A stretch of DNA of 57,822 nt, from NCBI GenBank assembly GCA_043803945.1, contig JAZDJN010000031.1, positions 1-57,822 of the forward strand, in the 5' to 3' direction. The DNA is from a bacterium (GTDB lineage: Bacteria > Bacteroidota > Ignavibacteria > UBA10030). The notes beneath the pieces were generated by a model. The model searched no databases and was not told the DNA's origin. It saw only the letters and a list, made by a program, of their open reading frames with translations. Below are positions 1-57,822 of the stretch, in pieces. Positions within the stretch are counted from its first letter, which is position 1. Every line of letters starts with the position of its first letter. The translations under genes were made by a program, and so were the position numbers.

Positions 1-125
1 ACTAAGGATGCGAAGAATAAAAAGAAAAAGGAGTAATGGAAATTTAAATTAATTCAACAGTTTTTCCTTTGTGTCCTTGGTGAACTTTGTGGTTTGATTA
101 TGTTCTTAACTTTTCGGCCAGATCT

Positions 126-929
126 CTAGTGCTGTCCCTGAAAGCTCTTGATGTAGAGAATAGAATTTATAAAGAGATTTTTCCCGGCTGTGTTCATCTG
201 TGCTGGTGAGGCGAAAAATCCCCAGAAGAGGTAGTGCTGTACTCTACCAATCGCGACAGCCTCAAATCCTTTGGAATTATTATAGCCGGTCGCCAGCACC
301 TCTCCACCGTTCTTCTCTGAAAATTTTGATGGTGCAATAACCACACCTCCGGGCTTTACCGATGCAGATTGGACGCTCCACACGGTCAATTGGTCGGGTA
401 ATTCTTTGCCGCCGGGATATGTCCGATAACTTGCCGGCGTACGACGCTTCGCATATTTGGGTTTAACAGAGAAGGGAGAATTGAATACTTTCTGATCTGG
501 CAGTTCACCCTGAACCGCATCTGATAAACAGGTTCACATATAGCCGGAACCTTGGTAGGCCTTAAAGAGCAGTTGCCCGCATTCCCAACCGATGAGTAGT
601 GCGGGTTTCGTGATATCCTCCAGCTTCATCGGGAACTCTATCGACTGCTCGGCGTCAACCACATCGATGATGATGACATCGAAAGAATCAATCGGCGCCT
701 TACCGATGAACGCAACATTGCTCCCCTTCACATTGGTGAAGTAGGAGGAAAGTGTGTCGATAAATTCTTGTTGACGTGCGGAGTTCTCCGTGCCCAGATA
801 GAGAATCTTAAGGTCAAATTTCTCTCCTGAAGAATTCTGTGCAAGGGTGTTTTCAGTACCTAGTGACAGCGAAACGATAATGAGAACAGTCAGGAACAGA
901 TTGTGGAAGTCGACTATGGTTCGTGGCAT
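126..929 (-). CDS. Probable secreted selenoprotein (267 aa, U-x-C motif; flavodoxin/GATase-like fold suspected), split into two ORFs in the track
   Basis: ORF 534-929 ends at TGA (534-536). The same frame stays open without stops down to TAG at 126 and joins ORF 126-389. Read-through gives ...QGSGYM-U-TCLSDAVQGELPDQKVFNSPF.... The N-terminus has a signal peptide, and a hairpin lies just 3' of the TGA. Confidence 0.8.
492..524 (-). promoter_or_regulatory. Bacterial SECIS-like stem-loop
   Basis: GCGGTTCA-GGG-TGAACTGC (518-500) starts 15 nt after the UGA: an 8-bp stem with one G-U pair and a G-rich apical loop 23 nt from the UGA. A possible lower stem is TCAGAT/ATCAGA. Confidence 0.7.
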
Positions 930-933
930 ATGA

Positions 934-2271
934 TTACTTTTTCGATGTTTTCTTATTTGGAATCAGGATCAATTCGTCCTGTGGTTCAATGAGATAGCAT
1001 GCGCCCTCTTCATTAATAACTGCCATCTCTTCAACAGAGATTGTCTTTGTCGTTTTCTCCCCCTTATACTCTACCGGCCAGCAATAAAAGCCATCATAGG
1101 CGAAGAGTTGATTCACACGCAGGACTCGTGCCGCATCTCCCGTGGGTGGCCGGTCGGATTGTCCACCGCTTAATGCGGGTCCAAGGTCATGTGCCCAGTA
1201 CCCCACCGGATGTCCTGTTCCCCACATTATTGGTAGGGATTGATTTTCCTTCAACCACAACCGCTGCACTTTGTCTGCATCGTATCCGCGAATTCCAGGC
1301 CGGAGCGCATGAAGTACTTTTCGGTGTCCCGTCTTTGCGATTTCCCAATATTTTTGTATCTCTGGTGGCGCGGTAGTTTCTCCCTTTTTCAGGACATAGG
1401 CAAACCGTTGAATGTCGCTGCACCAAATTCCATAGACCTTGATCCCAAAGTCCATCTGAATAACATCGCCCGGTTGGATTACCTTATCGGTTGAGTGTGA
1501 GTGTCCGCGGTCGGGCCCTGAGTTGACGCTCGGATTTTGATCCGGAGCCCAGCCGTCTTCCACACCCAATTCCTTCATTCTCTTCTTAATGAATCGTGCC
1601 ACATCGGCATCGGTGGTTTTCTCAGGAATTACCGCGTTGTATGCTTCAATCTCCAGTTGGTTGGTGAGCTTGGCTGCACGGGTCATTATTTCAATCTCAG
1701 CAGACAGTTTAACGGAGAGCCATCCAATCACAACTTCCTCGGACGAGATCAAACGTTGAGACCACTCAAGCCCCAGCTCCTTTTCCATCTGAGTGCGCTG
1801 CGTGAAAGATAATCCATCGGCGATTGCACGGCTGGAGGAATTCACGGCAATTGTTCGGGGTTGGTAGAGACCGAGTTGTTGCACCATTGTCTGCCAGACA
1901 TTTGTGCCGCGCGGGATAACAATGACAGTATCATGCAGTCCAATCTCTTTGAGAGCTGTCGATTCGCCCATGGGTGAAATAGCGATCGATCGGATGGACC
2001 CATTAATGTTGAAAAAGAGAAATGCTGCGGTTCCCCCTGCATTTTCTCCTCCCACATGAATTGCCAGCGGGTCATTATTGTTTTCCCTGCAAATGACGAT
2101 CCACGCATCTGCCTGAGCACGTTTCATCGCATCAGGCAGAAGCGTTCGGATCCGTTCTTTCCGAATCCGGGGCCATGGAGAGGGTGTGTGGGCAAATTCC
2201 TGGGCGAGTGTCACTGTGCTCCAGGCGAAAAAAGCAATCAATGGCAGAAGTTGTTTTAGTCTCATCGTCAT
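934..2271 (-). CDS. Exported M24 family (Xaa-Pro) aminopeptidase
   Basis: Signal peptide; pita-bread metal ligands DFG..SDIQR, GHPVG..HD, VEE. Confidence 0.85.
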   Translation of the reverse strand: MTMRLKQLLPLIAFFAWSTVTLAQEFAHTPSPWPRIRKERIRTLLPDAMKRAQADAWIVICRENNNDPLAIHVGGENAGGTAAFLFFNINGSIRSIAISPMGESTALKEIGLHDTVIVIPRGTNVWQTMVQQLGLYQPRTIAVNSSSRAIADGLSFTQRTQMEKELGLEWSQRLISSEEVVIGWLSVKLSAEIEIMTRAAKLTNQLEIEAYNAVIPEKTTDADVARFIKKRMKELGVEDGWAPDQNPSVNSGPDRGHSHSTDKVIQPGDVIQMDFGIKVYGIWCSDIQRFAYVLKKGETTAPPEIQKYWEIAKTGHRKVLHALRPGIRGYDADKVQRLWLKENQSLPIMWGTGHPVGYWAHDLGPALSGGQSDRPPTGDAARVLRVNQLFAYDGFYCWPVEYKGEKTTKTISVEEMAVINEEGACYLIEPQDELILIPNKKTSKK

Positions 2272-2440
2272 ACTCCTGTTAAACTCTTATGGAACACCAA
2301 CTGTCGAAAGATAGAGAGGAGGGAGTCGAAGTGCAACTGGATTTACTAGTGAAACCAACGTATGAGGATTTCCTTGAGAAATATCGCTTTCCTCTACAAC
2401 CTTTCCCGAAAAATTCCTATCATTATGGTAGAATTCAATT

Positions 2441-2500
2441 AAAAATGAAAAATGAAAAGTAAATAAATGGAACAACAATGAAAAATTTAAAATGAAAAAG
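2441..2500 (+). repeat. Degenerate heptamer array (AAAATGA-like)
   Basis: aaaaatgaaaaatgaaaa...aatgaaaaatttaaaatgaaaaag; same type as 50558-50645. Confidence 0.55.
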
Positions 2501-2547
2501 GAATAAAGGAAGAGAAAGAATCTCGAGATGATACTAAGAGGTGGAGT

Positions 2548-4050
2548 ATGAACACTATACGTTTGCTGAAATGGATCATTCTTACCTTGATGGTCCTTGT
2601 GTTCCTATGCTCAGCACAGGTCGATCGCAAGCCGGCTGTGGCTGGACAGTTTTATCCCGGTACGGCTGATGAATTGACAAAAACACTTAAAGGCCTCTTC
2701 AGCAAAGCTGTCCCATCAAAGAATCTCAAGAATGTTGTTGCACTCATTGCACCGCATGCCGGTTATGTCTATTCCGGTGCAGTCGCAGCAGCAAGCTATA
2801 ACCAGATCGAGGCAGGCAGAACCTACGATAACATTTTCATCATTGGTGTGAGTCATCATGTTGGATTTGAGGGTGCATCGATCTTTATCAGAGGGAACTA
2901 TGAGACTCCGCTTGGTATCGCTCGAGTGAATAAGAAACTTGCAGAACAACTCCTCAAAGAACATTCAGTCTTTACTTCCCGCACAGACGCCCATGAACAG
3001 GAACATAGCGTTGAAGTGCAGATTCCCTTTTTGCAATATCGATTTGGCAGGGAGGTTTCCATTATTCCGATTGTTATGGGTTCGAGTTCTCCGGAGACCT
3101 GCAAAAAGATTGCTGCAGCATTGCAGCCATATTTGAATTTGAAAAATCTCTTTGTTATCAGCACAGATTTTTCTCATTTCCCGCCCTATGCCGATGCGAT
3201 GCGTTTGGATAAAGCAACTGCCGCTGCGATCGCCTCCCGGTCGCCGGTCACGCTGATTAATACAATGACCACCAATGCCCGCCAGCAAATTCCGAATAAT
3301 GAAACAAGCTGCTGCGGGTGGCCGGCTGTTCTCACCCTTCTCTACATGATCGAGAATGATACCCGGTTCGTCGTCCATCAAATCGACTATAAGAATTCCG
3401 GCGATGCCGATCCTTCATTGAAAGATCGCGTTGTAGGATACCATGCGATGGCTGTTACAATGAAGGAGAATCCGCAAACCGGACAATTTGAATTAACAGA
3501 GAAGGACAAACGGGATTTGCTCACGGTTGCGCGAACGACCATCGAACAGTACACACTCGATCGCACTGCTCCGGAAATCGATGCTTCTAAATTTTCCGGT
3601 ACCATTAAGAAAAATTTCGGTACGTTCGTTACACTTCACAAGGCGGGAGAACTTCGCGGCTGCATAGGGCGATTCACGGCAGCAGAACCAGTCTATAAAG
3701 TGATCCAACAAATGGCAATCGCCTCAGCGACGGAAGATCCACGGTTTCCCTCTGTCTCGAAGCAAGAGGTGAAAGAACTGGAGATTGAAATTTCTGTCCT
3801 CACTCCGATGAAGAAGATAACTTCCATAGATGAGATTAAGCTTGGAACCCATGGTATTTACATCCAGAAGGGGATGAATTCAGGTACGTTCCTTCCTCAG
3901 GTTGCATTGGAAACCGGCTGGACAAAAGAGGAGTTTCTGGGACACTGTGCACAGGATAAAGCAGGCATTGGCTGGGATGGATGGAAGGATGCAACTATTT
4001 ATACCTATGAGGCAAAAGTATTTAGCGAAAAAGAACTAGTCAAAAAATAG
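2548..4050 (+). CDS. amrB: AmmeMemoRadiSam system fused protein B (MEMO1-like) + protein A (AMMECR1-like), with N-terminal signal peptide
   Basis: MEMO motifs RKPAVAGQFYP, PHAGYVYSG, EHSVEVQIPFLQ, STDFSHF, CG. AMMECR1 motifs FVTL..LRGCIG, DPRF, IEISVL, TFLPQVA. Hydrophobic N-terminus ending LCSA. Confidence 0.92.
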   Translation: MNTIRLLKWIILTLMVLVFLCSAQVDRKPAVAGQFYPGTADELTKTLKGLFSKAVPSKNLKNVVALIAPHAGYVYSGAVAAASYNQIEAGRTYDNIFIIGVSHHVGFEGASIFIRGNYETPLGIARVNKKLAEQLLKEHSVFTSRTDAHEQEHSVEVQIPFLQYRFGREVSIIPIVMGSSSPETCKKIAAALQPYLNLKNLFVISTDFSHFPPYADAMRLDKATAAAIASRSPVTLINTMTTNARQQIPNNETSCCGWPAVLTLLYMIENDTRFVVHQIDYKNSGDADPSLKDRVVGYHAMAVTMKENPQTGQFELTEKDKRDLLTVARTTIEQYTLDRTAPEIDASKFSGTIKKNFGTFVTLHKAGELRGCIGRFTAAEPVYKVIQQMAIASATEDPRFPSVSKQEVKELEIEISVLTPMKKITSIDEIKLGTHGIYIQKGMNSGTFLPQVALETGWTKEEFLGHCAQDKAGIGWDGWKDATIYTYEAKVFSEKELVKK

Positions 4051-4109
4051 TTGCAGAGCTAGACTCTGAGTTCTTCAGCAAGAAATTATGAACGACAAAC
4101 CAGGAGGCT

Positions 4110-6173
4110 TTGGTGGTACGAAGTAAGAAGAAGGATCTTCAATCATTGCGATCTACCATCAACAAGATTGATACTGATATTCTTAAGCTCCTCGCTGAGC
4201 GACGCTCACTGAGCGGCAAGGTGATTGAAGCTAAAGATGCGACGGAAAAACCTCTGAGAGATCAGTCGCGGGAGGAAGATCTTCTCCGACAGGTCATAAA
4301 GATGGGCAAAGAGAAGGGGCTGGATGCCTACTTCGTGAAAAAGGTCTTCTATGAAATAATCGATGACTCGCTGCGCATTCAGCAGGATTATCTTCAGAAG
4401 AAGGTGAACCGTGACTTGCTGGCCGGGCAGGTTCTCCGCATTGCGATCCAGGGGATTACCGGTTCGTATAGTTACCTTGCAGCGCGGGAGTTTTTCTCGA
4501 ATGTGGAGGCAAGATTATCATTCGTCGGGAAAGAACGGTTTGAAGAAGTCGTCCAAAGTGTCGAGCATGGCGAGGCAGATTATGCGATGCTTCCCATTGA
4601 AAACACGACATCAGGCGGCATCAACGAAGTGTATGATCAATTGCTCCATACCACGCTCTCAATCGTCGGTGAAGAAAAATACCATGTCAACCACTGTCTG
4701 GCTGGAGTGAAGGAAGTACCGATCGGCAAGATCAAAAAAATCTTTGCCCACCATCAGGCTGCGGCACAGTGTTCGCGGTTTCTCGTAACATTGACCGGAT
4801 GTCAGGTTGAATATGTGTACGATACGGCAATGTCAGTGAAGAAGATTATGGATGAGAGAAATCCGGCTCATGCAGCAATTGCCAGTGAAGATGCGGCAGG
4901 ATTCTTCAAAGCGAGAATTCTGCGAAAGAACATTGCCAATCAGACGGAGAATTACACGCGGTTCTTGATCGGTTCACGAAAACCAATCGAGGTGGATCTG
5001 CGCATACCCTGCAAAACATCACTCGTCATGGCAACATCGCAGGAACCCGGTTCGCTCGTCAGTGCGCTGATGGTGCTTAAGAAGTACAATATTAATATGA
5101 CAAAACTCGAATCGAGGCCGATCCTTGGGAATCCCTGGGAAGAGATGTTCTATCTCGATTTTGAAGGGAACATGGCCGACAGTGTAGTACTGAAGATGCT
5201 CGATGAATTCGGCCGCTTTACACGGTTCCTGAAAATTCTCGGAAGTTATCCATCGCGGGACTTGCCGCGAACAAAAGTCGATGCCATAGCTCCATCGCCT
5301 CAGATTGAGGTAAAACCAATTCAGGTGAAGATCGCTGAGCAAGCGGCTCATCCAACGCCCCAACACTCCGGCAAATCAAAGAACTATAAACTGGCAAGCA
5401 GGGAGTATAAGTCGGATGATACAGTCATTAAAGTACGCGATGTAGAAATCGGTGGAAACAATTTTGTCGTGATTGCCGGGCCATGTTCCGTTGAATCGCA
5501 TACACAGATTATGCAGTGTGCACAGCAAGTGCGGGAGCATGGCGGACAGATTTTGCGCGGCGGGTGTTTCAAGCCGAGAACCTCACCCTATGCGTTTCAA
5601 GGGATGGGATATGAAGGGCTTGATCTTCTTGTTGCCGCAGGTAAAGCGTACGAACTGCCCACGATCACGGAAGTTCTCGCTGTCGATCAGATCACCGAGG
5701 TTGCATCGAAGGCAGATATCCTGCAAATCGGTGCGAGGAATATGCAAAACTTTTCCCTCCTCAAAGAAGTGGGCAAAGTACATAAACCGATTATGCTGAA
5801 GCGCGGCCTAATGGCATCGATTGAAGAGCTGCTGAATGCAGCAGAATACATCCTTGCCCAGGGCAACCGGCAGGTGATCCTCTGCGAACGGGGGATCAGA
5901 ACCTTCGAGACTGCAACGCGCAACACGCTCGATCTCAGCGCGATTCCGGTACTGAGGGAATTGACCCATCTGCCGATCATTGTCGATCCTTCTCATGCCA
6001 TTGGCCAACGGGATAAAGTGATTCCGCTGGCAAAAGCGGCAAAAGTGGTCGGTGCTCATGGGATTATGATAGAATTTCATCCTGATCCGCCGAAAGCCCT
6101 GAGCGACGGCGAACAGTCGTTATGGTTCAGCCAGTTCGAACAATTAATGATCGAACTTCGTAATCTTCATTAG
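4110..6173 (+). CDS. pheA: Trifunctional chorismate mutase (AroQ) / prephenate dehydratase-ACT / type I-beta DAHP synthase
   Basis: AroQ LR..INKID..IL.LLAER..RD..RE; PDT LPIENT, N.TRF; ACT KLESRP; C-terminal [52 protein letters not shown] at about 4102; the start may be GTG 4113. Confidence 0.93.
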
Positions 6174-6223
6174 AAGCAACGCTGTTTTCGGGAGCGGGTG
6201 CAGTTCAAGAGGTATCCAGGCGT

Positions 6224-8389
6224 TTGATGGACAATGCGAAAGGACCCAGCTTGTCAGTGAAAAAACTCTCTTTAGTACGACTGTTGCCGGTCATTGTTCT
6301 CGGGCTTTCTTCGATTGCAACGCAGATTTTTCTTCTGCGGGAATTTCTCTCTCTTTTTCAAGGCAATGAGCTTGTCGTTGGCCTGATCCTGAGCACCTGG
6401 ATGATGCTCACCGGCCTTGGTGCATTTCTGGGGCGTTTTGCATCGCGATGGGCCTTAAACATCTATCTCTCTTCTCTTCTTCTGATACTGCTTGCCGTGC
6501 TGCCGCTCAGCACCACAATATGTCTGAGGGTGTTACGCAATGAAGTTTTTCAGATAGGCTTGATGATCGGCCTCATGGAAATTTTTGTGAGTTCGTTCAT
6601 CATCCTTCTACCAATTTGCATGATCTCTGGTTTCGCGTTCAGCCATTTTGTCCAGCGCCTTTCTTCACAAACAGAATCGAATGAGACATCAAGGGTTTAT
6701 GCGTGGGAAGCGCTCGGGGGTGTCATTGGGGGAGCGCTCTTTAATATTTTTCTCATCTCGTATGCCAATACGATTCAGTGTTTTGCGCTGTTAGGGATGA
6801 TTAATCTCAGTGCAGCGTTGATGCTCGTGCTTCAATCGCCGCGTAAGATTATGGGATTGGGCATCATTCTCTTTCTGTTTATTGGTTGTGGATTCGCACT
6901 CTTTTCTGATCTTGACCGAACCACCCGTGCAAAACTCTTTCCCGATCAAACCCTCCTTGTCACACAGGATTCTCCCTACGGTAATCTCACGGTGACGCAG
7001 CAGGAGGAGCAGTTGAATTTTTATGAGAACGGAGTGTTGCTCGCTTCATCGAACGACGCAGTAAGGGCAGAGGAATCCGTCCATTTTGCGCTGGTGCAGA
7101 GGGAACGGATCGAATCGGTGTTAATGATCTCCGGTGCTGTAACCGGCTCGCCCAAGGAAGTGCTCAAGTATTCCTCGGCAAGTCTGGATTATTTGGAAGC
7201 TAATCCCTGGCTGATTAGTTTGACAGAACAGTACACGGAATTCTTGTCGGATTCCCGCATTCTCTGTATTGCGGAAGATGCGCGGCTTTTCATTCGGAAG
7301 ACAACGAAGCGGTATGATGCAATCCTGCTCAATCTGCCCGAGCCGGCAACCGCTCAGATGAACCGATATTATACCAAAGAATTCTTTTTAGATTTGCAGC
7401 GCTGCATGAATTCCGATGCTGTTCTCTCTCTTGGATTATTGCCCGAGACTGATTATCAAAGCAAGCAGGCGAGCGTAATCAATTCGACGATGGTTCAGAC
7501 ATTGAAGTCTGTCTTCAAGAATGTGGTCATCGTTCCAGGGACGAGAAATTATTTTCTTGCTTCCGACGGGGGATTGAGCCTGAACATCGCCGGTCTGGCA
7601 ACGAAGCGCGGTATTCAGACCACGTATGTCAATGAAAATTATCTCGATGACTACCTCTTGCAGCGGCGCAGTTTGCAGATCCTCGATCGCCTTTCGACGT
7701 CTGCTTCACTGAATTTGGATTTTCAGCCTATCTCCTATTATCAGCAGGTGATCCATTGGCTGAGGTACTTCTCGCACACCTACTGGTTGATGGTTCTGGT
7801 CGCTCTGGCATTCACTTCGCTGCTCTTGTTTCTGAATTTTACGAAGATCAGCTTTGGCTTGCTCACCGGGGGATTTACCGCGACGTCGTTGGAAGTGCTC
7901 TATCTTATTCTCTTCCAAATATTATTTGGCTCTATGTACCAAATCATCGGAATGCTGGTGACTGTGTTTATGGCAGGACTCGCAGCCGGTACTCTCCTCT
8001 GCCCGAAGATTGTACCGCACGTGACGATGAAACAATACGGCGCTATGCAACTGCTGCTTGGGGCCTTTTCTATCCTTTCCCTGATCTTTCTTTTTTATCT
8101 GGGTCCGGAGATCGCCTCAGGCACTTTAATATTCGCCATCATTGCGTTATTCCTTTTTCTCATCGCGTTTCTTGTTGGGATGGAATTCTTCACGGCCTCC
8201 AAACTCCAATTTGGATCTGTGCCGCTTGTTTCCTCGAAACTCTACACAACGGATCTCGTTGGCTCAGCGCTTGGCGCAGGATTAGTTGCGCTGCTCATTC
8301 TTCCGCTTTTTGGAGTTCTTAAAACAGGAATTATCATTGGTGCGATGAGTTTTGTCAGCGGCTGTGTTGCATTGCTAAAGAAACGATAA
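6224..8389 (+). CDS. Polytopic membrane protein with central spermidine-synthase-like SAM-binding domain
   Basis: About 7 N-terminal TM helices, SPYG..EE.VH, DARLFI..YD.I...PEP...YYT.EFF, C-terminal TM bundle with Y..DL.GSA.G. Confidence 0.85.
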   Translation: MMDNAKGPSLSVKKLSLVRLLPVIVLGLSSIATQIFLLREFLSLFQGNELVVGLILSTWMMLTGLGAFLGRFASRWALNIYLSSLLLILLAVLPLSTTICLRVLRNEVFQIGLMIGLMEIFVSSFIILLPICMISGFAFSHFVQRLSSQTESNETSRVYAWEALGGVIGGALFNIFLISYANTIQCFALLGMINLSAALMLVLQSPRKIMGLGIILFLFIGCGFALFSDLDRTTRAKLFPDQTLLVTQDSPYGNLTVTQQEEQLNFYENGVLLASSNDAVRAEESVHFALVQRERIESVLMISGAVTGSPKEVLKYSSASLDYLEANPWLISLTEQYTEFLSDSRILCIAEDARLFIRKTTKRYDAILLNLPEPATAQMNRYYTKEFFLDLQRCMNSDAVLSLGLLPETDYQSKQASVINSTMVQTLKSVFKNVVIVPGTRNYFLASDGGLSLNIAGLATKRGIQTTYVNENYLDDYLLQRRSLQILDRLSTSASLNLDFQPISYYQQVIHWLRYFSHTYWLMVLVALAFTSLLLFLNFTKISFGLLTGGFTATSLEVLYLILFQILFGSMYQIIGMLVTVFMAGLAAGTLLCPKIVPHVTMKQYGAMQLLLGAFSILSLIFLFYLGPEIASGTLIFAIIALFLFLIAFLVGMEFFTASKLQFGSVPLVSSKLYTTDLVGSALGAGLVALLILPLFGVLKTGIIIGAMSFVSGCVALLKKR

Positions 8390-8416
8390 TACCGGCAATT
8401 ATCTCGATGTAGAATT

Positions 8417-9571
8417 ATGAAATCCATCAGTAAGAGAGCGTTCATCCGATACTGTATCCTGGGATCTGGTTCCTGCATGCTGCCGCCTCACATCGGTGTC
8501 GGCCGATCCAGACTTGATACCGATTTCTCTCCGGTGTTATCACACCAACAGGATCTCGGTAAATGGAGTACTGAAGCATTCTTTTATTCGGTATTACCAG
8601 ATGGGATCAAGTGCAGCAAATGTCCGAATGAATGTCTGCTGGGCGAGGGAGACTCCGGCATCTGCCGGAATCGTGTGGTTGAGAAAGGGAAGCTCTATTC
8701 CATTGCCTATGGAAATCCCTGCGCAGTCCACATTGATCCGATCGAGAAAAAGCCTTTCTATCATTTTATTCCCTCCACTCGTTCATTTTCGATTGCTGCA
8801 GCCGGCTGCACCTTCCGTTGTTTAAATTGCCAGAACTGGGAGATATCCCAGGTGAGCCCGAGAGAGACGCAGAATTATGATCTCATGCCGGAGCGAGTGG
8901 TGGAAGAGTGCGAGAAAGCCCGGTGTGAATCCATTGCCTATACGTACTCAGAACCGACATCATTCTATGAGTATGCTTTCCGGACGGCGACGTTGGCGCG
9001 GAAAAAGAAAATCAAAAATGTCTGGAAGTCGAACGGTTATATCAATGCACCCGCACTCCGGCAGCTCTGCACCGTGATCGATGCCGCAAACATTGACCTG
9101 AAATCTTTCGATCAGGATATCTACCGCAGGCTTAGCAGCGGAAAACTTGCCCCAATCCTAGAAGCGCTCAAGATATTTCATGGTGAAGGGGTTTGGCTGG
9201 AGATTACTAATCTTGTGATTCCGAGCTGGACCGATAGTCTGGAGATGATTGCGAGAATGTGCGATTGGTTGGTGCAGAATGGCCTTAGTGAATGCCCGGT
9301 TCATTTTACACGCTTTACCCCGCTTTATAAGTTAACACATTTGCCGATGACACCGGTGTTGACGCTCGAGAAAGCCCGGGAGATTGCCTTGAAGGCAGGT
9401 GTGCGGTACGCCTATGTTGGAAATGTCCCCGGCCATCGTGCGGAAAACACCTTTTGCCATCGATGCGGAAAGATGATCATTGAGCGTAAGGGATTCCAGA
9501 TTGCCGTGAATCATATTGTTGGCGGTGTATGTAATTTCTGCAAGGAACGCATCCCTGGGGTGTGGGGATAA
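8417..9571 (+). CDS. amrS: AmmeMemoRadiSam system radical SAM enzyme with Tat-like leader
   Basis: CxxCP..C..G.C.R N-domain, DPIEKKP, CTFRCLNC (CX3CX2C), QNWEISQ, YTYSEP, YVGNVPG, C-terminal CxxC...CxxC. The N-terminus is MKSISKRAFIR. Confidence 0.95.
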   Translation: MKSISKRAFIRYCILGSGSCMLPPHIGVGRSRLDTDFSPVLSHQQDLGKWSTEAFFYSVLPDGIKCSKCPNECLLGEGDSGICRNRVVEKGKLYSIAYGNPCAVHIDPIEKKPFYHFIPSTRSFSIAAAGCTFRCLNCQNWEISQVSPRETQNYDLMPERVVEECEKARCESIAYTYSEPTSFYEYAFRTATLARKKKIKNVWKSNGYINAPALRQLCTVIDAANIDLKSFDQDIYRRLSSGKLAPILEALKIFHGEGVWLEITNLVIPSWTDSLEMIARMCDWLVQNGLSECPVHFTRFTPLYKLTHLPMTPVLTLEKAREIALKAGVRYAYVGNVPGHRAENTFCHRCGKMIIERKGFQIAVNHIVGGVCNFCKERIPGVWG

Positions 9572-9594
9572 ATTAGTAACTGCTATGAAAATAG

Positions 9595-9660
9595 AACCGC
9601 CCTGCCTGCCGAAGTAGCTTCAGCACGCAGGCAGGCAAAGCGCCAAGAACGCCAAAACAC
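9595..9660. repeat. REP-like CGCCAAGAACGCCAA element with inserted CCTGCCTGC...GCAGGCAGG palindrome
   Basis: cctgcctgcc...gcaggcagg followed by cgccaagaacgccaa; related motifs at 12496-12577 and 27726-27900. Confidence 0.6.
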
Positions 9661-9734
9661 CAAGATATTAATCAGTAATTCACGCTACGTAGGAAGAAGA
9701 AGATGTTTGATTGAAGCGAATAATCCTGTTCTTG

Positions 9735-9949
9735 ACCTCCCCTTTTTGGGGTTGTTCAAAAAGAAACAATGTGTCACACCGGAATGTGCCGCTTTACGGC
9801 ATCCCGTACAGCGGGCCTTTAATCCGGTGTCCAGTGCCTTAATTAAGCATTTTTCTGGATTCCGGTTAGAAGATTACCTGCCTCGCCGGCAGGCGGGCCG
9901 GAATGACAGTGCGCTAGTTTTCTTTTTAGTCAGACCCATATGGGGAGGT
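9735..9949. mobile_element. Nested MITE/REP composite
   Basis: Outer IR ACCTCCCC/GGGGAGGT; imperfect TIRs GGGTTGTTCAAAAAGAAA (9749) / TTTCTTTTTAGTCAGACCC (ends 9937); inner GTCACACCGG..CTGGATTCCGG..CCGGAATGAC; innermost CCTGCC..GGCAGGCGGG. Confidence 0.65.
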
Positions 9950-10047
9950 TTGGGATTTGCGAATGAGAACCATATTGATTGATGAATTTTCTTTTATAGT
10001 AAGGTGAGTCAGTAAGTAATTCTGTTTAACACCTTTAGGATGATGAG

Positions 10048-11433
10048 ATGAGTTCAGAACAATCCGTTGCTCAAAAACTTGATGCGCTTAACGAATTCGA
10101 ACGTGAACCTGTTTCTCAATCGAAGCTTCAGGGGACGACAAACTTCCTTGGCATTTATTCCGGAGAACACATCGCCGGAACGGAGTACGTCATCGGGCCG
10201 CTCTTTGTTTCGCATGGTGTCACCGCGTCCGACTTCTTCCTCGGTTTGCTTCTTGGTAACACGCTTGCTGTACTTAGTTGGGCCTTCATCGCAGCCCCGA
10301 TAGCAGTGAAATGCCGACTTACACTCTATTGGCAATTGAGAAAAATTGCGGGTCCCTATGTTACAATTCTGTACAGCATCGTTAACGCGTTGATGTTTTG
10401 CTTTCTCGCCGGCTCGATGATTTCGGTTTCAGCTACTGCCGTTGGTTTGCCGTTTAACATGACCATGCCCGGCCTTGGAGATATGCTGCCGAACAGTATC
10501 GGATGGGTTGTCGTCGTGCTGGCGGTCGGCAGTGTCGTAACACTTCTCGCAATCCTTGGGTTCGAAAAAATTTCTCACTTCTCAAAAATTTCTTCGCCAT
10601 GGATGGTGCTGGTATTTATCGCGAGCGCAGTGGCGGTCCTGCCGAATCTTGGAGTCAGCTCGGTGAGTGACTTCTGGAGAGTGGCGAATGAAAAAATCTG
10701 GACCGGAGTACCTTTCCCGGGTCAGACGAAATACACATTCTGGCATGTGGTATTTTTCGCCTGGTTCTGTAATCTGGCAATGCATATCGGTATGGCAGAT
10801 CTCTCCCTGTTACGCTACGCAAAAAAATGGCAGGTGGGGTTTACCGTTTCATCCGGCATGTTTCTTGGCCACTTTGTTGCATGGATAGCATCGGGCATCC
10901 TCTGTGCAGCAGCAGCCGGAACTATCGCTCCCGGACCGATTGCCTATCTTGGTGCAGGTATCGCCGGCTGTGTGTGTGTCGTCATTGCCGGATGGACAAC
11001 GGCCAATCCAACTCTCTATCGTGCAGGGCTCGCATTCCAAATTGCCACACCGAACTGGAAGCGATGGAAGGTGACACTCTGGGCCGGCATAATCACGACC
11101 ATAGCAGCTCTCTTTCCGGCATTGATGATGAAGCTTCTCGATTTTGTGGCTCTCTATGGATTAATCCTGATGCCCATGGGTGCTGTCATCTTTGCCGACT
11201 TCTGGATTCTTCCCCGGCTTGGGTTGAAAAGCTATTTTGCAGAATGGCAGAATCTCGCGCTCTCCTGGCCTGCTCTTGCAACGTGGATTCTGACATTGGT
11301 GTTTTGTTTCCTCCTGCCATTCGATCTTTTCTTTAAAGCATTGCCGGGATGGTTTGTTGCCATTCTCTTGTTTACTCTCTTTAGTTATCTGCAGCAGAAT
11401 AAGAAAAACAACGTAGTTGAGGTGACGGTATGA
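10048..11433 (+). CDS. NCS1 / purine-cytosine permease-like transporter
   Basis: About 12 TM helices, GEHIAGTE, D.S..RY, WTTANPTLY motifs. Confidence 0.8.
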   Translation: MSSEQSVAQKLDALNEFEREPVSQSKLQGTTNFLGIYSGEHIAGTEYVIGPLFVSHGVTASDFFLGLLLGNTLAVLSWAFIAAPIAVKCRLTLYWQLRKIAGPYVTILYSIVNALMFCFLAGSMISVSATAVGLPFNMTMPGLGDMLPNSIGWVVVVLAVGSVVTLLAILGFEKISHFSKISSPWMVLVFIASAVAVLPNLGVSSVSDFWRVANEKIWTGVPFPGQTKYTFWHVVFFAWFCNLAMHIGMADLSLLRYAKKWQVGFTVSSGMFLGHFVAWIASGILCAAAAGTIAPGPIAYLGAGIAGCVCVVIAGWTTANPTLYRAGLAFQIATPNWKRWKVTLWAGIITTIAALFPALMMKLLDFVALYGLILMPMGAVIFADFWILPRLGLKSYFAEWQNLALSWPALATWILTLVFCFLLPFDLFFKALPGWFVAILLFTLFSYLQQNKKNNVVEVTV

Positions 11434-11606
11434 ACACCTTGCTGAAACTGTTGTCGCTCATCGCACTGATTGTCACGATTCTCCCTTCTGTGTTCGTGTT
11501 CGAGGAACTCATATCCTGGCAAACACATGCGAACATCATGCTGTGCGGCATGATTCTTTGGTTTATCGTCACGCCGTTCTGGATGAAAGAGCAACCACAG
11601 GGATAG
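11430..11606 (+). CDS. Small two-TM membrane protein (58 aa), absent from ORF track
   Basis: ATGA overlap with the permease stop. Translates MNTLLKLLSLIALIVTILPSVFVFEELISWQTHANIMLCGMILWFIVTPFWMKEQPQG*. Confidence 0.75.
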   Translation: MNTLLKLLSLIALIVTILPSVFVFEELISWQTHANIMLCGMILWFIVTPFWMKEQPQG

Positions 11607-11637
11607 CTCCGCTATTTGTTAAAGGAAGGGTACAGGT

Positions 11638-12258
11638 ATGTCCACTAAACAGACAATCGATCCGCTGCATCTATGGTACCTTGGCAGTTTCTTTGCCATT
11701 CTCATCTGGTCAGTCATCAATCCAAAGGATCTCTTCACCTGGTTTCTTGAAGTTATCCCCGCAATCATTGGCGTAACCATTCTCGTTCTGACCTACAACA
11801 GATTTCGATTTACGAATCTTGTCTACATGCTTATCCTGATCCACACCATCATTCTTATGATTGGCGGCCACTACACGTATGCCGAGATGCCGCTCTTCAA
11901 CTGGTTCAAAGAAATCTTCGACCTCTCAAGAAATCATTATGATCGTCTCGGTCATCTGGCACAGGGATTCATTCCGGCAATGATTGCCCGCGAAGTGCTG
12001 TTGCGTACAACGGGTTTTCAGCGAGGGAAAATGTTTGTCTTCGTCATTATTTGTATTTGTCTGGCGATCAGTGCGTTTTATGAATTCATCGAATGGTGGG
12101 TTGCGCTTTCCACCGGTGAAAAAGCGGATGCTTTCCTGGCAACACAGGGAGATATCTGGGATACGCAGTGGGACATGTTTTTTGCTTTCTGTGGTGCTTG
12201 TCTGGCACTGATGACACTTTCAAAAGTCCATGATGCAGCTCTGAAAAATATCGAATGA
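11638..12258 (+). CDS. DUF2238 (YjdF-like) membrane protein
   Basis: TW.LE..P, GGHYTYAE.P, RNHYDR.GH..QG, YE..EW, QGD.WDTQWDM. Confidence 0.9.
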   Translation: MSTKQTIDPLHLWYLGSFFAILIWSVINPKDLFTWFLEVIPAIIGVTILVLTYNRFRFTNLVYMLILIHTIILMIGGHYTYAEMPLFNWFKEIFDLSRNHYDRLGHLAQGFIPAMIAREVLLRTTGFQRGKMFVFVIICICLAISAFYEFIEWWVALSTGEKADAFLATQGDIWDTQWDMFFAFCGACLALMTLSKVHDAALKNIE

Positions 12259-12484
12259 AGTAACTTCCTATACCTTGTTCTCAACCACACGTGTCTCAAC
12301 CAGTATGCAAGTGCCGCATCAAATCCATGGGAGATCCAGGTTTCAACGTTGGACCCCTTTTCGTTTCCATACTCACCGATTGAATCTTTTAATATTTATA
12401 GCTTGAACCTTACTATAAAAAAATAAATATTAATTGAAGAGAATGTATAAGCAACTCGCTGAGAGACTATGGAACAGATGTTTT

Positions 12485-12577
12485 AAACCGCCATAAACGC
12501 CAAGAAAGATATGAATTGTTCTCAGATCCTTTTCAAAATATAATAACTTTAGCGTTCTTGGCGCACTTGGAGGTTCA
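12485..12577. repeat. Inverted REP-like pair (AACCGCC..CGCCAAGAA / TTCTTGGCG..GGAGGTT)
   Basis: Imperfect inverted repeats in the intergenic region. Confidence 0.55.
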
Positions 12578-12643
12578 GTTTTTTATTATCAGTTAGAATG
12601 GAGTGTTGAATAGAAAGATTGTCATTACGAAAGGTTAGGATCT

Positions 12644-13558
12644 ATGAATATTCTGGTTACAGGAGGTGCCGGATTTATCGCTTCCCATGTTGCTGATGCA
12701 TTTATCGCTGAAGGCCATCGTGTCGTCATTGTGGATGACCTCTCCATGGGAAGAAGAGAAAACATCAATGCCAAGGCAAAGTTTTATCACCTTGATATCC
12801 AAAGCCCTGATGTGGAAGGCGTGTTCAGGGATGAATCGATCGATGTTGTGTGCCATCACGCTGCTCAGATGGATGTGCGTAAATCGGTGGCCGATCCGAA
12901 ATTTGATGCATCGGTGAATATACTCGGTATGCTGAATCTCCTTGAACTGGGGCGAAAGCATGGGCTGAAGAAAGTCATCTTCTCCTCGACAGGAGGGGCG
13001 ATCTATGGAGAACAGGATTACTTTCCGGCAGACGAGGAACATCCGGTTCGACCTCTTTCACCGTATGGTATTACCAAACTTGCAACGGAAAAATATCTCT
13101 TCTACTATAAAGCAGTGTATGATATCGATCATGTGATTTTGCGGTATGCCAACATTTATGGCCCTCGCCAGAATCCGCATGGCGAAGCGGGAGTGGTTGC
13201 TATCTTTGCGAAGAAGCTCTTTCAGGGTGAACAGCCCATCATCAATGGTGAAGGAAAGCAGACGCGCGATTATGTTTTTGTGGGCGATGTCGTTAAGGCT
13301 AATCTCTGTGCACTGTCGTACTCAACATCGGATATTTTCAATATCGGAACCGGAATCGAAACGGATGTGAACGCACTGTTCCGGCATATCCGTGGTTTTA
13401 TCGGATCGAACTATGAAGAACTGCATGGCCCGGCAAAAGCAGGAGAGCAACTGCGCAGTGTCATCAGCTCCGCGAAAGCAAAGGCTCTGCTGGGATGGCA
13501 GCCGACGGTGAAGCTTGATGAAGGGCTTCGAATAACGGTAGATTCCTTTCGGAAGTGA
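12644..13558 (+). CDS. NAD-dependent epimerase (UDP-glucose 4-epimerase-like SDR)
   Basis: TGGAGFIAS, SSTGGAIYG, YGITK, RYANIYGPRQ, QTRDYVFV. Confidence 0.92.
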   Translation: MNILVTGGAGFIASHVADAFIAEGHRVVIVDDLSMGRRENINAKAKFYHLDIQSPDVEGVFRDESIDVVCHHAAQMDVRKSVADPKFDASVNILGMLNLLELGRKHGLKKVIFSSTGGAIYGEQDYFPADEEHPVRPLSPYGITKLATEKYLFYYKAVYDIDHVILRYANIYGPRQNPHGEAGVVAIFAKKLFQGEQPIINGEGKQTRDYVFVGDVVKANLCALSYSTSDIFNIGTGIETDVNALFRHIRGFIGSNYEELHGPAKAGEQLRSVISSAKAKALLGWQPTVKLDEGLRITVDSFRK

Positions 13559-13584
13559 ACACCTCCCCAATGGAGGGAAACAAT

Positions 13585-13683
13585 GCCACAGAGACTCGGA
13601 GAACACCGAGTAAAATTATTTGGATGGGATGGAAAATGTCTCATTCAATATTCATTCTCTGTGTTCTCTGAGCTCTCAGTGGC
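13585..13683. repeat. Inverted REP-like pair (GCCACAGAGA..GAGAACACCGAG / CTCTGTGTTCTC..CTCAGTGGC)
   Basis: Imperfect inverted repeat; related half copies at about 68-95 and 19528-19556. Confidence 0.6.
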
Positions 13684-13796
13684 AATTCATCATTGAGGCA
13701 TTGCGATATTTTTCTTCACACATTGATACAATCGTTCCTTTACTCGGTTATTTTCGGTGTGCCATCGGTGGTAAATAGAATTTTAATACTTTCTTA

Positions 13797-14259
13797 ATGA
13801 GACGATACGAAGAAGGTTAGCCAGAAAATAAAAATCCGCCGAAACCGTATTCTCCGGCTTCTGCTTGAAGAGGGGAATCTTTCCCTTGCCGAAATCGCCC
13901 GCATAACGGGAATCGGATTGCCGATGATTTCGCGGCTGGCAAAATATCTCGAGGATGATGGATTCATCCGCTTGAAAGCAGGCGCTCATCTGGAACGCAC
14001 AGGCCGGACAATTTATTCTCAATCCGGTACAAACAACGGCATTGAAATCTTCGCTTATCCCGCTCGGGAGTGGTATCGATTTTGCAATTTCTACCCTGGG
14101 TTCGAAAACCGGTGCACTTGGTGTGGCGATGCTGGCGACGCGGGATATTTTCGAAGTCGACCACCTGAATCCAACGGCGTACGTGTAGACAACTCTCTTT
14201 TAACAGTGGCTGACAAAAAAGCAAAAGTGAATTGCATGCTCAATTCTCTCTCAGAATGA
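13797..14259 (+). pseudogene. ROK-type winged-HTH regulator remnant fused to unrelated sequence
   Basis: The frame from 13801 reads KIRRNRILRLLLEEGNLSLAEIARITGIGLPMISRLAKYLEDDGFI...TGR. The ATG at 13797 is out of frame, and no sugar-kinase domain follows. Confidence 0.6.
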
Positions 14260-14575
14260 AGAATATGCGTTCCTTCAACTCTTCATCTAATTCGTGAATC
14301 TCTTCGTTTAATAAAACACCTTCTCGTAACAACATCAACAATCTTATGAAATATTGTGATCCTCTTAGATCATTATAACGCCTTCCGATGTCTCGATCTT
14401 TATCGGCAATGGTCGAGTACAATTTTAGATAATATTCCTTGGGTTCACTCTTACCTTCGATGAAAGAGTCGCATACTGCTTTGGCTCCTTTTATGCCAGC
14501 CACGTAATCGCGCATTAATCCAAGCTCAATCAATGCTCTTACTTTTTTCTTCTGTGATTTTGTCAATTCTATCAT
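14240..14575 (-). CDS. Hypothetical helical protein
   Basis: RBS GAGG; natural-looking 111-aa ORF. Confidence 0.7.
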   Translation of the reverse strand: MIELTKSQKKKVRALIELGLMRDYVAGIKGAKAVCDSFIEGKSEPKEYYLKLYSTIADKDRDIGRRYNDLRGSQYFIRLLMLLREGVLLNEEIHELDEELKERIFFILREN

Positions 14576-14623
14576 GGGTTACCTCATCGTAGTTGATTAA
14601 GGTTGAAAACATTCAGGTTTGAA

Positions 14624-14647
14624 GTGTCACGGTATGGACCGTGACAC
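14624..14647. repeat. Perfect palindrome GTGTCACGGT-ATGG-ACCGTGACAC (REP-like; possible terminator role)
   Basis: 10-bp perfect stem downstream of the M2 peptidase gene. Confidence 0.6.
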
Positions 14648-14696
14648 CCACGCGATCCTTTTCGGGTAACCACTCGAAGCACCAGGAAATATTCTT

Positions 14697-16376
14697 CTAT
14701 TTCCCCACAAACTCTTCAGCAAAATATTTGGCAGTGAGTGTTTCTCCGGTAGCATACTTCAGTAATCCATCCCACCGGAGAGTTGTGCCGGGTGATAGCA
14801 CTTTCTCCTTTAGATAATTCCCGACTTCGGGTTTTCCCGCAAACGAAGCCTGTCCGGGAGCATCGAGCTTCAGCACATTTTTCACAATGGTGTGCTGGAT
14901 CTGCGACGCGGCAAGCTCGCCAAGCATATAATTGTGATAGTACACCGGATATTGAGCAAGATGAATTTTCGCCGCCCAGTCGGGTGCATTACGGCCTGGA
15001 GCTCGTTTGACGAGTTGATATTCCTCCACAAGATCCCACCACATTTTGTTAAGGTCCTCGTCGGGATTTTGATACATTGCCCGTTCGAACCGCAGCATCA
15101 CCTGCGACCAGCGGCAGAAAATGAGCTGGCGTAAGCGAAGATTCTCGACTGTTACTTTCCGGATTTCTTCTTTCTCCTTTGCACTCACACCCACCATCGC
15201 TTCCAGCCAATCGGCATTGCTTGCCTGGCGCTCCATGAGTTGGGCAATCGCTTCGGTTAGAAATGCGTGCGACGCATCGCGGAGGAAGAAGGGAAGATCG
15301 CTCCGTGTGTATTTAGAATAGACCGCGTGCCCCAGTTCGTGCAGCATGGTTGCTGCCCAGTAGTGATTGTCCGAGATGCTCAGCATCATCCGTATATCTC
15401 CCTTGCGGTCGATATCTGAGCAAAAAGCATGTTGATATTTTCCTTTCCGTTCATACAGGTCGCTGTTTTTGTTTATCTCCTGCACTTCCATGCCGATGCC
15501 TTTGTAGAATACTTCGTCAACCTGATCAACCTTTTTCCCCTTGAAGTATTTATCCAGGTCAACTGTGCCGATAGTTGGCGCTTCCTGGAAGAACCGGTCC
15601 TGATAATGCCAGGGCATCACCTGATCGGTTTTGATGCCGTACTTCTTCGTAAGGTTGCCATCAATGTCTGTTTTCAACTTTTTGAATGCTTCGTCTGTTA
15701 CCTGTTTCAACTCATCGAAGATTGCGACGAGTTCACGTTCACTCTGTTCGTTTGCGACAAGGCTCATCACGTAGTAATTCTCAAATCCAAGCTGTTGTGC
15801 TGCCTGGTTTCGAAGTTTCGCCAGCTCGATTACCATCGGAGCAACCGCCAAACCCACCTCCTTGCTTGCTTCCCAGGCTTTCTGCCGCTTTGCAGAGTTG
15901 GTCTCGGTTTTCAGGATCTCGTTGATGACATTATCGCTGACTTCTTTTCCGTCGAGCTTGGGGCGGAATGTATTGAACTTCTCCGCTATTACTGCCTCTT
16001 TGTCGGCGATCTGTTTCATCAGTGTGGTGTCGAGTTGCTTTGTCAGGTATTTGTTGTGGAGGATGGTCAATTGACGGAGGAGTAGTGAATCTTTGATTTC
16101 CTTGCCTTCGAGCCAGGTTTTGATTTGCTGGAACTCATTCTTATTGGAATAGACTTTGCTGATTTCAACATCGAGGGCAGCATTCTCGGTATAGAATTTC
16201 TTCTCACCGGTCGCGTTGGCATTCCAACTGGCAAGAGCTTGAGCCTTCATCAGTGGTTCAACAATCTGCGTATGCTTGTCAACAAACTGACGTGCGGCAG
16301 TGTCCATGGAACTTCCTCCAGAACAAGAGATGAGCAGCAGTGCAAGGAATGGGGCAATGAAGAGTATCGATTTCAT
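14697..16376 (-). CDS. M2/M3-like zinc metallopeptidase (peptidyl-dipeptidase A-like) lipoprotein
   Basis: Lipobox LISC; HELGH; TEAIA; KIH...PVYYHNY. Confidence 0.85.
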   Translation of the reverse strand: MKSILFIAPFLALLLISCSGGSSMDTAARQFVDKHTQIVEPLMKAQALASWNANATGEKKFYTENAALDVEISKVYSNKNEFQQIKTWLEGKEIKDSLLLRQLTILHNKYLTKQLDTTLMKQIADKEAVIAEKFNTFRPKLDGKEVSDNVINEILKTETNSAKRQKAWEASKEVGLAVAPMVIELAKLRNQAAQQLGFENYYVMSLVANEQSERELVAIFDELKQVTDEAFKKLKTDIDGNLTKKYGIKTDQVMPWHYQDRFFQEAPTIGTVDLDKYFKGKKVDQVDEVFYKGIGMEVQEINKNSDLYERKGKYQHAFCSDIDRKGDIRMMLSISDNHYWAATMLHELGHAVYSKYTRSDLPFFLRDASHAFLTEAIAQLMERQASNADWLEAMVGVSAKEKEEIRKVTVENLRLRQLIFCRWSQVMLRFERAMYQNPDEDLNKMWWDLVEEYQLVKRAPGRNAPDWAAKIHLAQYPVYYHNYMLGELAASQIQHTIVKNVLKLDAPGQASFAGKPEVGNYLKEKVLSPGTTLRWDGLLKYATGETLTAKYFAEEFVGK

Positions 16377-16492
16377 AATGACTCCTGTGTCACTAATGAT
16401 AGAGAGATGATGGATATGAGTGGTGTGAATGTAATATATTTTTGGAAAAGGGGGATGGAGATTGTGATGAAGTGAATGTCTCCCGCATATTG

Positions 16493-16598
16493 CGTCACGA
16501 AGTCCCTGCCTGCGGCAGGCAGGCTGCCCGCCTCATTTGAACCTATTATGGCAGGCGGGGGTTCGTGACGCCCTATTTTTTTCTTTTTAGTCAGTCCC
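16493..16598. repeat. Nested REP composite with solo MITE-type right end
   Basis: CGTCACGAA...TTCGTGACG enclosing CCTGCCTGCGGCAGGCAGG and CCCGCC..GGCGGG, then TTCTTTTTAGTCAGTCCC, which matches the right TIR at 9919-9937. Confidence 0.6.
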
Positions 16599-16664
16599 TG
16601 AGATAGAGTCGCATTTCAGTCGCACATGTCGATTTTAATACGATCCTATTTATTATTAGCAGCA

Positions 16665-18728
16665 CTAATACTTGTTGGTTTCCATATACTGTTCTTTGAA
16701 TGTAGGGTTTTCTCCGGCAAGTTTAAGAAAAACATCCAACGGAACCACCTCGAATTCAGATCCCAGTTTATCACAGATCGATTTTACTCTCGCAACATCG
16801 CTGTATTCCCTCACATGGACGAGCAGGAAATAGGGCCGATCAGTATTCAGAGCGGCAAGTTCCTCGAGGTCACCGGCAGCTTCGGCTTCCGATTTTTCGG
16901 CAGAGAGATAATAATCGTACGAAACGAAAGGACGTTTGTCTCTCACGGTAAACGTATGCGAGGCGAAATATCCATTGAGAAAACCAATGGCGTTTGGCAT
17001 CCCTGTATAGTATGCCTCAACAATCTCTTTTGTCAGTTCGTTGTTTCCTGCCTCTGTCTTATCGGCGGAATAATCCATAATCTCAAACACGTTGAGGTCG
17101 AGCGAATCCATAAGATTCTTCGCGTTCTCAATTTCTTTCGGCAGCCATTGTTTGGGAAACGCTTTGGGATACATATACCCGGAACCTGAAAGACACCCGA
17201 TAAAGAAATCGTTTGGTGTGGATTGCGAATAGTAGTACTCGAGCATTGCCGGTGACATGAATTGAAATTTCATTGACACTTCCCAGGCATAGGGAATGGA
17301 ACCTCTTCCCGGCTTCACCCATGCTCCCAGGCCAAGCCCATCGGTCTGCACCAATGCAACATAGACCTTATTCTCAGGAATATATTTTTTCCCTGGTTTG
17401 ACAGTATGGTTGTTCTTGTACTTGAAACTGGGTGTTGGGGGAATTTGATACAAGAAACTTGTATTGGGGAGATTATGCAGACCATCAACGGTAAGAGCGT
17501 AGGATGAGGTCAGGGTGACCCATTCTTCTTCCAGGTCTTTCTTGTATGAGTGCCAGCCCATCACCTGGCTGAGAGGTGTCATCTCTGCGAGGAGCTTCTT
17601 CGTAAAATTGTACTCCAGGGTATCGGTCTCTCTGGCTGAGAGATCTGTGAAGAATGCGTTCTTCATCATCCCGTAATCGGCTACTCCCGGCAGCATTACT
17701 GACCCATGCTCCCCGCCTAACCAGACGATAAGATCCTTGGCGCATCGATGCCAATACTGCCGCTGTGCCCACGTGTAAATCTCATAATCAGTTTTCCCCG
17801 CGAACTTGCCCCTGAAATCTTCAAGTTGTTTCAATCCCATGCATTCGGCGAGCGGAATCAAGTCTTCCGTAATAACGATTCCTTTTTCGAGTCCGGCGAG
17901 TGTATAAGCAACGATTAAGGATGTACGAACGTTTTTGTCCCAAATGATGTACCCCTTGATCTGCTGCTTAAAGATCTGTAATGCTTGTTCCAGCGAATTG
18001 AGTTTTGTGAAAGAAAAATGTTTTTGTTTTTCCAGATAGCTGAATAATTCGCCTGTATAATTGAATGAATAGTTAGGCCCATAGATAAAATACAAATTGG
18101 GTTTCTGCTCATTCACAATTCCCTGCAGGGAGATGAAACAAGCCTGTCTGCTGAGACCAGAGTGAATATCCCAATCGTCGGTCATCTGATAGACATACGC
18201 ATTGTTCGCGTCTGCCCGCTTAAAAACATAACGCAAATCCGAACCAGCCTTCCTGCTGCTCCGCCTGATTCTATAGGTGAGAAGATTCTTATCAGAAGAG
18301 AGTTCGAACACATTGTCTGCTTCGATGTGCTTCCTGCCTTGAGAGCCGGTGATGGGATAGCGTTCATGAATCACTAAGACATTCTCTTTTTGCCAGGCTG
18401 CCGTGACTTCTTTTTTCTCATTGGGAGGGAGTTTAATTCCCATGTACAGGTTGGACATGAATGTCCTATCGATTACGGGAACATAGTGCTTGGAGCCATT
18501 AGTTTTTAACACCAGCGTTTCCTGTGCTTTTCGTTTCGGGCCAAATTCTTTCACAACAGTGATTTCATCCTGCTTCACCGTAAACTGAATTGTCATATAC
18601 TGAAAGTAGTCCAGGTCGGAGCTTTGCTGCTTGATTAATTTCCATTTACCATTAAAGGCCATTTCCTGTGCTGATACTCCTGTTGAGATTGCGAGCGATA
18701 TGACGATAAGATGAAAAAGAGATTTCAT
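16665..18728 (-). CDS. Secreted GxGYxYP-family putative glycoside hydrolase with N-terminal beta-barrel-like domain
   Basis: SLQGIVN, GSGYMYP motif, signal peptide from the ATG at 18728 (RBS GGAG). Confidence 0.85.
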   Translation of the reverse strand: MKSLFHLIVISLAISTGVSAQEMAFNGKWKLIKQQSSDLDYFQYMTIQFTVKQDEITVVKEFGPKRKAQETLVLKTNGSKHYVPVIDRTFMSNLYMGIKLPPNEKKEVTAAWQKENVLVIHERYPITGSQGRKHIEADNVFELSSDKNLLTYRIRRSSRKAGSDLRYVFKRADANNAYVYQMTDDWDIHSGLSRQACFISLQGIVNEQKPNLYFIYGPNYSFNYTGELFSYLEKQKHFSFTKLNSLEQALQIFKQQIKGYIIWDKNVRTSLIVAYTLAGLEKGIVITEDLIPLAECMGLKQLEDFRGKFAGKTDYEIYTWAQRQYWHRCAKDLIVWLGGEHGSVMLPGVADYGMMKNAFFTDLSARETDTLEYNFTKKLLAEMTPLSQVMGWHSYKKDLEEEWVTLTSSYALTVDGLHNLPNTSFLYQIPPTPSFKYKNNHTVKPGKKYIPENKVYVALVQTDGLGLGAWVKPGRGSIPYAWEVSMKFQFMSPAMLEYYYSQSTPNDFFIGCLSGSGYMYPKAFPKQWLPKEIENAKNLMDSLDLNVFEIMDYSADKTEAGNNELTKEIVEAYYTGMPNAIGFLNGYFASHTFTVRDKRPFVSYDYYLSAEKSEAEAAGDLEELAALNTDRPYFLLVHVREYSDVARVKSICDKLGSEFEVVPLDVFLKLAGENPTFKEQYMETNKY

Positions 18729-18885
18729 TGTATCTCCATGAGAATTGTATGGGGCATAGTTGTTAAGGTGATCTGGCTCAGGCACTCGGCCAGCTCATAG
18801 TTCGATAAAAAGTTCATTCCGGCAGCCTTGGTGGAAGGTGCTTCCGAAATCGCTGTGGTGAAGTTAGCGAAACACCTGTCGGGAG

Positions 18886-19485
18886 TCAATGAATGGAAGC
18901 AGCGGGAGGGAAATGAGGTTGAGAGCCCCGCCTTGAAAAAAAACGGGCAAGAGAACTCCCTTCGAGGCAGAATATTTTGTTTGCGACGAAGTGTACACTC
19001 GTCATCCCGGTCAACTCCATAGTCCGGAAAATCATATACGGTGCAGGTCGGCCTTGAGGTACATCATCTCCGCAGACGATGGCATCGACTACTCCTTCTG
19101 CCCAACCCAGATTCATCAGAAGCATGTCAGTGATATCACGGTAAAAGCCTGTGTTCAGGGCAATTCGAATTTTTCGCTCGCGCAACCATTCAAAAATTTC
19201 ATTTGTACCGGGAATGGGGCGGATACCTTCCTGACTAAAGCGCTTTCGTAAGAGTGAACAAAAATATTGGTAAGCTACTTTTGCATCCCGTTCGCGGTGT
19301 TGAGCGGCAGGAATGAGCGATTGGATTGCTTCTCGCTTCGACGCACCTCGGACCCCATGAAGTTGTTCCGACGTGACCTCCACACCAAATGCTCGAAGCG
19401 CATCGGTAAAAGCGAAGGAGACCTGACCATTGTCTACGATGGCGGTACCGGCTATATCGCACACTACAAGTTTGATGTCTTCCAT
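18886..19485 (-). pseudogene. 3'-truncated phosphonatase-like HAD hydrolase
   Basis: Motif I DIAGT, LNTG and GRPAPYMIF are present. Motif IV (VGD...D) is replaced by unrelated sequence after HFVAN (about 18978). Confidence 0.7.
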
Positions 19486-19668
19486 CGCCTTTGTCCATAC
19501 TCTACCAGGAAGCTTGAATGAATAGTACCACCACAGAGAACATTGAGTGCACGAAACTCAAATTGAAAACTCCATTGACAAATCTCCACTTTCCCATTTA
19601 CGAAAGGGGGAAATGTTTCCACAGAAGAACAGCCATTTATCTGTCTGTTATTCAAGATGGTCGATTAA

Positions 19669-20175
19669 TCAAACACTGAGACCAATAGAAGTTTTTCTCA
19701 CCCATCGGGGAGCCGAGTCGGTCTTTTGTCGAAGAATCAGATTAAGTTGAGCTGCGTGATGCTGAACGTGCCGCATGTTGTAGAGGTGCACCTCCGTCAC
19801 GCTGATTTCGAGCCAGTCGAAACTGCACCGCTGCACAATTTTATCGTCTGTTAGAGCGTTAAGGATTTTCCTGCATTTATCACGGCCGTGATTAAGGTAA
19901 GCTTGGAGCTCCTGTTTGGTATAGACACGATCCGGAAGTATTCCTGCCGGATCCATTTCATCAAGTGTGAAAGGAACGGGAGGAGTAAATCCCTTATCCG
20001 ATTCCGACAGGTAAAGATCGAGAAAGAAGAGCGTGTGAAAAACCGTATACCAGAACTCCGGTTTTTGTGTACGGTCGCTCCAGAGATCGTCGGGACATGC
20101 AAGCATAGCGTTCTCAAGCATGTCGATAGCCGCTCCGAATTGCTGCCAGATGATTGTCTTCCATGTATTGTCCAT
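19669..20175 (-). CDS. DinB/YfiT-superfamily protein
   Basis: H..F...Y and HVQHH.AQL metal-binding helix pattern. Confidence 0.85.
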   Translation of the reverse strand: MDNTWKTIIWQQFGAAIDMLENAMLACPDDLWSDRTQKPEFWYTVFHTLFFLDLYLSESDKGFTPPVPFTLDEMDPAGILPDRVYTKQELQAYLNHGRDKCRKILNALTDDKIVQRCSFDWLEISVTEVHLYNMRHVQHHAAQLNLILRQKTDSAPRWVRKTSIGLSV

Positions 20176-20190
20176 TCACATGCTCTCCTC

Positions 20191-20637
20191 TCACTTTACC
20201 TGAATTACTCTTGTACCTGCAATACGATCTCCAAAACGTGCGCTCTCTTGCGAAGTCAATATCAAGACGATCCCTATGATACAGAATGCAGGAAGCCCGT
20301 CAACTATCCGAAGCAAGTTCCGCAACAAAGCCCTGACCAGCCCGGGCTTCCCTCCTCCCACTCGCACCACCCGAAGCCCGGTGAGCCATTTCCCAAACGT
20401 GACACCTAGCAATCCCTCAAGCAGTACAAAGTACAGAATCATTGCCAAGAGAAAGGCAATGCACAGTGGGTCTGTGATGAACAGGCCATAGCTCCAGCGA
20501 TGGTCGGCGGCGCTCATTATCCAGACTCCTTTGACTAGCCGAGTAATAGGGAAGAAGAAAGTACAGAAGAGCAAGAAATCGATTAGCAAAGCCAGGAACC
20601 GAAGCCACAGACCTGCAAAACGAGTGTACTCATGCAT
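20191..20637 (-). CDS. RDD family membrane protein
   Basis: R..A.LID, G.TFGK...GLRVV, R.GD..AGT.V. Confidence 0.9.
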   Translation of the reverse strand: MHEYTRFAGLWLRFLALLIDFLLFCTFFFPITRLVKGVWIMSAADHRWSYGLFITDPLCIAFLLAMILYFVLLEGLLGVTFGKWLTGLRVVRVGGGKPGLVRALLRNLLRIVDGLPAFCIIGIVLILTSQESARFGDRIAGTRVIQVK

Positions 20638-20643
20638 TACAGT

Positions 20644-20862
20644 TCACCATTCCATAATTGCATTGATCTTGATTTCTTTCAAATAGTCGTATCTTCCAGC
20701 CCAGAAAACCCAATCAATCGGATCGTGGGACTCAGCTGTCGGCGGCCAGGGCCACACCATGTCCGGATGAAAGACAGTAAGAAGCAACTTGACATCTTTG
20801 GTATCCCAAGCTCGAGTCTCCCGATCAACGATCTCCCGGATGGCTGTTTCCGGTGTACTCAT
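20644..20862 (-). pseudogene. Truncated SnoaL/NTF2-like protein (cassette gene)
   Basis: IREIVDRETRAWDTKD..LL..FHPDMVWPWPP is an NTF2-like N-half. The ORF ends about 70 aa in, in unrelated sequence. Confidence 0.6.
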
Positions 20863-20894
20863 TTGGATAGTTCTCATGACAAGTATGAGCAATT

Positions 20895-21017
20895 ACCTAA
20901 CGGATTACGGTTAATCCCGATTCGATAAACTTGATGTTTACTAATCAAGTGATGGTCGAATCGAGCCTGCCTGCCGCAGGCAGGGATCCTGCTGAAGCGG
21001 ACAGAAGCCGATAAGCA
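20895..21017 (-). other. Degenerate attC site
   Basis: ACCTAACGG..CGGTTAA end; arms ATCCCGATTCGA / TCGAATCG..GGGAT interrupted by CCTGCCTGCCGCAGGCAGG; the R'' end is poorly conserved. Confidence 0.55.
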
Positions 21018-21018
21018 C

Positions 21019-21047
21019 TTGCACGTATGCCGTTAAAGTGATAAATT
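21019..21047 (+). promoter_or_regulatory. Sigma70 promoter for higBA (probably leaderless mRNA)
   Basis: TTGCAC-N17-TAAATT, with the GTG start at 21053 only 5 nt beyond the -10 element. Confidence 0.65.
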
Positions 21048-21052
21048 ATTTC

Positions 21053-21343
21053 GTGATCATTAACTTCGCTGACCAGACCACGGAAGATATCTTCAACGGA
21101 CTCGATACGAAGCATGCGCGTCGGATTCCATCGACCGTCTGGAAAATCGCCATCCGGAAACTTGACCTGTTGAACGCAGCGCACGAATTGAAAGATCTTC
21201 GCGTTCCACCAGCCAATCGCCTGGAGGCGCTGAAAGGGAAGTGGATTGGTTTGTATTCCATCAGAATTAATGATCAGTTGAGAGTCGTATTCAAGTGGTC
21301 TGACGGGAACGCGAAAGATGTTCAGATAATCGATTATCACTAA
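21053..21343 (+). CDS. higB: HigB toxin (RelE/ParE superfamily)
   Basis: MIINFAD..TE.IF.G, DLRVPPANRLEALKG, YSIRINDQ.R..F.W, IIDYH. Confidence 0.93.
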   Translation: MIINFADQTTEDIFNGLDTKHARRIPSTVWKIAIRKLDLLNAAHELKDLRVPPANRLEALKGKWIGLYSIRINDQLRVVFKWSDGNAKDVQIIDYH

Positions 21344-21356
21344 GGAGAGACGAGAA

Positions 21357-21629
21357 ATGGTGCCGAAGAACCGAAAGCCGACACACCCCGGGGAAATTCT
21401 CCTGGAGGAGTTCCTGAAGCCGATGGAGCTTAGCCAGCTGGAGTTAGCCCGTCGCATGGGAGTTTCGATCCAGCGCGTAAACACACTCATCAATGGGAAG
21501 CGTGATATGACGGCTGAGACGGCCATTTTGCTCTCGCGAGTGTTGAAGACTACGTCTGAGTTTTGGATGAACCTGCAAGTGGCTTGTGATCTTTATGACG
21601 CGCAGCGATCACTGGACCACGCCGCCTGA
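21357..21629 (+). CDS. higA: HigA antitoxin (XRE HTH)
   Basis: PTHPGEILLEEFL, R....INGKR.MT.ETA, FWMNLQ. Confidence 0.93.
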   Translation: MVPKNRKPTHPGEILLEEFLKPMELSQLELARRMGVSIQRVNTLINGKRDMTAETAILLSRVLKTTSEFWMNLQVACDLYDAQRSLDHAA

Positions 21630-21637
21630 ATCCTTTC

Positions 21638-21745
21638 TGACAACCTCCCTTCGCCTGCAAGATCTCGACCCCGCCTACGCGGGATCGGACTGCCGCAACT
21701 TGCCCGCCATCTCTTTGGCGGGTCAGCTTGAACCGATGGTTAGGC
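21638..21745 (-). other. attC site of the Phd/ParE cassette
   Basis: Minus strand GCCTAACCATCGGTTCAAGCTGAC 5 nt after the parE stop. The R'' flank AAGCACTGCCTAAC is the exact reverse complement of the cassette start GTTAGGCAGTGCTT (22436-22423). Confidence 0.8.
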
Positions 21746-21750
21746 AGTGC

Positions 21751-22077
21751 TTATCTTAATGACCTTTCCTGCAATATTGTTTGAATATCTCTTCGGCCAT
21801 CGAGCATACAATGAACTAGAACATTATTGTTTTCAATTGAATAGAATATTCGATAAGGCTTGTAATAGATTTCTCTAAATTCAACAATTCCAATATCAAA
21901 TAATTCTGATGGAATATGACCACGCATGGGCATAGTCTTCAATCTGTAGCATGACTTACGAAGAGCGGCAAATAATTTATCGGCATGGTCCACCGAATCA
22001 TTTATTGCCACATAGGTATATATTTCAAAGAGATCGTCTTCGGCAGAATTGTCAAAAAGGACATTATATTTTTTCAT
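21751..22077 (-). CDS. ParE/RelE family toxin
   Basis: AE.DL.EI..Y, P.RG..P.EL, YRIFY, DGRRDI; overlaps the antitoxin stop. Confidence 0.88.
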   Translation of the reverse strand: MKKYNVLFDNSAEDDLFEIYTYVAINDSVDHADKLFAALRKSCYRLKTMPMRGHIPSELFDIGIVEFREIYYKPYRIFYSIENNNVLVHCMLDGRRDIQTILQERSLR

Positions 22078-22354
22078 TTTTGAAATTCCGGATTCGTTTT
22101 TCTAAACTTACAAATGTTTCCTCTATTGATTTAACTTTTCTCCGTTTTATATTCTGCTTGCTACCCGTAAGGATTTTCAATAACGCAAGTGTCTCCTGCA
22201 TCCTTTCGTAGGATCGAATATCTTGAACGACTACTTTTGCTTCGCCATTATGCGTCACAATAAGCGCTTGTTGGGTATTCGTTATTTCGCGGATAAGCTC
22301 AGAGGCGTGTGTTTTCAGATAGCTAATTGGTTTGACAGCGGTACTTAATTTCAT
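22064..22354 (-). CDS. Phd/YefM family antitoxin
   Basis: KPISYLK.HASE, T.NGEAK.VVQD..YE. Confidence 0.9.
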   Translation of the reverse strand: MKLSTAVKPISYLKTHASELIREITNTQQALIVTHNGEAKVVVQDIRSYERMQETLALLKILTGSKQNIKRRKVKSIEETFVSLEKRIRNFKNEKI

Positions 22355-22375
22355 ATAATCTCCTGATTTATGTAT

Positions 22376-22410
22376 GACTACAATATAGACTATATTATAG
22401 TCTCGTGCAA
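22376..22410 (-). promoter_or_regulatory. Promoter/operator of the Phd-ParE operon
   Basis: TTGCAC-N17-TATATT. The palindrome GACTATA-A-TATAGTC lies in the spacer and a second imperfect copy overlaps the -10. Confidence 0.7.
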
Positions 22411-22662
22411 TACCTCCCCATCAAGCACTGCCTAACAGATGGCGGGTAAAAAGTGCGCAACTTGCCCGCCAAGCTTTATCTTGTGGCGGGTGATAACTTT
22501 TGAGCCCTGCGCATGAGCTCGATAGAGTCCGTTAGACTCTATCGGAGTCTAACTACTTCTGACCTTCAAATCTTCACTATACATCTACGCGAAATGTAAA
22601 ATGCACCCACGCCTACCCGGAGTTTGTTTTTTAACGTAGGCGGGCTTGTTCCAATTCCACAG

Positions 22663-22737
22663 ACTTAACGCTTCTCAGTTGAGTCGTGGTGGAATTGAGA
22701 ATCCCGCTGTTTTATAGCGGGGAGCCGCGGATTAAGC
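22663..22737 (-). other. Degenerate attC site
   Basis: Plus-strand ACTTAAC...ATTAAGC. The R'' flank partly complements the cassette start at 23249. Contains a CCCGCT..AGCGGG hairpin. Confidence 0.55.
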
Positions 22738-22746
22738 AGCGACGAA

Positions 22747-23220
22747 TTAATCATTAAAGACATCACCCCAGTTTATTCCCTTCAAAGGAACAGACTGCTC
22801 TATTTTATCAAGTAGTCTATAGATCTCTTTTCGATCATCTGGAGGAAATCTGCTATTGAAATAACTTGCTAAACCAAAGAAGAGATTCTTGTTTGATACA
22901 CCCACTAAATCGGCTATTCTAGTGAAGGCATATTCCAAATTAATCCCTTCAATATTATTTTCTAATATTATTCCACGGGTTCTAAGCCAATCAAGACGAT
23001 TTTGCCATTGTCTAGGTACTCGCTCTTTTATTTTATGAAAGAAACGTGGGTTTCTCAAGAACGATGAATTTGGATAGCCTTTGAGTGTGCTAGGTTGATT
23101 AATATCCCATTTCTTAGAAAGTTCAATAAGACGAACATATCGATAGCACTTTGAACAATAACCATTAGCTTGTATTCGTCGGTTTTTTGAATTACAATTC
23201 TTACAGAAACTTTTTGGCAT
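22747..23220 (-). CDS. Hypothetical cassette protein with N-terminal CxxC...CxxC zinc finger
   Basis: CKNC...YCSKC; AT-rich; starts right after GTTAGGT. Confidence 0.7.
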   Translation of the reverse strand: MPKSFCKNCNSKNRRIQANGYCSKCYRYVRLIELSKKWDINQPSTLKGYPNSSFLRNPRFFHKIKERVPRQWQNRLDWLRTRGIILENNIEGINLEYAFTRIADLVGVSNKNLFFGLASYFNSRFPPDDRKEIYRLLDKIEQSVPLKGINWGDVFND

Positions 23221-23242
23221 ATGAGTATCCTTATTCGGCGCA

Positions 23243-23403
23243 ACCTAACGGGCTGGAGCTAAACTGACGGCGACGTGCAGCCGGTATTAAGTAGTTTGCT
23301 CGCGCGTGTAGTGATGCGTTTAGTTGTCATCTAATGCGTTTTATTTTGTCTTTGGGTGTTCTCATTTTCGCGCGCCGTAATTTCCGTCAGCTTGAAGTTA
23401 GGT
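23243..23403 (-). other. attC site (long, 161 bp)
   Basis: Plus strand ACCTAACGGGCTGGAGCTAAACTGACGG...CCGTCAGCTTGAAGTTAGGT; the R''-L'' spacer looks shortened. Confidence 0.8.
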
Positions 23404-23424
23404 GGCGCCAAATCTTTGTGCATA

Positions 23425-23841
23425 TCAACGAAAACGAATTTCATATCGGTGCACCATATCACCTAAGAAACTTTGACCCCAGCCAATGAGTTTTCCATCT
23501 TCAAATACGATTGGCATCAATTCGTCATCGGTTATCGCTCCGTCGTCTGACTTTAGATCAGTATAATAGTACCAGACTTCGAAAATTATATCTTTTCCTT
23601 TTAGAATTTCAGATTTGTATGGATTGCTAACTTTTATAGCACCAACAAATTTGGCTTTATATACTTCATTTCCAGAATCAGAATTGTGTCCCATAATACG
23701 ATCAACATCGGATTTTAGCATACCGATAGACAGTTTTAATATGTTCTTCCTGTTGTTATCTCTGAAGGTGTCCAATCCTCCGACGCAAGAGCAAAGCGTT
23801 AATGAAAAACAAATTATGAGGGCTGAAAGTATTTTGTGCAT
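23425..23841 (-). CDS. DUF3192-like lipoprotein
   Basis: Lipobox LCSC; L.IGM.K..V..IMG; YYT..K.DD.AITDDEL.PIVF.DGKLIGWG. Confidence 0.75.
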   Translation of the reverse strand: MHKILSALIICFSLTLCSCVGGLDTFRDNNRKNILKLSIGMLKSDVDRIMGHNSDSGNEVYKAKFVGAIKVSNPYKSEILKGKDIIFEVWYYYTDLKSDDGAITDDELMPIVFEDGKLIGWGQSFLGDMVHRYEIRFR

Positions 23842-23877
23842 ATAGTCCTCTCAATTATTAGGTGGTATCCTTTGTGA

Positions 23878-23902
23878 TTCAGCTTGATCTGGGATTAGGA
23901 AG
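23878..23902 (-). other. Half attC (R''/L'' only)
   Basis: Minus strand TCCTAATCCCAGATCAAGCTGAA after the stop. The flank CGCAACTTCCTAAT matches the cassette start GTTAGGCGGTTGCG at 11/14 positions; the R' arm is missing. Confidence 0.55.
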
Positions 23903-23913
23903 TTGCGAATTTA

Positions 23914-24672
23914 TTAGAACAAGGGTTGTTTACCAATCATGGAATGCTCCACAATCACCTTAATGCCTTGATCAGTGAGAAGACGATTAACGATATCGGT
24001 AAACCAAGATGGTGCAAGTGGTGAGACGTGCACTTCCTCAAACAAGGTTGATATGTCAACACATACCCCAACGCCATCTGGTTTTGAATCGGATTCAAGG
24101 TTGAGTCTATTTTTTTGATCTGTTGTTAACCATACAATTGCTCTCAGTTCTTTCTCATGTTCGAAGCTCTGCCTTTTATGAATAAGTGGGTAGAAAGCAT
24201 TGTCTTCAGGAATAGGAACAGTATCGTAGTCGACGTAATTTACTTTGCCGATATAAACATCCAGCGGTTCCTCTGCAATAGAGTTGACAAAACGCTGATA
24301 TGTAGATTTAATAGCCAATGATTGAAAACCATTTGAATACAGTGACCACATTGCGGCGGATTCCACCAAACTCATATGCCAACAACTTATATATGTTTCC
24401 TGGCGCATCGTTCGGATGTGTTCAGCAAGCCTTTCTGAAAAATCATCCTGAACGTTAACACCCTGCGTTTTTAGATATTCAGCAAATATTGCACGGTTGC
24501 CTAATGTTTGAAGGGTCACTGATCCTTCAAACGGATCACCAAGTTTATCAGTGCGTGGAAAGAACAAGGATGACGTTTGGAGAATGTGAATAAACTTAGA
24601 GAGATCAATGTAGCGCCAAATTGGTTGGTCCGTTCTATCGGGTGGAATGAAAGCTGTGTGTCTTTTATGCAT
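23914..24672 (-). CDS. DUF2971-like cassette protein
   Basis: WRY.D..KF..L....LFF, DPFEG, SCWH....ESAAMW.LY, KR.SF.HE.E.R. Confidence 0.8.
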   Translation of the reverse strand: MHKRHTAFIPPDRTDQPIWRYIDLSKFIHILQTSSLFFPRTDKLGDPFEGSVTLQTLGNRAIFAEYLKTQGVNVQDDFSERLAEHIRTMRQETYISCWHMSLVESAAMWSLYSNGFQSLAIKSTYQRFVNSIAEEPLDVYIGKVNYVDYDTVPIPEDNAFYPLIHKRQSFEHEKELRAIVWLTTDQKNRLNLESDSKPDGVGVCVDISTLFEEVHVSPLAPSWFTDIVNRLLTDQGIKVIVEHSMIGKQPLF

Positions 24673-24690
24673 GTGATTTCTCGCGCAACC

Positions 24691-24852
24691 GCCTAACGAT
24701 TGGAGCTATGATACGTTGCAGCATTCCAGAGTGTGAAATATTTTTTAAATATTAAAATTTCTTGCCGTAACATAAGTTGTATTTAGAAATTTCAATTTCC
24801 ATAACTTAAGAACGTTGGCGGTTGTAACGTCAGATTGAGTCCATGATTAGGC
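24691..24852 (-). other. attC site (162 bp)
   Basis: Plus strand GCCTAACGATTGGAGCTATG..ACGTTGCA...TGTAACGTCAGATTGAG..ATTAGGC. The upstream gene's TAA stop lies within R''. Confidence 0.8.
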
Positions 24853-25299
24853 GGTATTTGTTGTGCGAATTCCACCATCCATTCTTACCCTTTGAGCAAT
24901 ATCTTCGACTGATATTTTGAAGAAATCAATTTTTGATTGATGGACATACTCGAAAAATTTTACAAGATCCAGATCGTCAACAAATTTAGATTTGCCAAGC
25001 CAAGGATCATGACCTGAACGAAGATGCATCTCTTTCAATGCCTCACGGATAATCATATCACTACCAAGAAGTTGGAGAGCCAATGTGGCGAGTGCATGCG
25101 GACCATTATCTCTATTGGAGCGCGCCATTACAACATATTCATCCGCCGCTTTGGATGCGAGCTCATGCAACCTCTTGTCCTGTTCTATAGCACGTTCATG
25201 TTTGCGACGATCACGTTCTTGTCTCTGGCCTTGCTTTATTCCAGCAAAGTAAATAATGATTGTGATAATAAGGCCAATTACTGTGAGGATCGCTTCCAT
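24847..25299 (-). CDS. Hypothetical N-anchored membrane protein (cassette)
   Basis: N-terminal TM helix then a charged coiled segment; the stop lies in attC R''. Confidence 0.75.
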   Translation of the reverse strand: MEAILTVIGLIITIIIYFAGIKQGQRQERDRRKHERAIEQDKRLHELASKAADEYVVMARSNRDNGPHALATLALQLLGSDMIIREALKEMHLRSGHDPWLGKSKFVDDLDLVKFFEYVHQSKIDFFKISVEDIAQRVRMDGGIRTTNTA

Positions 25300-25351
25300 A
25301 ACTTATTTGAATGCCAGCAACCTTTTAATTATTCTACTCAAACTTGACCGC

Positions 25352-25394
25352 TAAAGTACATAGATACGCTGCAACCGCATATCTATCATCCAAG
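25352..25394. repeat. Cassette-boundary repeat, copy 1
   Basis: TAAAGTACATAGATACGCTGCAACCGCATATCTAT; 34/35 identical to 27075-27109; internal hairpin. Confidence 0.8.
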
Positions 25395-25400
25395 ATTCAT

Positions 25401-25976
25401 TCAGATCCTCTTTCGCAAAGCGTAAGCCGTATACCCACCAAAACATCCATTCAGTACCATCCATGGCAGGGTGAACAGCCACTTCTGGTTAAAGAATAGC
25501 AGATGCCCGCCCATAGAGGAAGTCGGCTTATACAGATAAGTCAAACCCACAAGCATTACGACGAAGGTCACCGCCTGCATTGTTGCCCCAATTACAATCG
25601 CCCGTGTTCTCTCACCGGATTGGATCATTATGCGATTGACGAGGTCAAGGCTCGTACCAATGACAAGTCCCGTCGCTGACCAAACAAACACAGCCCACAC
25701 ACCTACTAGGGCTCCACTTTGGAGCCAATCATAGTAATACAGGGGTACAAAGCCTATCACCACATAAGGAACATAGACCCCCACCCCAGCACCAAAACGA
25801 TTCAAGACGAGAACCGGATAGGTAGCTGCAAGGGCTGCGAAGTAAGGCATCAGAATAAACATGCAAGTACCAGAGGCGCCAGTCACTTCGACAACCGCAC
25901 CGATCATGAAAACCGCAACCAATCCAAGACCCCATATTAGAATAGTCTTCCATGACTTAAGGATGGCTTCCATCAT
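25401..25976 (-). CDS. Hypothetical membrane protein (about 5-6 TM, ECF S-component-like size)
   Basis: Hydrophobic throughout; RBS GAGGAG. Confidence 0.75.
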   Translation of the reverse strand: MMEAILKSWKTILIWGLGLVAVFMIGAVVEVTGASGTCMFILMPYFAALAATYPVLVLNRFGAGVGVYVPYVVIGFVPLYYYDWLQSGALVGVWAVFVWSATGLVIGTSLDLVNRIMIQSGERTRAIVIGATMQAVTFVVMLVGLTYLYKPTSSMGGHLLFFNQKWLFTLPWMVLNGCFGGYTAYALRKRI

Positions 25977-26008
25977 GTTCTATCTCCTCTCTATCTGAAA
26001 GCGGCTAA

Positions 26009-26989
26009 TCAGATTTTGTCATTGTGTTCCAAAGTTATTACTACTTTTCCTTTGTGGTCTCCTTCACCAAAAAGCCTGAATGCTTTAGGAACCTCATCTA
26101 ACTTGTAGGGTCCATCTATCACAGGTTTGACTTTACCGGCTTCGAAAAGCTCATTCATATAAGCTAAATCCTTGTTTGGCTTCAGGCCAACGATACGTAT
26201 GTTCTTTTTACTGATCATCGAAATCCACGGCCCCAAGAATAAAGCTTGGAAAAGCCGAACCATGGAACCCCCAACTGTGACATAAATTCCATTGGGACAT
26301 AATGCACGGGTATAATCAAATATCGAACGATTTGTCTTAACATCAAGAATCAGGTCATAACACTGCCCATTTTTAGTGAAATCTTCTTGTGTGTAATCAA
26401 TGACCTGATCAAAGCCCATTGAGCGCAGCATGTCCAATTTCCCTGCGCTATCAACACCAGTCACTTCAACCCCGTATAATTTGGCAATCTGCACTGCGAA
26501 AGTACCTACACCCCCGCCCGCACCATTAATCAAAAGCTTTTGTCCTGGTTGAATTTGACCTTTATCACGAAGGCCCTGTATAGCCAGCATTGCCGCTTGA
26601 GGTATCGCCGCTGCTTCATCGAAGGTCATACTGGCCGGTTTCAGGGCTAATGCATTTTCACGAGCGCAGACATACTCAGCGAAACCGCCCCAGTCGCCGC
26701 TTAGATCCCCGAACACTTCATCCCCTGGCTGAAACTGCTCTACGTTTTTGCCAACTGCTTCAATTCGCCCTGCTATGTCGGAGCCGAGTATTTTTTTCTT
26801 CGGTTTCAGAAGACCGTATAGCAGGCGGTTTATGAACGGAATACCTTGGAGGAGACCCCAGTCCCAATCATTTATTGATACCGCATAAACTTTGATCAGT
26901 ACTTCATTGTCCTTAGGGATAGGTTTTTCTACCTCTTTGAGTTGAAGAACATCCGGTGGTCCATATTTTGTGTATACAATTGCCTTCAT
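26009..26989 (-). CDS. NAD(P)-dependent MDR oxidoreductase (zinc-free, quinone-reductase-like)
   Basis: MKAIVY.KYGPPDVL, G.D.AG, GGFAEY, NGAGGGVG, GKVVI. Confidence 0.92.
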   Translation of the reverse strand: MKAIVYTKYGPPDVLQLKEVEKPIPKDNEVLIKVYAVSINDWDWGLLQGIPFINRLLYGLLKPKKKILGSDIAGRIEAVGKNVEQFQPGDEVFGDLSGDWGGFAEYVCARENALALKPASMTFDEAAAIPQAAMLAIQGLRDKGQIQPGQKLLINGAGGGVGTFAVQIAKLYGVEVTGVDSAGKLDMLRSMGFDQVIDYTQEDFTKNGQCYDLILDVKTNRSIFDYTRALCPNGIYVTVGGSMVRLFQALFLGPWISMISKKNIRIVGLKPNKDLAYMNELFEAGKVKPVIDGPYKLDEVPKAFRLFGEGDHKGKVVITLEHNDKI

Positions 26990-27074
26990 TTGGATATCCT
27001 TCTTTATGCTCTTTTTGCCTGGGTGCATTTTTGCTTTTTTATCTATAGCAACCTCATTTCTGGATTGTTACAAT

Positions 27075-27180
27075 TAAAGTACATAGATATGCTGCAACCG
27101 CATATCTATGGACCAATTTCTTCGACTTAAACCAAAATTCAAAATATATTTTATTCGGGCCTGCATATTTATCATCCAAG
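27075..27180. repeat. Cassette-boundary repeat, copy 2
   Basis: TAAAGTACATAGATATGCTGCAACCGCATATCTAT, with GCATATTTATCATCCAAG further on at 27163-27180. Confidence 0.8.
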
Positions 27181-27248
27181 GGACCATACAGTCTAACGGA
27201 CATATTCCTCAGGCTCTTCGGTTTAGTGAAGACAACATCAACATCGTT

Positions 27249-27590
27249 TCATTTGTATGCTTCAAGTCCAGCCTTCATTGCACCTTCCACTGTTCCATCG
27301 ACGAGTTCGCTGCCAGGGAACCACCACTCTTCAGGATCGTATCGATCAATGCTGTACCTATAAATGGCAAAGCCCCAGTTCTCCATTTGTCCGTGATATT
27401 TCAACCGGCAAATAGGACTGAGCCTGCCAAATTCATAACGATCCAGGAAAAGGTAATTTTCTTCGAACCGCGGAACATAACGATAGTCCGGAGGTTTTAA
27501 GACTTGTTTATTGAAGCGTAAGACGATCTTTGTAACTTGCTCCTGTATCACTTCGGGTATCTTACTTTCACGATTTTTCTTTATTGCCAT
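27249..27590 (-). CDS. Hypothetical protein
   Basis: ICRLKY.G....W.FAIYRYS..RYD..EW.FPG...DGT.EGA..AG..AY looks conserved; start uncertain (27590 or 27623). Confidence 0.75.
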   Translation of the reverse strand: MAIKKNRESKIPEVIQEQVTKIVLRFNKQVLKPPDYRYVPRFEENYLFLDRYEFGRLSPICRLKYHGQMENWGFAIYRYSIDRYDPEEWWFPGSELVDGTVEGAMKAGLEAYK

Positions 27591-27918
27591 TATCAATCTC
27601 TGTTTATCTATTTGTATTCGCAATCGAATTGGCTCTTTACCGCTTTCCTGCCGCTAAAACGTACCTCTTCCAGTTCATATAATCAAGCGATGGACATTTT
27701 GAGGATAACTGTTTGAAAGGAATGCCGCCAAGAAACGCCAAGGAAACTATAGTAAAAAAGAAAAAGGGGTAGGAATCAATAGATTTATAGAGGGGATATC
27801 GGATTCAAGGGCGCCAAGGATTTTAGAGTTAAAAGAGGAGGAGAAGAGAAAAGAACTTAGGATTCAAAAGCGGAATACTGGGTTGTCAAGAACGCCAAGC
27901 GGAACTGAACAGTTCGGA

Positions 27919-28190
27919 ATATTTGCGCTTTTCCCTCGGCGGGGACGCCTTCGGGCTAGTGGTTGCTTTTAATGGTCGGTTTCTAATATCATTTCTAAAA
28001 TACTAGTTCGAAGGCATCCTTGCCGAGCACCATATCTTCATGATATCACTCGGCATGGCGACTTCGGGTTAGTGGTTGCTTTTAATTGTCGGTTTCTAAT
28101 ATCATTTCTAAAATACTAGTGCGAAAGCATCCTTGCCGAGCACAATATTTTCACGATCTCCCTCGGCGGGGACACCTTTGGGTTAGTAGC
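27919..28190. repeat. BIME-like tandem array of inverted REPs (period about 113-114 bp)
   Basis: CTCGGCGGGGACGCCTTCGGGCTAG alternates with the inverted CTAGTTCGAAGGCATCCTTGCCGAG; GGGYTAGT anchors at 27953, 28066 and 28180. Confidence 0.8.
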
Positions 28191-28202
28191 TTCTCTATAG
28201 TT

Positions 28203-28265
28203 TGCACTCTGCATTCTGCCATCTGCAAACTGTACACTGTTCACTGTACACTGTCTACCGTACAC
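28203..28265 (+). repeat. Heptamer tandem array (9 x TGYNNNC-like)
   Basis: tgcactc tgcattc tgccatc tgcaaac tgtacac tgttcac tgtacac tgtctac cgtacac. Confidence 0.75.
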
Positions 28266-28268
28266 AGT

Positions 28269-28550
28269 TTACCGTCCGAAAATCCTTTTCATCCTCTTCC
28301 ACCAATCCTCAAACACCACCATCAGCGTTGGCATCACGAGCAGTGTAAGAGCCGTCGATGTGATCAATCCGCCGACAACAACAGTGGCAAGGGGACGCTG
28401 CACTTCAGAGCCGGGACCTGTCGCTATAAGCATTGGCAGTAAACTAAAGATAGAAATCAAGGCAGTCATTAAAACCGGACGCAGCCGGTCGATACATCCC
28501 TGCCGCAATGCAGCTTCTGTCGGCATACCCTCCTGGCGGAGCTGCGTGAT
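28269..28550 (-). pseudogene. C-terminal fragment of a second CzcA/CusA RND permease
   Basis: ITQLRQEG..RLRPVLMTA..GSEVQRPLATVVVGGLITST; paralogous to, but distinct from, the end of 31731-34835. Confidence 0.9.
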
Positions 28551-28965
28551 GTTGTACGTGCCGCATATTGTAGAGATGCATCTCGATGACACTGAGGTCG
28601 AGCCATTCAAATCCGCACCGCATGGAAAGCTGATCGTCTGTGAGAGCGTTGATGGTTCTTCTGCATTTATCACGGCCGTGATTCAGGTAGGCAAGCAGTT
28701 CCTCTTTGGTATAGACACGATCGGGAAGTATTCCTGCCGGATCCATTTCATCAAGGTTAAAAGGAGGTGGGGGAGAAAAGCCCTTATCCGATTCTGAGAG
28801 GTAGAGATCGAGATAGAAGAGTGTGTGAAAAACTGTATACCAGAATTCCGGTTTCTGAGAACGATCGCCCCAGAGATTGTCGGGACATGCATCAACAGCA
28901 TTCTCAAGCATGTCGATAGCTGCTCCGAATTGCTGCCAGATGATTCCCTTCCATGTGTTATCCAT
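28539..28965 (-). pseudogene. 3'-truncated DinB paralog fused out of frame to the czcA tail
   Basis: About 25 substitutions in 142 aa versus 19669-20175 (counted by eye); homology stops at HVQHHAA. Confidence 0.88.
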
Positions 28966-29156
28966 CCTGATGCTTTCAGTGAGTAGTGTTCTTAGTTCGT
29001 GGATTGAAAAGTAATCACCGGATTCCCGGGAGACTGATACTGTGTTTGGATTGCGAACTCTTGTTAGTCTGAGAGTTTTGCCTTTATCGGGCGCCTTTTA
29101 GGTGAAGAGAGCGTCACAAACGTTCCTTATGAATCACATTTGTACTTCTATTCTTA

Positions 29157-31274
29157 TCATGATCTTAGTAAACGTAGGCCGCTCGCGATGACTGCAAATT
29201 CACTAAGCTCATGACCAATTACTGCAATTGGTAATGTTAATCCGCCTGAGAGCGATCCAACAATCAATCCTGCAATGACTATCATTGAGAGTGCAAGGTT
29301 TTGTCGAACAACGCGCATTGTTCGGTGAGAAAGAGATATAGTATATGCAAGTTTTGAGAGATCATCACCCATAAGTGCAACATCAGCAGTCTCCATCGCT
29401 ATATCGGTGCCGGCAGCTCCCATAGCAACGCCTACTGTTGCACGTGCCAACGCAGGTGCATCGTTAACACCATCACCAACCATCATTACTCTTCCGTATT
29501 TCTCTTCAAGATGTTTAATCTTGATGGACTTGTCTTCGGGTTTTAAATCAGCGAAGAATTCGTCAACACCGGCCTCATCAGCAATAGCCGACGCCGTCAC
29601 TATGTTGTCGCCCGTGAGCATCACAATCCGTTGGATGCCTTGCTTTCGCAATGCTTGCAATGTTTCTTTCCCATTGGGTCTGAATCTATCCCTGATAGCT
29701 ATCGCACCGAAAATCTCGTTGCCGTCTCCGACCAATACAACTGTCTTGCCTTCCTTTTGCAGTGTATCAATGCGATCCTTGTAGGCGGTAATTTCCGTGG
29801 CAAGCATTTGAGCATAGAACGACGGACTCCCAACATATATTTTTCTATTCTCCACTAACGCTACGGCACCCTGATTCGTGAGCGATTGGAACTGTTCTGC
29901 ATAAGGAGATATGATAGTTCTCTTTTCTGCTTCGTCCACTATTGCTTTTGCGAGAGGATGTTGGGAATATCTCTCAACTGCGGCAGCGAGCTTGAGTACC
30001 TCGCTTTCAGAAAGATGATTGAGAGAAAGGACATTTGATACCTGCGGCTTACCAAGAGTTAGTGTTCCAGTCTTGTCGAGAGCCACGACTTTGACTTTTG
30101 CAAGCTCTTCCAGATAAACCCCGCCTTTGATGAGAACACCGTTTCTCGCCCCGGTGCCGAGGGCCGATACCATCGTGATCGGAATGGATATCACAAGTGC
30201 GCATGGCGCAGCAGCTACGATGAACACTGTTGCGCGGATCGCCCATGTCCACCACCCTCCATCGAACAAAGCTGGAAGAAGAGCGATGACTATTCCAATC
30301 ACCAGTACGGCTGGGCTATACCATTTTCCAAATCGTCGAATGAATCGTTCCGACTTTCCTTTTTCTTCCTGGGCTGCTTCAACGAGGTGAATGATACGGG
30401 CAACGGTATTGTTCTCAAACGTCTTCGTTGCTTCTATCTCGAGGGCGCCTTCTTCATTGATTGTCCCGGCGAAAACCGTATCTCCAATTTGTTTTTGCAC
30501 TGGAATAGATTCACCTGTAACAGGAGACTGGTTCACACTCGAAGAACCACTAATAACTTTTCCATCTGTCGGTATTGATTGTCCGGGTCGCACAAGAAAT
30601 ATTTCACTGAGAGCAATTTCTTCCACGGGAATTTCAGATGCTTTCCCGTTTCGCATCACTGTAGCAAACTTTGGAGTCAGATCCATCAATGCACGTATGG
30701 CATTTCTTGTTTTTGCTTCTGTATAACTCTCCAGTGCTTCCGAGATGGAATAGAGAAATACAAGTGTCAAAGCTTCTGCGGGCTGACCCAAGACGAATGC
30801 AGCGATGGCGGCGACAGTCATCAGTAATTCTATGCCGATTTCGTGTTCCTGCCACAACTCCTCAAGAGCTTCCCTGCCAAAGTAGTATCCGCCGAACAGC
30901 ATTCCAACAGCATACAGCATCGAGGCATAAACCAGTGGAAGCCCAAAACTCATCTCTAAAAGATATGCAACACCAAGAACTATTCCTGAAATTACGGAGG
31001 TGATAACTTTCGGATTTTTCCATGGTTTTGGCGCTTTAGCAACCGACCTTGATGGCAGAATTGGAAAGCCCAATTGTGTCAGCGTCGTCTTCAGAGTATC
31101 GAGATTGAACTGGGCATCATCGATAGAGATCATAACCTTCGCTGATTTGGGAAACACACGAAGTTCAGTAATTCCGGGAAGGTGTTCCAAACCGCGACGG
31201 ATTTGCGCAGCCTCATTCTCACAATCCAGATTCCCTACTCTGAGCTCTACTCTTGTACGGTCTGGCGTACGCAT
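29157..31274 (-). CDS. Heavy-metal P1B-type ATPase (P1B-4-like)
   Basis: N-terminal HMA domain LDCENE, TGES, APC, DKTGT, HP, GDGVNDAP, GHE. Confidence 0.92.
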   Translation of the reverse strand: MRTPDRTRVELRVGNLDCENEAAQIRRGLEHLPGITELRVFPKSAKVMISIDDAQFNLDTLKTTLTQLGFPILPSRSVAKAPKPWKNPKVITSVISGIVLGVAYLLEMSFGLPLVYASMLYAVGMLFGGYYFGREALEELWQEHEIGIELLMTVAAIAAFVLGQPAEALTLVFLYSISEALESYTEAKTRNAIRALMDLTPKFATVMRNGKASEIPVEEIALSEIFLVRPGQSIPTDGKVISGSSSVNQSPVTGESIPVQKQIGDTVFAGTINEEGALEIEATKTFENNTVARIIHLVEAAQEEKGKSERFIRRFGKWYSPAVLVIGIVIALLPALFDGGWWTWAIRATVFIVAAAPCALVISIPITMVSALGTGARNGVLIKGGVYLEELAKVKVVALDKTGTLTLGKPQVSNVLSLNHLSESEVLKLAAAVERYSQHPLAKAIVDEAEKRTIISPYAEQFQSLTNQGAVALVENRKIYVGSPSFYAQMLATEITAYKDRIDTLQKEGKTVVLVGDGNEIFGAIAIRDRFRPNGKETLQALRKQGIQRIVMLTGDNIVTASAIADEAGVDEFFADLKPEDKSIKIKHLEEKYGRVMMVGDGVNDAPALARATVGVAMGAAGTDIAMETADVALMGDDLSKLAYTISLSHRTMRVVRQNLALSMIVIAGLIVGSLSGGLTLPIAVIGHELSEFAVIASGLRLLRS

Positions 31275-31368
31275 TGAGGATTCCCTTTCCCTTTGGCTTG
31301 CAGATGTCTGATACGAATTCCACGAATCACAACAATAGTCGGTTCAATGGTTACATCGGTTTGATGCT

Positions 31369-31710
31369 TCAGATTGCTCCCTTACCCCGCTCATTCGTTC
31401 TAATTTTTATGACCTCTTCAACATTTAAAATGAATATTTTTCCATCTCCGGTATTACCGGTATGTGAGCATTTCTGAATTACACTTACCACTTCGTCAGC
31501 CATTTCATCGGAAACAACAACTTCTATTTTTATTCGTGGGATTAATTCTACCATTTCGTAAACGATTTTATCTTTTGCCTTCTTGGCTCTTCCTTTTCCA
31601 AATCCCTTTATCTCTGATACTGTTACACCTGGAAGCCCCTCAATCTCCTGAAGCGCTTCAGTCACCTCCAACAATTTAAACGGACGTAGTATTGCTTTTA
31701 TCTCTTTCAT
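31369..31710 (-). CDS. PII-family protein linked to metal efflux (PII-NG type)
   Basis: MKEIKAI.RPFKL..V..AL, GFG, TG..GDGKIF, IRT.E.G..AI; directly after czcA. Confidence 0.9.
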   Translation of the reverse strand: MKEIKAILRPFKLLEVTEALQEIEGLPGVTVSEIKGFGKGRAKKAKDKIVYEMVELIPRIKIEVVVSDEMADEVVSVIQKCSHTGNTGDGKIFILNVEEVIKIRTNERGKGAI

Positions 31711-31730
31711 TTCATTCTCCATGTAATTAT

Positions 31731-34700
31731 TTACATTTCTGTTTCAACTTTTCTTTTTTCAAACCAGCTATACACGGATGGGATGATTAACAGCGTCAAC
31801 AGAGTGGAGGTGATCAATCCACCTACAACAACAGTAGCGAGCGGCTTTTGAATTTCCGATCCTGTTCCCGTTGAAAAGAGCATCGGCACTAAACTAAAGA
31901 TTGCGATCGAGGCTGTCATCAAGACCGGGCGCAATCTATCCAGGCTTCCTTTTCTGATCGCCTCCTGCAATTCTATTCCTTCTTCACGCAATTGAGAAAT
32001 ATGGGAAACCAGTACAACGCCGTTTAACACTGCGACGCCGAACAACACGATGAATCCAACAGATGCCGGAACAGACAAATATAATCCAGAGATAGAGAGC
32101 GAGATGATCCCTCCGATGAGAGCGAACGGGAGGTTAGTAATTACCAATAGTGCTAAACGAACTGATCTGAATGTCACATATAAGAGAAGAAGAATAATTC
32201 CGATGGCGACCGGTCCGATAATCATGAGCTTGTTCATTGCTCGTTGCTGATTTTCAAACTGCCCCCCCCAAGTTAAATAATACCCTGCCGGGATCTGAAC
32301 GTTTTGCTTAATTTTCTGTTTTGCCTCTGCAACAAAACTGCCGATATCTCTTCCACTGATATTCATTTCGATGCCAATTCTTCTAATTCCATCCTGGCGG
32401 CTTATCTGAACGGGTCCTTCCACCATCTTCACATCAGCCAATTGCGCCAATGGAATGTTCATTCCAGTTTTCGTGGGGACCAGGATATTCTCAATGGATT
32501 CAATCGAATTTCTTTTCTCTTCCGGCATACGAACAGTGATATCAAAACGTCGATTCTCTTCATAAAATTGAGTAGCAGGTTTTCCCGCAATAGTAATCTC
32601 AATAATATTCTGGACATCACTGATATTTAATCCATACCGGGCAATTTTTGAACGGTCAATCTTGATGGTCAGATATGGTTGCCCCGTAACTTTTTCGGCT
32701 ATCAAATCGGTTCCTCCCTCAATGGTGGAGAGGACGTTTGTTATTTCATCTGCCTTACCCTTCATAAGATCGATATCTTCGCCGAAGAGCTTAAGTATCA
32801 GTTGAGCGCGTGTTCCAGCAACCAACTCGTCGATTCTGCACTGTATGGGCTGGCTGAAACTGAAACCGATTCCCGGTATCGCCTCCAACGACTCACGCAT
32901 TTCATTTGTTAATTCATCTCTTGAAATATCTCGTGACCACTCGCCCTTTGGTTTTAATATTCCAACATATCCGGTTTTATCGACCCCACGGGTATCAAGG
33001 GCAACGCCTGTCTGACCTATTCTCCCTACGATTGTCTCTAATTCGGGGAATTTTTTGAGTTTCTTGGAGATGAGCTGATTCACTTCCATTGCCTTGCTCA
33101 ATGAAACTCCAGGCAGGAGTGCCACGTCGGCGTCGAATGCGCCCTCATCCATTATTGGAATGAATTCCGTTCCGAGCCTGGTGGCGAGGGCTAAAGCAAC
33201 ACCTAAGAATACTCCTGCGATGCTTAACATCATGATTTTTTTCTTCATGACATATTCTAGCAGCGGTACATATATTCGCTTCGCATATTTCATAATGATG
33301 CTTTCTTTTTCCGGTTGAGGCTTGAGGAAGATGGAGCAAAGAACCGGGATAACGAAGATCGAAAGGAATAGGGATGAGAGGAGTGCAATGGCCACTGTTT
33401 CAGCGAGAGGCCCAAACATCTTTCCTTCAATTCCTTCAAGAGAGAGAATAGGGATGAAAGTAACTGCAATGATCAGTTCGCCGAAGATACTCGGTTTTCT
33501 GACTTCGAGCACTGCCTTGAGAACCGTCAATGATTTCGAACGAGTCTTGTCCCCTTCACTAAGATGCCGTTGCACATTCTCCACCTGAATTATTGTTGCA
33601 TCGATAATCATTCCGATGGAGATCGCCAACCCGCCGAGTGACATGAGGTTTGCGCTCAATCCAACAATCTTCATGACAATAAAAGTCACGAAGAGCGATA
33701 GTGGGAGGGCTATCAACACCACCAAACTCCCGCGAAAACTTCTAAGTAATACATATAAAACAATGAGGACGAGTAAGGCACCTTCGAGCAGCGCGTCATT
33801 CACAGTGCTCACGCTTGCATTCACGATATCACTTCTATCGTAGTAGGGGACGATCTTAATCCCATCTGGTAGAATGTTGTTTTCATTAATCTCCTTAACT
33901 CTATCGATGACGCGACCGACTACTACACGACTGTTTTCACCTCGCAGCATCATAGCAATTCCGCCGACAGATTCTTCTTTTCCGTTCATTATTGAAGCGC
34001 CCATTCTCACCGCTTCGCCAATCTTTACTTGAGCGACATCACGAATATATATCGGTGTTCCTTCGTGAGTTTTCAGTACGATAGTTTCAATATCGCTTAC
34101 ATTGTTGATCAAGCCAACTCCCCGAACGATATATTGATTGGAATTCCTTTCAAGGATATTTCCACCCACATTTTGATTATTATGTTCGATAGCAGAATAG
34201 ACATCGTCCGCTGTGATATTGTATTTTAGTAATTTTTCTGGCGAGACGATGACTTGGTACTGCTTTAAGTAACCACCGAAGGAATTTATTTCATTGACTC
34301 CGGTCACGCTTTTTAAATGTGGTGTGATTATCCACTCTTGGATAGTTCTCAGGTTGGTCAGGTACGTGATTTTTGCGAGCGAATCATCTGGCATTGTTCC
34401 TTCGAGTGTATACTGATAGATTTCTCCCATCGCCGTAGCAATTGGCCCCAATGCAACTTCAACTCCTTGAGGAACATTTTCTCTTGCCTCCGCTAATCGT
34501 TCAAACACCAATTGACGTGCAAAATAGATATCAACGTTATCGTTGAACACTATCGTTACGATGGAAAGTCCAAACTTCGTTACCGATCGCATCTGTTCGA
34601 CATTCGGTAAACCACGCATCGCCATTTCAATGGGATAAGTAACATTTCGTTCAATCTCTATTGCGGATAAGCCATTCGCGTGACTTATGATTTCCACTTG

Positions 34701-34835
34701 AATGTTTGTTACATCTGGAAAAGCGTCAATGGGCAAATGTAAGTATGAATACAATCCAAATGCGACAATAAGAAACGAAAGAAAGATGATCATGCCTTTC
34801 TGTTTCAACGTCAATGATATTATTTTTTCTAACAT
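31731..34835 (-). CDS. czcA: CzcA/CusA heavy-metal RND permease
   Basis: IDAFPDVT, ANLMSLG, RLRPVLMTA; 1034 aa. Confidence 0.93.
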   Translation of the reverse strand: MLEKIISLTLKQKGMIIFLSFLIVAFGLYSYLHLPIDAFPDVTNIQVEIISHANGLSAIEIERNVTYPIEMAMRGLPNVEQMRSVTKFGLSIVTIVFNDNVDIYFARQLVFERLAEARENVPQGVEVALGPIATAMGEIYQYTLEGTMPDDSLAKITYLTNLRTIQEWIITPHLKSVTGVNEINSFGGYLKQYQVIVSPEKLLKYNITADDVYSAIEHNNQNVGGNILERNSNQYIVRGVGLINNVSDIETIVLKTHEGTPIYIRDVAQVKIGEAVRMGASIMNGKEESVGGIAMMLRGENSRVVVGRVIDRVKEINENNILPDGIKIVPYYDRSDIVNASVSTVNDALLEGALLVLIVLYVLLRSFRGSLVVLIALPLSLFVTFIVMKIVGLSANLMSLGGLAISIGMIIDATIIQVENVQRHLSEGDKTRSKSLTVLKAVLEVRKPSIFGELIIAVTFIPILSLEGIEGKMFGPLAETVAIALLSSLFLSIFVIPVLCSIFLKPQPEKESIIMKYAKRIYVPLLEYVMKKKIMMLSIAGVFLGVALALATRLGTEFIPIMDEGAFDADVALLPGVSLSKAMEVNQLISKKLKKFPELETIVGRIGQTGVALDTRGVDKTGYVGILKPKGEWSRDISRDELTNEMRESLEAIPGIGFSFSQPIQCRIDELVAGTRAQLILKLFGEDIDLMKGKADEITNVLSTIEGGTDLIAEKVTGQPYLTIKIDRSKIARYGLNISDVQNIIEITIAGKPATQFYEENRRFDITVRMPEEKRNSIESIENILVPTKTGMNIPLAQLADVKMVEGPVQISRQDGIRRIGIEMNISGRDIGSFVAEAKQKIKQNVQIPAGYYLTWGGQFENQQRAMNKLMIIGPVAIGIILLLLYVTFRSVRLALLVITNLPFALIGGIISLSISGLYLSVPASVGFIVLFGVAVLNGVVLVSHISQLREEGIELQEAIRKGSLDRLRPVLMTASIAIFSLVPMLFSTGTGSEIQKPLATVVVGGLITSTLLTLLIIPSVYSWFEKRKVETEM

Positions 34836-36019
34836 TAGTGTTCGTCTCCTGCTATTTCATCCTTTTTGAGTTCGCTCTTCAAATAGAACACACCCTTCGT
34901 CACCACTTTTTCTCCTAGTTTTAGCCCATCCTTTATTTCGATCCCGTTCTGGAGGGATATTCCAGCGACGATCTTTCTCTTCTTATATGTTGTATCATTG
35001 AATTGAACAAATACATATTCCTCTCCTGGTTCCTTCACGACGGCTTCATCCGGTATGATGATTGCATTTGCATCCATGCCGATAGGGATTTTCAATTCTC
35101 CGAACATAAAGGGTTTCAGCATATTCTGTACGTTATTAAATTCACCGCGAATAGTAATTGTTCTTGAATGCTCATCAACCGTTTGTCCGATATATATGAT
35201 TTGTCCACTAAACTTCACATTTGGAAATGTTGTTGTTGTGAAGTGAGTAGTAGTCATTCGATGGATTTTTGCCAGATCCTTCTCATAAATCTGTCCGTCA
35301 ATCCACACTGACTGAGTATTGATCACTCTAAATGCACTTGTCGTTGCATCGATAGATTGTCCAACAACGACATTTCGTTCAACGACAATGCCACTGATAT
35401 GTGATTTTATCGGAAGAGTTCCTGAGGTATGCTCGTCACCATTCATCCCCATCGTAACATCGTCATCATCAAGCCCAACCGAGTGAATTCTTTTATCCTC
35501 TGCTCTGAATTCTGCAAGAGCCTTTTCATATTCGGCCTGACTTTCTAGAAGCGATTTTTGCGATCCGATTTTCTCGTCGAATAATTTTTTCTGTCGTTCG
35601 TAAGACGCTTTCCAAAAAACAAGCGCTGCTTTTGCTTTTAAGAATCCTGCCTGAATTGCTCCAACGTCAAGACCTTCAACGGTCATTAATACTTGTTTGG
35701 ATGTTACGAAATCGCCAACCTTTGCAAATATTTGATGTACCCTCCCCGGTACGAGCGAACCAACATGGGCTTCAAGATTTTGGTTCGTGAGTACCTTAGC
35801 GGGGGCGGTCAATACTACGTTTAAGGGTTTTGTCTCGACGTTAATGAGTGTTAAGCCTATATCAGTTGCGGTACTTACTGGTATCGTGACAGACTCATGT
35901 TTTTCATGACGTTCTTCTGTTTTCGCTTCGTCGTTAGAATCGCCACCACAACCGATGAAGATAAAGGTGTCAATACTAAGGAACAGAAAGAATAAAAATA
36001 ATTTTAGATTCATAACCAT
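34835..36019 (-). CDS. czcB: CzcB-type periplasmic adaptor (MFP)
   Basis: Lipoprotein-like leader, His/Glu-rich segment, barrel-sandwich and hairpin; 1-nt overlap with czcA. Confidence 0.88.
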   Translation of the reverse strand: MVMNLKLFLFFLFLSIDTFIFIGCGGDSNDEAKTEERHEKHESVTIPVSTATDIGLTLINVETKPLNVVLTAPAKVLTNQNLEAHVGSLVPGRVHQIFAKVGDFVTSKQVLMTVEGLDVGAIQAGFLKAKAALVFWKASYERQKKLFDEKIGSQKSLLESQAEYEKALAEFRAEDKRIHSVGLDDDDVTMGMNGDEHTSGTLPIKSHISGIVVERNVVVGQSIDATTSAFRVINTQSVWIDGQIYEKDLAKIHRMTTTHFTTTTFPNVKFSGQIIYIGQTVDEHSRTITIRGEFNNVQNMLKPFMFGELKIPIGMDANAIIIPDEAVVKEPGEEYVFVQFNDTTYKKRKIVAGISLQNGIEIKDGLKLGEKVVTKGVFYLKSELKKDEIAGDEH

Positions 36020-36039
36020 TTCCTTACAGTGATATCATA

Positions 36040-37290
36040 TTATTGAATGATAGAAGTACCAACCGCATATTCTAATTTCGACAGTGAACTATAATAACGA
36101 GCTAATTCATCAATGTATTCATTTCGTGATGAAATCAGTATTTGTCGGGCCTGTAAATATTCGATATAGGTGATCTCCCCTGACGTGTAACTTGCCAGAG
36201 CTGTGCGATAGACTTCTTCTGCCTGAGGAAGAATATCAGTCTGGAGTAATTGAATTTGCCGCTCATTGTTTCTTACCTCCAAATATGCATTCCTGACCTC
36301 AGTGATTAGGTAATTATTTAAGGATCGGAAATCAGACTCAGCGATGGAAAGATTTGCAGAGGCTTCCTGAATCTGGCCTCGTTGGTCAAAGAGAAACCAG
36401 AGAGGAATAGAGGCACCCAGGGATACCCCGTAATAATTTGAATTGTTTGCCACCGTCTGTCGATAATAGGAAGCACTGAAGCTTGGGAGAATACTCGACC
36501 ATGCCAGCGTACGACTTAGGGATGCCACTGCTATCCTTCCTGATGAAGCCTTGAGCTGCGGATTGATTGATAGTGCTCTTGCTGTTAATTCCTCTAAGGT
36601 TGTAGTGATCGGTTGATAGATCAGAGTATCTGTAAGAATAACATCATCCGGTTGTTCTTGCTTTGTCAGCCCGAGAGCAAAGAATAATTCACCAAGTGAG
36701 ACTTTAAGATCATTCTGAGCCACAGCTAAGGCATTTCGTGCTTGAGTGTACTGAACAGCAGCAGTGAGCCGTTCCAGGTTCGTTGCTTCTCCAACGGTAT
36801 AGCGAATTTCTGCTTTCCGTGCAAAATCATTTGCAAGAGCGAGGAATTCATTTTTCACTACAATCTTTTTCTGCCTGGCGAGCATATTGTAATATGCGAC
36901 CTTTACTCGTGATGTAATTGCAGCGGCAGTAGAAGAATGTTCTGCTTCAGCGATTGAAACATGGGAAGACAATTGCATGCCACGAAAGAGAATAGTTGTG
37001 GGAAAATCAAACGATTGACTTATCCCGATCATTCGTTCTCCAAAGTGTTTGACAGGGCTCCCTTTTGGTACGTATTCATAACTAATTCCAACTTCGGGCC
37101 GAGGTAGCGAGATACCGCTCCAAAATCTTCCCCTGGAGGCTGAAATATTTTCTGCTGCAATTCGAACTTCTGGATTATTCCTCAAACCTATTTCAATAGC
37201 TTCATTTAGAGTAAGCTTAATAATTTCAGACTGCCCAAAAACACAGATCGGTAACAGTGCAGCCGTCAACAACACAAAAAATGTATTCAT
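36040..37290 (-). CDS. czcC: CzcC/TolC outer membrane channel
   Basis: LTL.EAI..GL.NNP, Y..GE..Y.EYL.A TolC repeats; RBS GGAG before the ATG at 37290. Confidence 0.85.
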   Translation of the reverse strand: MNTFFVLLTAALLPICVFGQSEIIKLTLNEAIEIGLRNNPEVRIAAENISASRGRFWSGISLPRPEVGISYEYVPKGSPVKHFGERMIGISQSFDFPTTILFRGMQLSSHVSIAEAEHSSTAAAITSRVKVAYYNMLARQKKIVVKNEFLALANDFARKAEIRYTVGEATNLERLTAAVQYTQARNALAVAQNDLKVSLGELFFALGLTKQEQPDDVILTDTLIYQPITTTLEELTARALSINPQLKASSGRIAVASLSRTLAWSSILPSFSASYYRQTVANNSNYYGVSLGASIPLWFLFDQRGQIQEASANLSIAESDFRSLNNYLITEVRNAYLEVRNNERQIQLLQTDILPQAEEVYRTALASYTSGEITYIEYLQARQILISSRNEYIDELARYYSSLSKLEYAVGTSIIQ

Positions 37291-37383
37291 ACGTTCTCCA
37301 AATAGGATAAGAATTCGCTTTTCCGCCTCGAGTGTAAACACACGTATCCCGTAATGGGATGAAAAAACTAAAAAGGGGATTGA

Positions 37384-37725
37384 TTAAATCAACAAGGTTT
37401 TATTGGAGAGGTATACTTCAATGGTCGGATGATGAAGATGGTGAAACACTACTGCTTCATAAAATGTTCGTGTCGCATGTGCGATGATTGTTTCAAACGT
37501 CTCAAAGCAGATAGCTTTGTTGAGTTCTAGTTTTGGAAGATCAATTTCCATAATCTTCGAGTGCGTGCTCGAGGCTTTGATAGTTTTACAGTAATCATGG
37601 GCCCCGTGATTATCACTCCCATAATAGAAGAGTCCAACTTCAGATTGGAGAAAAACGAAAACAATCGCCATCAGACTAAAAGATGCAACTACCGTTGAAA
37701 TTCTATGGATTCTCTGGATCAACAT
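37384..37725 (-). CDS. Small His/Cys-rich exported or membrane protein upstream of czcC
   Basis: TM segment, HGAHDYC, HHLHH, C-terminal YL.N..LLI; start uncertain. Confidence 0.6.
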   Translation of the reverse strand: MLIQRIHRISTVVASFSLMAIVFVFLQSEVGLFYYGSDNHGAHDYCKTIKASSTHSKIMEIDLPKLELNKAICFETFETIIAHATRTFYEAVVFHHLHHPTIEVYLSNKTLLI

Positions 37726-37735
37726 GTAATTTGGA

Positions 37736-38095
37736 CTATTCTCTGCAATGCTTCGCTGCTTCGTGGACAATTTCGCTTATATGCTCATTACTCAAAGAAT
37801 AATACACCATTTTTCCTGTTTTTCTGTTTATGACCAGCCGCGCATTTTTCAATAACCTCAATTGATGAGAAATGGCTGAGATAGAAATGTTGAGTAAAGC
37901 AGCAATGTCACAGACGCATAACTCATCTTCAGCAATTGCGAGTAATATTTTTAATCGTGTAAAATCACTTAAACTCTTGAAAGTAAAAGTGAGTTCATTA
38001 ATCAAAGAATCTTTCGCCAATTTTTTCCTGACGGCGAGAACTTTCTTCTCATCAATGAAATTGACTTCACAGACTATGTTGTTCTTATTATGCAT
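37736..38095 (-). CDS. ArsR/SmtB (CadC-like) metalloregulator
   Basis: CEV..ID, FK.LSD.TRLKIL, ELCVCDIA, SAISHQLR.L, K.GK.VYYSL..EH, H..E. Confidence 0.92.
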   Translation of the reverse strand: MHNKNNIVCEVNFIDEKKVLAVRKKLAKDSLINELTFTFKSLSDFTRLKILLAIAEDELCVCDIAALLNISISAISHQLRLLKNARLVINRKTGKMVYYSLSNEHISEIVHEAAKHCRE

Positions 38096-38103
38096 AACAC
38101 TTG

Positions 38104-38149
38104 TTCAAATGTTCAATTGAAATATATAGAAATCATGAGTATTTGTCAA
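38104..38149 (-). promoter_or_regulatory. Sigma70 promoter plus CadC-type operator
   Basis: TTGACA(38149)-N17-TATATT, followed by the hyphenated IR TTCAA-TTGAACAT-TTGAA. Confidence 0.75.
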
Positions 38150-38307
38150 GTTCAATAGTTATCCATTACAAATTGATCAGGATATTCTTGCTAATTCTTA
38201 TTACGTGCTCTCAATAGCCGTCTCCAGAAATATCTGATATGGTGTACCATGAGTATCTTCTTTTTCAAAACATTGATTGACCGGAGAGATCAATGTGCAG
38301 CGAATGG

Positions 38308-39369
38308 CTAGCTATCACCCTTCAATAACCGCTGCTCCCGCCATTCCTGAATGTTTGCCGGGGGTTCAAGATGTTCAGAGGATCTGCGGCGTTCAAGATG
38401 AAGTGTAGTTGTCTGGCACACCAGAACGCATGATCCGCAACCGACACATCGCTGGTAATCGACAACAACAACATTCTCCGGTACCGATAAGGCATGGAAC
38501 TGACAGCGTGCAACGCAGTCACCGCAACCGGAACATGTCCCATCCTCGAGGGTAATCTGAAAATCTGAATGAGCAACTGCGCTCATAATTCCATACTCGG
38601 CAATGCCCCGCATGATTCCACAGCAGCATGTGCAGCAGTTGCAGATATACTCGATACCATCGCGATAGTTGCCAGAGGAATGAACAAGTCCTTCTTGTTC
38701 AGTCTCGTGAAGGATACGTAATGCCGCCTCTTTTGTTATCACCCGATCGACGGTGCTTCTATCAAAGGCATTTTTGACAGGGGCAAAGACGAGGCAGGAT
38801 TCGAGTGAGTGAGTACAACCTTTACCAATGAGGTGCTGTTGTTTCCGGCAGATACATTCACGGACGCCCCATGATTGTGCTCCTTCCAGCAGTTCTGTTG
38901 CCCGCTCATACGGATGAATTGCCACCTGAAAGGGAATTGCTCTCCCAACCGGTATCACCCGATGCAATGATGGAGTATCTCTGAGAATTCCGCCTTGGGT
39001 CTCCCGAAAGTATTGCTCAAAGAGTTTTGCCATTTCAACATCCATACGCGATAACTGCCCCTCATAAAAACCGACAACAAAAGGCCGCAAGGCATAGGCA
39101 AATTCACCCTCGCCTTTTTTCAAATCGATGAGTCCTTTGGCAACCATGCGCTTGAGTGTAGTACGGGTTTCCTTGGGGTCTGTCCCTGACCGGCCGGCAA
39201 TGACGGTAACCGATTCACCAACAAGTTGCATCGTCGTGGCGAGTGTGGCTTCCTCCTGTGTGAATAATGTTCTCAGGAGTTCAATCTCAATACCGCTCTG
39301 TGTCGGTGGGAATCGATTGGGGAGTGCATCTAGAATTTGCGCCAGGCGTCGATAGACATCTTCCTGCAT
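38308..39369 (-). CDS. wHTH + Cys-rich + 2x[4Fe-4S] protein
   Basis: CICR, ICNCCTCCC, CSGCGDC..RC, CVGCGSC..VC. Confidence 0.85.
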   Translation of the reverse strand: MQEDVYRRLAQILDALPNRFPPTQSGIEIELLRTLFTQEEATLATTMQLVGESVTVIAGRSGTDPKETRTTLKRMVAKGLIDLKKGEGEFAYALRPFVVGFYEGQLSRMDVEMAKLFEQYFRETQGGILRDTPSLHRVIPVGRAIPFQVAIHPYERATELLEGAQSWGVRECICRKQQHLIGKGCTHSLESCLVFAPVKNAFDRSTVDRVITKEAALRILHETEQEGLVHSSGNYRDGIEYICNCCTCCCGIMRGIAEYGIMSAVAHSDFQITLEDGTCSGCGDCVARCQFHALSVPENVVVVDYQRCVGCGSCVLVCQTTTLHLERRRSSEHLEPPANIQEWREQRLLKGDS

Positions 39370-39418
39370 TCTTCTTGCTCCGTTTTGGTTGATTAAGTGA
39401 TACTATCAAATCAAGAGA

Positions 39419-39520
39419 AACCACTAACCCGAAGGCGTCTCGCCGAGGGGCAACGCGCAAATACAGTGTTCGGCGAGCCAGCCCGCCATGCAGTCTGGCG
39501 AGGACGCCTTCGCACTAGTT
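39419..39520. repeat. REP pair of the same family as 27919-28190, inverted
   Basis: AACCACTAACCCGAAGGCGTCTCGCCGAGGGG..GCGCAAATA closely resembles the reverse complement of 27920-27964; followed by GGCGAGGACGCCTTCGCACTAG. Confidence 0.75.
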
Positions 39521-39534
39521 TATTTACACTTTTA

Positions 39535-39640
39535 TCTAACCGTTCGCTATGTATGGTAACGTAATGGTGCGAACGGTTAGAAACACACATTTAGACCTTC
39601 CGAAGGTTAAATGGAGACCTTGTAGAGCCTTCGGAAGGTT
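39535..39640. repeat. Two further palindromic elements
   Basis: TCTAACCGTTCGC/GCGAACGGTTAGA (13-bp perfect IR), and ACCTTCCGAAGGTT / GCCTTCGGAAGGTT. Confidence 0.65.
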
Positions 39641-39651
39641 CAAGGATTCTA

Positions 39652-41262
39652 TTATTCCATTGTGCGGAAGATCGGATAAATCTTTGATCTCTCGATGACA
39701 TCATCCATCAGATTCCATCTCACAAAACTATCTTCAGCACGCGGTTCGAGAACAAGAAAGATCAATCTCGCGAGTGGTTGATTCATCGGAACGACAAGTG
39801 TCCCCGCAGGAATTGTCTGGTCTACCGGCTCCCAGGTGCCAATCACCGTTCGTTCCTTATGCGTCTGGTATTCTCGTGCGGCAACTGACATGGAGTCGAT
39901 TCGGAACTGCTCACCCTTAACTGTCAGGGATTTCTCGAGCTTAGTGAATTGAATTCCATGTGCAGTCAATCTGTCGACGATACGCCGCAGTGTAGCCGGA
40001 ACATAATAAGTGTTAGGGACCTTGCCTGTCTCACTCGCTTCAAACGTTCCATACCATGTCATCATTTCCGGTTTCCTAACGTCGGTTCGCTTCCACATCA
40101 TAGCGCCGCTGTAGGGATTACGTTCTTCGACAGTCTCACCCAGAAGAACCTCGACTTTCTCCGGCCACTTCAAAGGTTTGGAACGCAGAGCAAGCTCTTT
40201 GCCGACGACATTGTCCCGATCCGCATCACCTGTCACTTTGCGAATTGCATCGCCATGAGTCTGAACGTAATTCAGTACCTCTTCTGTAAAGCGCCGAGCA
40301 GCTTTAATACGGTCTTCAAATGTCAGATAAGAATAGACTTCGCACAGAATCCCGAGACGGTTACGCATGCCGACGTAATTGTTGTTATAGCGGGGGAGAG
40401 GCTCCGAGGTATACCATGCCGGTTCGATAGTCGTTCCGGTCCTTCCGCGTGATGCATTTCCGTAATAAAAGAGATCCCACCCATCCTTTTGTTTGATAGT
40501 TTTTGTAACGGTGGGGAGAAGCTCCTTGCGAAGGAGATCGATGATGCCCGGGTATGTTGCAGGATTCAATGGCGATTCATATGTCACGTAATAGGCATGC
40601 CTTGTGCCGTTAGTTGTATGGAGATCGAGAAACAGATGGGGGTCATATTCCGTCATCATCCTCGCCAGCGATCGAGCCTCTGGAGAATCGAGCTTGGTGT
40701 GGTCACGATTGAGATCGTAATCCTGGGCATTTGCCCGCTGGCCCATACCACCGATAGGGCCATGCTGTCCGCCGCGATTCATCAGATTGACTCTCTCGTT
40801 CCCGTCGGCATTGTAGATCGGATTGATGAGAAGCACCATTTGATCGAGCCACTTCGCATGTTTCCCCATAGCAATTGCGCGGAGAATTTCCTGCACAGCC
40901 TCCTTTCCTTCCACCTCTCCGGCATGAATGTTGCCCTGGATGTAGACACGGAGTTTCCCCGTTGCTTTCACGGCTTCGGGAGTTGCAGCTTTTACTTTTC
41001 CGACAATAGCTAATGGCATACTGCGCCCTTCATAGGTATAGCCCATGGAAGTCAATTGAATCAGGAGCGATGCGGCATCGACCTTGTTCAAAAATTCCAT
41101 GACATCAATGTAGCGGCTTGTCTCGACGTACCGGGTCCGCTCAGCACGAGTCTGTATTTTATTTAGCGAGCTCGATGGAGTCTGTGCGAACAGAGTTGCA
41201 GCGCTCAGGATGAGTGAGATCAATAACAGCATGGTCCAAAATCGAAGTGATGATACGTTCAT
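39652..41262 (-). CDS. Exported M14 zinc carboxypeptidase
   Basis: IHAGEVEG (HxxE), N.DG, DLNRD, DLH; signal peptide from the ATG at 41262. Confidence 0.88.
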   Translation of the reverse strand: MNVSSLRFWTMLLLISLILSAATLFAQTPSSSLNKIQTRAERTRYVETSRYIDVMEFLNKVDAASLLIQLTSMGYTYEGRSMPLAIVGKVKAATPEAVKATGKLRVYIQGNIHAGEVEGKEAVQEILRAIAMGKHAKWLDQMVLLINPIYNADGNERVNLMNRGGQHGPIGGMGQRANAQDYDLNRDHTKLDSPEARSLARMMTEYDPHLFLDLHTTNGTRHAYYVTYESPLNPATYPGIIDLLRKELLPTVTKTIKQKDGWDLFYYGNASRGRTGTTIEPAWYTSEPLPRYNNNYVGMRNRLGILCEVYSYLTFEDRIKAARRFTEEVLNYVQTHGDAIRKVTGDADRDNVVGKELALRSKPLKWPEKVEVLLGETVEERNPYSGAMMWKRTDVRKPEMMTWYGTFEASETGKVPNTYYVPATLRRIVDRLTAHGIQFTKLEKSLTVKGEQFRIDSMSVAAREYQTHKERTVIGTWEPVDQTIPAGTLVVPMNQPLARLIFLVLEPRAEDSFVRWNLMDDVIERSKIYPIFRTME

Positions 41263-41380
41263 TGTGCCTTCCTTATTTGTGGTGCTTATTCTCAACCGGC
41301 AATGCCTGGCCTGATCATTTCTTGAAGGAGTGAAGATCAAGCAGACCAGACCGGATGTTCTATGGTCTATCGACAATGTC

Positions 41381-43789
41381 TTACCGACGGCGTCCGCGTC
41401 CGGAAGTCTCAGTATCTTCTGCAGGGGCAGGACGCACTGTTTTTGTATCGAGCACATCTTCGAACATATCGACATTCCGATGATAGTCGCCCAGCAGATG
41501 CTCGGCAAAGTAATTCCACATCATGCGGGTGAAGTATGTCTGATACGGCCCGTACCCATGGCGTTGTCCGGGCATGATCATGAAGTCGAATCGCTTGTTC
41601 GCTTTGATCAACGCATCGACAAGGCGGATCGTATTTGCCGGGTGAACATTATTATCGATGTCACCGGTAACCAAGAGCAGGTGACCTTTTAAATTTGCGG
41701 CAAGTTCTGGATTAGTCGGTATTTTGATCTTAAAGGAAGTGGTGCTATCCTTCTTATTGAGCTCTTCTTTCACGCCATGATGCGTTTCGCCCCACCAGCG
41801 GTTATAGACGTTATTGTCGTGATTTCCTGATGAAGCAACACCGACTTTAAAGAAATCGGGATAGACCATCATCGCTGCTGCCGTCATGAATCCTCCGCCT
41901 GAATGGCCATAGATTCCGACACGATTGAGGTCGATGAAGCTGTGCCGGTAAGCGAGCTGCTCGATGACTGCTTTTTTATCGTCGAGTCCGTAATCGCGCA
42001 AATTCCCCTGGCCATATTCCTGGTACCATAATGCCCGCTGCGGTGAACCGCCCCGATTGCCAAGCGTGATGACGATGAAGCCAACCTGAGCGAGTGCGAA
42101 GTTGCCATTGGTCGGCGTGAAATTTTTAGGAACGCTTTCTGTCTGGGGCCCGGGATATACATGGGCGATAATGGGATATTTCTTGGCGGGGTCGAAATCC
42201 AGCGGTTTCCACATCACACCATAGATATCGGTAATACCATCGGCGGCTTTTGTCTTAAAGACTTCAGGAGCTTTCCAGCCGATTTCTTTTAACAGAGAAA
42301 TATCCATCGTCTCCAGGTCGATGAGGGGGTTGCCCTTGCTGTCGCGGAGGACCGATTTCGGTTCCTGGTCGACGCGTGAAAAGTTATCGACGAAATATTT
42401 TCGTGACTCGTTAATTGATACGGCATGCGTTGCATTTTCCGGCGTCACGAACTGAAAGCTTGTTCCATCGAAATTGACACGGTAGACATGATTGTAGTAA
42501 GGATCCCGCTCTTCTTCTTTCCCAACGCAGTTGAAAAAGACAACACCCTTTGCAGTGTCGATGGCTGCCACGCCGTCAACCATGAATCCACCGACGGTAA
42601 CACGATTCTTCAATTTGCCTGTGGCATCGTAACGATAATAATGGCCCCACCCGTCGCGGAGCGAATACCACATGAATTCTTCTCCGCCGTTTAAGACCAC
42701 AAGCGGTTGTGCCTCCAGGGAAACATCAATGTGTTCATTGAAAAGTTCGGCTACTTTTCCTGTCAATGCGTCGGCAACACACACATCGGTTTTATGAAGA
42801 TCACGGCTTCGGCGGGTGAGGTAGAATTTATCGGAGTTCTTCGCCCACTGGAATCCACCCACGGATTGATCGATCCACTTCTTCACGTCGAGGGGAGTTG
42901 CTTTTTGCCCTGCGAAATCATAGATGCTGGAATAGGATTGAGGAATGTTCTTCTCTCCCGGCATTTCATATTTATAGGTCTCCAGGGTTGGACGCGGATT
43001 GCTCAAAGAATTGATCACCCACAAATCCGAAACGTGTCGCGAGTCGGTTCGCGTGAAGATAAATTTCTTTGAATCCTTTGACCATGAAACAGACGCACGG
43101 CGCCTCTTGTTCTTGGTGGTATCATCTGACTGAGATCCATAGCTGTTATACTTCTCGCCATCGGTGGTTATTTGATGTTCAACGCTATCCTTATCGTTGG
43201 CTTTCATCCAGTACAAATTGTGATTCTTGGCAAAGATAACAACGGTACTATCCGGTGAAAAGCTTTTCCAGCTGTCGTCATCTTTCTTTTTCACTGAGTC
43301 TTTGAATACCACCTCTTGCGTTGCAAGGTTGTACTCGTACTTTATACTGTCAAGCTCGAACTCGAAGGTTTTATTCTCTTTGGTGAATTTGATGTTCTGC
43401 AGAGTAAGGTCATTCGGATTGAACGGCTTTTTTTTCAGTGCGATCAAATCGGCTGTCAGCTTTTGATGATCGAAGAGAAGTGCCTTGCTTTTTTTCTCCG
43501 GATCGACAATGTAATATGTTGCTCCTTTGGTTGTCTTGTAACGGTACCAGAATTTATCGCTCTTCTCCAGCCAGTTTGGCCGGACCGCCTGATCGTGGAT
43601 CAGGTTGGTCAGTTTGTCTGACTTGTATTTGTTCGCCAGTTCAAAGTTTGCTTTCTGGACAAGTTGTGAAGGTTGGTTTTGTTGCGCAAATGCAATGCCG
43701 CTCAGTACGAAGAGTAATCCAATTACGAGCAGGACCAGTGTATGCCGCACATTAGAGCGCAAGAAAAAAATGGTGGATGAACGATTCAT
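41381..43789 (-). CDS. Exported S9 dipeptidyl peptidase IV-like
   Basis: YPGPQ, GHSGGG nucleophile, D.NVH, H in GQRHGY; RBS AGGAGG before the ATG at 43789. Confidence 0.92.
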   Translation of the reverse strand: MNRSSTIFFLRSNVRHTLVLLVIGLLFVLSGIAFAQQNQPSQLVQKANFELANKYKSDKLTNLIHDQAVRPNWLEKSDKFWYRYKTTKGATYYIVDPEKKSKALLFDHQKLTADLIALKKKPFNPNDLTLQNIKFTKENKTFEFELDSIKYEYNLATQEVVFKDSVKKKDDDSWKSFSPDSTVVIFAKNHNLYWMKANDKDSVEHQITTDGEKYNSYGSQSDDTTKNKRRRASVSWSKDSKKFIFTRTDSRHVSDLWVINSLSNPRPTLETYKYEMPGEKNIPQSYSSIYDFAGQKATPLDVKKWIDQSVGGFQWAKNSDKFYLTRRSRDLHKTDVCVADALTGKVAELFNEHIDVSLEAQPLVVLNGGEEFMWYSLRDGWGHYYRYDATGKLKNRVTVGGFMVDGVAAIDTAKGVVFFNCVGKEEERDPYYNHVYRVNFDGTSFQFVTPENATHAVSINESRKYFVDNFSRVDQEPKSVLRDSKGNPLIDLETMDISLLKEIGWKAPEVFKTKAADGITDIYGVMWKPLDFDPAKKYPIIAHVYPGPQTESVPKNFTPTNGNFALAQVGFIVITLGNRGGSPQRALWYQEYGQGNLRDYGLDDKKAVIEQLAYRHSFIDLNRVGIYGHSGGGFMTAAAMMVYPDFFKVGVASSGNHDNNVYNRWWGETHHGVKEELNKKDSTTSFKIKIPTNPELAANLKGHLLLVTGDIDNNVHPANTIRLVDALIKANKRFDFMIMPGQRHGYGPYQTYFTRMMWNYFAEHLLGDYHRNVDMFEDVLDTKTVRPAPAEDTETSGRGRRR

Positions 43790-44075
43790 CAGGACCTCCT
43801 TCAAAGAGATGGATGATGTAATGGAGCGGGATAAGTTTCTATAAAAACGAAGTCGCTTGGCTAAAGTTGTATGAATTTCTTTGAAAAACAAATAAGAAAG
43901 AATGCCGCATCTCAATGATACGAAGGCAGCATTTTTAGTGGGAAGAGGGGAAAAAGGAAAATAGGAAGTCCAATGATACAAAGAAGTCCGCCTTTTTTCG
44001 TAGATTGAACAAAGGTAAAAGACGGACTTCTACTTAGCATCGAAAAAACTTCTAATAAGCAGCAATCTTGAGAGA

Positions 44076-44525
44076 ATGATACAACTTGCTGATGAGTTTT
44101 TTGCAGCGAAGCATGATCCAAACCAAATCTCCGTTGATGAAACCGTGGTTGCCCATCTGCAGAAAATTCACCCTAAAACAGTCTCAGAGGAACAGGATGA
44201 GAATGGACCCATTGCATGGATGTTGATCATCCCTACCACGTATGAACTCATGGAGCAATTTATTGAGGGAGAACTGAGCGAGCAGGAATTATTGACGAAG
44301 ACTCCACTGAACGCGAAGTACGATGCTCTCTATCTTTGCTCAGCATTGGTGCTGCCGGAACATCGGAGCAAAGGTTTGGCAAAGCGCATGCTGTCCGAGG
44401 CAATAAGCGCCATCAAAAACGATCATCCATTACGTGCTCTGTTTTATTGGTCATTCAGTTTCGAAGGTGATCGCCTGGTAAAATCCGTCGCACACGCTAC
44501 CAATCTTCCCCTCTTCCAGCGATAA
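44076..44525 (+). CDS. GNAT-like hypothetical protein
   Basis: LCSALVLPEHRSKGLAK resembles the acetyl-CoA motif A. Confidence 0.65.
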   Translation: MIQLADEFFAAKHDPNQISVDETVVAHLQKIHPKTVSEEQDENGPIAWMLIIPTTYELMEQFIEGELSEQELLTKTPLNAKYDALYLCSALVLPEHRSKGLAKRMLSEAISAIKNDHPLRALFYWSFSFEGDRLVKSVAHATNLPLFQR

Positions 44526-44810
44526 TAATGTAGAGTGACTGATAATGTCCTGTCTAGTGCGTAGGCGTCTTGCTGAGCACCTCCATTCGGGTGGTTGAGT
44601 GTAACTATAATCTTACCTCCAACACCTTTAACCAAAAAAGGAAAACACTGAGACGTCACGAACCATTTCGTAACGTATAACGTTGGATACATTTCCCCTC
44701 GTTTCGAAACTCCTCCGTCGATACGTATCAGTTTCGGTGATTCTACGCAGGAGCGTACAATCAGGTGAGCAATCCATTTACAGAAAAACAATCTTCATTT
44801 TTTAACAACA

Positions 44811-47459
44811 CTAAAACTTCACGTTGAGCACCTGAGGAGAACCTGCCGGGACCGGTTTTATCTTTTTAAATGTCTTCCATTGCGTTGTTCCCTGTTCGCC
44901 TATACTTATTGTATAAGATCCTTTTGAGAAAATTTTTGGTGTGATAGTTTTTCCCTTGATGCGCAGTGTGTACACGATTTCTCCATCCGATTCATCGATG
45001 ACCTGAATAACCGGGTCGGATATCCCTTTCACCTTGACTGTTGGCAGAGAACCCACAGCTTTCCTTCCATAATTATCAAGTTGATTGATGGTAATCGGCC
45101 AATCGGAATACTGGCGCTCTGTACCCCCGGGGAGTTGGGGTGATCGCTGCCAGCATTCCATGGTGATCGATCGTGTCTCGCGGTTGAATCGGATGATCGC
45201 GAATCCGGTCGCCCTGTCGTACAGGTTTGAAGGATTTAAGCCGGTGAAATAGGGATTCGATGAAGCGTACATCGTTACCTTGTTGCCAAGTCCTTCAATG
45301 AAATCTCCGTTGTAGAGCGGCGAGTTGGGTTCGCGGTTCAAGCCGGGAGTTCTTGGAAACCATCTGCGCGGCCATACATTTGAAATTGCAGGAACACAGA
45401 ATGCATACCCGGCATCCCGCCAGTCATCAATGCCATATTGCGTCACGGTGCCGAGATGTTGATCGCCTGCGATATGGAAAGCAAATCCCTTCCTCATTTC
45501 ACGCAGCGCTCGGTTCCTTCCGCTCTGCGGCCAGCCATCGGAATCCAGGTCGGCGACCGGCACATCGTTTTCTGGATATTCACCCGGTTGAAGGATGCGA
45601 AGCTGCGGAACCGACTGATCACTTGTCGAGCCTTCAGGGAGTGTTTGGACACACGAGAAAATTGTCTGCGAGAGAACAACCTTCATCCAGGTTTTGTCTC
45701 TCCAATCGCTTGACCACGCATTAAGAAATTTCTCCTGCCTTTCGCCCAGCAGGGAAGCAGTCGGAACATCAGATTCTGTCTTGGGATCGAATGCTGGATA
45801 TCGAATGAAGCCATTCCAAATGTCTGCTGTCGGCAGCAGCGGTTTTGGAGCCGACTTGAATTTCCGGTCTTCGAGTACTGCGAAGCTGATTCCTGCATAC
45901 TGGAGATTGCAATAGTACACACCGATTCCCTGCTCGACCGGTGCAGCATCATACGGATCGGGTAAGTGTGCAGTCTGTGTCCGTTGGATCATATTCACCC
46001 AGCGTGCAGGCATCTTGTATCCACCTTGATCCTGGGCGTCCGCTCCGGATAATCCGGCCGGAGTAGCTTTTCCACCGGCTCCCCAGACATTACCATGATA
46101 GACATCGTGATCATCAGGAAGTGCGACCGAGGGAATGCTGCGGAGTAAATCGCGATACGCCCAGCCATAGAGGTACCATTTGCGAAGGTAATCGATCATC
46201 GACCACTCGATCACTCCAACCTCCACGCCATAACCGCCGACACCTTCATAGATTTGATCGCCTGAGAAAAAGAGAAGGTCGGGCTTCTTCGATTTCACCT
46301 GTTTGACGATATCGTTGTTCGGAAATCCGAGATCGTTGTTGCCTGTGAATGCAGCAATGACAATCTCTTTTTTCTGATTTGGTTCTTTCCGAATGACTCC
46401 TTCAAACGTATGCTGTTGAAGTTGTTCTAAACCGGTATCGAATGCATAGACGAGCCGATAAGGAATGCCTCGTGTTCCATCCCATCGTTCAATGCGCAAT
46501 GTTGCCGTGTAGGAATCGGTATCGATCGGTGCTTCGGCAGTTTGTGTCCAACTTCCTTTGGATTGTTGGAGGAATAATTGCACAGACTGTCCGTCAGATT
46601 TGCCGATGGGAGGCAGTTGAGCGGTGAGTTTAAGTATGCCTTTACTGAGCGTGTAGTGGGAAAAGAGAATCGGACCGAAGGAACGATCCGGAAATTCTGA
46701 AAGCTTGGATCCGCTCATCTCCCAATTCTTAAACCAGAAGCGGACATTGCCGCTCCGTTCTGTGCCTGGCTTTGTTCCCCAGTTTGGATAGTCAAACGGC
46801 TCTCGATGTCGACTGGATCGTGGTATGCGGCCCTTGTGGCAGACCAATGCGATGCCCCCTTTCAGCCAGTCTTCTGGAACTTGTGCAGTGAGAGAGGAGA
46901 GAAGTACACCGCCAATTTTATAGGCAGATAACGATACTTCATATTGCGATCCTTTTGGGGTGGAGGTTAGAACAAGCCAGATGTTTTGGAGAGGGATTGA
47001 GAACTGCTGCACGATCGAATCGGGTTGACCGATAAAGAGTTGGCCCCTGGTTGTTATGCCGATGGGAAATCCGACACCACGCACGGCATCATCACGATAA
47101 TCGTTAAACTCTCCGCGCACGCCGATTGAAAATCCGATCCACCCGTCATCGAGCTTGGTACTATCGTTCTCCATTCTCCCAACCTGCACACTCATTTGAA
47201 AAGGAGATCTCTTGTTGTTCAACTCGTGTGTCAGCAGGAACACATTTCGTTCACCGCCGCTGCTGATGCATTCGATGCGGCTGTTCTTGATCTGCCAATC
47301 CTGCAGGGGATTAGCCCAATACTCAGAACCGATCCAGGTACGATGAGTGTTGCCAGGGAGAGTACTCCGAAAAAATACTTTCTGAGAAAAAGTATTTTCA
47401 TGAGGTGATAGAAAAAGAATCAATGATGTGAGAATCATTTTTGATATTTGGACTTTCAT
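44811..47459 (-). CDS. PhoD-family alkaline phosphatase/phosphodiesterase, large multidomain
   Basis: GDQIY, DDHD, ED.R, GDQH; N-terminal signal; RBS GGAGG. Confidence 0.85.
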   Translation of the reverse strand: MKVQISKMILTSLILFLSPHENTFSQKVFFRSTLPGNTHRTWIGSEYWANPLQDWQIKNSRIECISSGGERNVFLLTHELNNKRSPFQMSVQVGRMENDSTKLDDGWIGFSIGVRGEFNDYRDDAVRGVGFPIGITTRGQLFIGQPDSIVQQFSIPLQNIWLVLTSTPKGSQYEVSLSAYKIGGVLLSSLTAQVPEDWLKGGIALVCHKGRIPRSSRHREPFDYPNWGTKPGTERSGNVRFWFKNWEMSGSKLSEFPDRSFGPILFSHYTLSKGILKLTAQLPPIGKSDGQSVQLFLQQSKGSWTQTAEAPIDTDSYTATLRIERWDGTRGIPYRLVYAFDTGLEQLQQHTFEGVIRKEPNQKKEIVIAAFTGNNDLGFPNNDIVKQVKSKKPDLLFFSGDQIYEGVGGYGVEVGVIEWSMIDYLRKWYLYGWAYRDLLRSIPSVALPDDHDVYHGNVWGAGGKATPAGLSGADAQDQGGYKMPARWVNMIQRTQTAHLPDPYDAAPVEQGIGVYYCNLQYAGISFAVLEDRKFKSAPKPLLPTADIWNGFIRYPAFDPKTESDVPTASLLGERQEKFLNAWSSDWRDKTWMKVVLSQTIFSCVQTLPEGSTSDQSVPQLRILQPGEYPENDVPVADLDSDGWPQSGRNRALREMRKGFAFHIAGDQHLGTVTQYGIDDWRDAGYAFCVPAISNVWPRRWFPRTPGLNREPNSPLYNGDFIEGLGNKVTMYASSNPYFTGLNPSNLYDRATGFAIIRFNRETRSITMECWQRSPQLPGGTERQYSDWPITINQLDNYGRKAVGSLPTVKVKGISDPVIQVIDESDGEIVYTLRIKGKTITPKIFSKGSYTISIGEQGTTQWKTFKKIKPVPAGSPQVLNVKF

Positions 47460-47480
47460 CATATCCTCCCATAGCAAAAA

Positions 47481-47886
47481 GTATTTCGCTCCTGACGGAG
47501 CTCAAAATATTTTCCTTTGTTTAAGCTATAACTATTATGCCCCCTACGGGGCATTCGATGTGTCCTGTTTATTCTTCAGGTGTAACAATCCCATGTCTAC
47601 GGAAGGCAAATGGACGGTTAAGAATGTTTTATTTTGTATCCTTTCTTAGGCTGTCGTGTAGTCATCAAAAAATATTCTATTCCACCTTTATGATTTATTC
47701 AGCCTACTACGCAAATGCACAAAACGGTAAATTATGATTTGGGAAATCAGGTTTTGAAAATTATTATCTTAGACGTCGCCGTCTCTAATGAAGCGTTTTC
47801 ATGCATTTTCAAAAAAGGCTCCGTAGGAGCCGGGAATTTTTAACTACCCCAAAGGATTTCGTTGAGCTCTGTAGGAGCGAGATATC
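47481..47886. repeat. REPIN copy A (about 405 bp)
   Basis: REP hairpins GCTCCTGACGGAGC, GCCCCCTACGGGGC ... GCTCCGTAGGAGC, GCTCTGTAGGAGC; colinear with 48385-49043. Confidence 0.85.
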
Positions 47887-48368
47887 GAAGCACCTTGGTA
47901 CCGATCATCTTCAATCCAATCAAAGACAAAGCGTGGGTCATATTCTATTTGAAATTTTTCCAGCAAGGAAAGGTACTCTTCCCTGAATGTCTTCTTACAG
48001 TGATGAGCTTCCTGTCCATCGATATATTTTATTACTCGATCAAGATGCGAGTGAGAATAGGAAAAGGCGCCAAAGCCTCCTTGCCAATGGAATTTACCTT
48101 TGCTCCACCGTTTCTCATTGATGAATCGGGAGGAATTTGCCTTGATATCTCTCACCAAATCGGATAGTGCAATATCGGGTTTCAGTCCAATGAGTATGTG
48201 AACATGATCTGAGACACTATTAATCCGCAGAAGCTTTTGTTTGTTATTTCGGATAATGCCACTCATATATTTATGGAGCTCATCCTTATTATCTCTTCGC
48301 AGAAGGTTTTGCCTTCCTTTTACAGTGAAGACTATCTGGATATAAATCTGGCTGAATGTGTTTGCCAT
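47844..48368 (-). CDS. tnpA: IS200/IS605-like Y1 HUH transposase, REP-associated (RAYT-like)
   Basis: MANTFSQIYIQIVF.VKGR, HUH DHVH, WQ.GFGAFSYS, YIDGQ; RBS GGGAGG; no tnpB; flanked by REPs. Confidence 0.9.
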   Translation of the reverse strand: MANTFSQIYIQIVFTVKGRQNLLRRDNKDELHKYMSGIIRNNKQKLLRINSVSDHVHILIGLKPDIALSDLVRDIKANSSRFINEKRWSKGKFHWQGGFGAFSYSHSHLDRVIKYIDGQEAHHCKKTFREEYLSLLEKFQIEYDPRFVFDWIEDDRYQGASISRSYRAQRNPLG

Positions 48369-48384
48369 AGGCCTCCCTTTCCCT

Positions 48385-49043
48385 GTATTTCGCTCCTGAC
48401 GGAGCTCAGAATATTTTCCCTTATTTAAGCTATAAATATTATGCCCCAACGGGGCATTAGCGTGTCTTGTTTATTTTTCAGGTGTAACAGTCCCATGCCT
48501 ACGGCAGGCAAATGGACGGTAAAGAATGTTTTATTCTGTATCCTTTCTTAGGCTGTCGTTGTAGTCATCAAAGAATAATCTATTCCACCATTATAATTTA
48601 TTCAGCTTACTATGCAAAAACAAAAAACGGTAAATTATGGTTTGGAAAGTCAGGCTTAAAAAAAAATATCTTAGTAACTCACGTTACGTAAAATGACAAA
48701 ACCAAGATAATGTCGTCCCACTGGGGCTCAAACATCGACGCTGAAGCATTACGACAAATATTTTGCTCCTATCGGAGCTTTAGAAATTGGGACGATTTCT
48801 CTCAAAGTCCCCAGGCTAATAGTCCTGTAGGGACGAGAGATGTGTAGAACGAATGATGTAGCTATATTCAAGCTCTGTAAGAGCGACATAAAAACTATTG
48901 TCATCATACACCTGCGTAACGTGAGTTAGTCATAACCGTCTCTCATAAAGCGTTTTCATGCATTTTCATAAAAGGCTCCGTAGGAGCCGGATATTTATAA
49001 CAACACCAACGCATTACATCGAGCTCCGTAGGAGCGAAATGTC
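48385..49043. repeat. REPIN copy B (direct repeat of copy A, with insertion)
   Basis: Aligns by eye to 47481-47886 apart from the insert at 48675-48928. Confidence 0.85.
48675..48928. mobile_element. MITE with 14-bp perfect TIR carrying four REP hairpins
   Basis: TAACTCACGTTACG...CGTAACGTGAGTTA; absent from the equivalent site of copy A (atcttag|acgtc). Confidence 0.8.
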
Positions 49044-49095
49044 AATATGCTTCCATCAGCACTTGTTGGCATGCCGGCGATCATATCAGCGTGTT

Positions 49096-50535
49096 CTATC
49101 TATCGAGAGCGGCAAATGGAAATTCTTTAGATGGCGTATGCTCCTTCTTCATGATCGCTTGGATGCGAGATACAATTACGGGATGCTGATGGGCCACGTT
49201 GTTCTTCTCACCTATATCGGCGCTCAAGTTATACAACTCGATCGGTGCATCGGTATTCTTCTGAAGATTTTGTCGGACACCTTTCCATGATCCAAGCCGC
49301 ACCATTTGTTGCCCGCCATAAGCAGCAAATTCCATGTAGAGATAAGGATGTTTCCGCTGAGTTCCTTTGTTAAGAAGAGTCGGCGCATAACTTATCCCAT
49401 CGATGTCCCGCGGAATTAGTGACTCAGCTCCAATGACATCGAGGAGAGTCGGCAGGATATCCTGAAACGCACAGAGGTGGTCGGTAGTTATTCCGGCCTG
49501 GATCTTGCCGGGACATCGGGCGATCATTGGAATCCGAATTCCTCCATCGTACACCGAACCTTTTGCAGCCCGAAAATCACCGGTGCCATTAAAGAATGCC
49601 GGATCATATCCCCCAATATCATATGTTGAACCATTGTCGCTGGAGAAAAGGACTAGTGTGTCCTCCTCCAGGTTAAGTTCTTTGAGAAGTTTCAGTATAC
49701 GACCAACCGATCGATCGAGCCTTGACACCATTGCTGCATACGCCGCACGCGGATATTTCTGCGGAAGGTAACCTTTCTTACCATCGTACGCAGTTTCTTC
49801 CCATTTGTCTTTATACTCGGCGAGAGAATCCTCCGGTACCTGAAGAGCGAGATGGGGAATGGTTGTCGTGTAGAAGAGGAAGAAGGGGTGTTCCTTGTTT
49901 CCTCGAATAAATTCCAACGCTTCCTTTTCCATTAGATCCGGGGCATACTGCTTACCGGTCTCCTTGGCTTCGTTTCCTTCAAGCTGAATTCGTTCCTGAT
50001 TTCTCCAGAGGTATGTTGGATAATAATTATGGGCATGGCGCTGGCAATTGTAACCGAAGAAGTGATCGAATCCCTGTTTGTTCGGATCTCCTACAGAGCC
50101 GGGATATCCAAGCCCCCACTTTCCGATAACGGCAGTTGTGTATCCCTGCTGTTTAAGCAGCTTTGCTATCGTAACTGTCTTTGCGGGAATCGGTTCCTGT
50201 CCTTCCGGTTGGATCTCTCGGTTATCGCGGACGTGAGAATGTCCGGTATGTTTTCCGGTGAGAAGCACACATCGTGAAGGTGCACAGACCGGGCTTCCGC
50301 TGTAATGTTGTGTAAAGCGGATTCCTTCCTGAGCAAAGCGGTCGATATTCGGCGTCTTGATTTTTGTCTGGCCATAACATCCCAGTTCCCGGCACCCGAG
50401 ATCATCGCCGAGAATGAAGATGATATTCGTTTTTTTAGCGCCCGGGAGATCGGTAAACCTTATTGTTGAAAGGGGGAGCATTGCCGCACCAGCAAGCCCC
50501 ATCGTTTTGATAAAGTGGCGGCGGGAATGTTTCAT
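49096..50535 (-). CDS. Tat-exported Cys-type arylsulfatase
   Basis: SRRHFIK Tat motif; DDLG; CAPSR..LLTG; GKWG; SDNG. Confidence 0.95.
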   Translation of the reverse strand: MKHSRRHFIKTMGLAGAAMLPLSTIRFTDLPGAKKTNIIFILGDDLGCRELGCYGQTKIKTPNIDRFAQEGIRFTQHYSGSPVCAPSRCVLLTGKHTGHSHVRDNREIQPEGQEPIPAKTVTIAKLLKQQGYTTAVIGKWGLGYPGSVGDPNKQGFDHFFGYNCQRHAHNYYPTYLWRNQERIQLEGNEAKETGKQYAPDLMEKEALEFIRGNKEHPFFLFYTTTIPHLALQVPEDSLAEYKDKWEETAYDGKKGYLPQKYPRAAYAAMVSRLDRSVGRILKLLKELNLEEDTLVLFSSDNGSTYDIGGYDPAFFNGTGDFRAAKGSVYDGGIRIPMIARCPGKIQAGITTDHLCAFQDILPTLLDVIGAESLIPRDIDGISYAPTLLNKGTQRKHPYLYMEFAAYGGQQMVRLGSWKGVRQNLQKNTDAPIELYNLSADIGEKNNVAHQHPVIVSRIQAIMKKEHTPSKEFPFAALDR

Positions 50536-50557
50536 AGGAATAACCCTCTATACTCAT

Positions 50558-50645
50558 TGCAAAATGAAAAATTCAAAATGCAAAGTTGTTATTTTCATTT
50601 TTCGTTTTATACTATTCCATTTTAATTTTTCATTTTACATTTTTA
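50558..50645. repeat. Inverted heptamer arrays
   Basis: tgcaaaatgaaaaattcaaaatgcaaa ... ttttcatttttcg...ttttcattttacatttt. Confidence 0.7.
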
Positions 50646-51789
50646 ATTGAGATTGGATCCATTCACGAGCCAGATTACTCAACCGGGCATCGGCATGAGC
50701 AAAGAACATTTTGAATGATTCACAAAAATGGTTGTGTCCCATATTCTGGGGATTACTGATCCGGTCTTTGGTGCAGCCTCCCCAACAGTAGCGAAGCCAT
50801 TGACAGGGGGGACATTCGGGCGGTAACTCTGCTTTCCAAATCCCGAATTCTTTCTGCCGGGGTGAGTTCAACATCTCGTTTATCGATCCTTCCATCAGAT
50901 TGCCCAGGTGCCATGATGGTTCCACAAAAAAATCGCAGGAGTACACATCACCAGTATGTTCGATGACAACGTAATTACCGCATTCCTTCACGAGCGTGCA
51001 TTCCGGTGCCGGCAATCCGACATAGTTGTGGAAAACTGAATCGAAGTAACGAATTGAAGTCGTTGGGAGCCCATCTTTAAAATCGCTCATCCAAAGGTCA
51101 AAGAGTATGCAGAGGAATGTACCATACGCTTCTGCAGAGACAGAGTACGATGCCGGGAGATCCTTTGTTATAGCATCGGGTTCGATGCAGGGGATGAATT
51201 GCATATAGCTTAGGCCGAGAGATTTATGGAAGTGATAAATCTCCTCCGGGAATTGTGCCGAATAGTCGTTCACCACGGTGAGGGCATTCACTTCGACCTG
51301 ATGGTTGAGGAGCATTTTAGCGCGATCCTCGACCTCCTGCCAGGACCCTTTTTTATTGAGATGAATGCGATACTTGTCGTGGATATATTCCGGGCCATCA
51401 ATAGAAAGGCCGACAAGGAATTTTGTCTCCGAAAGAAAGTCAGCCCACTCCTCGTTCAGGAGAATACCGTTTGTCTGCAATCCATTCCCGACTATTTGGT
51501 TTTTCCCATAGCGAGATTGGAATTCAATGGCCTTTCTGAAAAAAGGAAGACCCATCAGTGTCGGTTCGCCGCCCTGCCATCCGAACGAAACCATGCTGCC
51601 GCTCTGGGTCATAATTTGGCGCACAGTCTCCTCAAGAACTTGCTCACCCATCCGATGAACTTTTACTTGAGGGAAGATGTCCGACTTCTGCAAATAGAAA
51701 CAATAGGAACAATCAAGATTGCAGTCCGGCCCGGCCGGTTTGATAAGAACAGAGGTAAGTGGTTTCACCTGATCGTTTGTCGTTTTCAA
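50635..51789 (-). CDS. Anaerobic sulfatase-maturating radical SAM/SPASM enzyme (anSME)
   Basis: IKP..CNLDCSYCFY, WQGGEP, LQTNG, SPASM C..C..GDVYSCD..C..C.....C.GGC..C; immediately upstream of the sulfatase. Confidence 0.95.
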   Translation of the reverse strand: MKTTNDQVKPLTSVLIKPAGPDCNLDCSYCFYLQKSDIFPQVKVHRMGEQVLEETVRQIMTQSGSMVSFGWQGGEPTLMGLPFFRKAIEFQSRYGKNQIVGNGLQTNGILLNEEWADFLSETKFLVGLSIDGPEYIHDKYRIHLNKKGSWQEVEDRAKMLLNHQVEVNALTVVNDYSAQFPEEIYHFHKSLGLSYMQFIPCIEPDAITKDLPASYSVSAEAYGTFLCILFDLWMSDFKDGLPTTSIRYFDSVFHNYVGLPAPECTLVKECGNYVVIEHTGDVYSCDFFVEPSWHLGNLMEGSINEMLNSPRQKEFGIWKAELPPECPPCQWLRYCWGGCTKDRISNPQNMGHNHFCESFKMFFAHADARLSNLAREWIQSQLKM

Positions 51790-51957
51790 TTCTGGTTAAG
51801 AGAAAGTAGTGAGAGAGATTGATTGATTCAACTGTGATTGCCTTCGCTATCATCTTGCCAGTCATGAATTGCCCGGCTGCTGCTTTCCTGCAGATGCCGA
51901 GGAAACGTACGACCGATCGTTTGAATTTTTTGCACGGTTAGTAACCGAACACCGAGT

Positions 51958-53013
51958 TTAATCTTGGGATCTCCTCGATGACTCCAACGTGTAAATCTCC
52001 AGCAAATCGTTGATCACCCCGTACGCAGTATCGGACACCGTTGGTTGTTCCTGTCGAATGGCCAGCGGGCACATGAGGTCGGTTTCAATGCGAATAATGG
52101 ATCCGGTTCCAGAGACTGCTGCAAAGGGATCGGTCAGTGGCAGATATTCGGGTTTCACGGAAGCTTTGACCGCACCATCCTGACGACAAGCGCGAGCAAT
52201 GAGCTTGAGGCATTGTCCAAAATCATGACGAGATCGGATCTCTTCCTCTGAATGATTCTCGATGCCCTTCCTCGTAACATCGCAGGGTGTTAACGAACCG
52301 CCCAGAAGCACATTGGAGAGTATGCTGATTTTAGCTGCTGCGTCCCATCCTTCGATATCATGAGATGGATCAGCCTCGGCAATACCAAGGTTCTGCGCTT
52401 TGATAACTGCTTCTGCATAAGTAGATCCCTTCTCAATTTCTGTAAGTATAACATTTGTAGTGGAATTGAGAATGCCACTTACTCCGGTGATGGTGCATCC
52501 CTTTAATGCTGAACGGGCAAGATTGAAGATTGGCGCTCCATCCATCACTGTCGATTCAAAGAGAAGATGCCTATCGTTAGACTCTGCCAGGCGTTTGAGA
52601 TCGTGGTAGGCAAATGCTATGGGACCTTTGTTTGCCGAGACAGCATGGTGAGAGGTTTGCAGGGCATCCCGTAGATACTGAAGAGCCGGTTCACCTCGCG
52701 ATGCTATAGAGAGAGACGACATCTCCACTACAATGTCATAGAGATCGCTCCGGAGAATCGAACGTACATCCCGGCCGGCGTACTCCGGATCTGTTGAAGG
52801 AAGAACTCCAGATTCCTGCATATCGGCAAGCGCACGTTTGACATCAATCCCTGCTGGATTCAGGACCATTCCATGGAAACGGGTACAGATGCCGGTGAGA
52901 AGAAATTTGCGATCAGATAAATGTCGGTAATTCTCTTTCGGTGCGAAAAGAATTTCAGTGACCTTTTGTCCGACGTGGCCGAAGCCGATAAACAGAAGTC
53001 GAAGCGGTTTCAC
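51958..53013 (-). CDS. hom: Homoserine dehydrogenase (no ACT domain)
   Basis: GFGHVG, ANKGP, ESTV..G.P, GILNSTTN, AEADPS.D.EG.DAAAK. Confidence 0.9.
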   Translation of the reverse strand: MKPLRLLFIGFGHVGQKVTEILFAPKENYRHLSDRKFLLTGICTRFHGMVLNPAGIDVKRALADMQESGVLPSTDPEYAGRDVRSILRSDLYDIVVEMSSLSIASRGEPALQYLRDALQTSHHAVSANKGPIAFAYHDLKRLAESNDRHLLFESTVMDGAPIFNLARSALKGCTITGVSGILNSTTNVILTEIEKGSTYAEAVIKAQNLGIAEADPSHDIEGWDAAAKISILSNVLLGGSLTPCDVTRKGIENHSEEEIRSRHDFGQCLKLIARACRQDGAVKASVKPEYLPLTDPFAAVSGTGSIIRIETDLMCPLAIRQEQPTVSDTAYGVINDLLEIYTLESSRRSQD

Positions 53014-53028
53014 GAAATCGTCTTACCT

Positions 53029-54273
53029 TTATCTCTTGTGTGCCAATGATGATACTGTGTCCAGGAGTTTATCTATCTCTTCGCTGGTATTATAAAGAAG
53101 AACACCCACGCGGGTAACTCCCCCTTTTTCCAGTAATCCGAATAATTCTATAGAACGAATCGCATAGAAATGTCCGTCCCAGGTACATATTCCTACTTCG
53201 CCAAGATGTGAACACACTTCTTCCGGTGAGAGCGATCGCATGCGGAATGAAACAGTCGGTGCGCGAAGGCCAGATTCAAATGAGGGACCGAAGATTTTTA
53301 CTCCATCGATCTTCCGTAATCCATCGTAGAGTTTCAGCGCCAGTGTTCGCTCATAGTGGGTTGTGTGTTGCATCGCGTTGACGATGCGTTCACGAAGCGT
53401 CGCTCCTTCGGCGAGCGATGCGATGAACTCGATGGCTGCTTTGACACCGAGAATGGCAGCGTGATTCAATGTGCCAGTCTCAATGCGATAGGGTGCCGAT
53501 TGATCCTGTGTGCGTAAGCGGTCAGTTTCAAGCTGATCGAGTAGTCCTTCCCGGGCATAGAGAATTCCAACATGAGGGCCATAAAATTTATACGCCGAAC
53601 AAATGAGAAAATCAACATCAAGCGCCTTGACATCGATGGGGAAATGCGGAGCATAATGGACAGCATCCACGAACAGGTATGCACCGGCTTTTGAAGTCAG
53701 TTCGCGTACGAGAGTAATATCGTTCACTGTGCCAAAGGCATTCGATGCTGCACCCATGGCGACCAGCCGGGTCCGTGTCGATATCTTACTCCTCAAGTCG
53801 TCATAATCCAGAGTACAATCCTCCTTCACGCGAATTTCGTTCACCACAATTCCTCGTTCGCGTAATGAAAGCCATGGGCCGCGATTTGCCTCATGGTCGA
53901 GTTGGGTAATTAATACTTCGTCTCCTTCCTTGAATGCGCGGCCGATTGCTTTGCTCAGCGAGTAGGTCAGTGTGGTCATGTTGGCACCGAAGGAGATGGT
54001 CTTGCTGGTCGGTGCGCCGAGAAATGCTGCAGCGGTCTCCCGCGTTTGCTGGACCAATCGATCGGATTCCTGGCTCGTGATAAATTGACCATGAGTGTTG
54101 GCATTGCAGGTAGTGTAATACTGTACCATGGCATCAATGACTGGTTGAGGCATTTGTGATCCCGCAGGCCCGTCGAGGTAGACAAGAGGATGTGCTTGAT
54201 AGATACGGTTTAACGAAGGGAAGCTGGCCCTTCGTTCGTGGATTGAACGATAGAATGGATGTGTTGGGATCAT
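53029..54273 (-). CDS. Cysteine desulfurase-like class V PLP enzyme
   Basis: YLDGPAG.Q, DHEAN, DAVH, SAYKFYGP, ETGT; WDGHFY in place of RxGHHC. Confidence 0.88.
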   Translation of the reverse strand: MIPTHPFYRSIHERRASFPSLNRIYQAHPLVYLDGPAGSQMPQPVIDAMVQYYTTCNANTHGQFITSQESDRLVQQTRETAAAFLGAPTSKTISFGANMTTLTYSLSKAIGRAFKEGDEVLITQLDHEANRGPWLSLRERGIVVNEIRVKEDCTLDYDDLRSKISTRTRLVAMGAASNAFGTVNDITLVRELTSKAGAYLFVDAVHYAPHFPIDVKALDVDFLICSAYKFYGPHVGILYAREGLLDQLETDRLRTQDQSAPYRIETGTLNHAAILGVKAAIEFIASLAEGATLRERIVNAMQHTTHYERTLALKLYDGLRKIDGVKIFGPSFESGLRAPTVSFRMRSLSPEEVCSHLGEVGICTWDGHFYAIRSIELFGLLEKGGVTRVGVLLYNTSEEIDKLLDTVSSLAHKR

Positions 54274-54427
54274 TGTACGGCAACCTTTATTCTGATGGAT
54301 GAGTTGAGCAACAGAATGTTTCTCTGTTCCGAGAGCATGGCTTTGATGAATCTACATCTTCAAGGATGGAGAATCAAGAAGCAAATGTCCCCTTATGGTT
54401 CTTCTTCGGAAAATCGTCCCGGGGAAC

Positions 54428-54454
54428 TGTAACTTCTCATCGGCGAAATCGTCT
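54428..54454 (+). promoter_or_regulatory. Putative ECF sigma promoter
   Basis: TGTAAC-N16-CGTCT upstream of the outer-membrane protein gene. Confidence 0.5.
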
Positions 54455-54512
54455 GAAGAAATAGTCAAAGCACAAAGAAATTCAATGAAGATGATATAAT
54501 CCTAGTTTTTAC

Positions 54513-56708
54513 GTGAAGGAAGAGTCTATGCACTGTTTTGCCATCCTCCTTATGCTTCTCAATCTCGCGTTCTTCCCCCTCCAGGCTGATTCAAAGAAAA
54601 TACTATCGTTGAAAAAAACACAGCAGAAAATTGCTGTTGATGGCTTCATTGATGCAACCTGGTCATCAGCGGATTCGGTCGAGGATTTTATCCAGCAAAA
54701 TCCCTATCACTCAAAGAATCCCTCCCGGCGCACGGTCGTTAAAATCTTAACCACGGAACAGGCCCTCTATTGTCTCATGATTTGTGAGGATTCAAGGGAA
54801 AATATCCAGAGCATTACAGGAAAAGTCGATGATGGTAATGGAGACCTTGTTGCGCTTTATCTGGATACATTTGGCGACAAGAGAACAGCATATCAGTTCA
54901 TGGTTACGGCGTCGGGAGTGCGGAACGATGCGAGAATGCTCGACGATGCCCGCAACCAGGATTCGAATTGGGATGGAATCTGGTTTGCCTCTTCCAAAGT
55001 GTACGATTGGGGCTATGTGGTTGAAATGGAAATCCCATATCGTTCCATCCAATATGACGAGTCATTGAAGGAGTGGGGAATAGACTTCGAACGATGGCTC
55101 GCGACATTGAAAGAGGATAATTACTGGTGTCCCTACGAAGAGAATGAAGGGCAGCGGATTTCAAAGTTCGGAAAGCTGGTGTTCGAATCGTATTATCCCT
55201 CGATCAAAGGGATGAACCTCGAGGTCTATCCGGTTGGCATCACGAAAGCAACATTGCTTTCCGATGGGAAATACAAGGGGAATGCGGATGCCGGTATCGA
55301 CATTTTCTATAATCCCTCGCAGAAGCTCACATTTCAGTTAACGGGAAATCCTGACTTTGCCCAGATTGAGGCGGATCCGTACTCCTTTAACATCTCCCGC
55401 TACGAATCGTATTTTTCTGAACGTCGGCCATTCTTCACGCAGGGAAATGAAGTCTTCACTCCTTCGGGTCGGGATAATAGCTCAGGCTTCTACCAGCCGC
55501 TCGAACTCTTCTATTCACGAAGGATCGGGAAGAAACTATCCGATGGTTCAGAAGTACCGCTGCTCGTCGGTACGAAAGCGTTCGGCAGGTTTGAGGATCT
55601 GGAGTATGGAGGATTCCTTGCCATGACTGGAGAAAAGGAATATTCGGAGGATGGAGAAAATGTTCTCGAGCCCCGCGCCTACTTCGGATCGGCAAGGTTG
55701 AAAAAACAAATACTGGGCAACTCGTCGGTTGGAATCCTGTTCGTCGGAAAACGCACAGCCGATCACAGCAATGCAGTGCTCGATGTCGACGGAGCGTTCC
55801 GTGGATCCGATTGGCAGCTTTCCTATCAGATTGCGCGGTCATTCATGGACAACAAAGGGGACTTCGGCGGTTCAGCCGGATTGATGATGTTTAAAGAAAA
55901 GCTCATTCTCGGTATCCGGACGAAGTACATCGGAAATTCATTCGATATCAACGAGGTCGGGTTTGTGCCCTGGAAGGGAACGGCCGAGTTCACAGCATTC
56001 GGCGGCCCCCGATGGTATTTCGCCGACGGCTATCTAAGACAGGTCCTTCTCTATACTGGGGCTTCGTTCAATTATGAACGTACCGATTGGTACACCGATC
56101 ATGCTGCAGTACTCGGTTTGAACATGCAATTCCGGCCTAATTGGGGTTATGAGTTAACACTGATGGGAGGCAAGTCGAAGGATCTCGAGACGAAATATGA
56201 TTCCTATGAGGTGAGTCTCAGCAGTTGGTTTAATGTTTCATCGAAATGGTCGGGCAACACTCAATTGGGATATTCCAAGACCTATAATTTCTCCCGTGAA
56301 TACCTTGCATCGTATGGACGATTGACCGGGTACGTTAGCTGGCATGCTCTGAACATTCTGGACGTTGGCACCTCCTTTGGGATGTTCATTGAGAATAAAC
56401 CCGATAATTCGATTGAAGAGATAACCTATAATGCACGGCCTTTCTTTTCCCTTACTCCGGTGAATGATCTCAATATCCGGGTCTATGTTGACAATCTCTA
56501 TTTGCGTTCCAGCCGACAGATGGAACAGGTGGTGGCAGGATTCCTGTTTTCGTACAGCTTTCTTCCAAAGAGCTGGATTTATCTCGCTGTGAATGAGATT
56601 CATGATCGAAGTGAAGAATACGATCGGGCGGGATTGACATTGCCGAATCGGCTCCATGTCACGGATCGGGCAAGCGTTTTTAAAATCAAATATCTTTACT
56701 ATCTATAA
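54513..56708 (+). CDS. CBM9-like + DUF5916 outer-membrane beta-barrel protein
   Basis: I.VDG..D..W, WD..W, E..IP, NPDFAQIEAD, E.RPFF, FYSRRIG, C-terminal KIKYLYYL; the start may be ATG 54528. Confidence 0.85.
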   Translation: MKEESMHCFAILLMLLNLAFFPLQADSKKILSLKKTQQKIAVDGFIDATWSSADSVEDFIQQNPYHSKNPSRRTVVKILTTEQALYCLMICEDSRENIQSITGKVDDGNGDLVALYLDTFGDKRTAYQFMVTASGVRNDARMLDDARNQDSNWDGIWFASSKVYDWGYVVEMEIPYRSIQYDESLKEWGIDFERWLATLKEDNYWCPYEENEGQRISKFGKLVFESYYPSIKGMNLEVYPVGITKATLLSDGKYKGNADAGIDIFYNPSQKLTFQLTGNPDFAQIEADPYSFNISRYESYFSERRPFFTQGNEVFTPSGRDNSSGFYQPLELFYSRRIGKKLSDGSEVPLLVGTKAFGRFEDLEYGGFLAMTGEKEYSEDGENVLEPRAYFGSARLKKQILGNSSVGILFVGKRTADHSNAVLDVDGAFRGSDWQLSYQIARSFMDNKGDFGGSAGLMMFKEKLILGIRTKYIGNSFDINEVGFVPWKGTAEFTAFGGPRWYFADGYLRQVLLYTGASFNYERTDWYTDHAAVLGLNMQFRPNWGYELTLMGGKSKDLETKYDSYEVSLSSWFNVSSKWSGNTQLGYSKTYNFSREYLASYGRLTGYVSWHALNILDVGTSFGMFIENKPDNSIEEITYNARPFFSLTPVNDLNIRVYVDNLYLRSSRQMEQVVAGFLFSYSFLPKSWIYLAVNEIHDRSEEYDRAGLTLPNRLHVTDRASVFKIKYLYYL

Positions 56709-56721
56709 TCCTCTCAGTCAC

Positions 56722-57110
56722 TCAAGCATTGAAGGCGTTCTCAAAATTCTGGAACGCCTTCATAGTATGAATCCTCGTATTGTGGACCCAGAATTCAAGA
56801 AGTTCGCCGTCGATATCGCTCCCGACGGTCACGGTCTCTCCCTCAGCGCTTGCTTCGAGTGCGTTCTTAATCATATTGCCAAGCACCCGGCGGAGAATCA
56901 TGGTATCTGAAACAAAAACGACCAGAGGGATGTGGTGGTGAAGTCTTAGGATCCGATTTCTTTTCACCTTATGGTTGATATACAGTTGAATCAGACGATC
57001 CAGAAATTGTCTTGATTGAATCAACGATTCATCGACGACATATTCATTCTTTTCTGCAGCGGAGAGTATCCGTTGCGCTTTGATCTCTTCTTCTTCAAGC
57101 ACCTGAGTAT
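56722..57110 (-). pseudogene. Sensor histidine kinase fragment
   Basis: SD..ILRRVLGNMIKNALEAS (N box) is present. The H box and the G1/F/G2 boxes are missing; truncated at both ends. Confidence 0.7.
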
Positions 57111-57298
57111 GAGGCGCGCGTTCAGGCGGTGCAAATTGACTTCTGGTGGGGGGAGATGTGCATGTCTGGATTTTCTTGATGTTTTTAAATTAATCCCGAA
57201 GGGAGTTCAACATCAAAGGTGCTTGTCCTGTGTCGGAACAAGATGGTAATGCTTCTCTGCAATCCAAGTTCGTAAAAGAGAGATGGAAAATCAAACTC

Positions 57299-57506
57299 TT
57301 TGGGTCATTCACTCTGACGAAAAAGGTTTACAAATGGAACGGGAGTATAGGAGATAAATGGATCAATGAGTTGGTATTTCTAGTCTTTCTCGCTGTACCC
57401 GTTTACGAAATAGCAGGTACGATTGATGTCCTTATTCTTCATACCATAGAATTCTGGTCGGGTAAAAATCCGGCAACGGCTGAAAATTCAATTGATACTG
57501 GTGATC
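57299..57506 (+). pseudogene. DUF3332-like fragment
   Basis: FGSF.LT.K...WN....KW.NELVF....PVY.....D..I...IEFW.G.NP. It lacks the lipoprotein leader and runs into the IS end. Confidence 0.65.
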
Positions 57507-57822
57507 CACTACTGTCCGGTTAAAAGTTGAATAAATTCAACTGGTTAGCAGGGCAATGGTTATGAATTTGTGGATCAATTGGTGTAAGTGCTTGATACAA
57601 AGGGTCTTTCTGAAAAAGAGTTATGCTTAAAATCTGTAGAATTGTGTAGAGTGATTGTTTGAGTCCGAGTTCTTTTTTCATAATGGCGACTAACACGTAC
57701 ACACTCACAGCAATCCAGATTTGTGTTCGCACAGCATTGGGACTGGTACCATAAAATGCTTTGATACGTAAATGTTGTTTGATCCACTTGAAAAATAATT
57801 CAATGTGCCAGCGAGCATGAAA
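57507..57822 (-). mobile_element. IS4-family element, right end and transposase C-terminus (partial)
   Basis: RW.IELFFKWIKQHLRIKAFYGTS.NAV.TQIWIA...NQLNLF*; terminal sequence TTAACCGGACAGTAGTG overlaps the stop at 57520. Confidence 0.9.

Follow-up and report, generated by a model that had tools for sequence, protein, structure and literature searches.

A probable exported selenoprotein with a U-x-C motif in an Ignavibacteria genome and its uncharacterised C-x-C family

Gene structure and neighbourhood of the locus

The DNA analysed here, referred to as the window, is a stretch of 57,822 nucleotides from a bacterium of the Ignavibacteria (contig JAZDJN010000031.1, assembly GCA_043803945.1). 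On its reverse strand, positions 126-929 hold a reading frame that starts at an ATG (927-929), is interrupted by one TGA (534-536) and ends at a TAG (126-128). The first part is a TGA-terminated ORF of 131 aa (534-929, reverse strand), past which the frame stays open to the TAG. Sequence, ORFs and translation all agree with the preliminary description of the locus, in which two adjacent ORFs were taken as a single frame split by one TGA. When the TGA is read as selenocysteine (Sec, U), the read-through translation yields the proposed protein of 267 aa with the motif GYM-U132-T-C134-L. The assignment of the UGA (534-536) to Sec at residue 132 is based on its alignment with Cys in the family and on the retention of TGA in the closest subfamily. 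The second residue of the U-x-C motif, Cys134, is encoded by TGT (528-530, reverse strand) and was assigned from its alignment column, in which 47 of the 51 rows with a residue at this position have Cys (family alignment A1).

Codons 1-30 (840-929, reverse strand) encode a putative signal peptide, consisting of a hydrophobic stretch (L11-L23) followed by TLA|Q. This N-terminus was judged by eye from the translation and has the signal-peptide-like character ascribed to it earlier; the N-termini of 55 complete homologous ORFs are signal-peptide- or lipobox-like. Positions 126-929 very probably represent one gene for an exported selenoprotein of 267 residues, with SECIS-driven insertion of Sec at residue 132, and by sequence comparison the in-gene "stop" at 534-536 almost certainly codes for selenocysteine.

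The upstream neighbour on the same strand is an M24 metallopeptidase gene (934-2271; PF00557, E 2.5e-21) whose product likewise has a signal-peptide-like N-terminus. Its ORF ends 4 nt before the ATG of the selenoprotein gene, with no terminator-like site in the gap, and this spacing makes it plausible that the two genes share one transcript, as predicted from sequence. The link to an M24 peptidase is not supported as a general feature. As a conserved partner the peptidase was rejected: 80 homologous loci with 634 neighbour ORFs gave no M24 match, and the most frequent neighbour cluster occurs in at most 17 of these loci.

Conservation of the TGA, the hairpin and the Sec machinery

An exhaustive HMMER search of 1.84 billion proteins returned 353 relatives at E <= 1e-3. 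Among 149 aligned relatives, 83 cover position 132; in 76 of these the first Cys of a C-x-C aligns with U132, and seven have other residues. Another 30 start later, 16 at residue 133 and 14 at residue 135, a pattern that fits the one expected of truncated gene calls. In the closest subfamily, each of the 80 metagenome loci carries TGA at the Cys-aligned codon, within LKTGY[LM]-U-N-C, and wherever at least 90 aa precede it (67/67 loci) the pre-TGA translation is homologous to the N-terminal half of the window protein. These loci were retrieved by pattern from representatives that all start past residue 132, so that the sample is enriched for a stop there; this bias does not account for the fact that the stop is in every case TGA, on the Cys-aligned codon and with the hairpin after it. 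In one Cys subfamily, 77 of 79 loci show DW[YLF]-C-x-C-L, encoded with TGC or TGT. The homologue comparison at position 132 that had been suggested for this locus thus yields Cys or TGA in the great majority of cases. A second TGA-bearing subgroup is possible among the 16 representatives that start with 'MCL...'.

Positions 132 and 134 are the only conserved Cys columns of the family, and H146, E210, K220 and R229 are nearly invariant polar residues. Within the family the window protein stands out as divergent, with a long branch (1.59), at most 38% identity to the fetched Sec forms and a Gln in place of His146. It ends 8 residues past Y259, the last conserved residue of the N-domain. The close relatives P0002, P0004, P0008, P0017, P0018 and P0020 share this end point, so that the missing C-terminal helical region and DsbD_N reflect a true short form.

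The window hairpin (500-518, reverse strand) has an 8-bp stem, in which 518-511 pair with 507-500, and a GGG loop (510-508). Its sequence is GCGGUUCA-GGG-UGAACUGC, with one G-U among the eight pairs. It starts 15 nt after the UGA, its loop starts 23 nt after it, and its energy is -8.6 kcal/mol, so that the element first noticed in the sequence is recovered with the same stem, loop and distance. As given in the Fig. 2 legend of the inventory, the bSECIS model comprises an apical loop of 3-9 nt, a stem of 4-16 bp, a G in the first two loop positions, a UGA-to-loop distance of 16-37 nt and an MFE <= -7.5 kcal/mol, and the window hairpin fits all of these published constraints (PMC13188914).

Taken alone, the hairpin of the window sequence is weak evidence. 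Equally good hairpins occur in the same genome at 18 of 805 ordinary TGA stops of long ORFs (2.2%) and at 230 of 21,227 random TGA triplets. Furthermore, the 67-nt fold of the window sequence gives z = 0.38, and the hairpin is not in its minimum-energy structure. The case for Sec rests instead on the conservation of TGA and hairpin among homologues. Across 62 distinct homologous sequences, 95.4% of the cells are paired and compensatory changes occur at four of the eight pairs; this pairing and covariation was reached in none of 500 shuffles, and slid registers pair 28-51%. The homologue hairpins have a G in the first two loop positions in 62/62 cases and an MFE <= -7.5 in 60/62. The Cys forms form just 1-5 of the eight pairs in that register (78 segments), indicating that they lack the hairpin.

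The search for Sec machinery in the genome recovered every component sought. Contig C87 carries selA (593.6 bits), selB (377 bits) and selD (324.4 bits), all above curated cut-offs, and aragorn places a tRNA-SeC(tca) at C87:129548-129644, with no other tRNA of anticodon tca in the aragorn lines searched. The selD gene contains one in-frame TGA, followed by a hairpin that likewise starts 15 nt past the UGA and has the geometry of the window element. TGA is also used as a normal stop in this genome (long ORFs: TAA 1061, TGA 805, TAG 513).

In the lineage of the window, the gene is probably sporadic, since the gene was missing from 60 related genomes and the N-domain from the listed matches of the wider phylum. 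The single-protein search of the former matched in the window's own genome only. A profile search of 400 other genomes of the phylum listed 150 matches, none covering the N-domain; the DsbD_N part of the profile was dominant in this search, the listed non-window matches spanning positions 422-577, and 136 weaker matches exist besides. A word-index search among proteins of similar length gave 552 candidates, none at E <= 1e-3. With a Cys form as query, 151 genomes of Verrucomicrobiota, the phylum of an Opitutaceae locus, returned the starting genome only at E <= 1e-10. One Cys subfamily has 348 relatives in species-representative genomes, and the fetched Cys-subfamily members are mainly Bacteroidota (Bacteroides, Prevotella, Alistipes, Pedobacter), many of them from gut or rumen samples.

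Predicted fold and possible function

No family in Pfam-A or NCBIfam 20.0 matched the window protein at E <= 1, and none of the models matched the Sec homologues scanned (four in NCBIfam, five in Pfam). The family is also absent from the 119 prokaryotic selenoprotein families and subfamilies in Table 1 of the 2026 inventory, where the entries of the cd and PTHR type (thioredoxin-like, CopZ, BtuF, Fe-S oxidoreductase) are by their names other kinds of domain (PMC13188914). These results uphold the earlier remark that the protein is unlike the classic selenoprotein families. Among the matches listed, literature joining selenoproteins and ThuA was unrelated, and passages on SusD, DUF4369 and thiol-disulfide oxidoreductases had no bearing on the C-x-C family.

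An alignment-based structure model reached a pLDDT of 89.1 and a pTM of 0.85, with residues 1-30 at pLDDT 54-57; single-sequence prediction gave a pLDDT of 33.6. The best Foldseek matches of the model are GATase domains (E 2e-6, range to 1e-4), and the best fold likeness in the PDB by VIA-align is ThuA-like 1t0b (Z 13.3, rmsd 3.3, 187 aligned), with 4jqs at Z 12.5. A comparison of the PDB with the family profile by sequence gave no match. In the ESM Atlas, a Cys homologue as query retrieved 'hypothetical protein' clusters (0.85-0.88) and a ThuA cluster (0.81), the latter a lead at most. For the mature protein, one domain of the class I glutamine-amidotransferase/ThuA-like fold is predicted, and the GATase-like fold with a UxC site that had been guessed for it matches the alignment-based model.

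Amidotransferases employ a Cys-His-Glu triad, with the nucleophile Cys at the elbow after strand 4. The window family, by contrast, appears from the model to have no conserved Cys at that place. The strand bearing U132 and C134 follows helix 114-125 in the model and, by secondary-structure order and conserved columns, the U/C-x-C motif would lie on the strand after the nucleophile position.

Long relatives of the family contain fused DsbD_N, AhpC-TSA, Redoxin and Thioredoxin_8 domains, and a Cys pair is kept in the DsbD_N-like part (23/24 and 22/24 rows). In 34 of 70 loci of the Cys form, a TlpA-like gene is adjacent, and in Bacteroidota the Cys forms lie behind SusC/SusD-like genes with TlpA-like thioredoxins adjacent. 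Distant Cys forms are the source of these redox associations, and the short protein encoded in the window has none of the domains.

Sec nearly always substitutes for a catalytic Cys, and the Sec/Cys pair can therefore be taken to mark the functional residue in a large family whose members are hypothetical proteins, which makes the first Cys a concrete mutation target in genetically tractable Bacteroides. By sequence comparison, the hairpin at 500-518, lying 15 nt downstream of the UGA at 534-536, would act as a bacterial SECIS once the ribosome arrives at this codon. SelB and Sec-tRNA(Sec), both encoded by the genome, would then insert selenocysteine at residue 132, the place of the first Cys in the conserved C-x-C of this large uncharacterised family. 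The DsbD_N and TlpA-like fusions, the motif and the gene associations suggest that the U-x-C may be an extracytoplasmic selenol/thiol redox centre cycling via a selenenylsulfide, a reading to which we give an even chance. Long relatives would feed their C-x-C centre through a fused DsbD_N-like domain and through TlpA-like thioredoxins, whereas the window's short form would depend on a separate reductant. More tentatively still, the Sec/Cys pair could mark the catalytic residue of extracytoplasmic redox enzymes that form a class not yet described, on an amidotransferase/ThuA scaffold and not a thioredoxin fold, reduced via DsbD_N-like and TlpA-like modules, which in Bacteroidota with SusC/SusD-type importers might reduce or capture an envelope substrate before uptake.

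A rather unlikely alternative accepts the selenoprotein and has U132 and C134, together with the conserved His and Glu, bind a metal (such as Cu, Zn or Fe), so that the protein would be a metallochaperone or metalloenzyme and not an oxidoreductase. Partners of the TlpA/DsbD type also act in the assembly of metal centres, which would suit this account, as would the presence of Cys forms in nutrient-importing TonB-dependent receptor/SusD loci. The C-x-C motif and the four nearly invariant polar residues could make a metal site. Moreover, the inventory names Sec as a metal ligand in FdhA and in [NiFeSe] hydrogenases and includes several metal-binding families (PMC13188914). However, the Gln at position 146 deprives the window protein of one candidate ligand, no metal-binding family was matched in Pfam or NCBIfam, and the fusions to DsbD_N, with its Cys pair, and to thioredoxin folds are more simply explained as an electron relay.

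Decoding of the TGA and relation to known systems

That the TGA is a real stop, leaving a pseudogene or two small genes and a fortuitous hairpin, is highly improbable. Public gene calls include the 131-aa N-terminal half as a protein (P0001), the window protein is divergent and comparable hairpins follow 2.2% of ordinary TGA stops, all of which would accord with termination. However, the TGA occupies the identical Cys-aligned codon in all 80 loci, with homology on both sides, and is followed by a hairpin that is conserved with covariation and missing from the Cys forms. In addition, codon-usage log-odds in the same frame are coding-like on both sides of the TGA (0.111 on the 5' side and 0.193 on the 3' side, compared to 0.207 +/- 0.07 for true coding chunks and -0.72 for off-frame chunks). 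A separate downstream gene would have to start at the next in-frame start of table 11, a TTG at codon 181 (ORF 126-389), which would orphan 48 codons including the conserved F149, P152 and P165. Least probable of all is that sequencing or assembly turned a TGC/TGT (Cys) or a TGG (Trp) into TGA, or that decoding follows a non-Sec route such as near-cognate read-through: Cys is indeed the residue in most of the family, but 80 independent contigs from metagenomes, all of the closest subfamily, share the TGA, the Sec-specific hairpin after it shares the geometry of the genome's own selD element, and the genome has a complete Sec machinery with tRNA-SeC as the sole tca tRNA in the aragorn lines searched.

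Read as a selenoprotein gene, the locus adds a family that has no Pfam or NCBIfam model and stands outside the 2026 list of 119, and it would place Sec on a non-thioredoxin-like fold. Split or truncated public gene calls render the family invisible to annotation.

Among known systems, listed U-x-C selenoproteins are the thioredoxin-like Sec.2 (PF13192) and the SO_0444 family Cu/Zn efflux transporter (NF033936) (PMC13188914). Both share the Sec/Cys spacing of the window protein, but they belong to other folds and families and neither model matches it. In the inventory, the sole amidotransferase-type fold among bacterial selenoproteins is the NF004836/COG0504 family, which has its Sec in GxUxG, whereas the window protein has U-x-C, a putative signal peptide and no NCBIfam match. 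The exported UxxC selenoproteins of the thioredoxin fold (PF13098, DsbA/DsbG-like) and the DsbD/TlpA pathway are extracytoplasmic, as is predicted for the window protein, and in these selenoproteins too a two-residue redox-type motif has its first Cys replaced by Sec. DsbD_N and TlpA-like domains, moreover, are fused to the long relatives. However, thioredoxin-fold UxxC proteins correspond to C-x-x-C while the window family has C-x-C and, by its model, not a thioredoxin fold, and the DsbD_N and thioredoxin domains are absent from the window protein itself.

The closest structural likeness is to the ThuA-like/class I GATase fold (1t0b, 4jqs, 3rht; GMP synthetase, PabA, HisH), which the model shares over residues ~36-265, with VIA-align Z scores of 13.3 to 11.5 and 170-190 aligned residues, although no Pfam model of ThuA (PF06283) or GATase matches the window protein at E <= 1. 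Amidotransferases are cytoplasmic, whereas the members of the window family are predicted to be exported.

Reading frame and selenocysteine machinery

The gene at 126..929 (- strand) consists of a first ORF half of 131 codons (534..929, -) that ends in a TGA at 534-536 (-), beyond which the same frame stays open to a TAG at 126-128. When this TGA is read as selenocysteine (U132), the product has 267 residues with the motif GYM-U132-T-C134-L. The N-terminus has a hydrophobic core of 13 residues followed by TLA|Q, and judged by eye it looks like a signal peptide. All elements of the preliminary description, namely the broken frame, the U-x-C motif, the N-terminus, the hairpin and the spacing to the M24 peptidase gene, are present in the sequence. 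A codon-usage log-odds score trained on 991 long ORFs from this genome gives, in the common frame, 0.111 before and 0.193 after the TGA, compared to 0.207 +/- 0.07 for true coding chunks and -0.25 to -1.46 for the five other frames. Past the TGA, the next in-frame start (table 11) is a TTG at codon 181 (ORF 126..389), and a restart at this position would leave 48 conserved codons unexplained. TGA is otherwise a common stop in the long ORFs of this genome (TAA 1061, TGA 805, TAG 513).

The genome (5.54 Mb, 118 contigs, with the window spanning all of contig C31) contains selA, selB, selD and tRNA-SeC, the machinery that the preliminary description had proposed to look for. The proteins SelA (593.6 bits), SelB (377 bits) and SelD (324.4 bits) all score over the curated cut-offs and are encoded on contig C87 at 116-122 kb, with tRNA-SeC(tca) at C87:129548-129644, ~7 kb beyond selD. 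Together, the sel genes cluster outside the window within C87:116333-129644. The selD gene itself carries one in-frame TGA (C87:121300), and a hairpin (7 bp, loop GGU) begins exactly 15 nt later, at the spacing seen in the window gene. This matching geometry indicates that the host SelB already reads such an element.

Conservation of the selenocysteine codon and its hairpin

The read-through protein has no match at E <= 1 in Pfam-A or NCBIfam, and a word-index protein search at similar length returned no relatives. When 1.84 billion representatives were searched exhaustively with HMMER, 353 relatives emerged at E <= 1e-3, 175 of them at E <= 1e-10. In an alignment of the best 149 of these 353, from which the window's own half was excluded, a C-x-C motif with its first Cys at U132 is found in 76 and another residue at this position in 7, as anticipated for a selenoprotein with Cys homologs. 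Other aligned relatives start at residue 135 (14), somewhat later (31) or at residue 133 ('MCL...'), the middle residue of U/C-x-C (16: P0037, P0038, P0044, P0049, P0063 and 11 others). These 'MCL...' representatives suggest another subgroup in which a stop codon, probably TGA, occupies the Sec position. Every member of the closest subgroup ('NFLQWG') starts beyond position 134, the pattern expected of gene callers that treat an upstream TGA as a stop.

A metagenome scan with the 'NFLQWG' subgroup alignment matched 239 stretches, 199 of which were confirmed as relatives and 80 kept as loci. All 80 have TGA as the codon aligned with U132, and the surrounding context reads LKTGY[LM]-U-N-C-[ML]xDAA[HQ]. 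In all 67 loci whose upstream frame extends over at least 90 aa, the translation preceding the TGA is homologous to the N-terminal half of the window protein (median identity 30%), and 55 of the 80 loci contain complete ORFs, most of 400-460 aa and with signal-peptide- or lipobox-like starts. This sample is enriched for forms with a stop, since the search pattern came from truncated representatives, but such enrichment does not account for the stop being TGA, at the Cys-aligned codon, in every locus. In L138, L141, L146, L156, L180 and other loci, the open upstream frame contains at least one more TGA (up to four in L180); these may merely mark the end of the preceding gene.

A genome scan with a Cys subgroup gave 348 relatives, and the 79 loci kept derive from Bacteroidales, Pedobacter, Sphingobacterium, Opitutaceae and others; DW[YLF]-C-x-C-L is encoded with TGC or TGT in 77 of them. 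In a FastTree phylogeny of 132 rows of the N-terminal domain, the 52 Sec rows including the window protein fall on one side of a branch with support 96. Within this clade, the window protein sits on a long branch (1.59) and shares at most 38% identity with the others.

The SECIS hairpin of the window gene, GCGGUUCA-GGG-UGAACUGC (518-500, -), lies 15 nt past the UGA; its stem of 8 bp includes one G-U pair and its loop is 3 nt long. According to the Fig. 2 legend of PMC13188914, bSECIS elements have a loop of 3-9 nt, a stem of 4-16 bp, a G in the first two loop positions, a UGA-to-loop distance of 16-37 nt and an MFE of <= -7.5 kcal/mol. The hairpin proposed in the preliminary description lies within all of these limits (3 nt, 8 bp, GGG, 23 nt, -8.6 kcal/mol). 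In the same genome, an equally good hairpin occurs after 18 of the 805 TGA codons that serve as ordinary stops and after 230 of 21,227 random TGA triplets, and a 67-nt fold of the window sequence gives z = 0.38 with a minimum-energy structure that does not contain the hairpin. The hairpin alone is therefore weak evidence, and the case is built on comparison with relatives.

For this comparison, 62 distinct 55-nt stretches from the TGA onward were aligned gap-free, and the 8-bp helix pairing columns 19-26 with 30-37 was tested. Standard pairs occupy 95.4% of the helix cells and two-sided changes occur at 4/8 pairs (11 cells), values reached by none of 500 shuffles, while pairing falls to 28-51% when the register is slid. 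The window contributes one compensatory pair of its own, U-A versus C-G elsewhere. The first two loop positions hold G in 62/62 sequences, and 60/62 pass the MFE threshold. As the conserved DAA[HQ] peptide is encoded in the stem region, Cys forms served as a control: 78 distinct Cys-form segments have just 1-5 of 8 pairs in the same register, a control somewhat limited by their being distant relatives, whereas the Sec forms have 8/8 pairs in 46/62 and at least 6 in 61/62. Taken together, the window gene is very probably a real, mis-annotated selenoprotein gene of the bacterial SECIS-dependent kind.

Predicted fold, fused domains and gene neighbourhood

Selenocysteine insertion is the well-supported part of this reading; the function is one that we infer. 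A structure model with Sec modelled as Cys reached a pLDDT of 89.1 and a pTM of 0.85 with the 150-row alignment, compared to a pLDDT of 33.6 without alignment, and agrees with the earlier guess of a GATase-like fold. A Foldseek search of the PDB returned 111 matches with a cut-off of E <= 0.001, and the top ones are domains of class I glutamine amidotransferases (E 2e-6, TM 0.43-0.48). A Foldseek-independent structure search placed ThuA-like proteins first (1t0b, Z 13.3, rmsd 3.3, 187 aligned; 4jqs, Z 12.5), followed by the amidotransferase domains of PhzE, GMP synthetase and HisH (Z 12.4-11.5). By sequence, the family matches no PDB chain. Within the domain, Cys is conserved only in columns 132 and 134; the model places both where strand 131-140 begins, downstream of helix 114-125. 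In amidotransferases, by contrast, the nucleophile precedes the corresponding helix, a correspondence drawn here from secondary-structure order. The protein is therefore not filed as an amidotransferase or ThuA; all that it has in common with them is the predicted, non-thioredoxin fold.

At the C-terminus of the long relatives (450-1009 aa) lies a DsbD_N domain (PF11412), accompanied in some of them by TlpA/AhpC-TSA/Redoxin/Thioredoxin_8 domains (P0131, P0147, P0038), and the DsbD_N-like part has a Cys pair five columns apart (23/24 and 22/24 rows). The neighbourhood of the Cys forms was surveyed in 70 Bacteroidota-type loci with a delimitable gene, with one representative annotated per neighbour cluster. 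Upstream, a SusD-like cluster is found in 54/70 and a TonB-dependent-receptor cluster in 40/70, and a DUF4369 + AhpC-TSA/Redoxin gene adjoins the Cys form in 34/70. These fusions, the Cys pair and the neighbours point to an extracytoplasmic selenol/thiol redox centre, a role that we consider about evenly balanced in probability. Its main rival, a metal-binding site, appears rather unlikely. The Cys forms of ~640 aa with DsbD_N (L046-L124, mostly Bacteroidota) lie directly behind a SusC/SusD-like pair and beside a DUF4369 + TlpA-like thioredoxin gene, a recurring four-gene set for which no described function was found.

Like several of its close relatives, the window protein belongs to the short forms, which terminate right past the domain. 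Its codon 146 (492-494, -) encodes Gln, whereas at least 90% of the 150 family rows have His at this nearly invariant position. With this replacement and its long branch within the Sec clade, it could be a short form whose function has shifted and may differ in detail.

The M24 metallopeptidase ORF (934..2271, -; PF00557, E 2.5e-21) ends 4 nt before the selenoprotein ATG, with no terminator-like site between the two genes. No M24 gene was matched near the 80 Sec-type loci, so the link is local to this genome. No neighbour is conserved across these loci: the most frequent neighbour cluster is present in 17/80, on the opposite strand. Elsewhere, the window encodes a Memo (PF01875) + AMMECR1 (PF01871) fusion protein (2548-4050, +) and, 4 kb downstream, a radical SAM protein (8417-9571, +), which together resemble an AmmeMemoRadiSam-type set with two parts fused. 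A 687-aa ORF (4110-6173, +) is a triple fusion of chorismate mutase (CM_2), prephenate dehydratase (PDT) and DAHP synthase of the aromatic amino-acid pathway.

Relation to known selenoprotein families

Over this domain, the window protein, its Sec homologs (four against NCBIfam, five against Pfam) and several Cys homologs have no match in Pfam-A or NCBIfam 20.0. Relatives are labelled 'hypothetical protein' in their sources, where named, and likewise in the ESM Atlas. Full-text literature on selenoproteins and ThuA gave nothing relevant among the matches listed, and the family could sit in supplementary lists under another name. The Sec/Cys family to which the window protein belongs is apparently undescribed. 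Table 1 of a 2026 inventory assigns a domain model to each of its 119 selenoprotein families or subfamilies, and its only U-x-C entries are one thioredoxin-like family (PF13192) and the SO_0444 transporter (NF033936) (PMC13188914). Its sole amidotransferase entry is a CTP-synthase-related protein (NF004836) (PMC13188914), which comes from deep-Sep (PMC12013277). That protein carries its Sec in a GxUxG motif, whereas the window protein has U-x-C and does not match NF004836.
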